DNA from: Acidobacteriota bacterium | GTDB taxonomy: Bacteria > Chloroflexota > Dehalococcoidia > SM23-28-2 | Direction of reading: 5' to 3' | Assembly: GCA_048636435.1 (NCBI GenBank) | Contig: JAIVWR010000001.1 | Location: 1 to 26,687 of the forward strand | DNA: 26,687 nucleotides | Shown: in pieces, positions 1 through 26,687 of the stretch | Layout: every line of letters begins with the position of its first letter | Numbering within the stretch: the first letter of the stretch is position 1 | The notes under the pieces: generated by a model | Database searches by the model: none | What the model was told of the DNA's origin: nothing | What the model saw: the letters and a program-made list of their open reading frames with translations, nothing else | Made by a program: the position numbers and the translations under genes

Positions 1-2
1 CC

Positions 3-917
3 TTCCTCTACCTGCATGGCCCAGCCACGGACGGCGAAGCGCCACCTCTCTCGCAGGTCTTAGAGCTGCCCGAGGGCCTGTTCATGGCCCTCATCGAGCT
101 GGACAGCCGCAATCAGCCCGCCCTGGCCGGCCTCAGCCTTCTCGATTCCTCAGCCGCCGAGCTCCTGGAGCCAGCGCCGGCCTTGGAGCAGGGTCTCCGC
201 CCCTTCCGCCAGCGCTCGGACAACCTGGCGCCCAATGGCCTGATGTCGCCCGCCCTGGCCGTCGACACCGACAACGACGGTCTGGACGAACTGGTTCTCC
301 TGGACACGGGCCTGAGCGACGGCGTTGCCGCCGCCTTCTATCTCACCTTTCGCTGGACTGGCTCCGACCTGCACTGGCAACGAGTAGCGCCGCCCCTGGA
401 GGACGCCTCGGCCGATCTGCCCACCCAGGCCGTCCTGGACTATCTGGCGGCTGTAGCAGCCGCCACCGCCACCGCCGAGCCCTGGCAAGATTTCCAGCGC
501 TTTCTCGTTTGGCAGTGGCTAACCGGCAGCGACGAGCCGATCTCTGAAGAGCTCCTGCACGAGGTCGCCGACAACGACAGCGAGGCCGCACTCGCGGCGG
601 CTCGCCGAAAGCTGGAAGCCACTCGCGCGCTCTTCAGCCAGGCCTTCAACCTCCAGTCGCCCGACCGCCAGAAGCTCCAGCCCTGGCCGGATTTCGTAAA
701 CGGCTTTCGTAATGCCACCGGCGCCGAGGTGGAGGAGATGCTGCCGCCCACCCAACAAGACGAGCGCATGTCCGTACAGGTGGTCATCATCGCCTTCAGC
801 CGTGAGGGGCCGGACATGGTCCAGCGGCGGTTTCGAGTCACCTATGAGCTCGTCCAGAGCGAAGAGGGCTGGCGCCTGGACGACCTCGATGCCAAGGAGG
901 AGCGTCCACCGGAATAG
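3..917 (+). CDS. Hypothetical protein, probably 5'-truncated by the window edge; contains a DxDxDG Ca-binding-like motif
   Basis: The frame is open from position 3 (FLYLHGPATDGEAPPLSQVLELPEGLFM...), so ATG 84 is probably internal. Contains VDTDNDGLDELV. Stop TAG at 915-917. Codons are GC3-rich like the neighbouring genes. Confidence 0.7.
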   Translation, partial: FLYLHGPATDGEAPPLSQVLELPEGLFMALIELDSRNQPALAGLSLLDSSAAELLEPAPALEQGLRPFRQRSDNLAPNGLMSPALAVDTDNDGLDELVLLDTGLSDGVAAAFYLTFRWTGSDLHWQRVAPPLEDASADLPTQAVLDYLAAVAAATATAEPWQDFQRFLVWQWLTGSDEPISEELLHEVADNDSEAALAAARRKLEATRALFSQAFNLQSPDRQKLQPWPDFVNGFRNATGAEVEEMLPPTQQDERMSVQVVIIAFSREGPDMVQRRFRVTYELVQSEEGWRLDDLDAKEERPPE

Positions 918-918
918 C

Positions 919-948
919 TTGACATCGCTTAACGCCCTGGGCTAACAT
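919..948 (+). promoter_or_regulatory. sigma70/sigmaA-type promoter for the riboswitch leader
   Basis: Perfect TTGACA at 919-924, 18-nt spacer, TAACAT at 943-948, in an AT-rich intergenic stretch 30 nt upstream of the riboswitch P1. Confidence 0.75.
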
Positions 949-977
949 CAATTAGAAAATCGAATAGGGCCCGCAGA

Positions 978-1111
978 CGCTCTTATCCAGAGTGGTGGAG
1001 GGAACGGCCCAAGGAAACCCGGCAACCGATCCGTCCCTGAGTGGCTTGCTCAAGGCCGGACACGGTGCCAAGTCCGACCCTTCGGTCTAGGCGAAGGGAA
1101 AGATGAGAGCG
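978..1111 (+). ncRNA. SAM-I (S-box) riboswitch aptamer
   Basis: Consensus blocks CTCTTATCCAGAG...GGAGGGA..GGCCC...GAAACCCGGCAACC...GGTGCCAAGTCC...GAAAGATGAGAG. P1 is CGCTCTTATC (978-987) paired with GATGAGAGCG (1102-1111); P4 is CCCTTCG/CGAAGGG. Lies upstream of Met/SAM genes. Confidence 0.96.
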
Positions 1112-1123
1112 GGTGGATGGAAA

Positions 1124-1154
1124 GAACTTCTCACACCACGAGAAGTTTTTTGTT
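1124..1154 (+). terminator. Intrinsic terminator forming the riboswitch expression platform
   Basis: Stem GAACTTCTC (1124-1132) / GAGAAGTTT (1140-1148), 7-nt loop, then a T-run (TTTTTTGTT, 1146-1154). Confidence 0.85.
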
Positions 1155-1180
1155 ATGCCCCGCCGTCGGTGAGGTCATAC

Positions 1181-2239
1181 TTGCAAGGCATAAAGGCTAT
1201 CGAGTGGGCGAACGGTAGGGTCCGCCTCCTGGACCAGACTCGCCTCCCCCACCAGGAAGCGTACCTGGAGCTGGACGACCACCGCCAGATGGCGGCGGCC
1301 ATCCGCGAGATGCGCGTGCGAGGCGCCCCCCTCATCGGCATCGCCGCCGCTTACGGCATGGCCCTCGGCGCCCGCCATATCGAGACCTCGAGCATGCAGC
1401 ACTTCCTGGCCCAACTGCGGCCTATCGCTGAGGCCCTGGCGGCTACCCGCCCTACCGCCGTCAATCTCTCCTGGGCCCTCGAGCGCATGACCCTGGCCGC
1501 GGAGGCGGCTGCCGACCCTCAGGCAGCCCAAGAGGCGCTGGTGGCGGAGGCCCTGCGCATCCACCAGGAGGGCGCGGACGCCGACCGCCGCCTGGGCCAA
1601 CACGGCGCTCAGCTCATCCCCGCCGGCTCCGCCGTCCTCACCCACTGCAACACCGGCTCCCTGGCCACCGGCGGCAGCGGCACTGCCCTGGGCGTCATCC
1701 GGGCGGCCTGGGAGCAGGGCAAGCTCTCGCGCGTCTATGTCAGCGAGACGCGCCCCCTCCTTCAGGGGGCACGCCTCACCGCCTGGGAGCTGGCCCGCGA
1801 CGGCATCCCCGCCACCCTCATCGCCGATGGCGCTGCCGGCTTCCTCATGCGCCGCCGCGACGCCATCGCCTGCGTCATCGTGGGAGCCGACCGTATCGCC
1901 GCCAACGGCGACGTCGCCAACAAGATCGGCACCTACACCCTGGCCGTCCTGGCCAGCGAGCACTCCATCCCCTTCTACGTCGCGGCCCCCACCAGCACCA
2001 TCGACCTGACCACCGCCACCGGCGACCAGATACCCATCGAGGAGCGCTCGGCGGAAGAGCTGACCGCCTTCGCCGACGTAACCGTAGCCCCCGCTGGCAC
2101 CGACGCCCTGAACCCCGCCTTCGACGTCACGCCCCACCGCTACGTCTCAGCCATCATCAGCGAGAGAGGCATCGTCCGCGACCCGTACGCCAAGTCCCTG
2201 CCGCAGCTCTTCCAGCAGGAGGGGGTTCGCCATGCCTGA
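1181..2239 (+). CDS. mtnA: S-methyl-5-thioribose-1-phosphate isomerase
   Basis: Motifs LLDQTRLP, VRGAP, RPTAVNL, THCN, ETRP..QGARLT, GADRIAANGD.ANKIGTY. Start moved to TTG 1181 (SD GAGGT 1171-1175) because the track's ATG 1103 lies inside riboswitch P1. Confidence 0.93.
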   Translation: MQGIKAIEWANGRVRLLDQTRLPHQEAYLELDDHRQMAAAIREMRVRGAPLIGIAAAYGMALGARHIETSSMQHFLAQLRPIAEALAATRPTAVNLSWALERMTLAAEAAADPQAAQEALVAEALRIHQEGADADRRLGQHGAQLIPAGSAVLTHCNTGSLATGGSGTALGVIRAAWEQGKLSRVYVSETRPLLQGARLTAWELARDGIPATLIADGAAGFLMRRRDAIACVIVGADRIAANGDVANKIGTYTLAVLASEHSIPFYVAAPTSTIDLTTATGDQIPIEERSAEELTAFADVTVAPAGTDALNPAFDVTPHRYVSAIISERGIVRDPYAKSLPQLFQQEGVRHA

Positions 2240-3116
2240 AGCCCGGGTGGCGATCATCGGCGGCAGCGGCTTCTACCAGATGGAGGGCCTGACCGATGTC
2301 GAGGAGGCCCGTATCGAGAAGACCCCCTTCGGCCAGCCCAGCGACGCCATCGTCATCGGCACCCTCGACGGCGTGCGAGTGGCCTTCCTGCCCCGCCACG
2401 GCCGCGGCCACCGCCTCCTCCCCTCCGAGGTGCCGGCGCGGGCCAACGTCTATGCCCTCAAGACCCTGGGGGTGGAGTTCATCATCGCCGTGAGCGCTGT
2501 CGGCAGCCTGCGTCAGCAGATCGAGCCGCGCCACCTGGCCGTGCCCGACCAGCTCATCGACCGCACCAAGGGCCGCCCCGCCACGTTCTTCGGTCAGGGC
2601 CTGGCGGCCCACATCGCCTTCGCCGAGCCCTTCTGCCCCGTCCTGCGAGCCAACCTCTGCCAATCGGCCAGCAAGGCCGACGCTACTGTTCACGACGGCG
2701 GCACCCTGGTGGTCATGGAGGGCCCCGCCTTCTCGACCAAGGCTGAGTCCAACCTCTATCGTTCCTGGGGAGCCGACCTCATCGTCATGACCGCCCTGCC
2801 CGAGGCCAAGCTGGCCCGCGAGGCCGAGCTCTGCTATGCCACCCTGGCCTGCGTCACCGACTACGATTGCTGGCACGAGGGCCACGAATCGGTGACGGCC
2901 GAGATGATCGTGTCGAACCTCGCCAAGACGGTCGAGGTCGCCCAGCGGACGGTGCGCCTGGCCCTGGCCGGACTGCCCACCCGCCGCGATTGCCTCTGCG
3001 CCAGCGCCCTCCGGGACGCCCTCATCACCCCCCTTGACATCGTGCCCGAGGAAACCAAGAGCAACCTGGCGCCCATCATCGGCAAGTACATAGTCGGCGG
3101 GCCGGCGGGAAGTTGA
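2232..3116 (+). CDS. mtnP: S-methyl-5'-thioadenosine phosphorylase (PNP/MTAP family)
   Basis: IIGGSG, TPFG.PSD, FLPRHGRGH, EGPAFST.AES, TDYDCW. Overlaps the mtnA stop by 8 nt. Confidence 0.93.
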   Translation: MPEARVAIIGGSGFYQMEGLTDVEEARIEKTPFGQPSDAIVIGTLDGVRVAFLPRHGRGHRLLPSEVPARANVYALKTLGVEFIIAVSAVGSLRQQIEPRHLAVPDQLIDRTKGRPATFFGQGLAAHIAFAEPFCPVLRANLCQSASKADATVHDGGTLVVMEGPAFSTKAESNLYRSWGADLIVMTALPEAKLAREAELCYATLACVTDYDCWHEGHESVTAEMIVSNLAKTVEVAQRTVRLALAGLPTRRDCLCASALRDALITPLDIVPEETKSNLAPIIGKYIVGGPAGS

Positions 3117-3118
3117 CG

Positions 3119-4066
3119 ATGCTGACCGACAGGCTGAAGGAGAGCATCTTCGGGGCCAAGGCAACGGCCAAGCAACGGGTGGAGTACGTCGTGGAGCGCC
3201 TCGTCGACCCGGAGGCTATCCGGCCCCTGCTGGAAGGACAGCGAACCTACGCCGCCTACGCCCTGGCCCACCTGGACCCACGCCTGTTCCCCCGCAGCGA
3301 GTGGTGGCATGCCCGCGGCCCTCAAGGCCGGGCGCTGGTCGTCCACTCACGCACCGGCCTGGGCCCCGCCCTGGTCGCCCTGGGCGATCCCCAGGCCCTG
3401 GATGCCCTCTTCCGCCTCCACCCGGGCCCCCGCCTCACCTTCGCCACCTTCCAGCCAGACCATCTGGCCGTCGCCCAGCGCCACTTCGTCCTATCGCGGC
3501 CGGGGCCTTCCCTGCGCATGTCCGTGTCGGCCGCCAGCTTTCAGCCGGCCGCGGGGCCTGCGCAGCGTCTCCACCGGGCGGACATCGGGGCGGTCAACGC
3601 CCTCCAGCGCAGCGAGGGCTTCGGCTTCTATCCGGCCGCCGTGCTGGACGACGGGGTGTACTATGGCGTCTATGCCGACCAGAGGCTGGTCGCCATGGCC
3701 GGCACCCACGTGGTGGCCCCCTCCCAGGGCCTGGCCCTGGTGGGCAACATCATGACCCATCCTCGCTATCGAGGGCAGGGCTATGGCAGCGTCGCCACCA
3801 GCGCCGTCACCGTCGAGCTGCTCAAGACCTGCGCCGATGTGCTGCTGACGGTCGACGCCAGGAACAAGACTGCCATCCGCCTCTATGAACGGCTGGGCTA
3901 CCGGGAGGAGTGCCGCCTCATCGAGTCAGGGGCGCGGCGAAAGGACATGATCGGCATCGTCGCCTTGGTGCGGCGTGCCCTCGCTCGTCGCCGGGCCGAG
4001 GATGGACGAGAGATAGTGGTGCTTAATCATCAGGTTGAAAGAAAGGCTTCGGAAGGAGGCCAATAG
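3119..4066 (+). CDS. GNAT-family N-acetyltransferase (FR47-like C-terminal domain plus an N-terminal domain)
   Basis: Acetyl-CoA motif A (VGNIMTHPRYRGQGYGS) and motif B (N..AIRLYERLGY). Start is ATG 3119 or TTG 3113. Confidence 0.8.
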   Translation: MLTDRLKESIFGAKATAKQRVEYVVERLVDPEAIRPLLEGQRTYAAYALAHLDPRLFPRSEWWHARGPQGRALVVHSRTGLGPALVALGDPQALDALFRLHPGPRLTFATFQPDHLAVAQRHFVLSRPGPSLRMSVSAASFQPAAGPAQRLHRADIGAVNALQRSEGFGFYPAAVLDDGVYYGVYADQRLVAMAGTHVVAPSQGLALVGNIMTHPRYRGQGYGSVATSAVTVELLKTCADVLLTVDARNKTAIRLYERLGYREECRLIESGARRKDMIGIVALVRRALARRRAEDGREIVVLNHQVERKASEGGQ

Positions 4067-5344
<1,278 letters not shown>

Positions 5345-5364
5345 GACCCCAAGGAGGAAAAACC

Positions 5365-6603
5365 ATGCCCATGCGCATGACCCTGATGAGCTCCCCATCC
5401 ATGCTGGTCACCTCAGAGTCGGTGACCGAGGGCCATCCCGATAAGATGTGCGACCAGATCGCCGACGCCGTCCTGGACGACATCCTGCGCCACGACCCGT
5501 CCGCCCGCGTGGCCTGCGAGGTAGCGACCACCACCGGTCTGGTGGTTATCATCGGCGAGATCTCCACAAGCCACCACGTGGACTACACCAAGATCGCCCG
5601 CCAGACCATCCACGAGATCGGCTACACCAAGCCCGAGTACGGCTTCGACACCGAGAGCTGCGGCGTGATCGTATCGGTCAAGGAGCAATCGCCCGACATC
5701 GCCGAGGCGGTGAGCACGCCCCTCGAGGTGCGCGAGGGGTGGGAGAAAGCCGAGGAGCTTGAGTTGGGAGCCGGCGATCAGGGCATCATGCTCGGCTTCG
5801 CCTGCAACGAGACGCCGGAGCTTATGCCCCTGCCCATCTCCCTGGCCCACAAGCTCTGCCACCGCCTGGCCCAGGTGCGCAAAGAAGGAATAATCCCCTA
5901 TCTCCGCCCCGACGGCAAATCGCAGGTGACGGTCGAGTACTCTTTCGGCGTACCCAGGCGGGTGAAGACGGTGGTGGTCTCCAGCCAGCACGATGACGGC
6001 GTCGAGCTTGCCCATCTCCAGGCCGATATCATGGAACACGTAGTGCACCACGTCATCCCTGCCGGACTTCTCAACAGCGAGACCACCTATCGCATCAACC
6101 CCAGCGGCAGGTTCGTCATCGGCGGCCCCAAGGGCGATTCCGGCCTCTCCGGCCGCAAGAACATCGTCGACGCCTACGGCTCCAGCGGCCGCCACGGCGG
6201 CGGCTCCTACTCGGGCAAGGACCCCACCAAGGTCGACCGCTCCTGCTCCTATGCCGCCCGCTACGTGACCAAGAACATCGTCGCTGCTGGCCTCGCCGAC
6301 CGTGCAGAGATCGAGCTCGCCTACGCCATTGGGGTCGCCCACCCCGTCTCCGTCTCCCTGGAGACCTTCGGCACCCAAAACGTCGACCACGAGGTCATCG
6401 ATGGGCTAATCAAGAAGCACTTCGACCTGCGGCCGGCGGCGATAGTGCGCCACCTCGACCTGCGGCGGCCCATCTACAGGGCTACCGCCACCTATGGCCA
6501 CTTCGGCCGCGAGGACATCGACGCCCCCTGGGAGAGAACAGACAAGGCCGATCTCTTGCGGCGAGAGGCTGGCCTGCCCCAGGCCGAGGGGGCCCGCCGC
6601 TAG
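5365..6603 (+). CDS. metK: S-adenosylmethionine synthetase
   Basis: [59 protein letters not shown] at 5351-5357. Confidence 0.96.
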
Positions 6604-6607
6604 GCCC

Positions 6608-7321
6608 ATGTACGCCTTGGTTCTGGCTGGCGGCAAGGGCGAACGCCTGCGTCCTCTCTCCGAAGATCGGCCCAAGCCGATGGTCCTCCTGGCCGGCAAG
6701 CCCATCCTTGAGTACCACCTGACCTGGCTGCGCGACCATGGTGTCACCCACGCCCTCCTCCTCTGCGGCTACCGGTCCGATGTGATTCAGAGCTACTTCG
6801 GCGACGGCCGCCGCTTGGGACTGACCATCGAGTACTCGCTGGAGGACGAGCCCCTGGGACGAGGCGGCGCCTTCAAGCTCGCCTTCAGCCGCGTGCCCCC
6901 CTCGGAAGAGCTGCTCATCGGCACCAACGGCGACGTCCTTTGCAACCAGCCCCTGGCCCCCATCCTGCGCGCCCATCGCACCTCGGGGGCGGTGGCCACC
7001 GTCATGCTGACCCGCTTCGTCAGCCCCTATGGCATCGTGCGCGTGGCCCGCGACGGGCGCATCATCCGCTTCGAGGAGAAGCCGCGCCTGCCCCACTGGA
7101 TAAACGCCGGCCTCTACGTTCTCTCCCGCCCCTTCTTCGACCTCCTGCCGGACCTGGGCGACCACGAGGACACCGTCTTCCCCCTGCTGGCCGACAGGGG
7201 CCAGTTGCGGGCCTACCGCGCCCGCGGCTACTGGCGCTCCATCGATACGATCAAGGACCTGACGGAGGCGGCCCAGGATCTGCCCCTGTTCGCCCCGGAA
7301 GAGCCGGAGCCAGCTCGCTAG
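6608..7321 (+). CDS. Sugar-phosphate nucleotidyltransferase (NTP_transferase family, single domain, 237 aa)
   Basis: LAGGKGERL..L....PKPM, EDEPLGRGGA, NGD, EKP, INAGLY, YWRSIDT. Start reassigned to ATG 6608, just after the metK stop. No left-handed beta-helix C-terminal domain. Confidence 0.85.
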   Translation: MYALVLAGGKGERLRPLSEDRPKPMVLLAGKPILEYHLTWLRDHGVTHALLLCGYRSDVIQSYFGDGRRLGLTIEYSLEDEPLGRGGAFKLAFSRVPPSEELLIGTNGDVLCNQPLAPILRAHRTSGAVATVMLTRFVSPYGIVRVARDGRIIRFEEKPRLPHWINAGLYVLSRPFFDLLPDLGDHEDTVFPLLADRGQLRAYRARGYWRSIDTIKDLTEAAQDLPLFAPEEPEPAR

Positions 7322-7337
7322 GAAAGGGCTTTCAGTG

Positions 7338-8759
7338 ATGACAACCGAGATCAAGTTCGGCACCGACGGCTGGCGGGCCATCATCGCCGAGGACTTCACC
7401 TTCCCGAACGTCCGCGCCTGCGCCCAGAGCGTCGCCCTCTACCTGAAGGAGACCGGCCTGGCCCAGCGAGGGCTGGTCGTGGGCTATGATACCCGCTTCG
7501 CCTCCGAGGACTTCGCCGCCGCCGTCGCCGAGGTGGCGGCCGCCAACGGCATCCACGCCTACCTGTGCGACTCGCCCGTGCCCACGCCCGTAGTCAGCCA
7601 CACCCTCCTCGAGAGGAAGGCCGGCGGCGCAGTGGTCATCACCGCCAGCCACAACTCCGCCCAATGGTCCGGCTTCAAGTACAAGCCCGAGTACGCCAGC
7701 AGCGCCTCGCCCGAGACCATCGCCCGCCTCGAGGAGCCCCTGCCCTCCATCCTGGCCTCCGATGTGCCTCGTCTGCCCCTGGCCGAAGCCCAGAAGCGGG
7801 GCCTGGTGGAGCTCATCAGCCCCCGCCAGCCCTATCTTGAGCACCTGGCCGAGCTGGTCGACCTGGAGGCCCTGCGAGCCGCAGGACTGCGAGTCGTCAT
7901 CGATTCCATGTACGGGGCAGCCATCGGCTGGTTGCCGCAGCTCCTGGCCGGTGGGACCACCCAGGTGCAGGAGCTGCACGGCGAGCGCAACCCGCTGTTC
8001 CCCGGCCTTCAGCCGGAGCCCATCGCCCGCCACCTGGGCGCGCTCATCGATACCGTCAAGGCGACCAGCGCCGACGTCGGCCTGGCCACCGACGGCGATG
8101 GCGACCGCGTGGGCATCATCGACGAGAAGGGCGAGTTCATCAACCAGCACCAGGTGTTCGCCCTCCTCGCCTACTACCTGCTGGAGGTACGCGGCCAGCG
8201 CGGGCCCATGGTCAAATCGGTCACCAGCACCCGCATGATCCAGCGCCTGGGCGAGCTGTACGACGTCGCCGTGCACGAGACCCCCGTCGGCTTCAAGTTC
8301 CTGGGCCCCACGATGATCGCCGAGGATGCCCTCATAGCCGGCGAGGAGAGTGGCGGCTTCGCCTTCCGCCATCACCCGCCCGACCGCGACGGCATCCTCT
8401 CCTCCCTCTACTTCCTCGACCTCATGGCCCGCCGTGGCCGCCGCCCCTCTGAACTCGTCGCCGAGCTGTACGAGAAGGTGGGGCCCCACTACTACGACCG
8501 CATCGACATCCGCCTGGAGCCAGAGCAGAAGACCGACCTGATCGAACGCCTGTCCCGCGCCCGCCCCGAGCGGCTGGCCGGCCTGAGGGTCGTTCAGACT
8601 GACACCACCGACGGCTTCCGCTTTTGCCTGGAGGGCGGGGAGTGGCTGCTCGTTCGCTTCTCGGGCACCGAGCCCCTGCTGCGCATCTACACCGAGGTGC
8701 AAGACCAGAGCCTGGTGCAGAAGCTTCTAGCGGCCGGAAAGGAACTGGTTGGGCTGTAG
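7338..8759 (+). CDS. Alpha-D-phosphohexomutase (phosphoglucomutase/phosphomannomutase family)
   Basis: IKFGTDGWR, catalytic TASHN, metal loop DGDGDR, sugar loop GEESGG, RFSGTEPLLRIY. Alternative GTG start at 7335. Confidence 0.92.
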   Translation: MTTEIKFGTDGWRAIIAEDFTFPNVRACAQSVALYLKETGLAQRGLVVGYDTRFASEDFAAAVAEVAAANGIHAYLCDSPVPTPVVSHTLLERKAGGAVVITASHNSAQWSGFKYKPEYASSASPETIARLEEPLPSILASDVPRLPLAEAQKRGLVELISPRQPYLEHLAELVDLEALRAAGLRVVIDSMYGAAIGWLPQLLAGGTTQVQELHGERNPLFPGLQPEPIARHLGALIDTVKATSADVGLATDGDGDRVGIIDEKGEFINQHQVFALLAYYLLEVRGQRGPMVKSVTSTRMIQRLGELYDVAVHETPVGFKFLGPTMIAEDALIAGEESGGFAFRHHPPDRDGILSSLYFLDLMARRGRRPSELVAELYEKVGPHYYDRIDIRLEPEQKTDLIERLSRARPERLAGLRVVQTDTTDGFRFCLEGGEWLLVRFSGTEPLLRIYTEVQDQSLVQKLLAAGKELVGL

Positions 8760-8761
8760 CC

Positions 8762-9823
8762 ATGAGCATACTAGATGACCTCGCCGCCTACCAGAGGATC
8801 GACCCCCAGGGGATGCTGGCCCGCATCCGCGACCTGCCCCACCAGTGTCGAGCGGCCTGGCAGGAGGTCCAGACCCTGGAGCTGCCGGACGACTACTGCG
8901 ACATCGACAAGGTGGTCATCCTGGGCATGGGCGGCTCGGCCATCGCCGGCGATTTCCTGCGCTCCCTGGTAGCCCTGGAGAGCCCCGTCCCCATCTTCAG
9001 CCATCGCGACTACGAGCTGCCCCTCCTGGTGGACGGCAGGACGCTCCTGATAGCGTCCAGCTACAGCGGCAACACCGAGGAGGTGCTGTCCTGCTTCGAG
9101 CGTGGCCTGGGCACGGGGGCTAAGAAGGTGGTCATCACCGGCGGCGGCAAGCTCCTGACCACGGCCCGCGCCAATGGCGTCCCTGCCTTCGTCTTTCACT
9201 ACGAGTCGGAGCCTCGGGCCGCCCTGGGCTATGGCATCATGCCCCTCCTGGCCATCGCCCAGAAGGTGGGCATAGTGGCCGACAAGGACGAGGACGTGGA
9301 CGAGGCCATCGCCGCCATGCTGGGCCTGGCGACCCGCATCGACGAGACGGTGCCCCTGGACCGCAACCCCGCCAAGCAGCTCGCCCAGCGGCTACACGGG
9401 CGGCTGCCCGTAATCTACAGCGCGGGCATCCTGGCTCAGGTGGCCCGCCGCTGGAAGGGCCAGCTCAACGAGACCAGTAAGATGTGGTGCTTCTACGAAG
9501 AGCTGCCCGAGGCCAATCACAACGCCCTCGTCGGATATGGCCTGCCCAAGGAGATCGCAGCCAAGGCCCTGGTGGTCTTTCTGCGAGCGCCCTCCCTCCA
9601 TCCGCGCATTCTCCTGCGCTACGAGCTTACCCAAACGGCCCTCGAGGAGGCAGGCGTGGAGAGCGCGACGGTTGACGCCGAAGGGAAGAGCCCTCTGGCC
9701 CAGATCATGAGCGCCGTCCTCTTCGGCGACTGGGTGAGCTTGTACCTAGCGGTTCTGAATGGCGTGGAGCCTGCGCCCACTCCGCCCATCGCCAAGCTGA
9801 AGGACCGGCTGGCCGGCCGCTAG
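8762..9823 (+). CDS. Bifunctional phosphoglucose/phosphomannose isomerase (SIS-domain, crenarchaeal-type PGI/PMI family)
   Basis: [32 protein letters not shown], terminal I..LK. Start ATG 8762; the track's 8624 start lies inside the upstream gene. Confidence 0.9.
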
Positions 9824-10233
9824 CGCTTGGTGTACTGAGGCGCCTTGCGGGCTCGCTTGAGCCCGTACTTCTTGCGCTCCTTCACCCGTGCGTCGCGGGT
9901 CAGGAGCCCAGCCTTGCGGAGAGTCGGCTTGTACTGCTCGTCGGCGACCAACAGCGCCCGCGCGACGCCGTGGGCGATCGCCTCGGCCCAACCAGTGGTG
10001 CCGCCGCCGTTTATCTTCACCTGCACGTTGAACTTGTCCAGGGTCTCGGTGAGAAGCAACGGCTGGCGGACGGTGATCTGGTAGACCAGCCGGGTGAACA
10101 CCTCCTCGATGGGCCTGCCGTTGATGACGATCGTGCCTGTGCCCGGATACAAGCGCACCCTGGCCACCGCCCTCTTGCGCCGACCCGTCCCGTAGTAGTA
10201 GTGCTCCCCCTCGATGACCTGTTCTTCGCCCAC
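9820..10233 (-). CDS. rpsI: 30S ribosomal protein S9
   Basis: [43 protein letters not shown] start with SD GGAGG/AAGGA. Confidence 0.98.
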
Positions 10234-10247
10234 TTTCCTTCGTCCTC

Positions 10248-10727
10248 CTAGCCGGAAGCTGCCTCGCCGGCCGCCTCTTGCGCCTTCTGGCCACCCTTCA
10301 CCTGGGCCTCGTGGGGATGCTCCGGCCCGGCGTAAACCTTGAGGTTGCGCAGCAGCTTTCGCCCCAGGCGATTGTGGGGCAGCATGCCCCGCACCGCCAT
10401 CTCGATGACTCGAGTGGGCCTGCTGGCCATCAACTCGCCCAGCGTGACGCTCTTCAGCCCGCCCGGATAGCCGGAGTGGCGATAGTAGACCTTATCGCTT
10501 AGCTTCTTGCCGGTCACCCGCACGCGCGCGGCGTTCACCACGATGACGTAGTCGCCCATCTCCAGATGAGGCGAATAGGTGGGCTTGTGCTTGCCCCGCA
10601 AAACGCGGGCTATGCGCGTTGCCAGACGCCCCAGGATCTGGTCGGCCGCGTCTACCACCAGCCACTCGCGGGTGATATCGCCGCCCTTCAGATTAAAGGT
10701 CCGTGTTCTCTTCGTGGCCACTTTCAC
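10248..10727 (-). CDS. rplM: 50S ribosomal protein L13
   Basis: [49 protein letters not shown] start at 10727 (or 10721). Confidence 0.97.
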
Positions 10728-11499
10728 TCAAACCCTCGTACTCTACAGCCATCAGACAGAGCCCCCGCGGCGGCGCCGGCGTAGCGGCTGCCCCTCGCTG
10801 GGCCGACGCCAGCAGGCCGCGGAAGTCCTCCACCGTCTGCTTGCCCAGGCCCACCTTCACCAGCGCCCCTGCCGTCCGCCGCACCTGCTGCAGCAGGAAC
10901 GAATTGCCTTCGATGTCGAACGTCACCCAGGAGCTCCGACGCCGCACCTCGGCCCTGTACACCGTTCGCACAGTCCTGCCGGGGGCGGACGGTGAAGCGA
11001 AGGCCGCGAGATCGTGCTCTCCCACAAGGTGCTGGGCTGCTGCCTGCATCGCCTCTACGTCCAGAGGCTTGGCAATGTGCCAGCAGTAGCCCCTGAGAAG
11101 GGCCGGCCGCTGCCGCCCGTTATACATGAGGTAACGATACCACCGCCTCTTGGCCTGCCGGCGCACCTGAAAGCTTAGCGGCACCTCACGGACCGAACGC
11201 ACGACGATGTCCTCAGGAAGATGAACGTTCAGGGCCCGCACGAACACCTCCACCTCGTAGGGCGCCCGCGTCCGAAAGGAGGCTACCTGCCCCTCGGCGT
11301 GGACACCGGCGTCGGTGCGACCGGCCAGCGCCACCCTCGTTCGTTCGCCTGTCAGCTTGTTCAGCGCTTTCTCCAGCTCCCCCTGGATGGTGGGGACATT
11401 CTTCTGATACTGGGAGCCAGCATAGGCCGCTCCGTCATACTCCACCACCAGGGCAATTCTCCGAAAGGACCTTTCCTCCCCGTCCTGCTCGACCACCAC
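10693..11499 (-). CDS. truA: tRNA pseudouridine(38-40) synthase
   Basis: EYDG..Y.GSQ.Q, catalytic [29 protein letters not shown]. Confidence 0.95.
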
Positions 11500-11538
11500 G
11501 ATGACAACCCGCCACCCGCCGGCTGGCCGACAGGCTCC

Positions 11539-11928
11539 CTACTGCTTCTTCTTCTCCTCCTCCTCCTCCTCTTCCTCCTCCACCAGCTCCAGCTGGGCCA
11601 TCCGGGCGCCATCGCCCTGACGCGGCCCCAGCTTGATGATGCGCGTATAGCCGCCGGGCCGACTGGCATAGCGAGGCCCCAGCTCATCGAAGATCTTCTT
11701 CACCACATCCTTGTCGCTCACGATGCGCAGGGCCCGTCGGCGGGCGTGAAGAGTTCCATGCCTGCCCAGCGTGATCACCTTCTCGGCGATGCTCCGCAGT
11801 TCCTTCGCCTTGGCCTCGGTGGTCACGATCTTCTCATGGCGTAGAAGATCGGTCACCTGGTTGCGAAACATAGCCAGACGATGGCTTGGGGAGCGACCCA
11901 GCCTGCGTCCGGCGATACGGTGCGCCAT
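11539..11928 (-). CDS. rplQ: 50S ribosomal protein L17 with an E9-KKKQ tail
   Basis: [46 protein letters not shown]. Confidence 0.98.
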
Positions 11929-11934
11929 GTCGGC

Positions 11935-13230
11935 CTAGCCCTCGCTCTCCTCGCTGACCTCTTCCTTCAGCTTTTGCAGCATCCGCTGCCACTCGGCCAG
12001 CTCTTCGCCCTCTTCTTTAGCCGCAGGCGCTGGCTCTTCCGCCTTGGCCTTAGCCTTAGCCTTAGCCTTAGGCTTGGCCTTGGCCTCGGCCTCCTCTCCC
12101 TCAGCCGGCGCGGCCACCGCCTCCTCAGCAGGCGCTGGCGCCGCCACCTCGGCCGCTTCCGGCAGCGCTGCCTCTTCGACGACCACCACTGGCTCCGCCG
12201 CTACAGCCGCTGCCTCCTCGCCACGACCGACCACTGCCGGCAGCCCTTCCTCCTCGATCACCGAGGGGACCTCGACCGGCACTTCCTCCTCCACCGTCTC
12301 CTCGGGCAGGAAGTCTAGCTCCCGCAGGCGCGTCTTGAGCTCATCGTAGGACTTGCGGCCGAAGTTGCGTAGGGCGAGAAGTTCGTCCTCGCTCTTCTCC
12401 AGCACCTCACCCACCGTCATCAGCCCGCTGCGCTTCAGGCAGTTGTAGGCCCGCACCGACAGACTGAGGTCCTCAATGGCCGTGTTGTAGCGGTCGGCCG
12501 TTAGGACCGTGCCCGCACCCAGACCGTGTTCCACCACCGGCGGCGCCGGCTTGCCCAACTGACTGAACGGGGAGAGCTGCTCCAAAAGGATATCGGCACT
12601 CTGGCTCATGGCGTCCACGCCGGTGATGGTTCCGTCCGTCCACGCCTCCAGCACCAGGCGGTCATAGTTGCTGATCTGGCCCACGCGGGTGCGCTCCACC
12701 CTATAGTTCACCTTGCGCACCGGCGTGAAAATGGCGTCCACCGGGATTACCCCGATGGCCAGTTCATCGCTCGCCCCCGCCGGGACGTAGCCATGGCCCT
12801 GCTCCACGTTGAACTCCACCCTCAGCTCCCCCTCCGCCGAATCCAGCGTGGCCAGGTGCAGCTCAGGGTTGAGGATCTCATAGTCCGGCGGAACTTGGAT
12901 GTCGGCGGCGGTTATTCCCCCTTCACGACCGCTCACCTCCAGCAGCAGCGTGCCCGGCTGGTCGGACAGAGCCCGCAGCCGCAGCTCCTTCACGTTCAGG
13001 AGGAACTCGATGGTGTCCTCCTTCATGTGAGGAATGGTAGAGAACTCGTGCTGTATGCCGTCGATGCGCACCGAGGTAATTGCAGCGCCCAGCAGAGAGC
13101 TGAGAAGAACCCTCCTCAAGGAATTGCCCACGGTGGTGCCGAAGCCCGGCTCCAGAGGCTCGGCGACGATGCACACATAGTTGTCGTCGCTCTCCACAAT
13201 CTCAATCTGGGGAACGACCAATTGGGTCAC
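11935..13230 (-). CDS. rpoA: RNA polymerase subunit alpha with a 123-aa acidic C-terminal extension
   Basis: EPLEPGFGTTVGNSLRRVLLSS, DAIFTPVRKVNY, alphaCTD IEDLSLSVRAYNCLKRSG..NFGRKS. GTG start at 13230 with SD GAGGAGG. Confidence 0.97.
   Translation of the reverse strand: MTQLVVPQIEIVESDDNYVCIVAEPLEPGFGTTVGNSLRRVLLSSLLGAAITSVRIDGIQHEFSTIPHMKEDTIEFLLNVKELRLRALSDQPGTLLLEVSGREGGITAADIQVPPDYEILNPELHLATLDSAEGELRVEFNVEQGHGYVPAGASDELAIGVIPVDAIFTPVRKVNYRVERTRVGQISNYDRLVLEAWTDGTITGVDAMSQSADILLEQLSPFSQLGKPAPPVVEHGLGAGTVLTADRYNTAIEDLSLSVRAYNCLKRSGLMTVGEVLEKSEDELLALRNFGRKSYDELKTRLRELDFLPEETVEEEVPVEVPSVIEEEGLPAVVGRGEEAAAVAAEPVVVVEEAALPEAAEVAAPAPAEEAVAAPAEGEEAEAKAKPKAKAKAKAKAEEPAPAAKEEGEELAEWQRMLQKLKEEVSEESEG
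12040..12081 (-). repeat. 6-nt microsatellite encoding KAKPKAKAKAKAKA in the RpoA tail
   Basis: (AAGGCT/AAGGCC)n on the minus strand; TTAGCC repeats visible on the plus strand. Confidence 0.85.
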
Positions 13231-13266
13231 AGAGACCCACCTCCTCACTCTGGCAACAAGCGGTTG

Positions 13267-13893
13267 CTAACGCGAGTAGTACTCAACAACAGTAGCCGGG
13301 TCGAACTTGGCGGCGATGTCTTCCATGGTGGGTGGCGATAGCACCCGACCCGTCATCTGCTCACCGTCCAGGCTCAGCCAGGATGGAAGAGACCGCTCAG
13401 CCACCTGCTCCTTGACTACCTGGAAGATTCCACTCTTCGCCCCCCTCGCCGTCCAACCGATGACATCGTTCACCTTGATGACGTGAGAGGGGATATCGGC
13501 CTTGCGGCCGTTTACGCTGATATGACCATGCAGCACCCACTGGCGGGCCTGGTTGCGCGAATCGGCGAAGCCCAGACGATAGACAACATTGTCCAGGCGC
13601 ATCTCCATGATGCGCAGCAGATCCTCGCCGGTGATGCCCTTGTTCCGCACCGCCTCCCTGTAATAGCGGCGGAACTGGCGCTCCATCAGGCCGTAGGTGG
13701 AGCGCGCCTTCTGCTTCTCCCGCAGCTGAAGGCCGCGGTCGGACACCCTGCGGCGCCGCATAGAGCGGCGCCCGGGTGCGTAGGGACGGCGCTCGAAGGG
13801 ACAGCGGGGAGTGTAGCACTTCTCCCCTTTCAGATAGAGCTTTTCGGCCAAGCGCCGGCATATTCGACAAACAGGTCCTCTGTAGCGTGCCAC
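13267..13893 (-). CDS. rpsD: 30S ribosomal protein S4 (Zn-binding form)
   Basis: ARYRGPVCRICRR..KC...C, QLREKQK, EMRLDNVVYRLGFA. GTG start with SD AAGGAG. Confidence 0.98.
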   Translation of the reverse strand: MARYRGPVCRICRRLAEKLYLKGEKCYTPRCPFERRPYAPGRRSMRRRRVSDRGLQLREKQKARSTYGLMERQFRRYYREAVRNKGITGEDLLRIMEMRLDNVVYRLGFADSRNQARQWVLHGHISVNGRKADIPSHVIKVNDVIGWTARGAKSGIFQVVKEQVAERSLPSWLSLDGEQMTGRVLSPPTMEDIAAKFDPATVVEYYSR

Positions 13894-13932
13894 TAGCTCT
13901 CCTTCACCACCTGAGAGATAAACGTCCCCACC

Positions 13933-14328
13933 CTACACTCGCCGCCGCTTGGGTGCGCGACAACCGTTGTGGGGAATAGGGGTCACGTCGCGGATGCTCA
14001 TCACCTGGATGCCCGCCCCCTGGAGAGAGCGAATGGCCGCCTCGCGCCCGCTACCCGGGCCCCTCACATAGACCTCCACCTGGCGCAGCCCGTGCTCCAT
14101 CCCCCGCTTCGCCGCCCTATCCGCCGCTATCTGGGCAGCGTAGGGCGTACTCTTGCGAGAACCCTTGAAGCCGGCCGTGCCCGCACTGGCCCAGGCGATC
14201 ACGTTGCCGTTGGGGTCAGTCAGCGTAATGATGGTATTGTTGAACGTGGACTGAATGTAGGCACGGCCCACGGGAATGTTCTTGCGCTCCCGCCGTCGTG
14301 CCCGGCCCCGGCCTTTCTTTTCAGCCAT
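13933..14328 (-). CDS. rpsK: 30S ribosomal protein S11
   Basis: [36 protein letters not shown]. Confidence 0.98.
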
Positions 14329-14360
14329 ATCGCTCCTTGCTGCTTACCTGTAGTTGGCCC

Positions 14361-14744
14361 CTACTTCTTGGTCATCGCCCGCCGCCTGCCAGCCACCGTC
14401 TTGCGCGGGCCTCGCTTGCAACGAGCGTTGGTCCGGGTGCGCTGGCCACGCGCCGGCAGGCCACGGCGATGGCGCACCCCCCGATAGCAGTTGATCTCGA
14501 TGAGGCGCTGCACATTCTGCCGCACTCCCTTGCGCAGCTCGCCTTCCACCGTATAGTTCCGGTCGATAAACTCACGGATGCGGTTGATCTCGTCGTCCGT
14601 TAGGTCCCGCACCTTGGTGGCGGGCTCCACCCGTGCGTTGTCGCAAATGTTGTGGGACAGAGTGGGCCCTATGCCGTAGATGTAGCGCAGCGACACGTCC
14701 ACCCGCTTGTCCCTGGGAATGTCCACGCCAGCAATACGTGCCAT
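14361..14744 (-). CDS. rpsM: 30S ribosomal protein S13
   Basis: [33 protein letters not shown]. Confidence 0.98.
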
Positions 14745-14754
14745 AATGCCTCCT

Positions 14755-14868
14755 CTACCCTTGGCGCTGCTTGTGCCTCGGGTTTTCGCAGATCACCCTC
14801 ACCACACCCTTGCGACGCACGATCTTGCACTTATCGCACCGTCGCTTGACCGAAGCCTGTACTTTCAT
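14755..14868 (-). CDS. rpmJ: 50S ribosomal protein L36 (Zn-binding form); absent from the ORF track
   Basis: Hand translation gives [37 protein letters not shown] (37 aa), between infA and rpsM. Confidence 0.97.
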
Positions 14869-14894
14869 CGTCAGTCCTACTACCGCCGAAAAGC

Positions 14895-15113
14895 CTAGCG
14901 GAGCCGATAGGTAATCCTACCACGAGTGAGGTCGTATGGCGACAACTCTACCAGCACTCGGTCCCCGGGCAGGATACGGATGAAGTGCACCCGTATCTTG
15001 CCAGAGGCGTGGGCAAGAACCAGGTGCCCGTTAGGCAGCTCTACCCGAAACACAGCATTGGGCAGCGCTTGTTTCACTACCCCTTCGACCTCTATAGCCT
15101 CTTTCTTACCCAT
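14895..15113 (-). CDS. infA: Translation initiation factor IF-1
   Basis: [55 protein letters not shown]. Start ATG 15113 (72 aa). Confidence 0.97.
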
Positions 15114-15143
15114 AAACGGCCCGCAGGCCAATCACCCCCAGAT

Positions 15144-15173
15144 AGTTTACCAGCATCCTCAAGGAAGCGTCAG
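15144..15173 (-). promoter_or_regulatory. Candidate internal promoter for infA-rpmJ-alpha operon
   Basis: Minus strand: CTGACG (15173-15168), 18 nt, TAAACT (15149-15144), preceded by a TGn extended -10 motif. Confidence 0.5.
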
Positions 15174-15908
15174 CACCTCCGCCTCGCCTTCCGTGATCAC
15201 TATCGTGTGCTCGAAGTGGGCGGCGAGGCTACCATCGGCTGTCCGCACCGTCCAGCCGTCGGAATCCTTCTTCGTTTGCCAATTACCGGCCGTGACCATC
15301 GGCTCCAACGCCAGCGTCATGCCCTTCTGGAGCAGCGGCCCCCGGTCGGGCGGCCCGAAGTTGGGCACCTGCGGCTCCTCGTGCATACTCCGACCGACGC
15401 CATGGCCCACGTACTCCCGCACGACAGAGAAGCCGTTCCCTTCGGCGTGAGTCTGGATAGCCGCCGAAATCTGCCCCAGACGGGCGCCGGCCTTCGCTGC
15501 CTTGATGCCCTGCCAGAGCGCCTCCTCCGTTACCCGCACAAGGCTCTCGGCCACGGGGCTTATCCTCCCGACGCCCACGGTGATGGCGGCATCGCCCACG
15601 AAACCCTTGTACGTGGCTCCCAGGTCGATGCTCACGATGTCGCCCTCCTGAAGGATGCGGCTATCCGGTATGCCATGCACCACCTCGTCGTTCAGAGACA
15701 CACAAGCGCGCGCCGGGTAGCCCTGATAGTTCAGGAAGGTGGGAACCACCTTTCTCTTGGCGAACTCCCGCCGCACAATGTCGTCCAGCTTCTTGAGCAT
15801 CAGCCCCGGCCGAAGCTCCTGCCGCAGCATATCCAAAACCTCGGCCACAGCCCGGCCCGCCTGCCGCATCAAGGCTATCTCCTCGGGCCCCTTCAGCTCG
15901 ATAGGCAT
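15159..15908 (-). CDS. map: Methionine aminopeptidase type I
   Basis: CVSLNDEVVHGIP, DIVSID, GD.A.T, GHGVG..MHEEP, ALEPM, AAHFEHT. Confidence 0.97.
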   Translation of the reverse strand: MPIELKGPEEIALMRQAGRAVAEVLDMLRQELRPGLMLKKLDDIVRREFAKRKVVPTFLNYQGYPARACVSLNDEVVHGIPDSRILQEGDIVSIDLGATYKGFVGDAAITVGVGRISPVAESLVRVTEEALWQGIKAAKAGARLGQISAAIQTHAEGNGFSVVREYVGHGVGRSMHEEPQVPNFGPPDRGPLLQKGMTLALEPMVTAGNWQTKKDSDGWTVRTADGSLAAHFEHTIVITEGEAEVLTLP

Positions 15909-15928
15909 GGATTCTCGTGGGCTCCTCC

Positions 15929-16576
15929 CTAGGAACCCTCCACAGCCGCCAGCAGGTTCTCAGCAACATCCTCCACTGACTTATGACCGTCTATCTCCAC
16001 CAGCTTGCCCCTCTCCCGGTAGTAGTCGATGAGGGGCGCCGTCTGCTGGGCATAGACCTCCAGACGCCTTCGCGCCGTCTCAGGCTTATCGTCCTCTCGC
16101 TGGTACAGCTCGCCGCCGCACTGGTCGCAACGACCAGCCTCCCGCGGCGGCTGGAAGCGCTCGTGATAGACGCTCCCGCACTGCCGACAGTTCCACCGGC
16201 CGGAGAGACGGCTCAACAGCTCGTCCTGCGGCGCCTGGATATAGACCACCTTGTCGATGGCCCTGCCCTCCCGAGCCAGGGCCTCATCCAGAGCGGTCGC
16301 CTGCTCCAGCGTGCGAGGGAAGCCGTCCAGGATGCAGCCGCCGGCACAGTCGCCCTGCGACAGGCGCTCCAGCAGCATCGCGATAGTCAAATGATCGGGC
16401 ACCAGTTGGCCCTGATCGTAGTAGACCTTGGCCTGCTTCCCCAGCTCCGTCTCCTGTCTAATAGCCTCCCTGAACAGTTCCCCTGTCGTAATGTGCACCA
16501 ACCCCGTCTTTTCGGCCAGGATTGCTGCCTGGGTTCCTTTGCCCACACCTGGGGCACCAAAGAGGATAACGTACAA
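15929..16576 (-). CDS. adk: Adenylate kinase (Zn-LID type)
   Basis: P-loop GAPGVGKGTQ, LDGFPRT, LID C..C...C..C, QREDD. TTG start. Confidence 0.96.
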   Translation of the reverse strand: MYVILFGAPGVGKGTQAAILAEKTGLVHITTGELFREAIRQETELGKQAKVYYDQGQLVPDHLTIAMLLERLSQGDCAGGCILDGFPRTLEQATALDEALAREGRAIDKVVYIQAPQDELLSRLSGRWNCRQCGSVYHERFQPPREAGRCDQCGGELYQREDDKPETARRRLEVYAQQTAPLIDYYRERGKLVEIDGHKSVEDVAENLLAAVEGS

Positions 16577-16593
16577 GGGCCCTCGTCCACCCC

Positions 16594-17958
16594 CTAGCGG
16601 ATGAAGCCCTCGTACTGACGCATCAGCAACTGGGCCTCTAGTTGGCGCATCGTATCCAGCACCACACCCACCACGATGATCAGGCCGGCGCTGGTGATGC
16701 CCAAGGATAATCCCCCTCCGCGGCCTAAACTAAGAGATTGCTCCCCCGTCAGGGCCGAGGCGAAGAAGGGTATCACCGCAACAAAGCCAAGGAAGAGAGC
16801 ACCAGCCCAGGTGATGCGAATGAGCACCCGCGTAATGTACTCCGCCGTAGGGCGCCCCGGCCGGATCCCGGGGATAAAGCCCCCCTGCCGCTGCAGGTTC
16901 TCCGCCAGGTTCTGCTGCTGGAAGATAACCATCGTATAGAAAAAGGCAAAGATCACCACCAATAAGAACAGAAAGATCCAGTACCCCCAGCTTGCGGGAT
17001 CGAAGACCCCCTTCACCTTGTCCGCCACGTTCGCTAACCAGACGGTGTCCGATGCCTCGAACATGCTGGCCGCATACGCCGGAAAGATCACGATCGAAAA
17101 AGCGAAGATGAGAGGGATCATCCCTGCCGAGTTCACCCGCAGCGGGATGTGCGTCTGACCCGACTGCCGGTACATCCGCCCGCCTCGGAACAGGCTGCGC
17201 GAGTACTGAACCGGGATGCGCCTCTGGGCCTCCTGGAAGAACACGATGATCCCGAGGATGAAGACGATGAACAGAACCAGCATCACAACGCCCGTCATGG
17301 CGGTCGAGGTATACACCTCGGTCCAGATCATCCGCGGTATGTTGGCGACGATGCCGGCGAAGATGAGCACCGATATGCCATTGCCGAGCCCCTTCTCAGT
17401 GATCAACTCGCCCAGCCAGACCAGGAACATGGTGCCAGCCGTCATAGTGGTGATCATGGAAAGAGTGGGTATCAAAGCATCGCCGGTAAGGCCTATCTTT
17501 GTCTCTGCCCCGAAACCGCCCAGGTTGTTGATAAGGAACAGCTGCCCGTAGCCCTGGACAATGCACATGGGTATTGTCAGATAGTGAGTGTAGATCTGGA
17601 TCTGGCGCCGGCCCTGCTCCCCCTCCTTCGTCAAAGCCTGAAGTTGGGGCACTATGGGAACGAGTAGCTGCATGATGATGGAGGACGTCACGTAGGGGTA
17701 GACCCCCAGCGCAGCCACACTCATGTTCCGCAGGGCACCCCCGCTGAAGATGTTGAGGAAGCCAAGGACAGCATTCCCCTCGAAAATGTCCGACAAGGCA
17801 TCCCTGTCGACGCCTGGAAGCGGCAGGTTGGCCACAAAGCGGAACACCACCAGCAGCAATAGAGTGAATATGATCTTCCACCGGACGTCCGCCTGCTGGA
17901 AAGCGTCGATGACGGCCTGGAGAAGCCGCGGCCTAGCGACGGTGGGCGCTCGCGCCAT
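16594..17958 (-). CDS. secY: Preprotein translocase subunit SecY
   Basis: [72 protein letters not shown]. Overlaps the rplO end by 26 nt. Confidence 0.97.
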
Positions 17959-18403
17959 GAGCCACCTCCTCGACGCTTCCTCCAGCCGCCTCGATCTTCC
18001 CCTTGGCCACCGCCGAGAACCTGTGGGCCCGCACTATCAGGGCCTTGGTTATCTCGCCGTCGCCCAGAACCTTCACCGGCTGTCTCAAAGTCTTGATAAT
18101 TCCTACCTCGCGCAGGAGTTCGGGTGTCACCTCTGTGCCCTCCTCAAAGCGCTCCAGTTGCTTCAAGTTCACGGGCGCATACTCCACCCGGAAGATGTTG
18201 GTGAAACCCCGCCGCCGGGGCAGACGCTTGATGAGAGGCGTCTGGCCTCCCTCGAAGCCTAGGCGAGGCCCGCCGCCCGAACGCGACTTCTGGCCCTTCG
18301 AGCCGCGCCCTGAATGGCTACCGTGACCGCTCCCGTCGCCGCGACCGACTCGCTTTCGCTTGTGACGAGCGCCTTTAGGGGGTCTTAACTCGTGGGCTTG
18401 CAT
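17933..18403 (-). CDS. rplO: 50S ribosomal protein L15
   Basis: [45 protein letters not shown]. Confidence 0.98.
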
Positions 18404-18405
18404 CC

Positions 18406-18591
18406 CTACTCCTCCACCTCCTCCACCTCTACCAAATGGCGCACTCTAAGTATCATACCACGCACAACTGGCGAGTCGCTATGTTCCACCACCTGCCTCA
18501 AGCGCCGCAGCCCCAGGGCGCGGATAGTCCGCCGCTGGTTTGCCGCGTAGCCGATGGCGCTCTTCCTCCAGGTGATCTTAAGCTTGGTCAT
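18406..18591 (-). CDS. rpmD: 50S ribosomal protein L30
   Basis: [31 protein letters not shown]. Confidence 0.96.
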
Positions 18592-18597
18592 CGCTCC

Positions 18598-19125
18598 CTA
18601 CGTCTCGACGGTAGCCAGAGCTCGACGGCTGGCCACCGCCGACTTGACGTCCTTCATCTGAGAAAGACCGAGCATGGTGGCTTTCACCACGTTCACCGCG
18701 TTGTCGCTGCCCAGCGACTTTGCCACCACGTCCCGAATGCCCGCCATCTGCAACACCGCTCGCACGCCCCCGCCAGCGATGAGGCCGGTGCCCGGCGGCG
18801 CCGGCTTCATGAGCACCTTGGCAGCGCCAAAGTGCACCCACACCTCGTGGGGGATAGTCGTTCCCTTCATGGGAATCTTGATCAGGTTCTTGCGCGCTAT
18901 GGTGGTAGCCTTACGGATGGCTTCGGGCACCTCCCTGGCCTTGCCTATGGCCGCACCTACACGCCCCTCGCCGTCACCTACCACCACCACGGCGGTGAAG
19001 TGGAAGCGGCGGCCTCCCTTGACCACCTTGGCCACTCGGTTGATGAACACCACCTTCTCGGCCAACTCCAGCTCCAGCGGCTCGATCTTCTGGTCAGCGG
19101 CTAGGTATTTCCTGGGATTCGACAT
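18598..19125 (-). CDS. rpsE: 30S ribosomal protein S5
   Basis: [41 protein letters not shown]. Confidence 0.98.
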
Positions 19126-19137
19126 CTCTCCCCATCT

Positions 19138-19506
19138 CTAGATCACGAGCCCGCCCTTGCGAGCGGCATCAGCCAGCGCCTTGACCCGACCGTGAAACTT
19201 GTAGCCGCCACGGTCGAACACCACCGTCCCGATGCCTTTCTCTTGGGCACGCTCGGCCAATCGCTGCCCCACGAGGCTGGCCACCTCTGTCTTGCGCTTG
19301 CCGTTAGCCTGCTGACGGATGTCCGCCTCCAGGTCGCAGGCGGCTACCAGCGTGTGGCCGCTCTCATCATCGATCACCTGAGCATAGATGTGCTTGGGGC
19401 TGCGAAAGACGCACAAACGTGGCCTCTGGGGCGTGCCCACGACCTTCTGACGCACCCGCCGGTGTCGATGCACTCGGGCTGCTCGCGCTGTCTTCTTGCC
19501 TTTCAT
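19138..19506 (-). CDS. rplR: 50S ribosomal protein L18
   Basis: [45 protein letters not shown]. Confidence 0.98.
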
Positions 19507-19508
19507 GA

Positions 19509-20057
19509 CTAATGCTTAATGATCTTCCCCGCCTTGCCTGCCTTGTGGCGGACCCTCTCACCCTGATAGCGGATGCCCTTGCCCTTGTAGGGATCAGGCG
19601 GCCGCACAGCACGAATATCGGCTGCCACCTGGCCCACCAGTTCCCTGCTCATGCCCTCCACCATCACTCGACTCGTGCCCACCACCGTCACGCTGATCTC
19701 AGGCGGCGGCGTTATCTCCACCGGCCGCGAGTAGCCCACCTGCAGCACCAGCTTCTGCCCCTGCAGCTGGGCTCGATAGCCCACCCCGTGCAGCTCCAGC
19801 ATCTTGCTGAAGCCCTCGGTCACGCCGGTGACCATGTTGGCCAGCAAACTGCGAGTGAGGCCATGCAGCGAGCGATGCTCGGGCCGGTCGCTGGGCCGGC
19901 TGACCAGCAGCTGGCCATCGTCCAGACGAATGTCAATGTCACGGTGAAACTGGCGGCTGAGCTCCCCCTTGGGGCCGCTTACAGTCACCCGGTCACCCTC
20001 GATCTTCACCTTCACCGCCGAGGGAATGACTATCGGCTGTCGGCCTATCCGAGACAT
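19509..20057 (-). CDS. rplF: 50S ribosomal protein L6
   Basis: [41 protein letters not shown]. Confidence 0.98.
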
Positions 20058-20070
20058 TACCCCTTATCCC

Positions 20071-20463
20071 TTACCACACGTAGCAGAGGACCTCGCCACC
20101 CACCCGCCGGCGCCAGGCCTCCTGTCCGGTCATTACCCCCTGAGGGGTGGTGAGGATGGCGATGCCCAAGCCTCCATACACACGCGGGATCTCCCGCTTC
20201 TGCACATACACCCTCAGGCCGGGCTTGCTTACCCGCCGCAGACCGCTGATACTGGGCTCCTTGCCGCTGTAAGCCAGATCGATACGCACGGCCCTCTTGA
20301 CGCCCTCAGGCACTACCTCGAAGCCCTTAATAAACCCCTCTTCCCTCAGCACCTTCGCGATAGCGATCTTCATCTTGGAGGCCGGCACCTGAACAGACTG
20401 GTGCCTGGCTACCATCGCATTGCGAATGCGCGTCAGCAGATCGGCGATGGGGTCGGTCACCAT
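20071..20463 (-). CDS. rpsH: 30S ribosomal protein S8
   Basis: [53 protein letters not shown]. Confidence 0.98.
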
Positions 20464-20476
20464 TATGTATCACTCC

Positions 20477-20665
20477 CTACCAACTGGATTTCTTGACCCC
20501 GGGCAATTTGCCCTCTAGCGCCAGCTCGCGGAAACAGATACGGCAGAGAGCAAACCGCCGCATATAGGCCCGCGGCCGCCCGCACAGCCTGCAGCGATTA
20601 TTCCGCCGCACCTTGTATTTCGGTTCCTTGTAAAAGGCCTTAACGTAAAGGGCCTTACGGGTCAA
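20477..20665 (-). CDS. rpsZ: 30S ribosomal protein S14, type Z (short Zn-binding form)
   Basis: [11 protein letters not shown]...LCRICFRE...PGV.KSSW, 62 aa. TTG start with SD AAGGAGG. Confidence 0.96.
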
Positions 20666-20700
20666 TGGTCCCTCCTTGCCCCGCCTGCCTCCAAGCAGGC

Positions 20701-21246
20701 TCAGCTACGGGCGAAAGGCATGCCCAACAGCTCCAGCAGCCGCTTGCCCTCCTCATCGCTCCTAGCCGTCGTTACCACCGTTATCTGAAAGCCTCGAATG
20801 CGGTCGATCTTATCGTAGTCCACCTCGGGAAAGATCAACTGCTCCTTGATGCCCAGGCTGTAGTTGCCGCGCCCATCGAACGAGTCGGGCGAAACCCCCT
20901 GAAAGTCGCGAATACGGGGCAGCGCGGCGTTCACCATACGGTCGAACAGCTCGTACATGCGGTCCCCCCGCACCGTCACCGAAAGACCGATAGGCATCCC
21001 CTTGCGGATCTTAAAGGCCGCGATGGACTTCTTAGCATGGTTGATCACCGGCCTCTGCCCTGTGATTGTGGCCGCGTCCTCAGCCGCCGAGTCCAGGGCC
21101 TTCGGGTTCTGGATTGCCTCCCCCAGGCCCACGTTCAGCACCATCTTCTCCAGGCGTGGCGTCTGCATTACGCTCTTATATCCGAACTCCTTCACAAGGG
21201 CCGGCACCACTTCCTCTCGATATCGCTCTTTAAGCCGGGGCGCCAT
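20701..21246 (-). CDS. rplE: 50S ribosomal protein L5
   Basis: [54 protein letters not shown] 21246 (or GTG 21249). Confidence 0.98.
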
Positions 21247-21257
21247 CACTATTACTC

Positions 21258-21569
21258 CTAGTCCAGGGACTGATCGCAGTGGCGGCAGAAGCGCACCTTG
21301 CCGCCGTCATCACGGAAGCGAAAACCCACCCGCGTTGGCTTGTTGCAGCTCTTGCAGATGACCATGACGTTGGACACGTGGATGGGCGCCTCCCTTTCGA
21401 TGATCCCTCCGGGGCGGTCGGCGCGCGGTCGCATGTGACGCTTCACTATATTCACGCCGGTGACAATCAGCCGCCTCTGGCGCGGTGCCACCTGACGGAC
21501 CACGCCCGTCTTGCCCCTCTCCTTGCCCTTGATAATCAGCACTGTGTCTTCGCGCCTGATCTTGGCCAT
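21258..21569 (-). CDS. rplX: 50S ribosomal protein L24
   Basis: KOW motif [34 protein letters not shown]. Confidence 0.97.
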
Positions 21570-21571
21570 GG

Positions 21572-21940
21572 CTACACCACTTCCGGTGCCAGGGACACGA
21601 TCTTCATGAAGTTCTTCTCCCGCAGCTCGCGAGCCACCGGCCCGAAGATGCGCGTGCCCCTCGGATTCAAGTCGTCGGTCAGGATGACAGCCGCGTTCTC
21701 ATCGAAGCGGATGTGGCTGCCATCCGGCCGGCCGTACCCCTTGGCCACCCTCACCACCACCGCTCTGACCACCTCGCCCTTCTTCACTGAGGAGCCAGGG
21801 ACAGCCTGCTTGATCGTACCCACGAAAACGTCGCCCACGCGGGCATACCGACGGCGTGTGCCACCCAGCACCCGAATGCACATGATCTGGCGGGCGCCGG
21901 TGTTGTCGGCCACCTTGAGGCGCGTAGACGACTGGATCAT
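21572..21940 (-). CDS. rplN: 50S ribosomal protein L14
   Basis: [47 protein letters not shown] overlap with the rpsQ stop. Confidence 0.98.
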
Positions 21941-22761
21941 GATTCCTGCGTTTCTTCCTTCTCAGACTGCTCTTCCTCTTCAGCCTTCGATTGGTCTTCC
22001 TCTGCCGGCGGCTGCTCTTCCTCCGCGGCCTCCGGCGCCTTCTCCTCTGCCGGCGGCTGCTCTTCCTCCGCGACCTCAGCCTTCTCCTCTGCCGGCGGCT
22101 GCTCCTCTTCCGCGGCCTCCGGCGCCTCTTCCTCTGCCGGCGGCTGCTCTTCCTCCGCGGCCTCCGGCGTCTCTTCCTCTGCCGGCGGCTGCTCTTCCTC
22201 CGCGGCCTCAGGCGTCTCTTCCTCTGCCGGCGGCTGCTCCTCTTCCGCCGCCTCCGGCGCCTCTTCCTCTGCCGGCGCCTCCTCCTCAGCCACCGCTGGC
22301 ACCTCCTCGGCCACTGCCTCCTCCTCCGCTGGTGCCGCCTCTTCCTCAGCCACCGCTGGCACCTCCTCGGCCACTGCCTCCTCCTTCGCTCGTGCCGCCT
22401 TTTCCTCCGCCGCCGCGGCTTCAGCAGCTATCGCCTCGTCCAGTTCCCTCACCTCCTCAGCCACCTCTTCCTCGATGATTGCCTTCTCCTCCTCGGGCAG
22501 GGCAGCGGTCGTCAGGATCTCGGCCACCTGCCAGCGCTTGTCCCGCGATAGGGGCCGCGTCTCCACGATGAGCACCTTATCGCCCACCCGACAGGCGTTC
22601 TCCTCGTCGTGCGCCTTGTAGCGCGTCACCCGCCGCATGATCTTCTTGTACAAACGATGCCGCTTGAGGGACCCAACTGCCACCACCACCGTCTTCGACA
22701 TCTTGTCTCTGACTACCACCCCCACACGGGTCTTCTGGCGACCGTGGCTGACTTTCGCCAT
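21937..22761 (-). CDS. rpsQ: 30S ribosomal protein S17 with a ~187-aa acidic tandem-repeat C-terminal extension
   Basis: Residues 1-87 are canonical S17 (G.VV.DKM.KTVVV, H..YKK, YKAHDE.N, GD.V.I.ETRPLS..KRW); the rest is E/A/P-rich repeat up to the stop overlapping the rplN start. Confidence 0.96.
21994..22260 (-). repeat. In-frame 45-nt tandem repeat, 6 copies (one 42 nt), unit (A/T)[13 protein letters not shown](E/K/D)
   Basis: S17 residues 168-256; near-identical DNA units (TCTGCCGGCGGCTGCTC recurs on the plus strand). Confidence 0.95.
22267..22383 (-). repeat. In-frame 60/57-nt duplication, unit [16 protein letters not shown](A)PAE
   Basis: S17 residues 127-165; two near-identical DNA copies. 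Confidence 0.9.
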
Positions 22762-22762
22762 C

Positions 22763-22993
22763 CTACTCCTTCTCAGCGACCGCCTGCGCGACCAACTGCC
22801 GCTCCTTCTGGATCGTCTTCAGCCGAGCAATCCGCCGCTTGATCTGCCTGATCTGCCGGTAGTTGGACTCCTGGCGGGTCATCCAGCGCAGCCGCAGCGA
22901 GAAGAGACGACGGTGCGCCTCCTCCATCTCCTTGGCCAGGTCGCCATCCGACAGGTGGCGAATCTCATCAGCCCTTCGGTTGACCCTTGTCAC
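22763..22993 (-). CDS. rpmC: 50S ribosomal protein L29
   Basis: C-terminal part of the track's 181-aa ORF: [33 protein letters not shown] start at 22993 (or 22996) right after the rplP stop. Confidence 0.93.
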
Positions 22994-22995
22994 CA

Positions 22996-23421
22996 CTATT
23001 CCCCCAAGGCCGTCGCCTCGCGAGCCACCACCCGTGTGGGAATTGGCAGCTTGTGCGACGCCAGCCGCATGGCCTCCCGTGCCACGTCCTCCTGCACACC
23101 AGCGATCTCGAACAGAATCCTCCCCGGCTTGATCACCGCCACCCAGTGGTCGGGGGCAGCCTTGCCGCTGCCCATGCGCGTCTCCGCTGCCTTCTTGGTC
23201 ACGGACTTGTCGGGGAAAACGCAGATCCACACCTTGCCGCCACGGCGCATGTGGTGAGTGATGGCGCGACGCGCGGCCTCGATCTGGCGGGCGGTCATCC
23301 AGGTGCATCCCAGCGCCTGAAGCCCGAACTCGCCGAACGTCACCTTGTTGCCGGCAGTGGCTTTGCCTCTGCGCCGGCCTCGATGAACCTTCCGATGCTT
23401 CACTCGCTTAGGCTGCAGCAT
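22996..23421 (-). CDS. rplP: 50S ribosomal protein L16
   Basis: [46 protein letters not shown]. Confidence 0.98.
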
Positions 23422-23427
23422 GACCGC

Positions 23428-24108
23428 TCACTCCCCAGCGCTCGGCGAGGGGGATTCCTCCTCTTCTGCTCGTTCCTTGGCCTCGGGCACAATATCGCCC
23501 TTATAAATCCAAACCTTGACGCCAATACGGCCGAGCGCGGTGTGGGCCTCCGCGGTGCCGTAGTCGATGTCCGCTTTCAGGGTGTGCAAAGGCACTCGCC
23601 CCACCATCTCCGTGTCCGTGCGCGACATTTCCCTGCCGCCCAGACGCCCCGCCACCTTGATCTTGATGCCCTCGACCCCCCGTTGCATTGTTCGGGCCAC
23701 CGTTTGCTTCATCGCCCGCCGATGCGACACTCGCCGCTCCAGTTGATCTGCCACCGCCCTGGCCACCAGGGTAGCGTCCATCTCCGGCATGCGGATCTCG
23801 ACGATGTTCACCCGCATGCGCCGACCGCTCAGCCCCTCCAGCTCCTTGCGCACCTCGTCCACCCGCTGGCCGCCGCGGCCGATCACGATGCCCGGCCGCG
23901 CCGTGTGAATGGTCACCGTCACCTGGTTAGCGTTGCGGTCGATCTCCACATTGGACACGCCAGCATCGACCAGCATTCGACTGAGCACCTTCCGGATAGT
24001 CAGATCCTCGTGCAGGAGAGCGGTGTAGGTCTTCTCGGCGAACCACCTGCTCTTCCAGCCGTACAGATAGCCGAGGCGAAAGCCGTGGGGGTGAACCTTC
24101 TGACCCAT
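23428..24108 (-). CDS. rpsC: 30S ribosomal protein S3
   Basis: [61 protein letters not shown]. Start ATG 24108 with SD GGAGG. Confidence 0.98.
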
Positions 24109-24109
24109 G

Positions 24110-24448
24110 CTAGCCTCCAACCTCCTCTACTACAATCGTAACGTGGCTGCGTCGCTTCAGGATGGGAGATGCCCGGCCGCGGGCGCGCGCCCGCCATCGC
24201 TTCACCACCGGCGCATCGCCAGCATAGGCAGCGATGACTCGCAGGTAACGCGGGTCTATCTGGTAGTTGTTCTCGGCGTTCGCTACCGCCGACCGCACCA
24301 CCTTGGCCACCACCCTGGCATGAGGTGACGGCAAGTGGCGCAGACGGGCCAGAATCTCGGTCGTGCTCCTGCCCGGCAACTGCTCGAGGACAAGCCGTAT
24401 CTTCTTAGGCGATACGGCCACGTTCCTGGCTACGGCTCTCACCTGCAT
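24110..24448 (-). CDS. rplV: 50S ribosomal protein L22
   Basis: [38 protein letters not shown]. Confidence 0.97.
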
Positions 24449-24457
24449 ACTACGTCC

Positions 24458-24748
24458 CTACCGCCGCTGCACCTTGGTGAACTTCTCCGACCGACCACCG
24501 TGGCCACGGAAGGTGCGCGTCAACGCGAACTCCCCCAAGCGGTGGCCGACCATGTTCTCAGTAATAAAGATGGGCACATGGCGCCGACCGTCGTAGACCG
24601 CGATCGTCAGCCCGACCATCCCAGGCATGATAGTGGACGCCCTCGACCAGGTGCGAATGACCGTCTTCTGGCCTGACCGCTGCACCGCCTCGATCTTCTT
24701 CGCCAGCTTGGCTTCTATGAATGGCCCCTTCTTGGTCGATCTGGTCAA
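24458..24748 (-). CDS. rpsS: 30S ribosomal protein S19
   Basis: [45 protein letters not shown] start. Confidence 0.98.
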
Positions 24749-24758
24749 CGCCTACCCC

Positions 24759-25589
24759 CTACCTGCCACCGCGACGTCGCACAATGTACTTGTCGCTGCC
24801 CTTGCGCCGGCGCGTGCGATAACCCAGCGCCGGCTTGCCCCACGGCGTCTTCGGCCCGGGCATACCGATGGGAGCCTTGCCCTCGCCGCCGCCGTGAGGG
24901 TGATCATTCGGGTTCATGGCCGAGCCACGCACCGTGGGCCGCCTCCCCATGAGGCGGGCACGCCCTGCCCGGCCGAGCTTGATCTGACTGTGTTCAGCGT
25001 TGCCCACCTGCCCGACAGTCGCCAGGCAGTCGGCCAGGATCTTGCGTATCTCCCCCGAGGGCAGCCGCACGAGCACGTATCGCTCCTCCTTAGCCATCAC
25101 CTGGGCAGAACCACCGGCACTGCGCACCAGTTGACCGCCCCGCTTCAACGCCAGCTCCACGTTGTGCACCGCCGTGCCCAGCGGCATCCTCCTCAGGGGC
25201 AGAGCATTGCCCGGCCGTATTTCCGCCTCGGGGCCGCACACCACCGTATCCCCCACCTTCAGGCCCACCGGCCAGAGGATGTAGCGCTTGTCGCCGTCCG
25301 CGTAGTGGATAAGGGCGATGCGCGCCGAGCGGTTGGGGTCGTATTCGATGGCTGCCACCTTGCCCGGCACGCCAAAGTTGTCCCGCTTGAAATCGATAAG
25401 CCGCAGCATCCGCTTGGCGCCGCCGCCGCGGTGGCGCACGGTGATCCGCCCCTGACGGTTGCGACCCGCCTTCCTCTTCAAGGGTACCGTCAGAGACTTC
25501 TCCGGCTTCTTCTTGGTTATCTCCTCGAAGGTGTAGCCGGTCGCTCCCCGGCGGCCGGGAGACGTGGGCTTGTACTGCTTAATCCCCAT
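24759..25589 (-). CDS. rplB: 50S ribosomal protein L2
   Basis: [58 protein letters not shown]. Start ATG 25589; the track's 25685 start is too far upstream. Confidence 0.98.
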
Positions 25590-25591
25590 CT

Positions 25592-25888
25592 CTACACACC
25601 CTCGAACAGCTCGATCTTGTCCCCTGGTGCCAGGGTGACGATAGCCTTCTTCCAGGTGGGTCTGACGACTTGCCTTCTGCCCCACCTTCGCTGCTTGCCC
25701 CTCACGTTCATCACGTTAACCGCCATCACCCGCACCTCGAAGGCCTTCTCAACCGCCTGCTTGATCTGGATCTTGTTGGCTCCTCTCGCCACCCGAAAGG
25801 CATACTTGTCCTCGGCCAGCAGGTAGCTGCCCTTCTCAGTCATCAGGGGCTGCTCGATTATGTCGTAGGGGTGAAGGGCCTTGGGCAT
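25592..25888 (-). CDS. rplW: 50S ribosomal protein L23
   Basis: P..TEK, Y.F.V...[26 protein letters not shown]. Confidence 0.97.
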
Positions 25889-25889
25889 C

Positions 25890-26573
25890 CTAGCTCGCCT
25901 CCTGCCCGCCGGCAGCCACGCCCGTCCTTGGCCGCCGCTGCCCCACGCGATCGCCGCCCCAAAGGGCTTCGCAGCGGCGCACCGCCGCCACCGTCATCAC
26001 CAGAACGCGATGCCTGATCATGTCCACCACGTTGAGGTAGTCGGCGGGCAGAACCTTCGTCTTCGGTATGTTATGGGCGCTCATGCGCACGCCCCGGTCC
26101 GGCTCGCCGGTGACGATGAGAGCCGACCGCTCTATGCCGATGTTTGTCAGCACGCTCACCATGTCCTTTGTGCGCGGCTTCTCCAGGGCCAGCTCCTTGA
26201 CCACCACCAGGCGGCCGTCGGCCACCTTGCCCGATAGCACCGAGCGGATGGCCAGCCGCTTCATGCGCTTGGGCAATGCCTGGCGATAGCTGCGAGGCTT
26301 AGGCCCGAAGGCGACACCGCCGCCCCGACGGTGGGGCGCGCGATTCGTCCCCTGACGCGCCCGGCCAGTCCCCTTCTGTATGCGCACCTTGGCGGTGCTG
26401 CCCCGTTTCTCGCTCCGTGTCTTCGTGCTGGCGGTGCCAGCCCGCTGATTGGCCTGCTGAGCCACAAACGCCTGATGCACCACCGCCCGGTTAGGCTTGA
26501 TAGCGAATACCTGATCGTCCACTGTGATTGCCTTCAACTTGGCTCCCTTAGCGTTGTATACGGGAAGCTTCAC
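25890..26573 (-). CDS. rplD: 50S ribosomal protein L4
   Basis: RAGT.STKTRSE, QKGTGRARQG, GGGVAFGPKPRSY, KKM/KRMKRLA..S.LS. GTG start. Confidence 0.97.
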   Translation of the reverse strand: MKLPVYNAKGAKLKAITVDDQVFAIKPNRAVVHQAFVAQQANQRAGTASTKTRSEKRGSTAKVRIQKGTGRARQGTNRAPHRRGGGVAFGPKPRSYRQALPKRMKRLAIRSVLSGKVADGRLVVVKELALEKPRTKDMVSVLTNIGIERSALIVTGEPDRGVRMSAHNIPKTKVLPADYLNVVDMIRHRVLVMTVAAVRRCEALWGGDRVGQRRPRTGVAAGGQEAS

Positions 26574-26687
26574 GACTTCTTGCCCTCAGTATCCTCAGCC
26601 GGAGGCTCCTCGGCCTTCGCCTCCTCAGCCGGTGGCTCCTCGGCCGGCGGCTCCTCAGCCGGCGGCTCCTCGGCCGTGGGCTCCTCG
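26570..26687 (-). CDS. rplC: 3' end of the gene preceding rplD (probably L3), consisting of an acidic repeat tail; partial
   Basis: Minus-strand frame from 26686 reads EEPTAEEPPAEEPPAEEPPAEEAKAEEPPAEDTEGKKS*, with TGA overlapping the rplD GTG (GTGA). The L3 identity rests only on S10-operon gene order; no L3 core is inside the window. Confidence 0.7.
   Translation of the reverse strand, partial: EEPTAEEPPAEEPPAEEPPAEEAKAEEPPAEDTEGKKS
26597..26686 (-). repeat. In-frame 15-nt tandem repeat, at least 6 units, EEPPA consensus
   Basis: GAGGAGCCGCCGGC(C/T) units; the array runs off the window edge. Confidence 0.9.

Follow-up and report, generated by a model that had tools for sequence, protein, structure and literature searches.

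In E. coli, S6 receives a poly-Glu tail from RimK, and acidic flexible C-termini are present on L7/L12 and on the archaeal and eukaryotic P proteins. Genetically encoded C-terminal low-complexity regions rich in Ala and Glu have been described on bacterial ribosomal proteins by Ntountoumi et al. (2019, NAR; PMC6821194), who place the low-complexity regions of these proteins on the ribosome surface and leave their function open. Their list, in which dominance by Ala and Glu means a combined content of at least 70%, contains S2, S16 and L25 (each in more than 100 genera) together with S3, S6, L3, L10, L17, L19, L21 and L31. In Mycoplasma pneumoniae, 11 of the 52 ribosomal proteins are longer than in E. 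coli, mostly through regions predicted to be disordered; such extensions are “common throughout the bacterial kingdom”, their role is elusive, and disruption alters fitness (Xue et al. 2022, Nature; PMC9534751). For the transcription machinery, the delta subunit (RpoE) of Firmicutes RNA polymerase has a disordered C-terminal region of net charge -47 that displaces DNA and RNA from the polymerase and increases specificity, with a Lys tract needed for function (PMC7749165, PMC9674986), and the phase-separated polymerase clusters of E. coli include NusA (Ladouceur et al. 2020; PMC7414142).

We analysed one contig (26,687 nucleotides, hereafter the window, meaning this whole stretch) of a Dehalococcoidia metagenome-assembled genome that is 78% complete; the host order consists of small-genome, marine-sediment Dehalococcoidia. 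An earlier note had described acidic tails on S17, RpoA, a probable L3, L17 and S3, and all five are present in the sequence where it placed them, on the minus strand. Judged from sequence, the tails are genuine, translated and presumably intrinsically disordered polyanionic Glu/Ala/Pro extensions. The longest belongs to S17 (rpsQ, 21937-22761, 274 aa), whose conserved core of 86 aa (22504-22761) carries a net charge of +14. The C-terminal tail (residues 87-274; 21940-22503) consists of a conserved head, 60-nt and 45-nt tandem repeats coding for Glu, Ala and Pro, and the end EETQES; Tandem Repeats Finder reports these arrays as 45-nt x6.5 and 60-nt x2.3. Its 188 residues include 78 Glu, 2 Asp, 48 Ala and 22 Pro, giving a net charge of -71; Ala and Glu together make up 126 of the 188 residues (67%), or 79% with Pro. 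The tail region is present in contigs of four independent metagenome runs, none of which spans the entire repeat, and the length variants found in metagenomes (255, 258 and 3 nt) are all in frame. Many families of the Dehalococcoidia have a long S17 frame. The tail measures 104-188 aa in families f1, f3, f5 and f6, compared with 24-27 aa in f2, and every relative keeps the Glu frame across hundreds of repeat bases up to the conserved EETQES end.

At the edge of the window, a frame upstream of rplD runs to the contig edge with 38 aa of PPAEE-type repeats plus a stop (26570-26687, minus strand), the stop overlapping the start of rplD. The rest of this protein lies on a second contig, C26 (10104-10838), where a body matching Pfam Ribosomal_L3 reaches the open contig end in the same repeat; the probable L3 is therefore L3 (rplC), with a tail of at least 73 aa. 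In close relatives it measures 100-140 aa. Its arrays have 15/30-nt units, and the Glu frame is kept in relatives up to a conserved TEGKKS-like end. Smaller additions are found on the minus strand in L17, with the end ELV, nine Glu and KKKQ (11542-11589) and a CTC x9.3 array; in S3, with an acidic, Ser- and Pro-containing tip of 18 aa (23431-23484); and in L30, with the tip VEVEEVEE (18409-18429; 9-nt x2.3 repeat). The poly-Glu tip of L17 occurs only in f1, and A/P/E tails of 77-84 aa are present on L17 in two other Dehalococcoidia; the S3 tip is 18 aa across most of f1 and becomes an E/A/P tail of 62-116 aa in f5 and f6.

The earlier note had proposed, among other roles, docking sites for a PPAEE-binding partner. 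Could the repeats be a common docking code, in which PPAEE-type units bind one partner that gathers ribosomes and RNA polymerase? The QPPAEE of S17 and the PPAEE of L3 have a core in common, and the units of NusA, S1 and S2 are loosely similar. However, the S17 units of relatives are unlike those seen here (EEAPAAAVAEEAAPEVES in G025, EEGQPPSEEEEPQAG in G003), those of L3 vary (PKAEE, PVAEEAKAEE, PRAEE), and the L3 tail is confined to f1. Composition is the only thing in common, no repeat motif being common to the tails of different proteins or relatives, and we regard a docking code as the least credible of the explanations considered.

Outside the window, tails are present on S1, S2, S16, L25, L31, NusA and KhpA, and at the N-terminus of NusG; in S17, L3, L17, S3, S1, S2, S16, L25 and L31 the tail is C-terminal. 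The genome-wide scan that the earlier note had called for was run in six frames, and Glu-dense segments were assigned by Pfam/NCBIfam. At a strict threshold (12 or more Glu within 30 aa), 12 proteins contain a Glu-dense window, against 0.19 windows expected by chance in the proteome. Eight of them act in transcription or translation (S17, S1, L3, L25, L31, NusA, KhpA and RpoD), compared with about 80 of 1371 genes in this class (odds ratio 36, Fisher p ~4e-8), the figure of 80 being our own estimate, based on genes that we called ourselves in an incomplete genome. A looser threshold adds RpoA, S2, NusG, L17, HPF and SSB, and the S16 tail of about 71 aa was found separately from the Glu-window scan. 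Glu is the commonest residue in every tail, while Pro makes up 4-28% of the tails other than that of S17, and some tails miss the 70% mark for Ala plus Glu.

Compared with the low-complexity regions of PMC6821194, these tails are likewise C-terminal and rich in Ala and Glu, and seven carriers (S2, S16, L25, S3, L3, L17 and L31) are shared; Ala/Glu tails on these proteins have been published already (Ntountoumi 2019; Xue 2022). In contrast, S17, RpoA, NusA, NusG and KhpA are absent from that list, and the present tails are far longer, Pro-rich, nearly free of Asp and borne by a dozen proteins in one genome. For Mycoplasma, polyanionic repeat tails are not part of the description (PMC9534751), and the transcription machinery is not covered. 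The S6 of this genome (C26:2-172), although its homologue is listed in PMC6821194, ends in RKEEGESAAP and has no tail. The tails resemble those of RimK-modified S6 and the stalk proteins in being flexible and acidic or Glu-rich, and they extend ribosomal proteins at termini that the literature locates at the ribosome surface, but they are encoded in the DNA, belong to other proteins and greatly exceed them in length. What we describe is an extreme, lineage-wide case of the known ribosomal protein tail phenomenon.

The distribution over cores bears on the idea of built-in chaperoning, raised in the earlier note, according to which an acidic tail would shield the basic RNA-binding surface of a new ribosomal protein until it meets rRNA. 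A strongly basic core (+12 to +17) is combined with an acidic tail in S17, L3, L17 and S3, and acidic dedicated chaperones serve eukaryotic ribosomal proteins (PMC4598080, PMC6131548). However, tails are also borne by cores that are already acidic (RpoA -18, S1 -12, L25 -7, NusA -5, KhpA -4), the charge of the S17 tail is five times that of its core, and the very basic S11, S13, L2, L15, S4 and S19 of the same cluster have none. A chaperone or charge neutraliser is therefore improbable.

Adaptation to salt or cations, either as halophile-like acidification or as a local reservoir of Mg2+, K+ or polyamines around the ribosome, was also considered. Halophiles typically have acidic low-complexity regions (PMC6821194), and Glu-rich tails might bind counter-ions. 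In this genome, however, the proteome is not acidified (Glu 7.15%, Asp 5.33%, Lys 2.96%, Arg 7.66%; median net charge of whole-proteome proteins -0.018 per residue), protein cores are normal, and the 12 studies whose metagenomes contain window DNA sampled marine sediment, cold seeps and vent sediment, none of them under a hypersaline label. Halophile-type acidification of the proteome was rejected on these grounds, in agreement with the earlier note, and salt or cation adaptation as a whole is very unlikely.

The tail of RpoA (gene 11935-13248, minus strand) follows the alphaCTD and comprises 125 aa (residues 313-437; 11938-12312), over which a Pfam search found no domain. It contains 34 Glu and no Asp, has a net charge of -22 and includes a 6-nt x7.7 repeat array. 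An acidic motif is followed by an A/E/P spacer, a Lys-Ala tract (12041-12086), a further acidic stretch, a helix with a Trp residue and an acidic terminus. Every family of the order has the tail, with open frames measuring 379-554 aa, and the basic island lies in the same place in all relatives and is conserved in an alignment of 30 genomes. In the same 30 genomes the terminal amphipathic helix (11944-11994; EE-x-[AP]-[ED]-W-[QK]-R-x-L-x-x-L) has a nearly invariant W420 (at least 90%) and invariant R422 and L424. In an AlphaFold model of an RpoA fragment this helix (fragment residues 175-191) has a pLDDT of about 80 and residues 74-171 stay below 50. The tail is thus modelled as disordered, and it is strongly acidic with an embedded Lys tract, the combination that characterises the delta C-terminal region.

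Like delta, it would be a disordered polyanion tethered to RNA polymerase with a Lys tract, which reads KAKKKKAKK in delta and KAKPKAKAKAKAKA in RpoA. The two differ in that the RpoA tail is fused to the alphaCTD and present in two copies per enzyme, is less charged, and has at its end a conserved Trp helix, a feature absent from delta; delta is anchored by its N-terminal HARE-HTH domain and the RpoA tail by the alphaCTD. The HARE-HTH domain (PF05066) was not found in this genome (G000, 78% complete), in a search whose controls detected the B. subtilis and L. lactis proteins. As far as we found, the RpoA tail would be the first extension beyond the CTD of a bacterial alpha subunit to show conserved motifs; none is mentioned in a 2026 review of alpha subunits.

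In E. coli, the AR2 repeat of NusA binds the alphaCTD. The NusA of the present genome likewise has a lineage-specific C-terminal addition past its KH domains, but it lacks the folded HhH repeats of AR1/AR2; Pfam finds NusA_N, S1 and KH only, with nothing after the KH domains. The addition is instead a block-charged disordered region, of low complexity except for an invariant RFAE motif (I/L-RFAE-[DE]) and a basic island with some 20 Lys/Arg, both in all families. The RpoA and NusA tails appear to be new. Each is a module of acidic, basic and acidic blocks that is conserved order-wide and contains an invariant motif, and both, NusA included, resemble the delta tail of Firmicutes; their conserved motifs point to a real function.

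Across the order and the class the tails recur, and they reach about 300 residues in relatives, compared with a maximum of 188 in this genome. Both patterns that the earlier note would have counted against it are lacking, since tails are enriched on expression proteins and their presence co-occurs at the level of clades. The co-occurrence does not extend to lengths within the order, where correlations between proteins are mostly weak (rho mostly between 0.0 and 0.3, with 0.63 attained by two of the ten pairs); S17 and S1 co-vary over family medians (rho 0.53, n=38, p=5e-4). Different families also lengthen different proteins (L3 only in f1, S3 only in f5 and f6, KhpA mostly in f1). With family-specific carriers, largely independent lengths and no common repeat motif, the tails represent a lineage tendency and not a fixed co-evolving system, and the notion of a coordinated coat is not upheld.

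Tails lengthen and shorten through in-frame gain and loss of tandem repeats, and sequence is not conserved in the process, whereas the frame and a negatively charged, disordered composition are. About 96 tandem-repeat arrays of various types are present in the genome: acidic on the expression machinery, Lys/Ala in a tail on GyrA, and Pro/Thr in linkers on extracytoplasmic proteins, among them an SLT protein and a cupredoxin-like one. Slippage is thus a general feature of the genome, and it is composition alone that depends on the protein class. This lends some weight to a near-neutral by-product, in which slippage-prone lineages accumulate expansions without a function of their own that survive where harmless, at solvent-exposed termini, only acidic, non-sticky compositions being tolerated on RNA-binding cytoplasmic proteins. 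Repeat units are young (88-96% alike) and differ between close relatives, contigs break inside tails as unstable repeats would cause, and the mostly uncorrelated lengths and family-specific tail sets fit weak, diffuse selection or none. On the other hand, the tails persist over an order and much of a class, not a single frameshifted (Arg- or Gly-rich) tail was found in about 40 genomes, and a neutral model does not predict the invariant motifs of RpoA and NusA. Mutational drift of base composition is not the cause, because family f2 combines equal or higher GC with short tails on S17, S1 and S2, and longer tails do not go with higher GC (for four proteins the two are not significantly correlated, and for S2 the correlation is negative, rho -0.47). 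The dN/dS of the tails is 0.19-0.37, a range biased downward by low-complexity alignments and inflated tail dS, and part of the conservation may be a DNA-level constraint, since the next gene begins in a region shared with the conserved ends of the tails. We infer that the tails are maintained by selection, and consider the near-neutral explanation possible but on the unlikely side.

We therefore favour two classes of tail, a ribosomal negative brush and conserved regulatory modules on RpoA and NusA, a division whose chances we judge to be evenly balanced. The nine ribosomal tails measured add about -225 charges per 70S. As a brush they would act through electrostatic and entropic repulsion and nucleic-acid mimicry, so that neither ribosomes nor free RNA-binding proteins would adhere unspecifically to RNA, DNA, basic proteins or one another. 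A ribosome carries several thousand rRNA phosphates, next to which this charge is small, so any brush effect rests on the reach and position of the tails and not on total charge; electrostatic spacing, as suggested in the earlier note, is possible. The RpoA and NusA tails, each with acidic segments around a Lys/Arg tract and an invariant short motif, would be regulatory modules. The RpoA tail might act like the delta C-terminal region fused in cis to alpha, the tethered polyanion competing with non-specific nucleic acid and the terminal Trp helix docking on a partner. A more speculative extension, which we hold to be rather doubtful, is that both block-charged tails form a tethered regulatory layer, a cis equivalent of delta and a replacement of the alphaCTD–AR2 contact, linking RNA polymerase, NusA and the acid-coated ribosome by multivalent electrostatics in coupling or condensates.

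Disordered extensions of ribosomal proteins are widespread, costly and unexplained, and in this lineage they are concentrated in a dozen tails and reach the transcription machinery. The lineage also provides natural contrasts, since a sister family is short-tailed and families tail different proteins, which makes the purpose of the tails testable by comparison. For the RpoA tail this offers a simple hypothesis, namely that a delta-like polyanion has been fused to a core subunit of the polymerase.

All five acidic tails reported for the standard ribosomal protein cluster (11539-26687, minus strand) are there as claimed. The cluster runs in the order L3 end, L4, L23, L2, S19, L22, S3, L16, L29, S17, L14, L24, L5, S14, S8, L6, L18, S5, L30, L15, SecY, Adk, Map, IF1, S13, S11, S4, RpoA and L17. 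The S17 tail extends 188 aa past an 86-aa core (E78, D2, A48, P22; net charge -71), and that of RpoA 125 aa past the αCTD (E34, D0; net charge -22). L17 ends in a 16-aa tip with a run of nine Glu, S3 in an 18-aa tip [15 protein letters not shown], and the frame before rplD holds at least 38 aa of PPAEE-type repeats reaching past the contig edge. This frame, previously called a probable L3, is indeed L3: the protein body (Pfam Ribosomal_L3) is found on contig C26 of the same bin, at its open end, with the same terminal repeat, and the L3 tail therefore measures at least 73 aa here; it reaches 100-140 aa in three close relatives. L24 (21258-21569, minus strand) carries a zinc-ribbon-like terminal extension of the CxxC...CxxC type (CKSC ... 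CRHC), which has no relation to the acidic tails.

According to Tandem Repeats Finder, in-frame tandem repeats build part of the tails, with units of 45 nt (6.5 copies) and 60 nt (2.3 copies) in S17, 15/30 nt in L3, 6 nt (7.7 copies) in RpoA and CTC (9.3 copies) in L17. In four independent metagenome runs, the S17 repeat region is matched by short contigs with 90-100% identity (at least 99% in most cases); no single contig of these runs bridges the repeat, so its copy number is unconfirmed by them. They point to S17 length variants of 255, 258 and 3 nt, each a multiple of three: within 22078-22342 a 255-nt skip (two runs) and a 258-nt go-back (one run), and an additional CCT at 22361 (one run). 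The skip and go-back joints, with flanking sides of 29-36 nt, are weak hints of in-frame length variants. Contigs of the bin end inside tail repeats at position 26687 of the window, at C26:10838 and at the ends of C141 and C46. C26 connects to the end of the window, and C141 (S16-khpA) probably precedes C46. Further tails may be lost to assembly gaps, an example being the orphan Glu-rich C-terminus at C51:1-132.

The source bin, of which the window is contig C1, comprises 1.37 Mb in 226 contigs (78% complete, 2.5% contaminated, 65% GC), and its closest named records are uncultured Dehalococcoidia of the Chloroflexota, such as CP070630.1 and SM23_28_2. Near-identical DNA to the window occurs in marine-sediment, cold-seep and vent-sediment metagenomes from 12 studies. 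Over the whole proteome Glu accounts for 7.2% and Asp for 5.3% of residues, with a median net charge of -0.018 per residue. We therefore reject halophile adaptation, in agreement with the earlier note: the proteome lacks acidification, and the habitats are those named here.

A search for Glu-dense segments in six frames of the whole bin, with subsequent annotation of the carriers, showed that the tails are more widespread than had been claimed. NusA carries 169 aa (acidic, basic, then six VEEQP units), S1 127 aa, S2 95 aa, S16 about 71 aa, L25 57 aa, L31 55 aa and KhpA 50 aa of Pro-Glu repeats, while NusG has an N-terminal extension of about 40 aa. Other Glu-dense segments are the HPF linker, RpoD region 1.1 and the usual SSB tip. 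Twelve proteins contain at least 12 Glu in 30 aa, compared to 0.19 windows expected by chance. Transcription or translation accounts for eight of them (RpoD, NusA, S1, L25, S17, L3, KhpA and L31); an anti-sigma factor, TatA, a Pro/Thr/Glu repeat protein and a 112-aa protein of unknown function make up the rest. Among the 1371 genes of our own gene call (89% coding density), the odds ratio is about 36 (p ~4e-8) when the expression machinery is set at an estimated 80 genes, and 31 (p 5e-12) at the looser threshold. The proposed tie to the expression machinery is thus borne out, and such tails are not equally common on unrelated proteins. Matches in enzymes (ArgH, a Nudix protein, TyrRS, methylmalonyl-CoA mutase) are weak, each a single window of 8 Glu in 20 aa, of which 16 are expected by chance. 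No Pfam or NCBIfam domain was found in any tail; the resemblance of the KhpA Pro-Glu repeats to Trypan_PARP was discarded as a match in composition only, under the cut-off. No annotation was obtained for three small proteins that bear short acidic tips (C3:5644-6081, C35:8586-9371 and C74:3276-3611).

Tandem Repeats Finder lists about 96 arrays in the whole bin, and from their variety we conclude that slippage is general. Pro/Thr(/Glu) repeat linkers occur, among others, at C131:1-213, C53:4573-4705, C102:3882-4023 and C141:126-253, in a cupredoxin-like protein, an SLT-domain protein and unannotated proteins, all probably extracytoplasmic. GyrA (C80:2277-5051, minus strand, locus L343, 925 aa) has a Lys/Ala-rich basic repeat tail (87 nt, two copies), opposite in charge to the tails of the expression machinery. 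The acidic Glu/Ala/Pro make-up is specific to expression-machinery proteins.

Tail lengths were determined across 41 genomes belonging to the same order (families f1 to f6). RpoA has a tail of 85-140 aa in each of the families measured, and all families have RpoA open frames of 379-554 aa; the NusA tail is 125-170 aa long in every complete gene measured (five of six families), and the L25 tail 24-57 aa in all families. Other proteins vary by family: S17 has 91-188 aa in f1, f3, f5 and f6 and 24-27 aa in both f2 genomes that were measured; S1 has 130-318 aa in f1, f5 and f6 (88 aa in one f5 genome) and about 30 aa in f2; S2 has 83-100 aa in most of the genus, about 37 aa in f2 and 44-158 aa in f5; and S3 has 18 aa in most of f1 and 62-116 aa in f5 and f6. 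L3 tails (18-140 aa) and the L17 poly-Glu are confined to f1, where most KhpA tails are also found. In two other Dehalococcoidia (loci L055 and L056), L17 bears 77-84 aa of Ala/Pro/Glu compared to the 16-aa tip in the window, a further case of lineages lengthening different proteins. The stop-to-stop S2 frame of the bin (L010, C43:949-2268) begins about 110 codons ahead of the S2 domain; in relatives, a separate small ORF, just upstream or on another contig, corresponds to the first ~85 residues of this frame. Judging from these sequences, the true S2 start is probably near residue 105-112 of the frame.

Within the order, most pairs of tails show no correlation in length (rho 0.0-0.3; 0.63 in two of ten pairs), and the tailed set differs by family, which argues against the coordinated system that had been proposed. 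GC content was rejected as a driver, since it shows no positive correlation with tail length and f2 is as GC-rich as the others. In a class-wide sample of 150 genomes, S17 open frames span 81 to 447 aa, with long ones in many families. S17 and S1 frame lengths covary when medians per family are compared (rho 0.53, 38 families, p 5e-4; two-by-two split of 10, 5, 4 and 19 families, p 0.005), which is suggestive only because families are not independent. Co-occurrence thus holds as a lineage-level tendency common to several proteins rather than random scatter, but no fixed set is gained and lost together.

The gene khpA, encoding a KH-domain RNA-binding protein, lies between rpsP and rimM (C141:3657-3743, C46:7937-8497; L254-L264 in relatives). 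It is tandemly duplicated in the source family, with two copies in the genomes G006, G003, G001, G002 and G011 and three in G008, most with their own Pro-Glu tail. On C46, the tail before khpA and the khpA tail are 88% identical in DNA. A transfer of the tail from S16 to KhpA was considered and rejected: the S16 gene is on C141 and has another tail, and the tandem copies show that the resemblance stems from gene duplication.

Could the tails have arisen near-neutrally, by repeat expansion filtered by tolerance alone? We regard this as a serious rival, if less likely than not. General slippage and the variable repeat units speak for it; the following observations speak for constraint. The Glu frame is kept through hundreds of repeat bases in all relatives, and no Arg- or Gly-rich frameshifted tail occurs among those examined. 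The same terminal residues are retained, ...EETQES in S17 of the genus and ...TEG-K/E-K/E-S in L3; overlap of the conserved ends with the start region of the next gene may explain part of this. Within the source family pairwise dN/dS is 0.19-0.37 for tails vs. 0.09-0.25 for cores, and below 1 in all tails, values to which we give little weight because alignment of low-complexity sequence favours identical residues and dS comes out inflated in it.

The RpoA tail differs from the ribosomal ones in that, as the alignment of 30 genomes (core identity down to ~68%) indicates, it bears motifs and its parts keep a fixed order. These are an acidic motif around an invariant Pro, a variable A/E/P spacer, a basic island (a Lys-Ala tract here, PVGRKSRK-like in f5), an acidic run and the terminal motif EE-x-[AP]-[ED]-W-[QK]-R-x-L-x-x-L, in which the Arg and first Leu are invariant and the Trp and second Leu occur in at least 90% of sequences. 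AlphaFold assigns a pLDDT of ~90 to the αCTD and below 50 to the tail, with the terminal motif predicted as a helix at ~80. More distant Dehalococcoidia end in a related helix (...M-R/K-R/K-K-L-Q-E-R-F); the tail is down to 10-40 acidic residues in other Dehalococcoidia and to 0-3 in Firmicutes. The NusA tail is modular as well, with an A/P/E spacer, PW-x-EV in most families, an invariant RFAE, a basic island of about 20 Lys/Arg and an acidic and hydrophobic end. A complex prediction of NusA (507 aa) with αCTD plus tail (193 aa), with an alignment for each, scored 0.00 and counts neither way. Database relatives of the α tail are all annotated as plain RNA polymerase α with the three standard Pfam domains only; our literature search returned nothing specific on an α post-CTD tail or on Chloroflexi ribosomal tails, and a 2026 review on α subunits makes no mention of a post-CTD extension.

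C-terminal Ala/Glu low-complexity regions placed on the ribosome surface have been catalogued for S2, S16, L25, S3, S6, L3, L10, L17, L19, L21 and L31 (PMC6821194). Seven proteins of that list are tailed here, while S17, with its long tail, is absent from it. In Mycoplasma pneumoniae, 11 of 52 ribosomal proteins are extended, and the authors describe extensions of this kind as common in bacteria (Xue et al. 2022, PMC9534751). The ribosomal tails are an extreme case of this published phenomenon; new are the spread over transcription factors and the tails of α and NusA with their motifs. NusA-dependent RNA polymerase condensates have been described in E. coli (PMC7414142).

As to function, the enrichment, recurrence in the clade and non-halophile setting uphold the earlier interpretation in part, and its coordinated system, docking code and self-chaperoning find no support. 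Built-in chaperoning of basic cores is not a general explanation, because RpoA (core charge -18), S1 (-12), L25 (-7), NusA (-5) and KhpA (-4) are all tailed, the S17 tail has five times the charge of its core, and the very basic neighbours S11, S13, S4, L2 and L15 have no tail. A common PPAEE-binding partner is likewise disfavoured: the ribosomal tails are mostly composition-only, and their repeat units vary from protein to protein and among close relatives. Our preferred reading, an inference, is a flexible anionic brush on the ribosome, where nine measured tails sum to about -225 charges; it would act by electrostatic and entropic repulsion and by nucleic-acid mimicry. The RpoA tail can be likened to the C-terminal region of the Firmicute δ subunit, which is disordered, has a net charge of -47, requires its Lys tract for function and displaces DNA and RNA from RNA polymerase (PMC7749165, PMC9674986); δ was not found in the 78% complete bin. 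In the preferred reading, the tail of α in these Dehalococcoidia would be an analogue of that region, fused in cis to the polymerase subunit.

Follow-up and report, generated by a model that had tools for sequence, protein, structure and literature searches.

A predicted disordered arm with a conserved terminal motif follows the alpha-CTD of RNA polymerase in an order of uncultured Dehalococcoidia

The window, by which we mean the whole stretch of 26,687 nucleotides that was analysed, carries the gene of the RNA polymerase alpha subunit within a rpsM-rpsK-rpsD-rpoA-rplQ cluster. The gene is preceded by open reading frames of 127, 131 and 208 aa and followed by one of 129 aa, and these neighbours were taken as S13, S11, S4 and L17 from a reading of their sequences. 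The features of the gene and of its downstream neighbour are as follows.

11935..13248, minus strand: rpoA coding sequence with its TAG stop, 437 aa if the listed GTG is the start
12574..13161, minus strand: alpha N-terminal domain (dimerisation and insert), residues ~30-225, by Pfam PF01193 and PF01000, AF2 pLDDT 80-90
12307..12495, minus strand: alpha-CTD, residues 252-314, by PF03118 (5.8e-22) and alignment to solved alpha-CTDs
11938..12306, minus strand: post-CTD tail of 123 aa, residues 315-437, predicted to be disordered, net charge -22
11539..11928, minus strand: rplQ (L17), directly downstream of rpoA, from the list of open reading frames

The true start of rpoA is probably situated six codons downstream of the listed GTG, at position 13230, where the homologues begin. 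The corresponding 431-aa form is referred to as P0001, and the 437-aa numbering counts from the listed GTG. By every defining feature, the protein is an ordinary RpoA. PF01193 and PF01000 match it with E-values of 5.9e-20 and 9e-26, the PF03118 match spans residues 252-310, and Pfam reports nothing on the 437-aa protein beyond these three alpha domains. Alignment to solved alpha-CTDs shows that the R..NCLK and G.KS residues, which form the DNA-binding determinant in E. coli alpha, are retained. Classically, the alpha subunit ends with the alpha-CTD, which is also its main contact for upstream DNA and activators. Here, the domain closes with LRELDFL (residues 308-314) and the chain continues for another 123 aa; alpha subunits of the PDB can be aligned with it only up to about LRELDFLPEET. 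The ATG of rplQ follows the rpoA stop by 6 nt, and its Shine-Dalgarno sequence is likely carried by the GAG/GGC codons of the last RpoA residues.

The extension is composed of 34 Glu, 30 Ala, 15 Val, 12 Pro and 10 Lys, with no Asp and a single Trp; thus, recounting the translated frame reproduced the length and the Glu and Asp contents given by hand in the first-pass annotation. That annotation had let the protein end at ...KEEV, which had to be corrected, since RpoA runs on for six residues (SEESEG) and its C-terminus reads ...KEEVSEESEG. From the N-terminal to the C-terminal side, the following parts of the tail can be distinguished.

12223..12273, minus strand: conserved motif 1, EVPSVIEEEGLPAVVGR, residues 326-342 (alignment A1, regular expression, indels within the genus)
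12082..12222, minus strand: variable Glu/Ala/Pro/Val spacer, residues 343-389 (dN/dS 0.40, length differing across the order)
12040..12081, minus strand: KA island, KAKPKAKAKAKAKA, residues 390-403 (hexanucleotide repeat found by TRF)
12007..12039, minus strand: short acidic and proline-containing spacer EEPAPAAKEEG, residues 404-414 (read from the sequence)
11947..12006, minus strand: terminal motif with predicted amphipathic helix, EELAEWQRMLQKLKEEVSEE, residues 415-434, including W420 (AF2, profile A2, column counts, dN/dS)
11938..11955, minus strand: acidic C-terminal end VSEESEG (read from the sequence)

Structure prediction with AF2, based on a 34-sequence alignment, yielded confident N- and C-terminal domains, about 100 residues with pLDDT of 30-40 and then a single helix. 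This helix covers residues 419-434 (413-428 in the model), with pLDDT about 81/66. Its amphipathic character, which had been proposed together with the presence of the only Trp of the tail, is borne out by the helical hydrophobic moment of EELAEWQRMLQKLKEEV (residues 415-431), 0.52 compared to 0.25 in shuffled sequences, of which 1.6% attain 0.52. The hydrophobic positions of the end motif follow an a/d-type stripe in 48 distinct sequences. When the last 47 residues were modelled in complex with two alpha bodies (residues 1-308 of A1), in a run made without controls, the score was 0.00, which speaks neither for nor against docking there.

Comparison with related genomes revealed that an extended alpha subunit is present in 41/41 sampled genomes of the order, representing six families, in stop-to-stop frames of about 380-550 aa. 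An origin of the tail from a frameshift or an annotation artefact can be excluded. The tail is real and under selection, and its translation is strongly implied. All genomes carrying this type of tail are uncultured MAGs, and the named RpoA homologues are all designated as 'Dehalococcoidia bacterium' or 'Chloroflexota bacterium' MAGs, for example SM23_28_2 and bin98. The tails of the order, 82-137 aa long with net charges of -8 to -30, have a common architecture: an acidic start, motif 1, a variable Ala/Glu/Pro spacer, usually a basic patch, an acidic run, the W-containing motif and an acidic end. The end motif, [ED][ED]-[IMLV]-[PA]-[ED]-W-[KQ]-R-x-L-x-x-[LI]-[TK], is common to 48-50 distinct tails. 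Among 48 distinct sequences, W and L(+4) are invariant, L/I(+7) is found in 48/48 and R(+2) in 46/48, and the W is located 13-28 residues from the C-terminus. The first-pass annotation had set as a test that the W-containing helix be conserved while the linker varies, and this is what the 48 sequences display: W, R and L are invariant or nearly so, and the linker changes in both length and sequence.

Motif 1, which the first-pass annotation had overlooked, has the order-wide form phi-P-[SP]-[LV]-acidic x3-4-x-P-phi...R and occurs as EVPSVIEEEGLPAVVGR in the genus of the window and as APPLEEGEGPI or ALPLDDEERPI elsewhere in the order. Its P is near-invariant at residue 331 in the 431-aa numbering of alignment A1 (337 in the 437-aa numbering), and a regular expression for the motif matches 92% of the W-type tails. 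Substitution rates within the genus distinguish the same parts. The dN/dS value is 0.15 for the two folded domains, with no indels, 0.28 for the terminal helix, again with no indels, 0.33 for motif 1, with almost no indels, and 0.40 for the spacer, with about 17 indel columns per pair. Since dS is similar across all regions of rpoA, the constraint on the helix acts on the protein and not on the leader RNA of rplQ; the ribosome-binding region of rplQ overlaps only the last few rpoA codons.

The KA island behaves differently. Its DNA is a 6-bp GCCTTA/GCCTTG repeat (TRF period 6, 7.7 copies, 12041-12086), and congeners carry GAKAKAEE, AEARAEE or AEAEAEAEA at this place, where the K-to-E differences correspond to AAG-to-GAG changes in the slippage-prone repeat. 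Other families of the order keep a basic patch, for instance PVGRKSRK or KKAKAKA. A histone H1-like role of the island in DNA binding therefore appears doubtful: the island is encoded by a slippage-prone repeat, is lost or replaced in congeners and comprises 14 residues within a chain of net charge -22, unlike the KA/PAKK tails of histone H1-like proteins, which are long and net-positive, with conserved repeats. It is more economical to regard it as a tunable charge patch inside a polyanion. Thus, of the tethered module initially suggested for each alpha subunit, the conserved helix stands, with probable docking, whereas the KA island, being unconserved within the genus, seems doubtful as a dedicated DNA-binding patch.

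To delimit the range of the terminal motif, a profile of the last ~30 residues of the tail, A2, was used. In 36/41 genomes of the order, A2 matches one place, the C-terminus of RpoA, with 26-55 bits, and the five misses all belong to one family (f2), whose divergent form is EIDPRWAKLRELK. None of these 41 relatives has a second A2 match below E 0.05, the end motif is absent from the other open reading frames of the window's own genome, and about 283 genomes from other orders of the class gave 0 A2 matches. A search of 1.84 billion representative proteins with the end motif returned 20 matches. Eight of them were examined: five proved to be RpoA tails or C-terminal fragments, two to be repeat proteins of eukaryote-like character and one to be a membrane ORF. 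Most of the remaining twelve are 40-80 aa long, with the motif at or near the C-terminal end. The two eukaryote-like proteins, P0133 and P0136, are disordered and repeat [IV]P[ED]W[KR]RK four to six times, and the sources of this pair are one EukProt transcriptome and one short JGI metagenome contig. The membrane ORF, P0131, is a 248-aa singleton with the motif at its terminus; it may derive from a chimeric contig, since its N-terminal part has no homologue in the order. Within the 41 genomes of the order, the end motif is confined to RpoA, and the matches give no sign of a hub addressed by several bacterial proteins. With the tail as query, the ESM Atlas gave no usable match.

Other orders of Dehalococcoidia also possess acidic alpha tails, tipped by a different conserved amphipathic helix, either [ED]L[SG]xLGAAL[IM]EALR (41 distinct sequences) or GLAAQLPPELRRKLRRL. 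The LGAALIEALR-type and LPPELRRKLRRL-type tails resemble the W type in having an acidic spacer, a conserved helix and an acidic end after the alpha-CTD, but differ from it in their shorter length (45-84 aa) and in the sequence of the motif. Profile-profile comparison of the W-type and LGAALIEALR-type helix alignments revealed no similarity (probability 0.3%), which leaves a hand alignment of the two types in one hydrophobic register unsupported. A P-phi-G-R motif is found in 24/50 W-type tails, against 2.5 expected; it was dropped as a class-wide motif, since only 5/41 tails of the other type carry it.

The alpha tail belongs among the lineage-specific disordered extensions and tethered polyanions of polymerases, which are known from other systems. 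Its closest analogue is delta (RpoE) of Bacillus subtilis and other Firmicutes, though the likeness is one of kind only, with no sequence homology. The C-terminal region of delta is a disordered polyanion of net charge -47 that contains the lysine tract 96-KAKKKKAKK-104, and transient contacts between this tract and the acidic part are functionally important; tethered to core polymerase, the region is a competitor of DNA and RNA in the main channel (PMC7749165, PMC9674986). The alpha tail is similarly a polymerase-tethered disordered polyanion (net -22, pLDDT 30-40) with a short Lys/Ala tract, KAKPKAKAKAKAKA. However, delta forms a subunit of its own, with a folded HARE-HTH domain as anchor, whereas the alpha tail is fused after the alpha-CTD and has no HARE-HTH, which places it outside the delta family. 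In addition, the delta tail contains both Asp and Glu, whereas the alpha tail uses Glu only, with a late and unconserved lysine tract, and ends in a conserved helix that is absent from delta. Five genomes of the order, of which three are 90% complete or more, yielded no homologue of HARE-HTH/delta (PF05066). In delta, the basic island tunes compaction of the tail; its counterpart in the alpha tail is unconserved even within the genus, which counts against the delta-like action proposed below.

Region 1.1 of sigma-70 is another acidic element tethered to polymerase, thought to block the DNA-binding surfaces until promoter DNA displaces it. The alpha tail shares with region 1.1, which is discussed in PMC7749165, its acidic nature and its tethering, but region 1.1 is situated on sigma and contains a small folded domain. 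The primary sigma factor of the window's genome, 528 aa long, keeps an acidic N-terminus of its own besides the alpha tail and has a large insertion between regions 1.2 and 2.1. Since sigma already has this acidic region, a region-1.1-like function is not obviously missing, and the idea of the tail as a delta-like stand-in for an absent region 1.1 was set aside as unsupported.

RbpA of Actinobacteria is a separate folded protein with a basic linker and sigma-interacting helices. It resembles the alpha tail in that a basic patch is followed by a C-terminal helical element docking on the transcription machinery, but no sequence similarity exists between the two, and spacing and acidic context differ. 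The EE-[IM]-P-[DE]-W segment of the alpha tail recalls the SSB-type tip (D-D-D-I-P-F-COOH), in which the hydrophobic residue is the last one and the carboxylate is free; this assignment was ruled out, since the W starts a helix 13-28 residues before the end. The alpha-CTD of Helicobacter pylori bears an extra C-terminal amphipathic helix (Borin et al. 2014, as cited in PMC4081817), likewise a lineage-specific amphipathic helix added after the canonical domain. In that citing account, the helix is described as part of the alpha-CTD, whereas here ~100 disordered residues are found between the domain and the helix.

Taking these comparisons together, we tentatively propose that the alpha tail, a lineage-specific arm of predicted disorder present throughout one uncultured Dehalococcoidia order, combines a docking helix with a spacer competing with nucleic acids. 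It consists of four parts: the conserved acidic, proline-containing motif close to the alpha-CTD, the rapidly evolving Glu/Ala/Pro spacer, a basic island that is not always present and the strictly conserved short amphipathic helix ~15 residues from the end. The conserved terminal helix is probably the docking piece: with its E-E-phi-P-[DE]-W-[KQ]-R-x-L-x-x-L pattern, it could fold on binding to a protein surface, either of the RNA polymerase holoenzyme itself or of a transcription factor. The polyanionic spacer, held at high local concentration, could rival non-specific nucleic acid in occupying basic surfaces, for example the DNA-binding face of the alpha-CTD and the main channel. In this way it might make promoter selection sharper or help recycling, as a tethered delta tail or region 1.1 of sigma would. 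The initial suggestion of a DNA-mimicking acidic chain that gates the access of promoters or factors is plausible by analogy with these two elements. We infer that the tail would bind a partner and influence transcription.

Less probable, though still credible, is that the helix is a short linear motif that captures by fly-casting a separate protein near the polymerase, the acidic spacer serving as a mere flexible leash. Candidate partners would include a HelD-like recycling motor, NusA, CarD and, in the manner of RbpA, the non-conserved region of sigma, while the basic island would touch DNA. The motif does have the usual anatomy of a recruitment motif, being short, terminal, amphipathic and flanked by disorder, and a leash would readily tolerate the indels of the spacer and a length range from 82 to 137 aa. 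Moreover, the delta tail contacts HelD directly (PMC7749165), and the sigma insertion between regions 1.2 and 2.1 could serve as a platform. On the other hand, the motif is on no other protein in the 41 genomes, so nothing points to a hub with multiple clients.

A further reading, which we hold to be unlikely, goes beyond the proposed arm and sees the tail as a built-in regulatory subunit. The W-containing helix would dock on the holoenzyme, for example on the non-conserved region of sigma, the beta flap or the clamp, and would set the polyanion in or near the DNA channel, so that each polymerase would carry two cis-acting gates resembling delta or region 1.1. These gates would set promoter selectivity and recycling, and the different orders of Dehalococcoidia would have evolved different helices for the same socket. 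In a bolder variant, the helix would bind the Glu-rich tails of ribosomal proteins and thereby couple polymerase physically to ribosomes.

Such Glu-rich tails bear on another, similarly unlikely explanation, according to which the extension reflects a general trait of the lineage, a solubility or anti-aggregation bristle or a charge-balancing coat, with the helix playing a minor, non-specific part. Indeed, in the same cluster, S17 has 274 aa with 82 Glu in Glu-rich repeats, L17 ends in E9KKKQ and S3 has an acidic end, and hence the polyanionic part of the alpha tail may be such a trait. The first-pass annotation had overlooked these acidic ends of the neighbouring ribosomal proteins. Bacterial ribosomal proteins often have low-complexity regions rich in Ala, Glu and Lys, and polymerase subunits show an enrichment of D/E-rich regions (Ntountoumi et al. 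2019, PMC6821194). The tails of ribosomal proteins covered in that study resemble the alpha tail in composition, terminal position and repeat-driven evolution, but are not reported there to bear a position-specific conserved terminal helix motif. The two position-specific motifs set the alpha tail apart from the acidic ends of the ribosomal proteins. A general coat leaves unexplained why both motifs, with their invariant W, R and L, are kept order-wide, and why the helix is free of indels and has a lower dN/dS than the spacer.

It is still less likely that the helix, read as a basic amphipathic element (W-K/Q-R-K/M-L-L-x-L), binds an anionic surface, nucleic acid or membrane, and so tethers the polymerase or senses RNA or DNA. 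The charge of the motif core (+1 to +3) and its strong hydrophobic moment would suit this role, and the [IV]P[ED]W[KR]RK repeats of P0133 and P0136 resemble the arrangement of surface-binding repeats. However, Glu/Asp runs flank the helix on both sides in 48/48 sequences and would repel anionic surfaces, and the LGAALIEALR helices of other orders have no basic residues on the equivalent face, with the reservation that homology of the two types is unproven. Finally, a neutral low-complexity expansion in a GC-rich genome, devoid of function, seems most improbable and is largely refuted by conservation: the spacer and the KA island are indeed repeat-encoded and indel-rich, with K-to-E flips, but none of the examined genomes of the order lacks the extension, dN/dS stays below 1 everywhere and the motifs keep their frame and a fixed distance from the C-terminus, the W being 13-28 residues away from it.

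To our knowledge, there is almost no polymerase biochemistry for the phylum Chloroflexota, and our literature search found no published description of a post-CTD alpha tail in it. A selected, motif-bearing disordered arm beyond the alpha-CTD implies an unstudied layer of transcription control in this phylum, and its invariant W-R-L helix offers a concrete handle of roughly 15 residues for a partner search. If the analogy with delta holds true, convergent tethered polyanions could be a general way to keep polymerase off non-specific nucleic acid.

Tails of other composition are found more widely in the phylum, of which 120 genomes were sampled; one of these (G358, locus L157) is unpublished, adds one count of a short tail and supports no claim. 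Small Dehalococcoides-like genomes have an alpha tail of only about 30 residues, made of a Lys-rich patch and an acidic end. Outside the class, alpha tails of just 9-30 residues prevail among the Chloroflexota genomes that were read, and a few of these genomes have acidic ones that end in an Arg/Lys cluster.

The ribosomal-protein/rpoA cluster as a whole is marked by acidic tails, and three of its ribosomal proteins carry them:
window 21937-22761, minus strand: S17, 274 aa with 82 Glu, whose long C-terminal tail is made of repeats resembling one 11-residue stretch
window 11539-11928, minus strand: L17, with an acidic end formed by the final 13-residue stretch
window 23428-24120: S3, with an acidic end formed by the final 16-residue stretch

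In other classes of Chloroflexota, the loci L149, L150 and L153 encode strongly acidic alpha tails of 68-124 aa, which terminate in an Arg/Lys cluster, namely KSKKRRRR, RGRRARRKELRK and RPPRVSRRR; these Arg/Lys-ended tails are another solution at the same position on alpha. The small Dehalococcoides-like genomes (L162, L174 and L176) have alpha tails of only about 30 aa, in which a Lys-rich patch is followed by an acidic end, for instance KKPAKKKTKSKKNEEAEETAEE. A basic patch behind the alpha-CTD may represent the older element of the class. One relative, G039, holds two full rpoA copies (contigs C3 and C4), both ending in the W motif, the conserved W-containing terminal helix motif of alpha tails; the gene could have been duplicated, or the bin, whose contamination is 4%, could combine more than one strain.

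Among 1.84 billion representative proteins, matches of the W-motif profile included P0133, from a JGI metagenome contig, and P0136, from a eukaryote transcriptome in EukProt. Both are disordered, Ser/Pro/Ala-rich proteins in which the repeat unit [IV]P[ED]W[KR]RK(LLEKK) is present in 4-6 copies, and the repeat core is almost identical to that of the alpha-tail motif, a likeness that may reflect convergence on a basic amphipathic helix. A further match, P0131, comes from a 1349-bp Logan contig; this singleton ORF encodes 248 aa, is predicted to form membrane helices, and has as its C-terminal end EEGEEDMPEWKRKLMELTGEEGGR, the end of an alpha tail. The N-terminal part of P0131 lacks any homologue across the 41 genomes of the order, and the protein could be chimeric or could have received the motif in a rare transfer.

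At its 3′ end, the tail-coding sequence meets rplQ, and two ORFs overlap it on the opposite strand:
window 11935-11937, minus strand: rpoA stop codon TAG, 6 nt ahead of the rplQ ATG (junction region 11926-11955)
window 11881-12318, plus strand: antisense ORF of 145 aa
window 12044-12349, plus strand: antisense ORF of 101 aa

Judging from the sequence, the rplQ Shine-Dalgarno sequence likely lies within the final rpoA codons, GAG GAG AGC GAG GGC, and this overlap may constrain the terminal E/G residues of RpoA. Both antisense ORFs are Leu/Ser/Ala/Gly-rich and appear to be by-products of GC-rich repeat-like codons rather than genes.

The genome carrying the window's rpoA (G000) also encodes the primary sigma factor:
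L178:1462-3048 (contig C64), minus strand: primary sigma factor, 528 aa

Its N-terminus of about 100 residues is first basic and then acidic, and an insertion of about 170 residues separates regions 1.2 and 2.1. This sigma factor is a candidate docking platform.

Follow-up and report, generated by a model that had tools for sequence, protein, structure and literature searches.

What is a ribosomal protein S17 of 274 amino acids, about three times its usual size, made for, and is the long acidic tail that accounts for the excess a genuine and selected part of the protein? The question is raised by the window, i.e., the whole 26,687-nucleotide stretch of DNA analyzed here, whose minus strand bears an S10-spc-alpha ribosomal gene cluster. 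In this cluster rpsQ lies between rpmC and rplN, the gene order of uS17, and an AAGGAG Shine-Dalgarno sequence precedes its ATG. Its stop codon overlaps the start codon of rplN as ATGA, and the Shine-Dalgarno sequence of the latter (AGGA, 21944-21947) is placed within the final rpsQ codons. The features of relevance, with their positions in the window, are the following:

22763-22996, minus strand: rpmC (uL29), upstream of rpsQ, whose 3' end holds the rpsQ Shine-Dalgarno sequence AAGGAG.
21937-22761, minus strand: rpsQ, ribosomal protein uS17, 274 aa (open reading frame; PF00366, E 3.3e-28; top Foldseek matches all uS17).
22501-22761, minus strand: aa 1-87, the canonical OB-fold core of S17, with a net charge of +14 and a pI of 11.0 (Pfam match at aa 14-81; five strands in the AlphaFold2 model with pLDDT >90; charge).
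22366-22500, minus strand: proximal part of the tail (aa 88-132), predicted to form a long amphipathic helix of acidic character (AlphaFold2 and genus alignment; without a solved relative).
22276-22416, minus strand: 60-nt tandem duplication with a 20/19-aa unit, about aa 127-165 (TRF, period 60).
21995-22284, minus strand: 45-nt tandem array of six 15-aa units, predicted to be disordered (TRF, period 45; pLDDT 40-47).
21937-21993, minus strand: last 18 rpsQ codons and stop, with the rplN Shine-Dalgarno sequence and the ATGA overlap (conservation in the genus).
21572-21940, minus strand: rplN (uL14), translationally coupled to rpsQ (open reading frame; ATGA or GTGA overlap in 38/38 complete genes of the order).

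The membership of the core in the uS17 family is supported by both sequence and predicted structure. The Pfam Ribosomal_S17 profile (PF00366) matches it with 98 bits against a cut-off of 25.9, and the best sequence matches in the PDB are bacterial uS17 chains spanning aa 4-87. Likewise, the top 50 Foldseek matches in the PDB are all uS17, pointing to an OB-fold core, with target-normalized TM-scores of 0.7-0.95 for bacterial and plastid chains and of 0.33-0.54 for the longer yeast mitochondrial chains. The tailed gene is the sole S17 gene that we found in the source assembly, a MAG of an uncultured Chloroflexota bacterium of marine sediment with 226 contigs, 1.37 Mb, and a completeness of 78%, and each of the 41 genomes searched, the source included, yielded a single S17 match. 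As judged from these comparisons at the sequence level, the protein is a genuine uS17 bearing a lineage-conserved, genome-encoded polyanionic C-terminal arm.

The open reading frame and the Pfam match agree with the original prediction of a 274-aa protein on a core of ~87 aa, and its hand count of 78 Glu and 2 Asp among the 187 residues beyond the core (aa 88-274) proves exact. The same stretch contains 47 Ala, 22 Pro, 7 Lys and 2 Arg, i.e., it is 42% Glu, 25% Ala, 12% Pro and 5% Lys+Arg. The charges of the two parts are complementary, +14 in the core as opposed to -71 in the tail, and the full-length protein has a net charge of -57 and a pI of 4.2. TRF resolves the repeats into a period of 45 nt with 6.5 copies (88% matches, score 454) and a period of 60 nt with 2.3 copies (92% matches). 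The former corresponds to six units of the type [14 protein letters not shown], one of which is 14 aa long and the others 15 aa. An AlphaFold2 model, computed on an alignment of 51 sequences, places a 43-residue helix with a net charge of -12 at aa 90-132 (pLDDT 70-78) and leaves aa 133-274 without secondary structure (pLDDT 40-47). The division of the tail into a helix-like segment, a 20/19-aa duplication, and six 15-aa units, as originally described, is thus recovered by TRF and AlphaFold2. Charge counts and predicted disorder likewise favor the earlier description of a long, mostly disordered polyanionic extension: the tail is a low-complexity acidic segment with few basic or hydrophobic residues and is predicted to be unstructured. 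It matches neither a Pfam family nor a solved chain in the PDB, the latter being searched for the proximal part by phmmer with aa 65-135. In terms of the model, the arm is made up of three parts, namely a short motif found across the class, a family-specific acidic helix (aa 90-132), and about 140 disordered Glu/Ala/Pro residues.

Repeats of this kind raise the prospect of an assembly artefact, in which the array has been collapsed, inflated, or put together as a chimera. Two observations could be read in that direction: k=31 Logan contigs break inside the array, as is expected from that k, and the MAG of one congener (G008) has a run of N there, which tells us that such genes can break assemblies and is not evidence against the array of the window. 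On the other side, the tail DNA holds no exact repeat longer than 43 nt, and hence reads of 100-150 nt, which take in several units along with the differences that tell them apart, resolve the array. In the best-matching DNA run, the contigs jointly cover all of it with 0-2 mismatches, the single-contig genome of another congener (G006) encodes a 228-aa S17 with an array of the same 15-aa unit, and such tails are present in 38 independent genomes. An artefact is therefore very improbable. The array looks correctly assembled, its apparent copy number of six being that given by the assembly; none of the k=31 contigs spans the array singly.

Near-identical DNA is found in metagenomes of marine sediment, cold seeps, and a hydrothermal vent from 18 studies. 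We retrieved rpsQ in 40 genomes belonging to the order, 38 of which have a complete gene. This survey of S17 length across the clade, which had been proposed with the original prediction, returned an acidic tail together with the ATGA or GTGA overlap with rplN in 38/38 complete genes, the tails being 23-187 aa long, with a net charge per residue of -0.15 to -0.43 and at most 15% Lys+Arg. Within the genus, complete S17 proteins are of 196-274 aa (tails of 109-187 aa), that of the window being the longest. Members of another family of the same order (f2) have tails of just 23-49 aa, and MAGs of the Dehalococcoidales have S17 tails of 9-10 aa; hence, the long arm is not essential. The amplified units differ by genus, comprising an 18-aa unit in five copies (G027), a 14-aa unit in three copies (G035), a 30-aa block in two copies (G011), and a 38-aa block in two copies (G001), and the composition is alike across these genera despite the different units.

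Further afield, a survey of 20 genomes of the class, a sample biased by their being picked for long open frames, revealed acidic tails of 80-178 aa in six other families, five of which have repeat units of their own (long acidic repeat tails in f62, f31, f28, f57, and f74); the class to which these families belong is probably Dehalococcoidia. Common to the class is a motif of the type V-A/P-E-V-x-P-x-x-I/V right after the core, and in the Dehalococcoidales MAGs this motif constitutes the entire tail. Outside Chloroflexota, the median tail is 1 aa among 80 loci chosen by similarity of the core. A search of public data limited to long proteins recovered 810 S17 relatives of 150-480 aa. The tblastn matches that seemed to extend into the tail in Thermodesulfobacteriota, cyanobacteria, and Eubacterium were set aside, as these loci mostly have tails of 2 aa once extracted; among the extracted loci of other phyla, a 50-aa Ser/Pro/Glu tail occurs at one cyanobacterial locus only (L035). 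Open-frame length was also rejected as a proxy for protein length since frames stay open upstream, as in one genome with a frame of 332 aa for a real protein of 122 aa (G018). Our literature search found no paper on acidic uS17 tails or on extensions of Chloroflexota ribosomal proteins, with the survey of Melnikov et al. (2018) falling outside its scope.

The tail can be compared at the codon level with that of G006, the closest congener with a clean alignment. Here, pN and pS are 0.036 and 0.11 for the core, 0.034 and 0.29 for the proximal tail, and 0.070 and 0.34 for the distal tail, corresponding to a tail pN/pS of about 0.1-0.2, with the values being rough because alignments within the repeats are ambiguous. 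In the genus alignment, 29 of the Glu columns show the GAG/GAA transition, 13 show Glu/Lys, and nine show Glu/Gly; these are all single transitions, which are expected at about equal frequency without selection. Further, aa 88-115 are nearly invariant within the genus and show an amphipathic spacing of Ile, Val, and Leu. Taken together, these patterns in the sequences show that the composition of the tail is under moderate purifying selection. A pN/pS below one is also expected of a tail that is merely required to be harmless. The very end of the gene is a special case: the last 18 codons have a pS of 0.00 in comparisons with both G006 and G008, and across the order the Shine-Dalgarno sequence of rplN is usually found in the final S17 codons, where it is read as Glu-rich sequence. 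As these codons hold a translation signal, their conservation must at least in part reflect a constraint on the RNA. The GA-rich end of rpsQ is, moreover, a plausible seed from which Glu-coding repeats could have arisen.

The original prediction held that the units are nearly identical in DNA and that the expansion is recent. The former does not hold, the six units of the window differing from each other with a pS of 0.285 (pN 0.046), and the latter is only partly right. The synonymous divergence between units exceeds that of the core from G006, which indicates that the array predates the split of these species, and its being common to G006 and G008 makes it older than both splits. Four other data sets, two of DNA and two of RNA libraries, contain length variants of -150, -324, -249, and -138 nt and, four times, of +3 nt, all of them net multiples of three, these being matched at a likeness of at least 90% and hence possibly belonging to other species. 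The contigs from RNA libraries cover parts of the tail; they are not proof of its transcription and are silent on translation. The earlier observations that indels are in frame and that the ATGA coupling to rplN is intact thus stand, with the tail being kept in frame throughout, but the selection on the tail deduced from the former follows only weakly. The +1 frame has two stops in the proximal segment, is then open across the array, and reads as 64% Lys+Arg overall, and the +2 frame is full of TGA. A break in the frame would either leave the ribosome with a polybasic appendage or abolish the coupling to rplN, and it would be purged whether the tail is useful or not. Selection is hence better argued from the order-wide persistence of the tail and a pN/pS below one than from the keeping of the frame. 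We propose that the disordered part lengthens and shortens through in-frame gain and loss of tandem units, wherein its composition (acidic, with few basic or hydrophobic residues) would be held and its sequence would not.

These data can be accommodated by more than one reading. Though unlikely in our view, a serious rival to a positive function is that the tail is a tolerated by-product of near-neutral birth and loss of repeats at the exposed C-terminus of uS17, with the GA-rich 3' end and its rplN Shine-Dalgarno sequence being prone to duplication and only basic, hydrophobic, frameshifted, or uncoupling versions being purged. Such a process would be in keeping with the wide variation in tail length in both the order and the genus, the fast turnover of sequence, the existence of short-tailed relatives, and the siting of the rplN signal in the last, Glu-rich codons across most of the order. 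It would likewise fit a frame kept intact by the polybasic product of a +1 shift, for which a benefit of the tail is not needed, and tails on other ribosomal proteins that are uncoordinated across families. Yet all complete genes of the order have kept the tail, as have several other families, against the deletion bias that is usual in bacteria. The price is some 187 additional residues on a protein of which every ribosome requires a copy, and neither the near-invariance of the proximal 28 residues in the genus nor the low pN/pS in the comparison with the closest relative is readily explained by mere tolerance. The same proximal segment is the basis for an improbable, more specific reading, namely a docking arm, in which the helix or a short motif would recognize one particular partner (an assembly factor, a hibernation factor, or a neighboring ribosome, for example) and the acidic repeats would be a flexible tether only. 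The conservation and amphipathic spacing of aa 88-115, the predicted 43-residue helix, and the class-wide motif after the core speak for it, but the helix is family-specific, family f5 having prolines at this place, and matches neither a solved structure nor a Pfam family.

Two further readings would shift the emphasis away from the peptide or toward its length. The RNA encoding the tail is 74% purine, and this part of rpsQ has 20 GGAGG in 561 nt (35.7 per kb), as against 0-7 per kb in the neighboring genes. A promoter scan of the rpsQ-rplN region found no sigma-70-like site. A purine-rich, GGAGG-packed landing or pausing zone for 30S subunits that tunes the downstream spc genes, with the peptide being secondary, could thus be envisaged, but it is highly improbable: the density of GGAGG is a direct consequence of the Glu and Pro-Glu-Ala codons, purine-keeping changes from Glu to Lys or Gly are two to three times rarer than synonymous change, and the tails of other families have fewer Glu and more Ala, Pro, and Val. 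More improbable still is the contingency or tunable-length element of the original prediction, i.e., a fast, within-population change in copy number that switches or tunes the properties of the ribosome. Copy number does differ among congeners, and shorter in-frame forms co-occur in other metagenomes, which, given the likeness at which they were matched, may come from other species. However, the units measure 45-60 nt, differ at 28% of synonymous sites, and have no exact repeat beyond 43 nt, all of which is unlike simple-sequence tracts, and the changes, all of them in frame, never switch the gene off. Separately, a compensation for lost rRNA was considered and rejected: the 16S rRNA of G006 spans the model in full and has standard-looking helices around uS17, with h17 alone being shortened in the displayed section of the alignment (model positions 1 to ~718), and hence the tail is not patching lost rRNA.

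The reading that we favor, and to which we give a roughly even chance of being right, is that selection maintains a disordered polyanionic arm, which lies on the solvent face of the 30S subunit and works through its charge and bulk. uS17 is on the side of the small subunit opposite to uS12 and contacts h21 and uS8 (PMC11711686). Being on the solvent side of the 30S body, its arm should project into the cytoplasm, and a C-terminal arm of such a composition should be unable to bind rRNA and should extend into solvent. Before assembly, the arm would offset the charge of the very basic RNA-binding core and solubilize it; after assembly, it would join a hydrated negative brush on the ribosome, which would keep ribosomes from sticking to one another, to stray RNA, or to polycations. 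The roles of cis-chaperone, RNA mimic, and spacer suggested by the original prediction are plausible. Counting against this reading are the lack of coordination across families between tails on different ribosomal proteins and the presence of short-tailed relatives.

Under this favored reading, the S17 arm would belong to a group of like tails borne by RNA-binding proteins of the organism. When the open frames of the assembly were all screened for stretches of 40 residues with an Asp+Glu content of 40% or more, 23 matches were obtained, many of them spurious antisense frames; the clear genes, S17 itself included, encode mostly RNA-binding proteins. Pfam-confirmed cases with acidic tails are bS1 (a tail of ~130 aa with a 12-aa unit in four copies), NusA (~160 aa with VEEQP in six copies), bL25 (a protein of 245 aa), bL31 (126 aa), KhpA (133 aa), and, in the window, RpoA (437 aa, with ~127 aa beyond the alpha-CTD). 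In addition, PAEEP-type repeats close the uL3 gene at the edge of the window, bL17 in the window finishes with nine Glu, and the end of uS3 in the window is acidic. Coordination among the tails is not strict, that of bL31 being long mainly in the source family (f1) and that of S17 in most families of the order. A bolder proposal, which we regard as rather doubtful, is that the translation and transcription apparatus of this Dehalococcoidia lineage wears an acidic coat, encoded and kept by selection, to which uS17, bS1, uS3, uL3, bL17, bL25, bL31, NusA, KhpA, and RpoA would all contribute and which would be a fixed counterpart to RimK-type polyglutamylation. If true, the physical behavior of the ribosome would be changed, for instance, by its being kept dispersed and free of stray RNA or polycations while growth is very slow or the cells are dormant in sediment.

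Whatever its role, the tail may have practical consequences. Repeat-bearing rpsQ genes may break short-read assemblies, one congener MAG being gapped exactly there, and a tailed S17 can disturb alignments of a widely used marker protein.

Comparison with known systems places the S17 tail among the lineage-specific extensions of ribosomal proteins, among which its length, acidity, predicted disorder, and construction from repeats make it stand out. Extensions of bacterial ribosomal proteins that have been studied are mostly basic and buried in rRNA. A long acidic, disordered arm cannot be buried in this way, yet it is kept across the order and is met again in further families of this abundant, uncultured group, which points to a property of the ribosome surface that is unstudied in bacteria. 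The canonical bacterial uS17, as in Escherichia coli and Bacillus subtilis (80-88 aa), has a like OB core and the same position between rpmC and rplN, with the protein of the window being 42-54% identical to solved chains; however, the canonical form ends at the core, and none of the bacterial uS17 chains in the PDB is longer than 135 aa or has a C-terminal acidic tail. The uS17 of Thermus thermophilus (~105 aa) likewise has a helix directly after the core, with Foldseek alignments of 91-96 columns. Its extension, of some 20 aa, belongs to the folded 30S, whereas here a 43-residue helix of charge -12 is predicted to be followed by ~140 disordered residues, and the phmmer search with aa 65-135 matched only the last strand of the core (query positions 1-27, E 0.03 or worse), without similarity to a Thermus-type extension. 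Lineage-specific enlargement of uS17 is also seen in Mycobacterium and Cutibacterium, which have N-terminal extensions, and in the long extensions of the mitochondrial uS17m. In contrast to these N-terminal extensions, or structured fillers that accompany reduced rRNA, the extension here is C-terminal and the 16S rRNA of the congener is of full length.

As to a possible mode of working, the C-terminal domain of Hfq, the tip of SSB, and the tail of HMGB1 are acidic tails that compete with nucleic acid on their own protein, and unstructured solubility tags restricted to Ala, Glu, Pro, Ser, Thr, and Gly have been engineered. The S17 of the window similarly has an acidic, predicted disordered tail of restricted Glu/Ala/Pro composition on a basic core; this likeness, drawn here from sequence and prediction, would be one of working mode and not of family membership. 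The nearest functional analog is the polyglutamylation of bS6 by RimK, which places a regulated, post-translational poly-Glu tail of a few residues at the C-terminus of another small-subunit protein, and in Pseudomonas this modification changes the proteome (PMC4741518, PMC7343187). Unlike that tail, the one described here is encoded in the gene, is 187 aa long, and is on uS17, and so is not of the RimK type. RimK (PF08443) was not found in the source assembly (G000) or in three single-contig genomes (G006, G011, and G023), as against its detection in 13/14 control genomes, and bS6 shows no long extension, with stop-to-stop frames of 120-167 aa as upper bounds on protein length. If the arm does aid solubility, assembly, or dispersal, then it would represent a natural and evolvable way of handling very basic RNA-binding proteins and a genome-encoded parallel to the regulated polyglutamylation of bS6.

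The RNA that encodes the acidic repeat tail of S17 is 74% purine and carries 20 GGAGG motifs (35.7 per kb, versus 0-7 per kb in neighbouring genes), which lie directly 5' of the translationally coupled rplN start. Features of this and other genes of the window are as follows:

21940-22500, minus strand: tail-coding part of rpsQ
11938-13248, minus strand: rpoA, product RpoA of 437 aa
26574-26687, minus strand: gene preceding rplD, probably rplC (uL3), incomplete, truncated by the window end
21258-21569, minus strand: uL24, with a CxxC...CxxC pair

In RpoA, the alpha-CTD ends near residue 310 (Pfam) and is followed by a tail of ~127 aa rich in Glu, Ala, Val and Pro, within which lies a AKAKPKAKAKAKAKA island. 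The probable rplC is joined to rplD by a GTGA overlap, and its 3' end consists of PAEEP-type 15-nt repeats. The CxxC...CxxC pair in the C-terminal half of uL24 suggests a zinc-binding form.

Elsewhere in the same genome (G000), acidic tails, most of them with tandem repeats, are borne by five proteins whose domains were confirmed by Pfam (contig:positions):

C34:8400-9137: bL25
C107:3145-4884: bS1
C19:9218-10822: NusA
C63:506-886: bL31
C46:7934-8335: KhpA

RNA-binding proteins predominate in the genome's hyper-acidic segment list.

In the congener MAG G008 (rpsQ locus L016), a run of N interrupts rpsQ within a repeat array matching that of the window; when a phylogenetic marker gene is assembled from short reads, such arrays can leave it gapped or broken. 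The 16S rRNA of another congener, G006 (L130), matches the full bacterial model but has a length of 1480 nt, with about 16 nt absent from helix 17. Beyond near relatives, a long S17 tail occurs in one of 80 loci, that of a cyanobacterial Hormoscilla MAG (L035), as a 50-aa Ser/Pro/Glu/Ala repeat of the SPEAPKSPEAS type.
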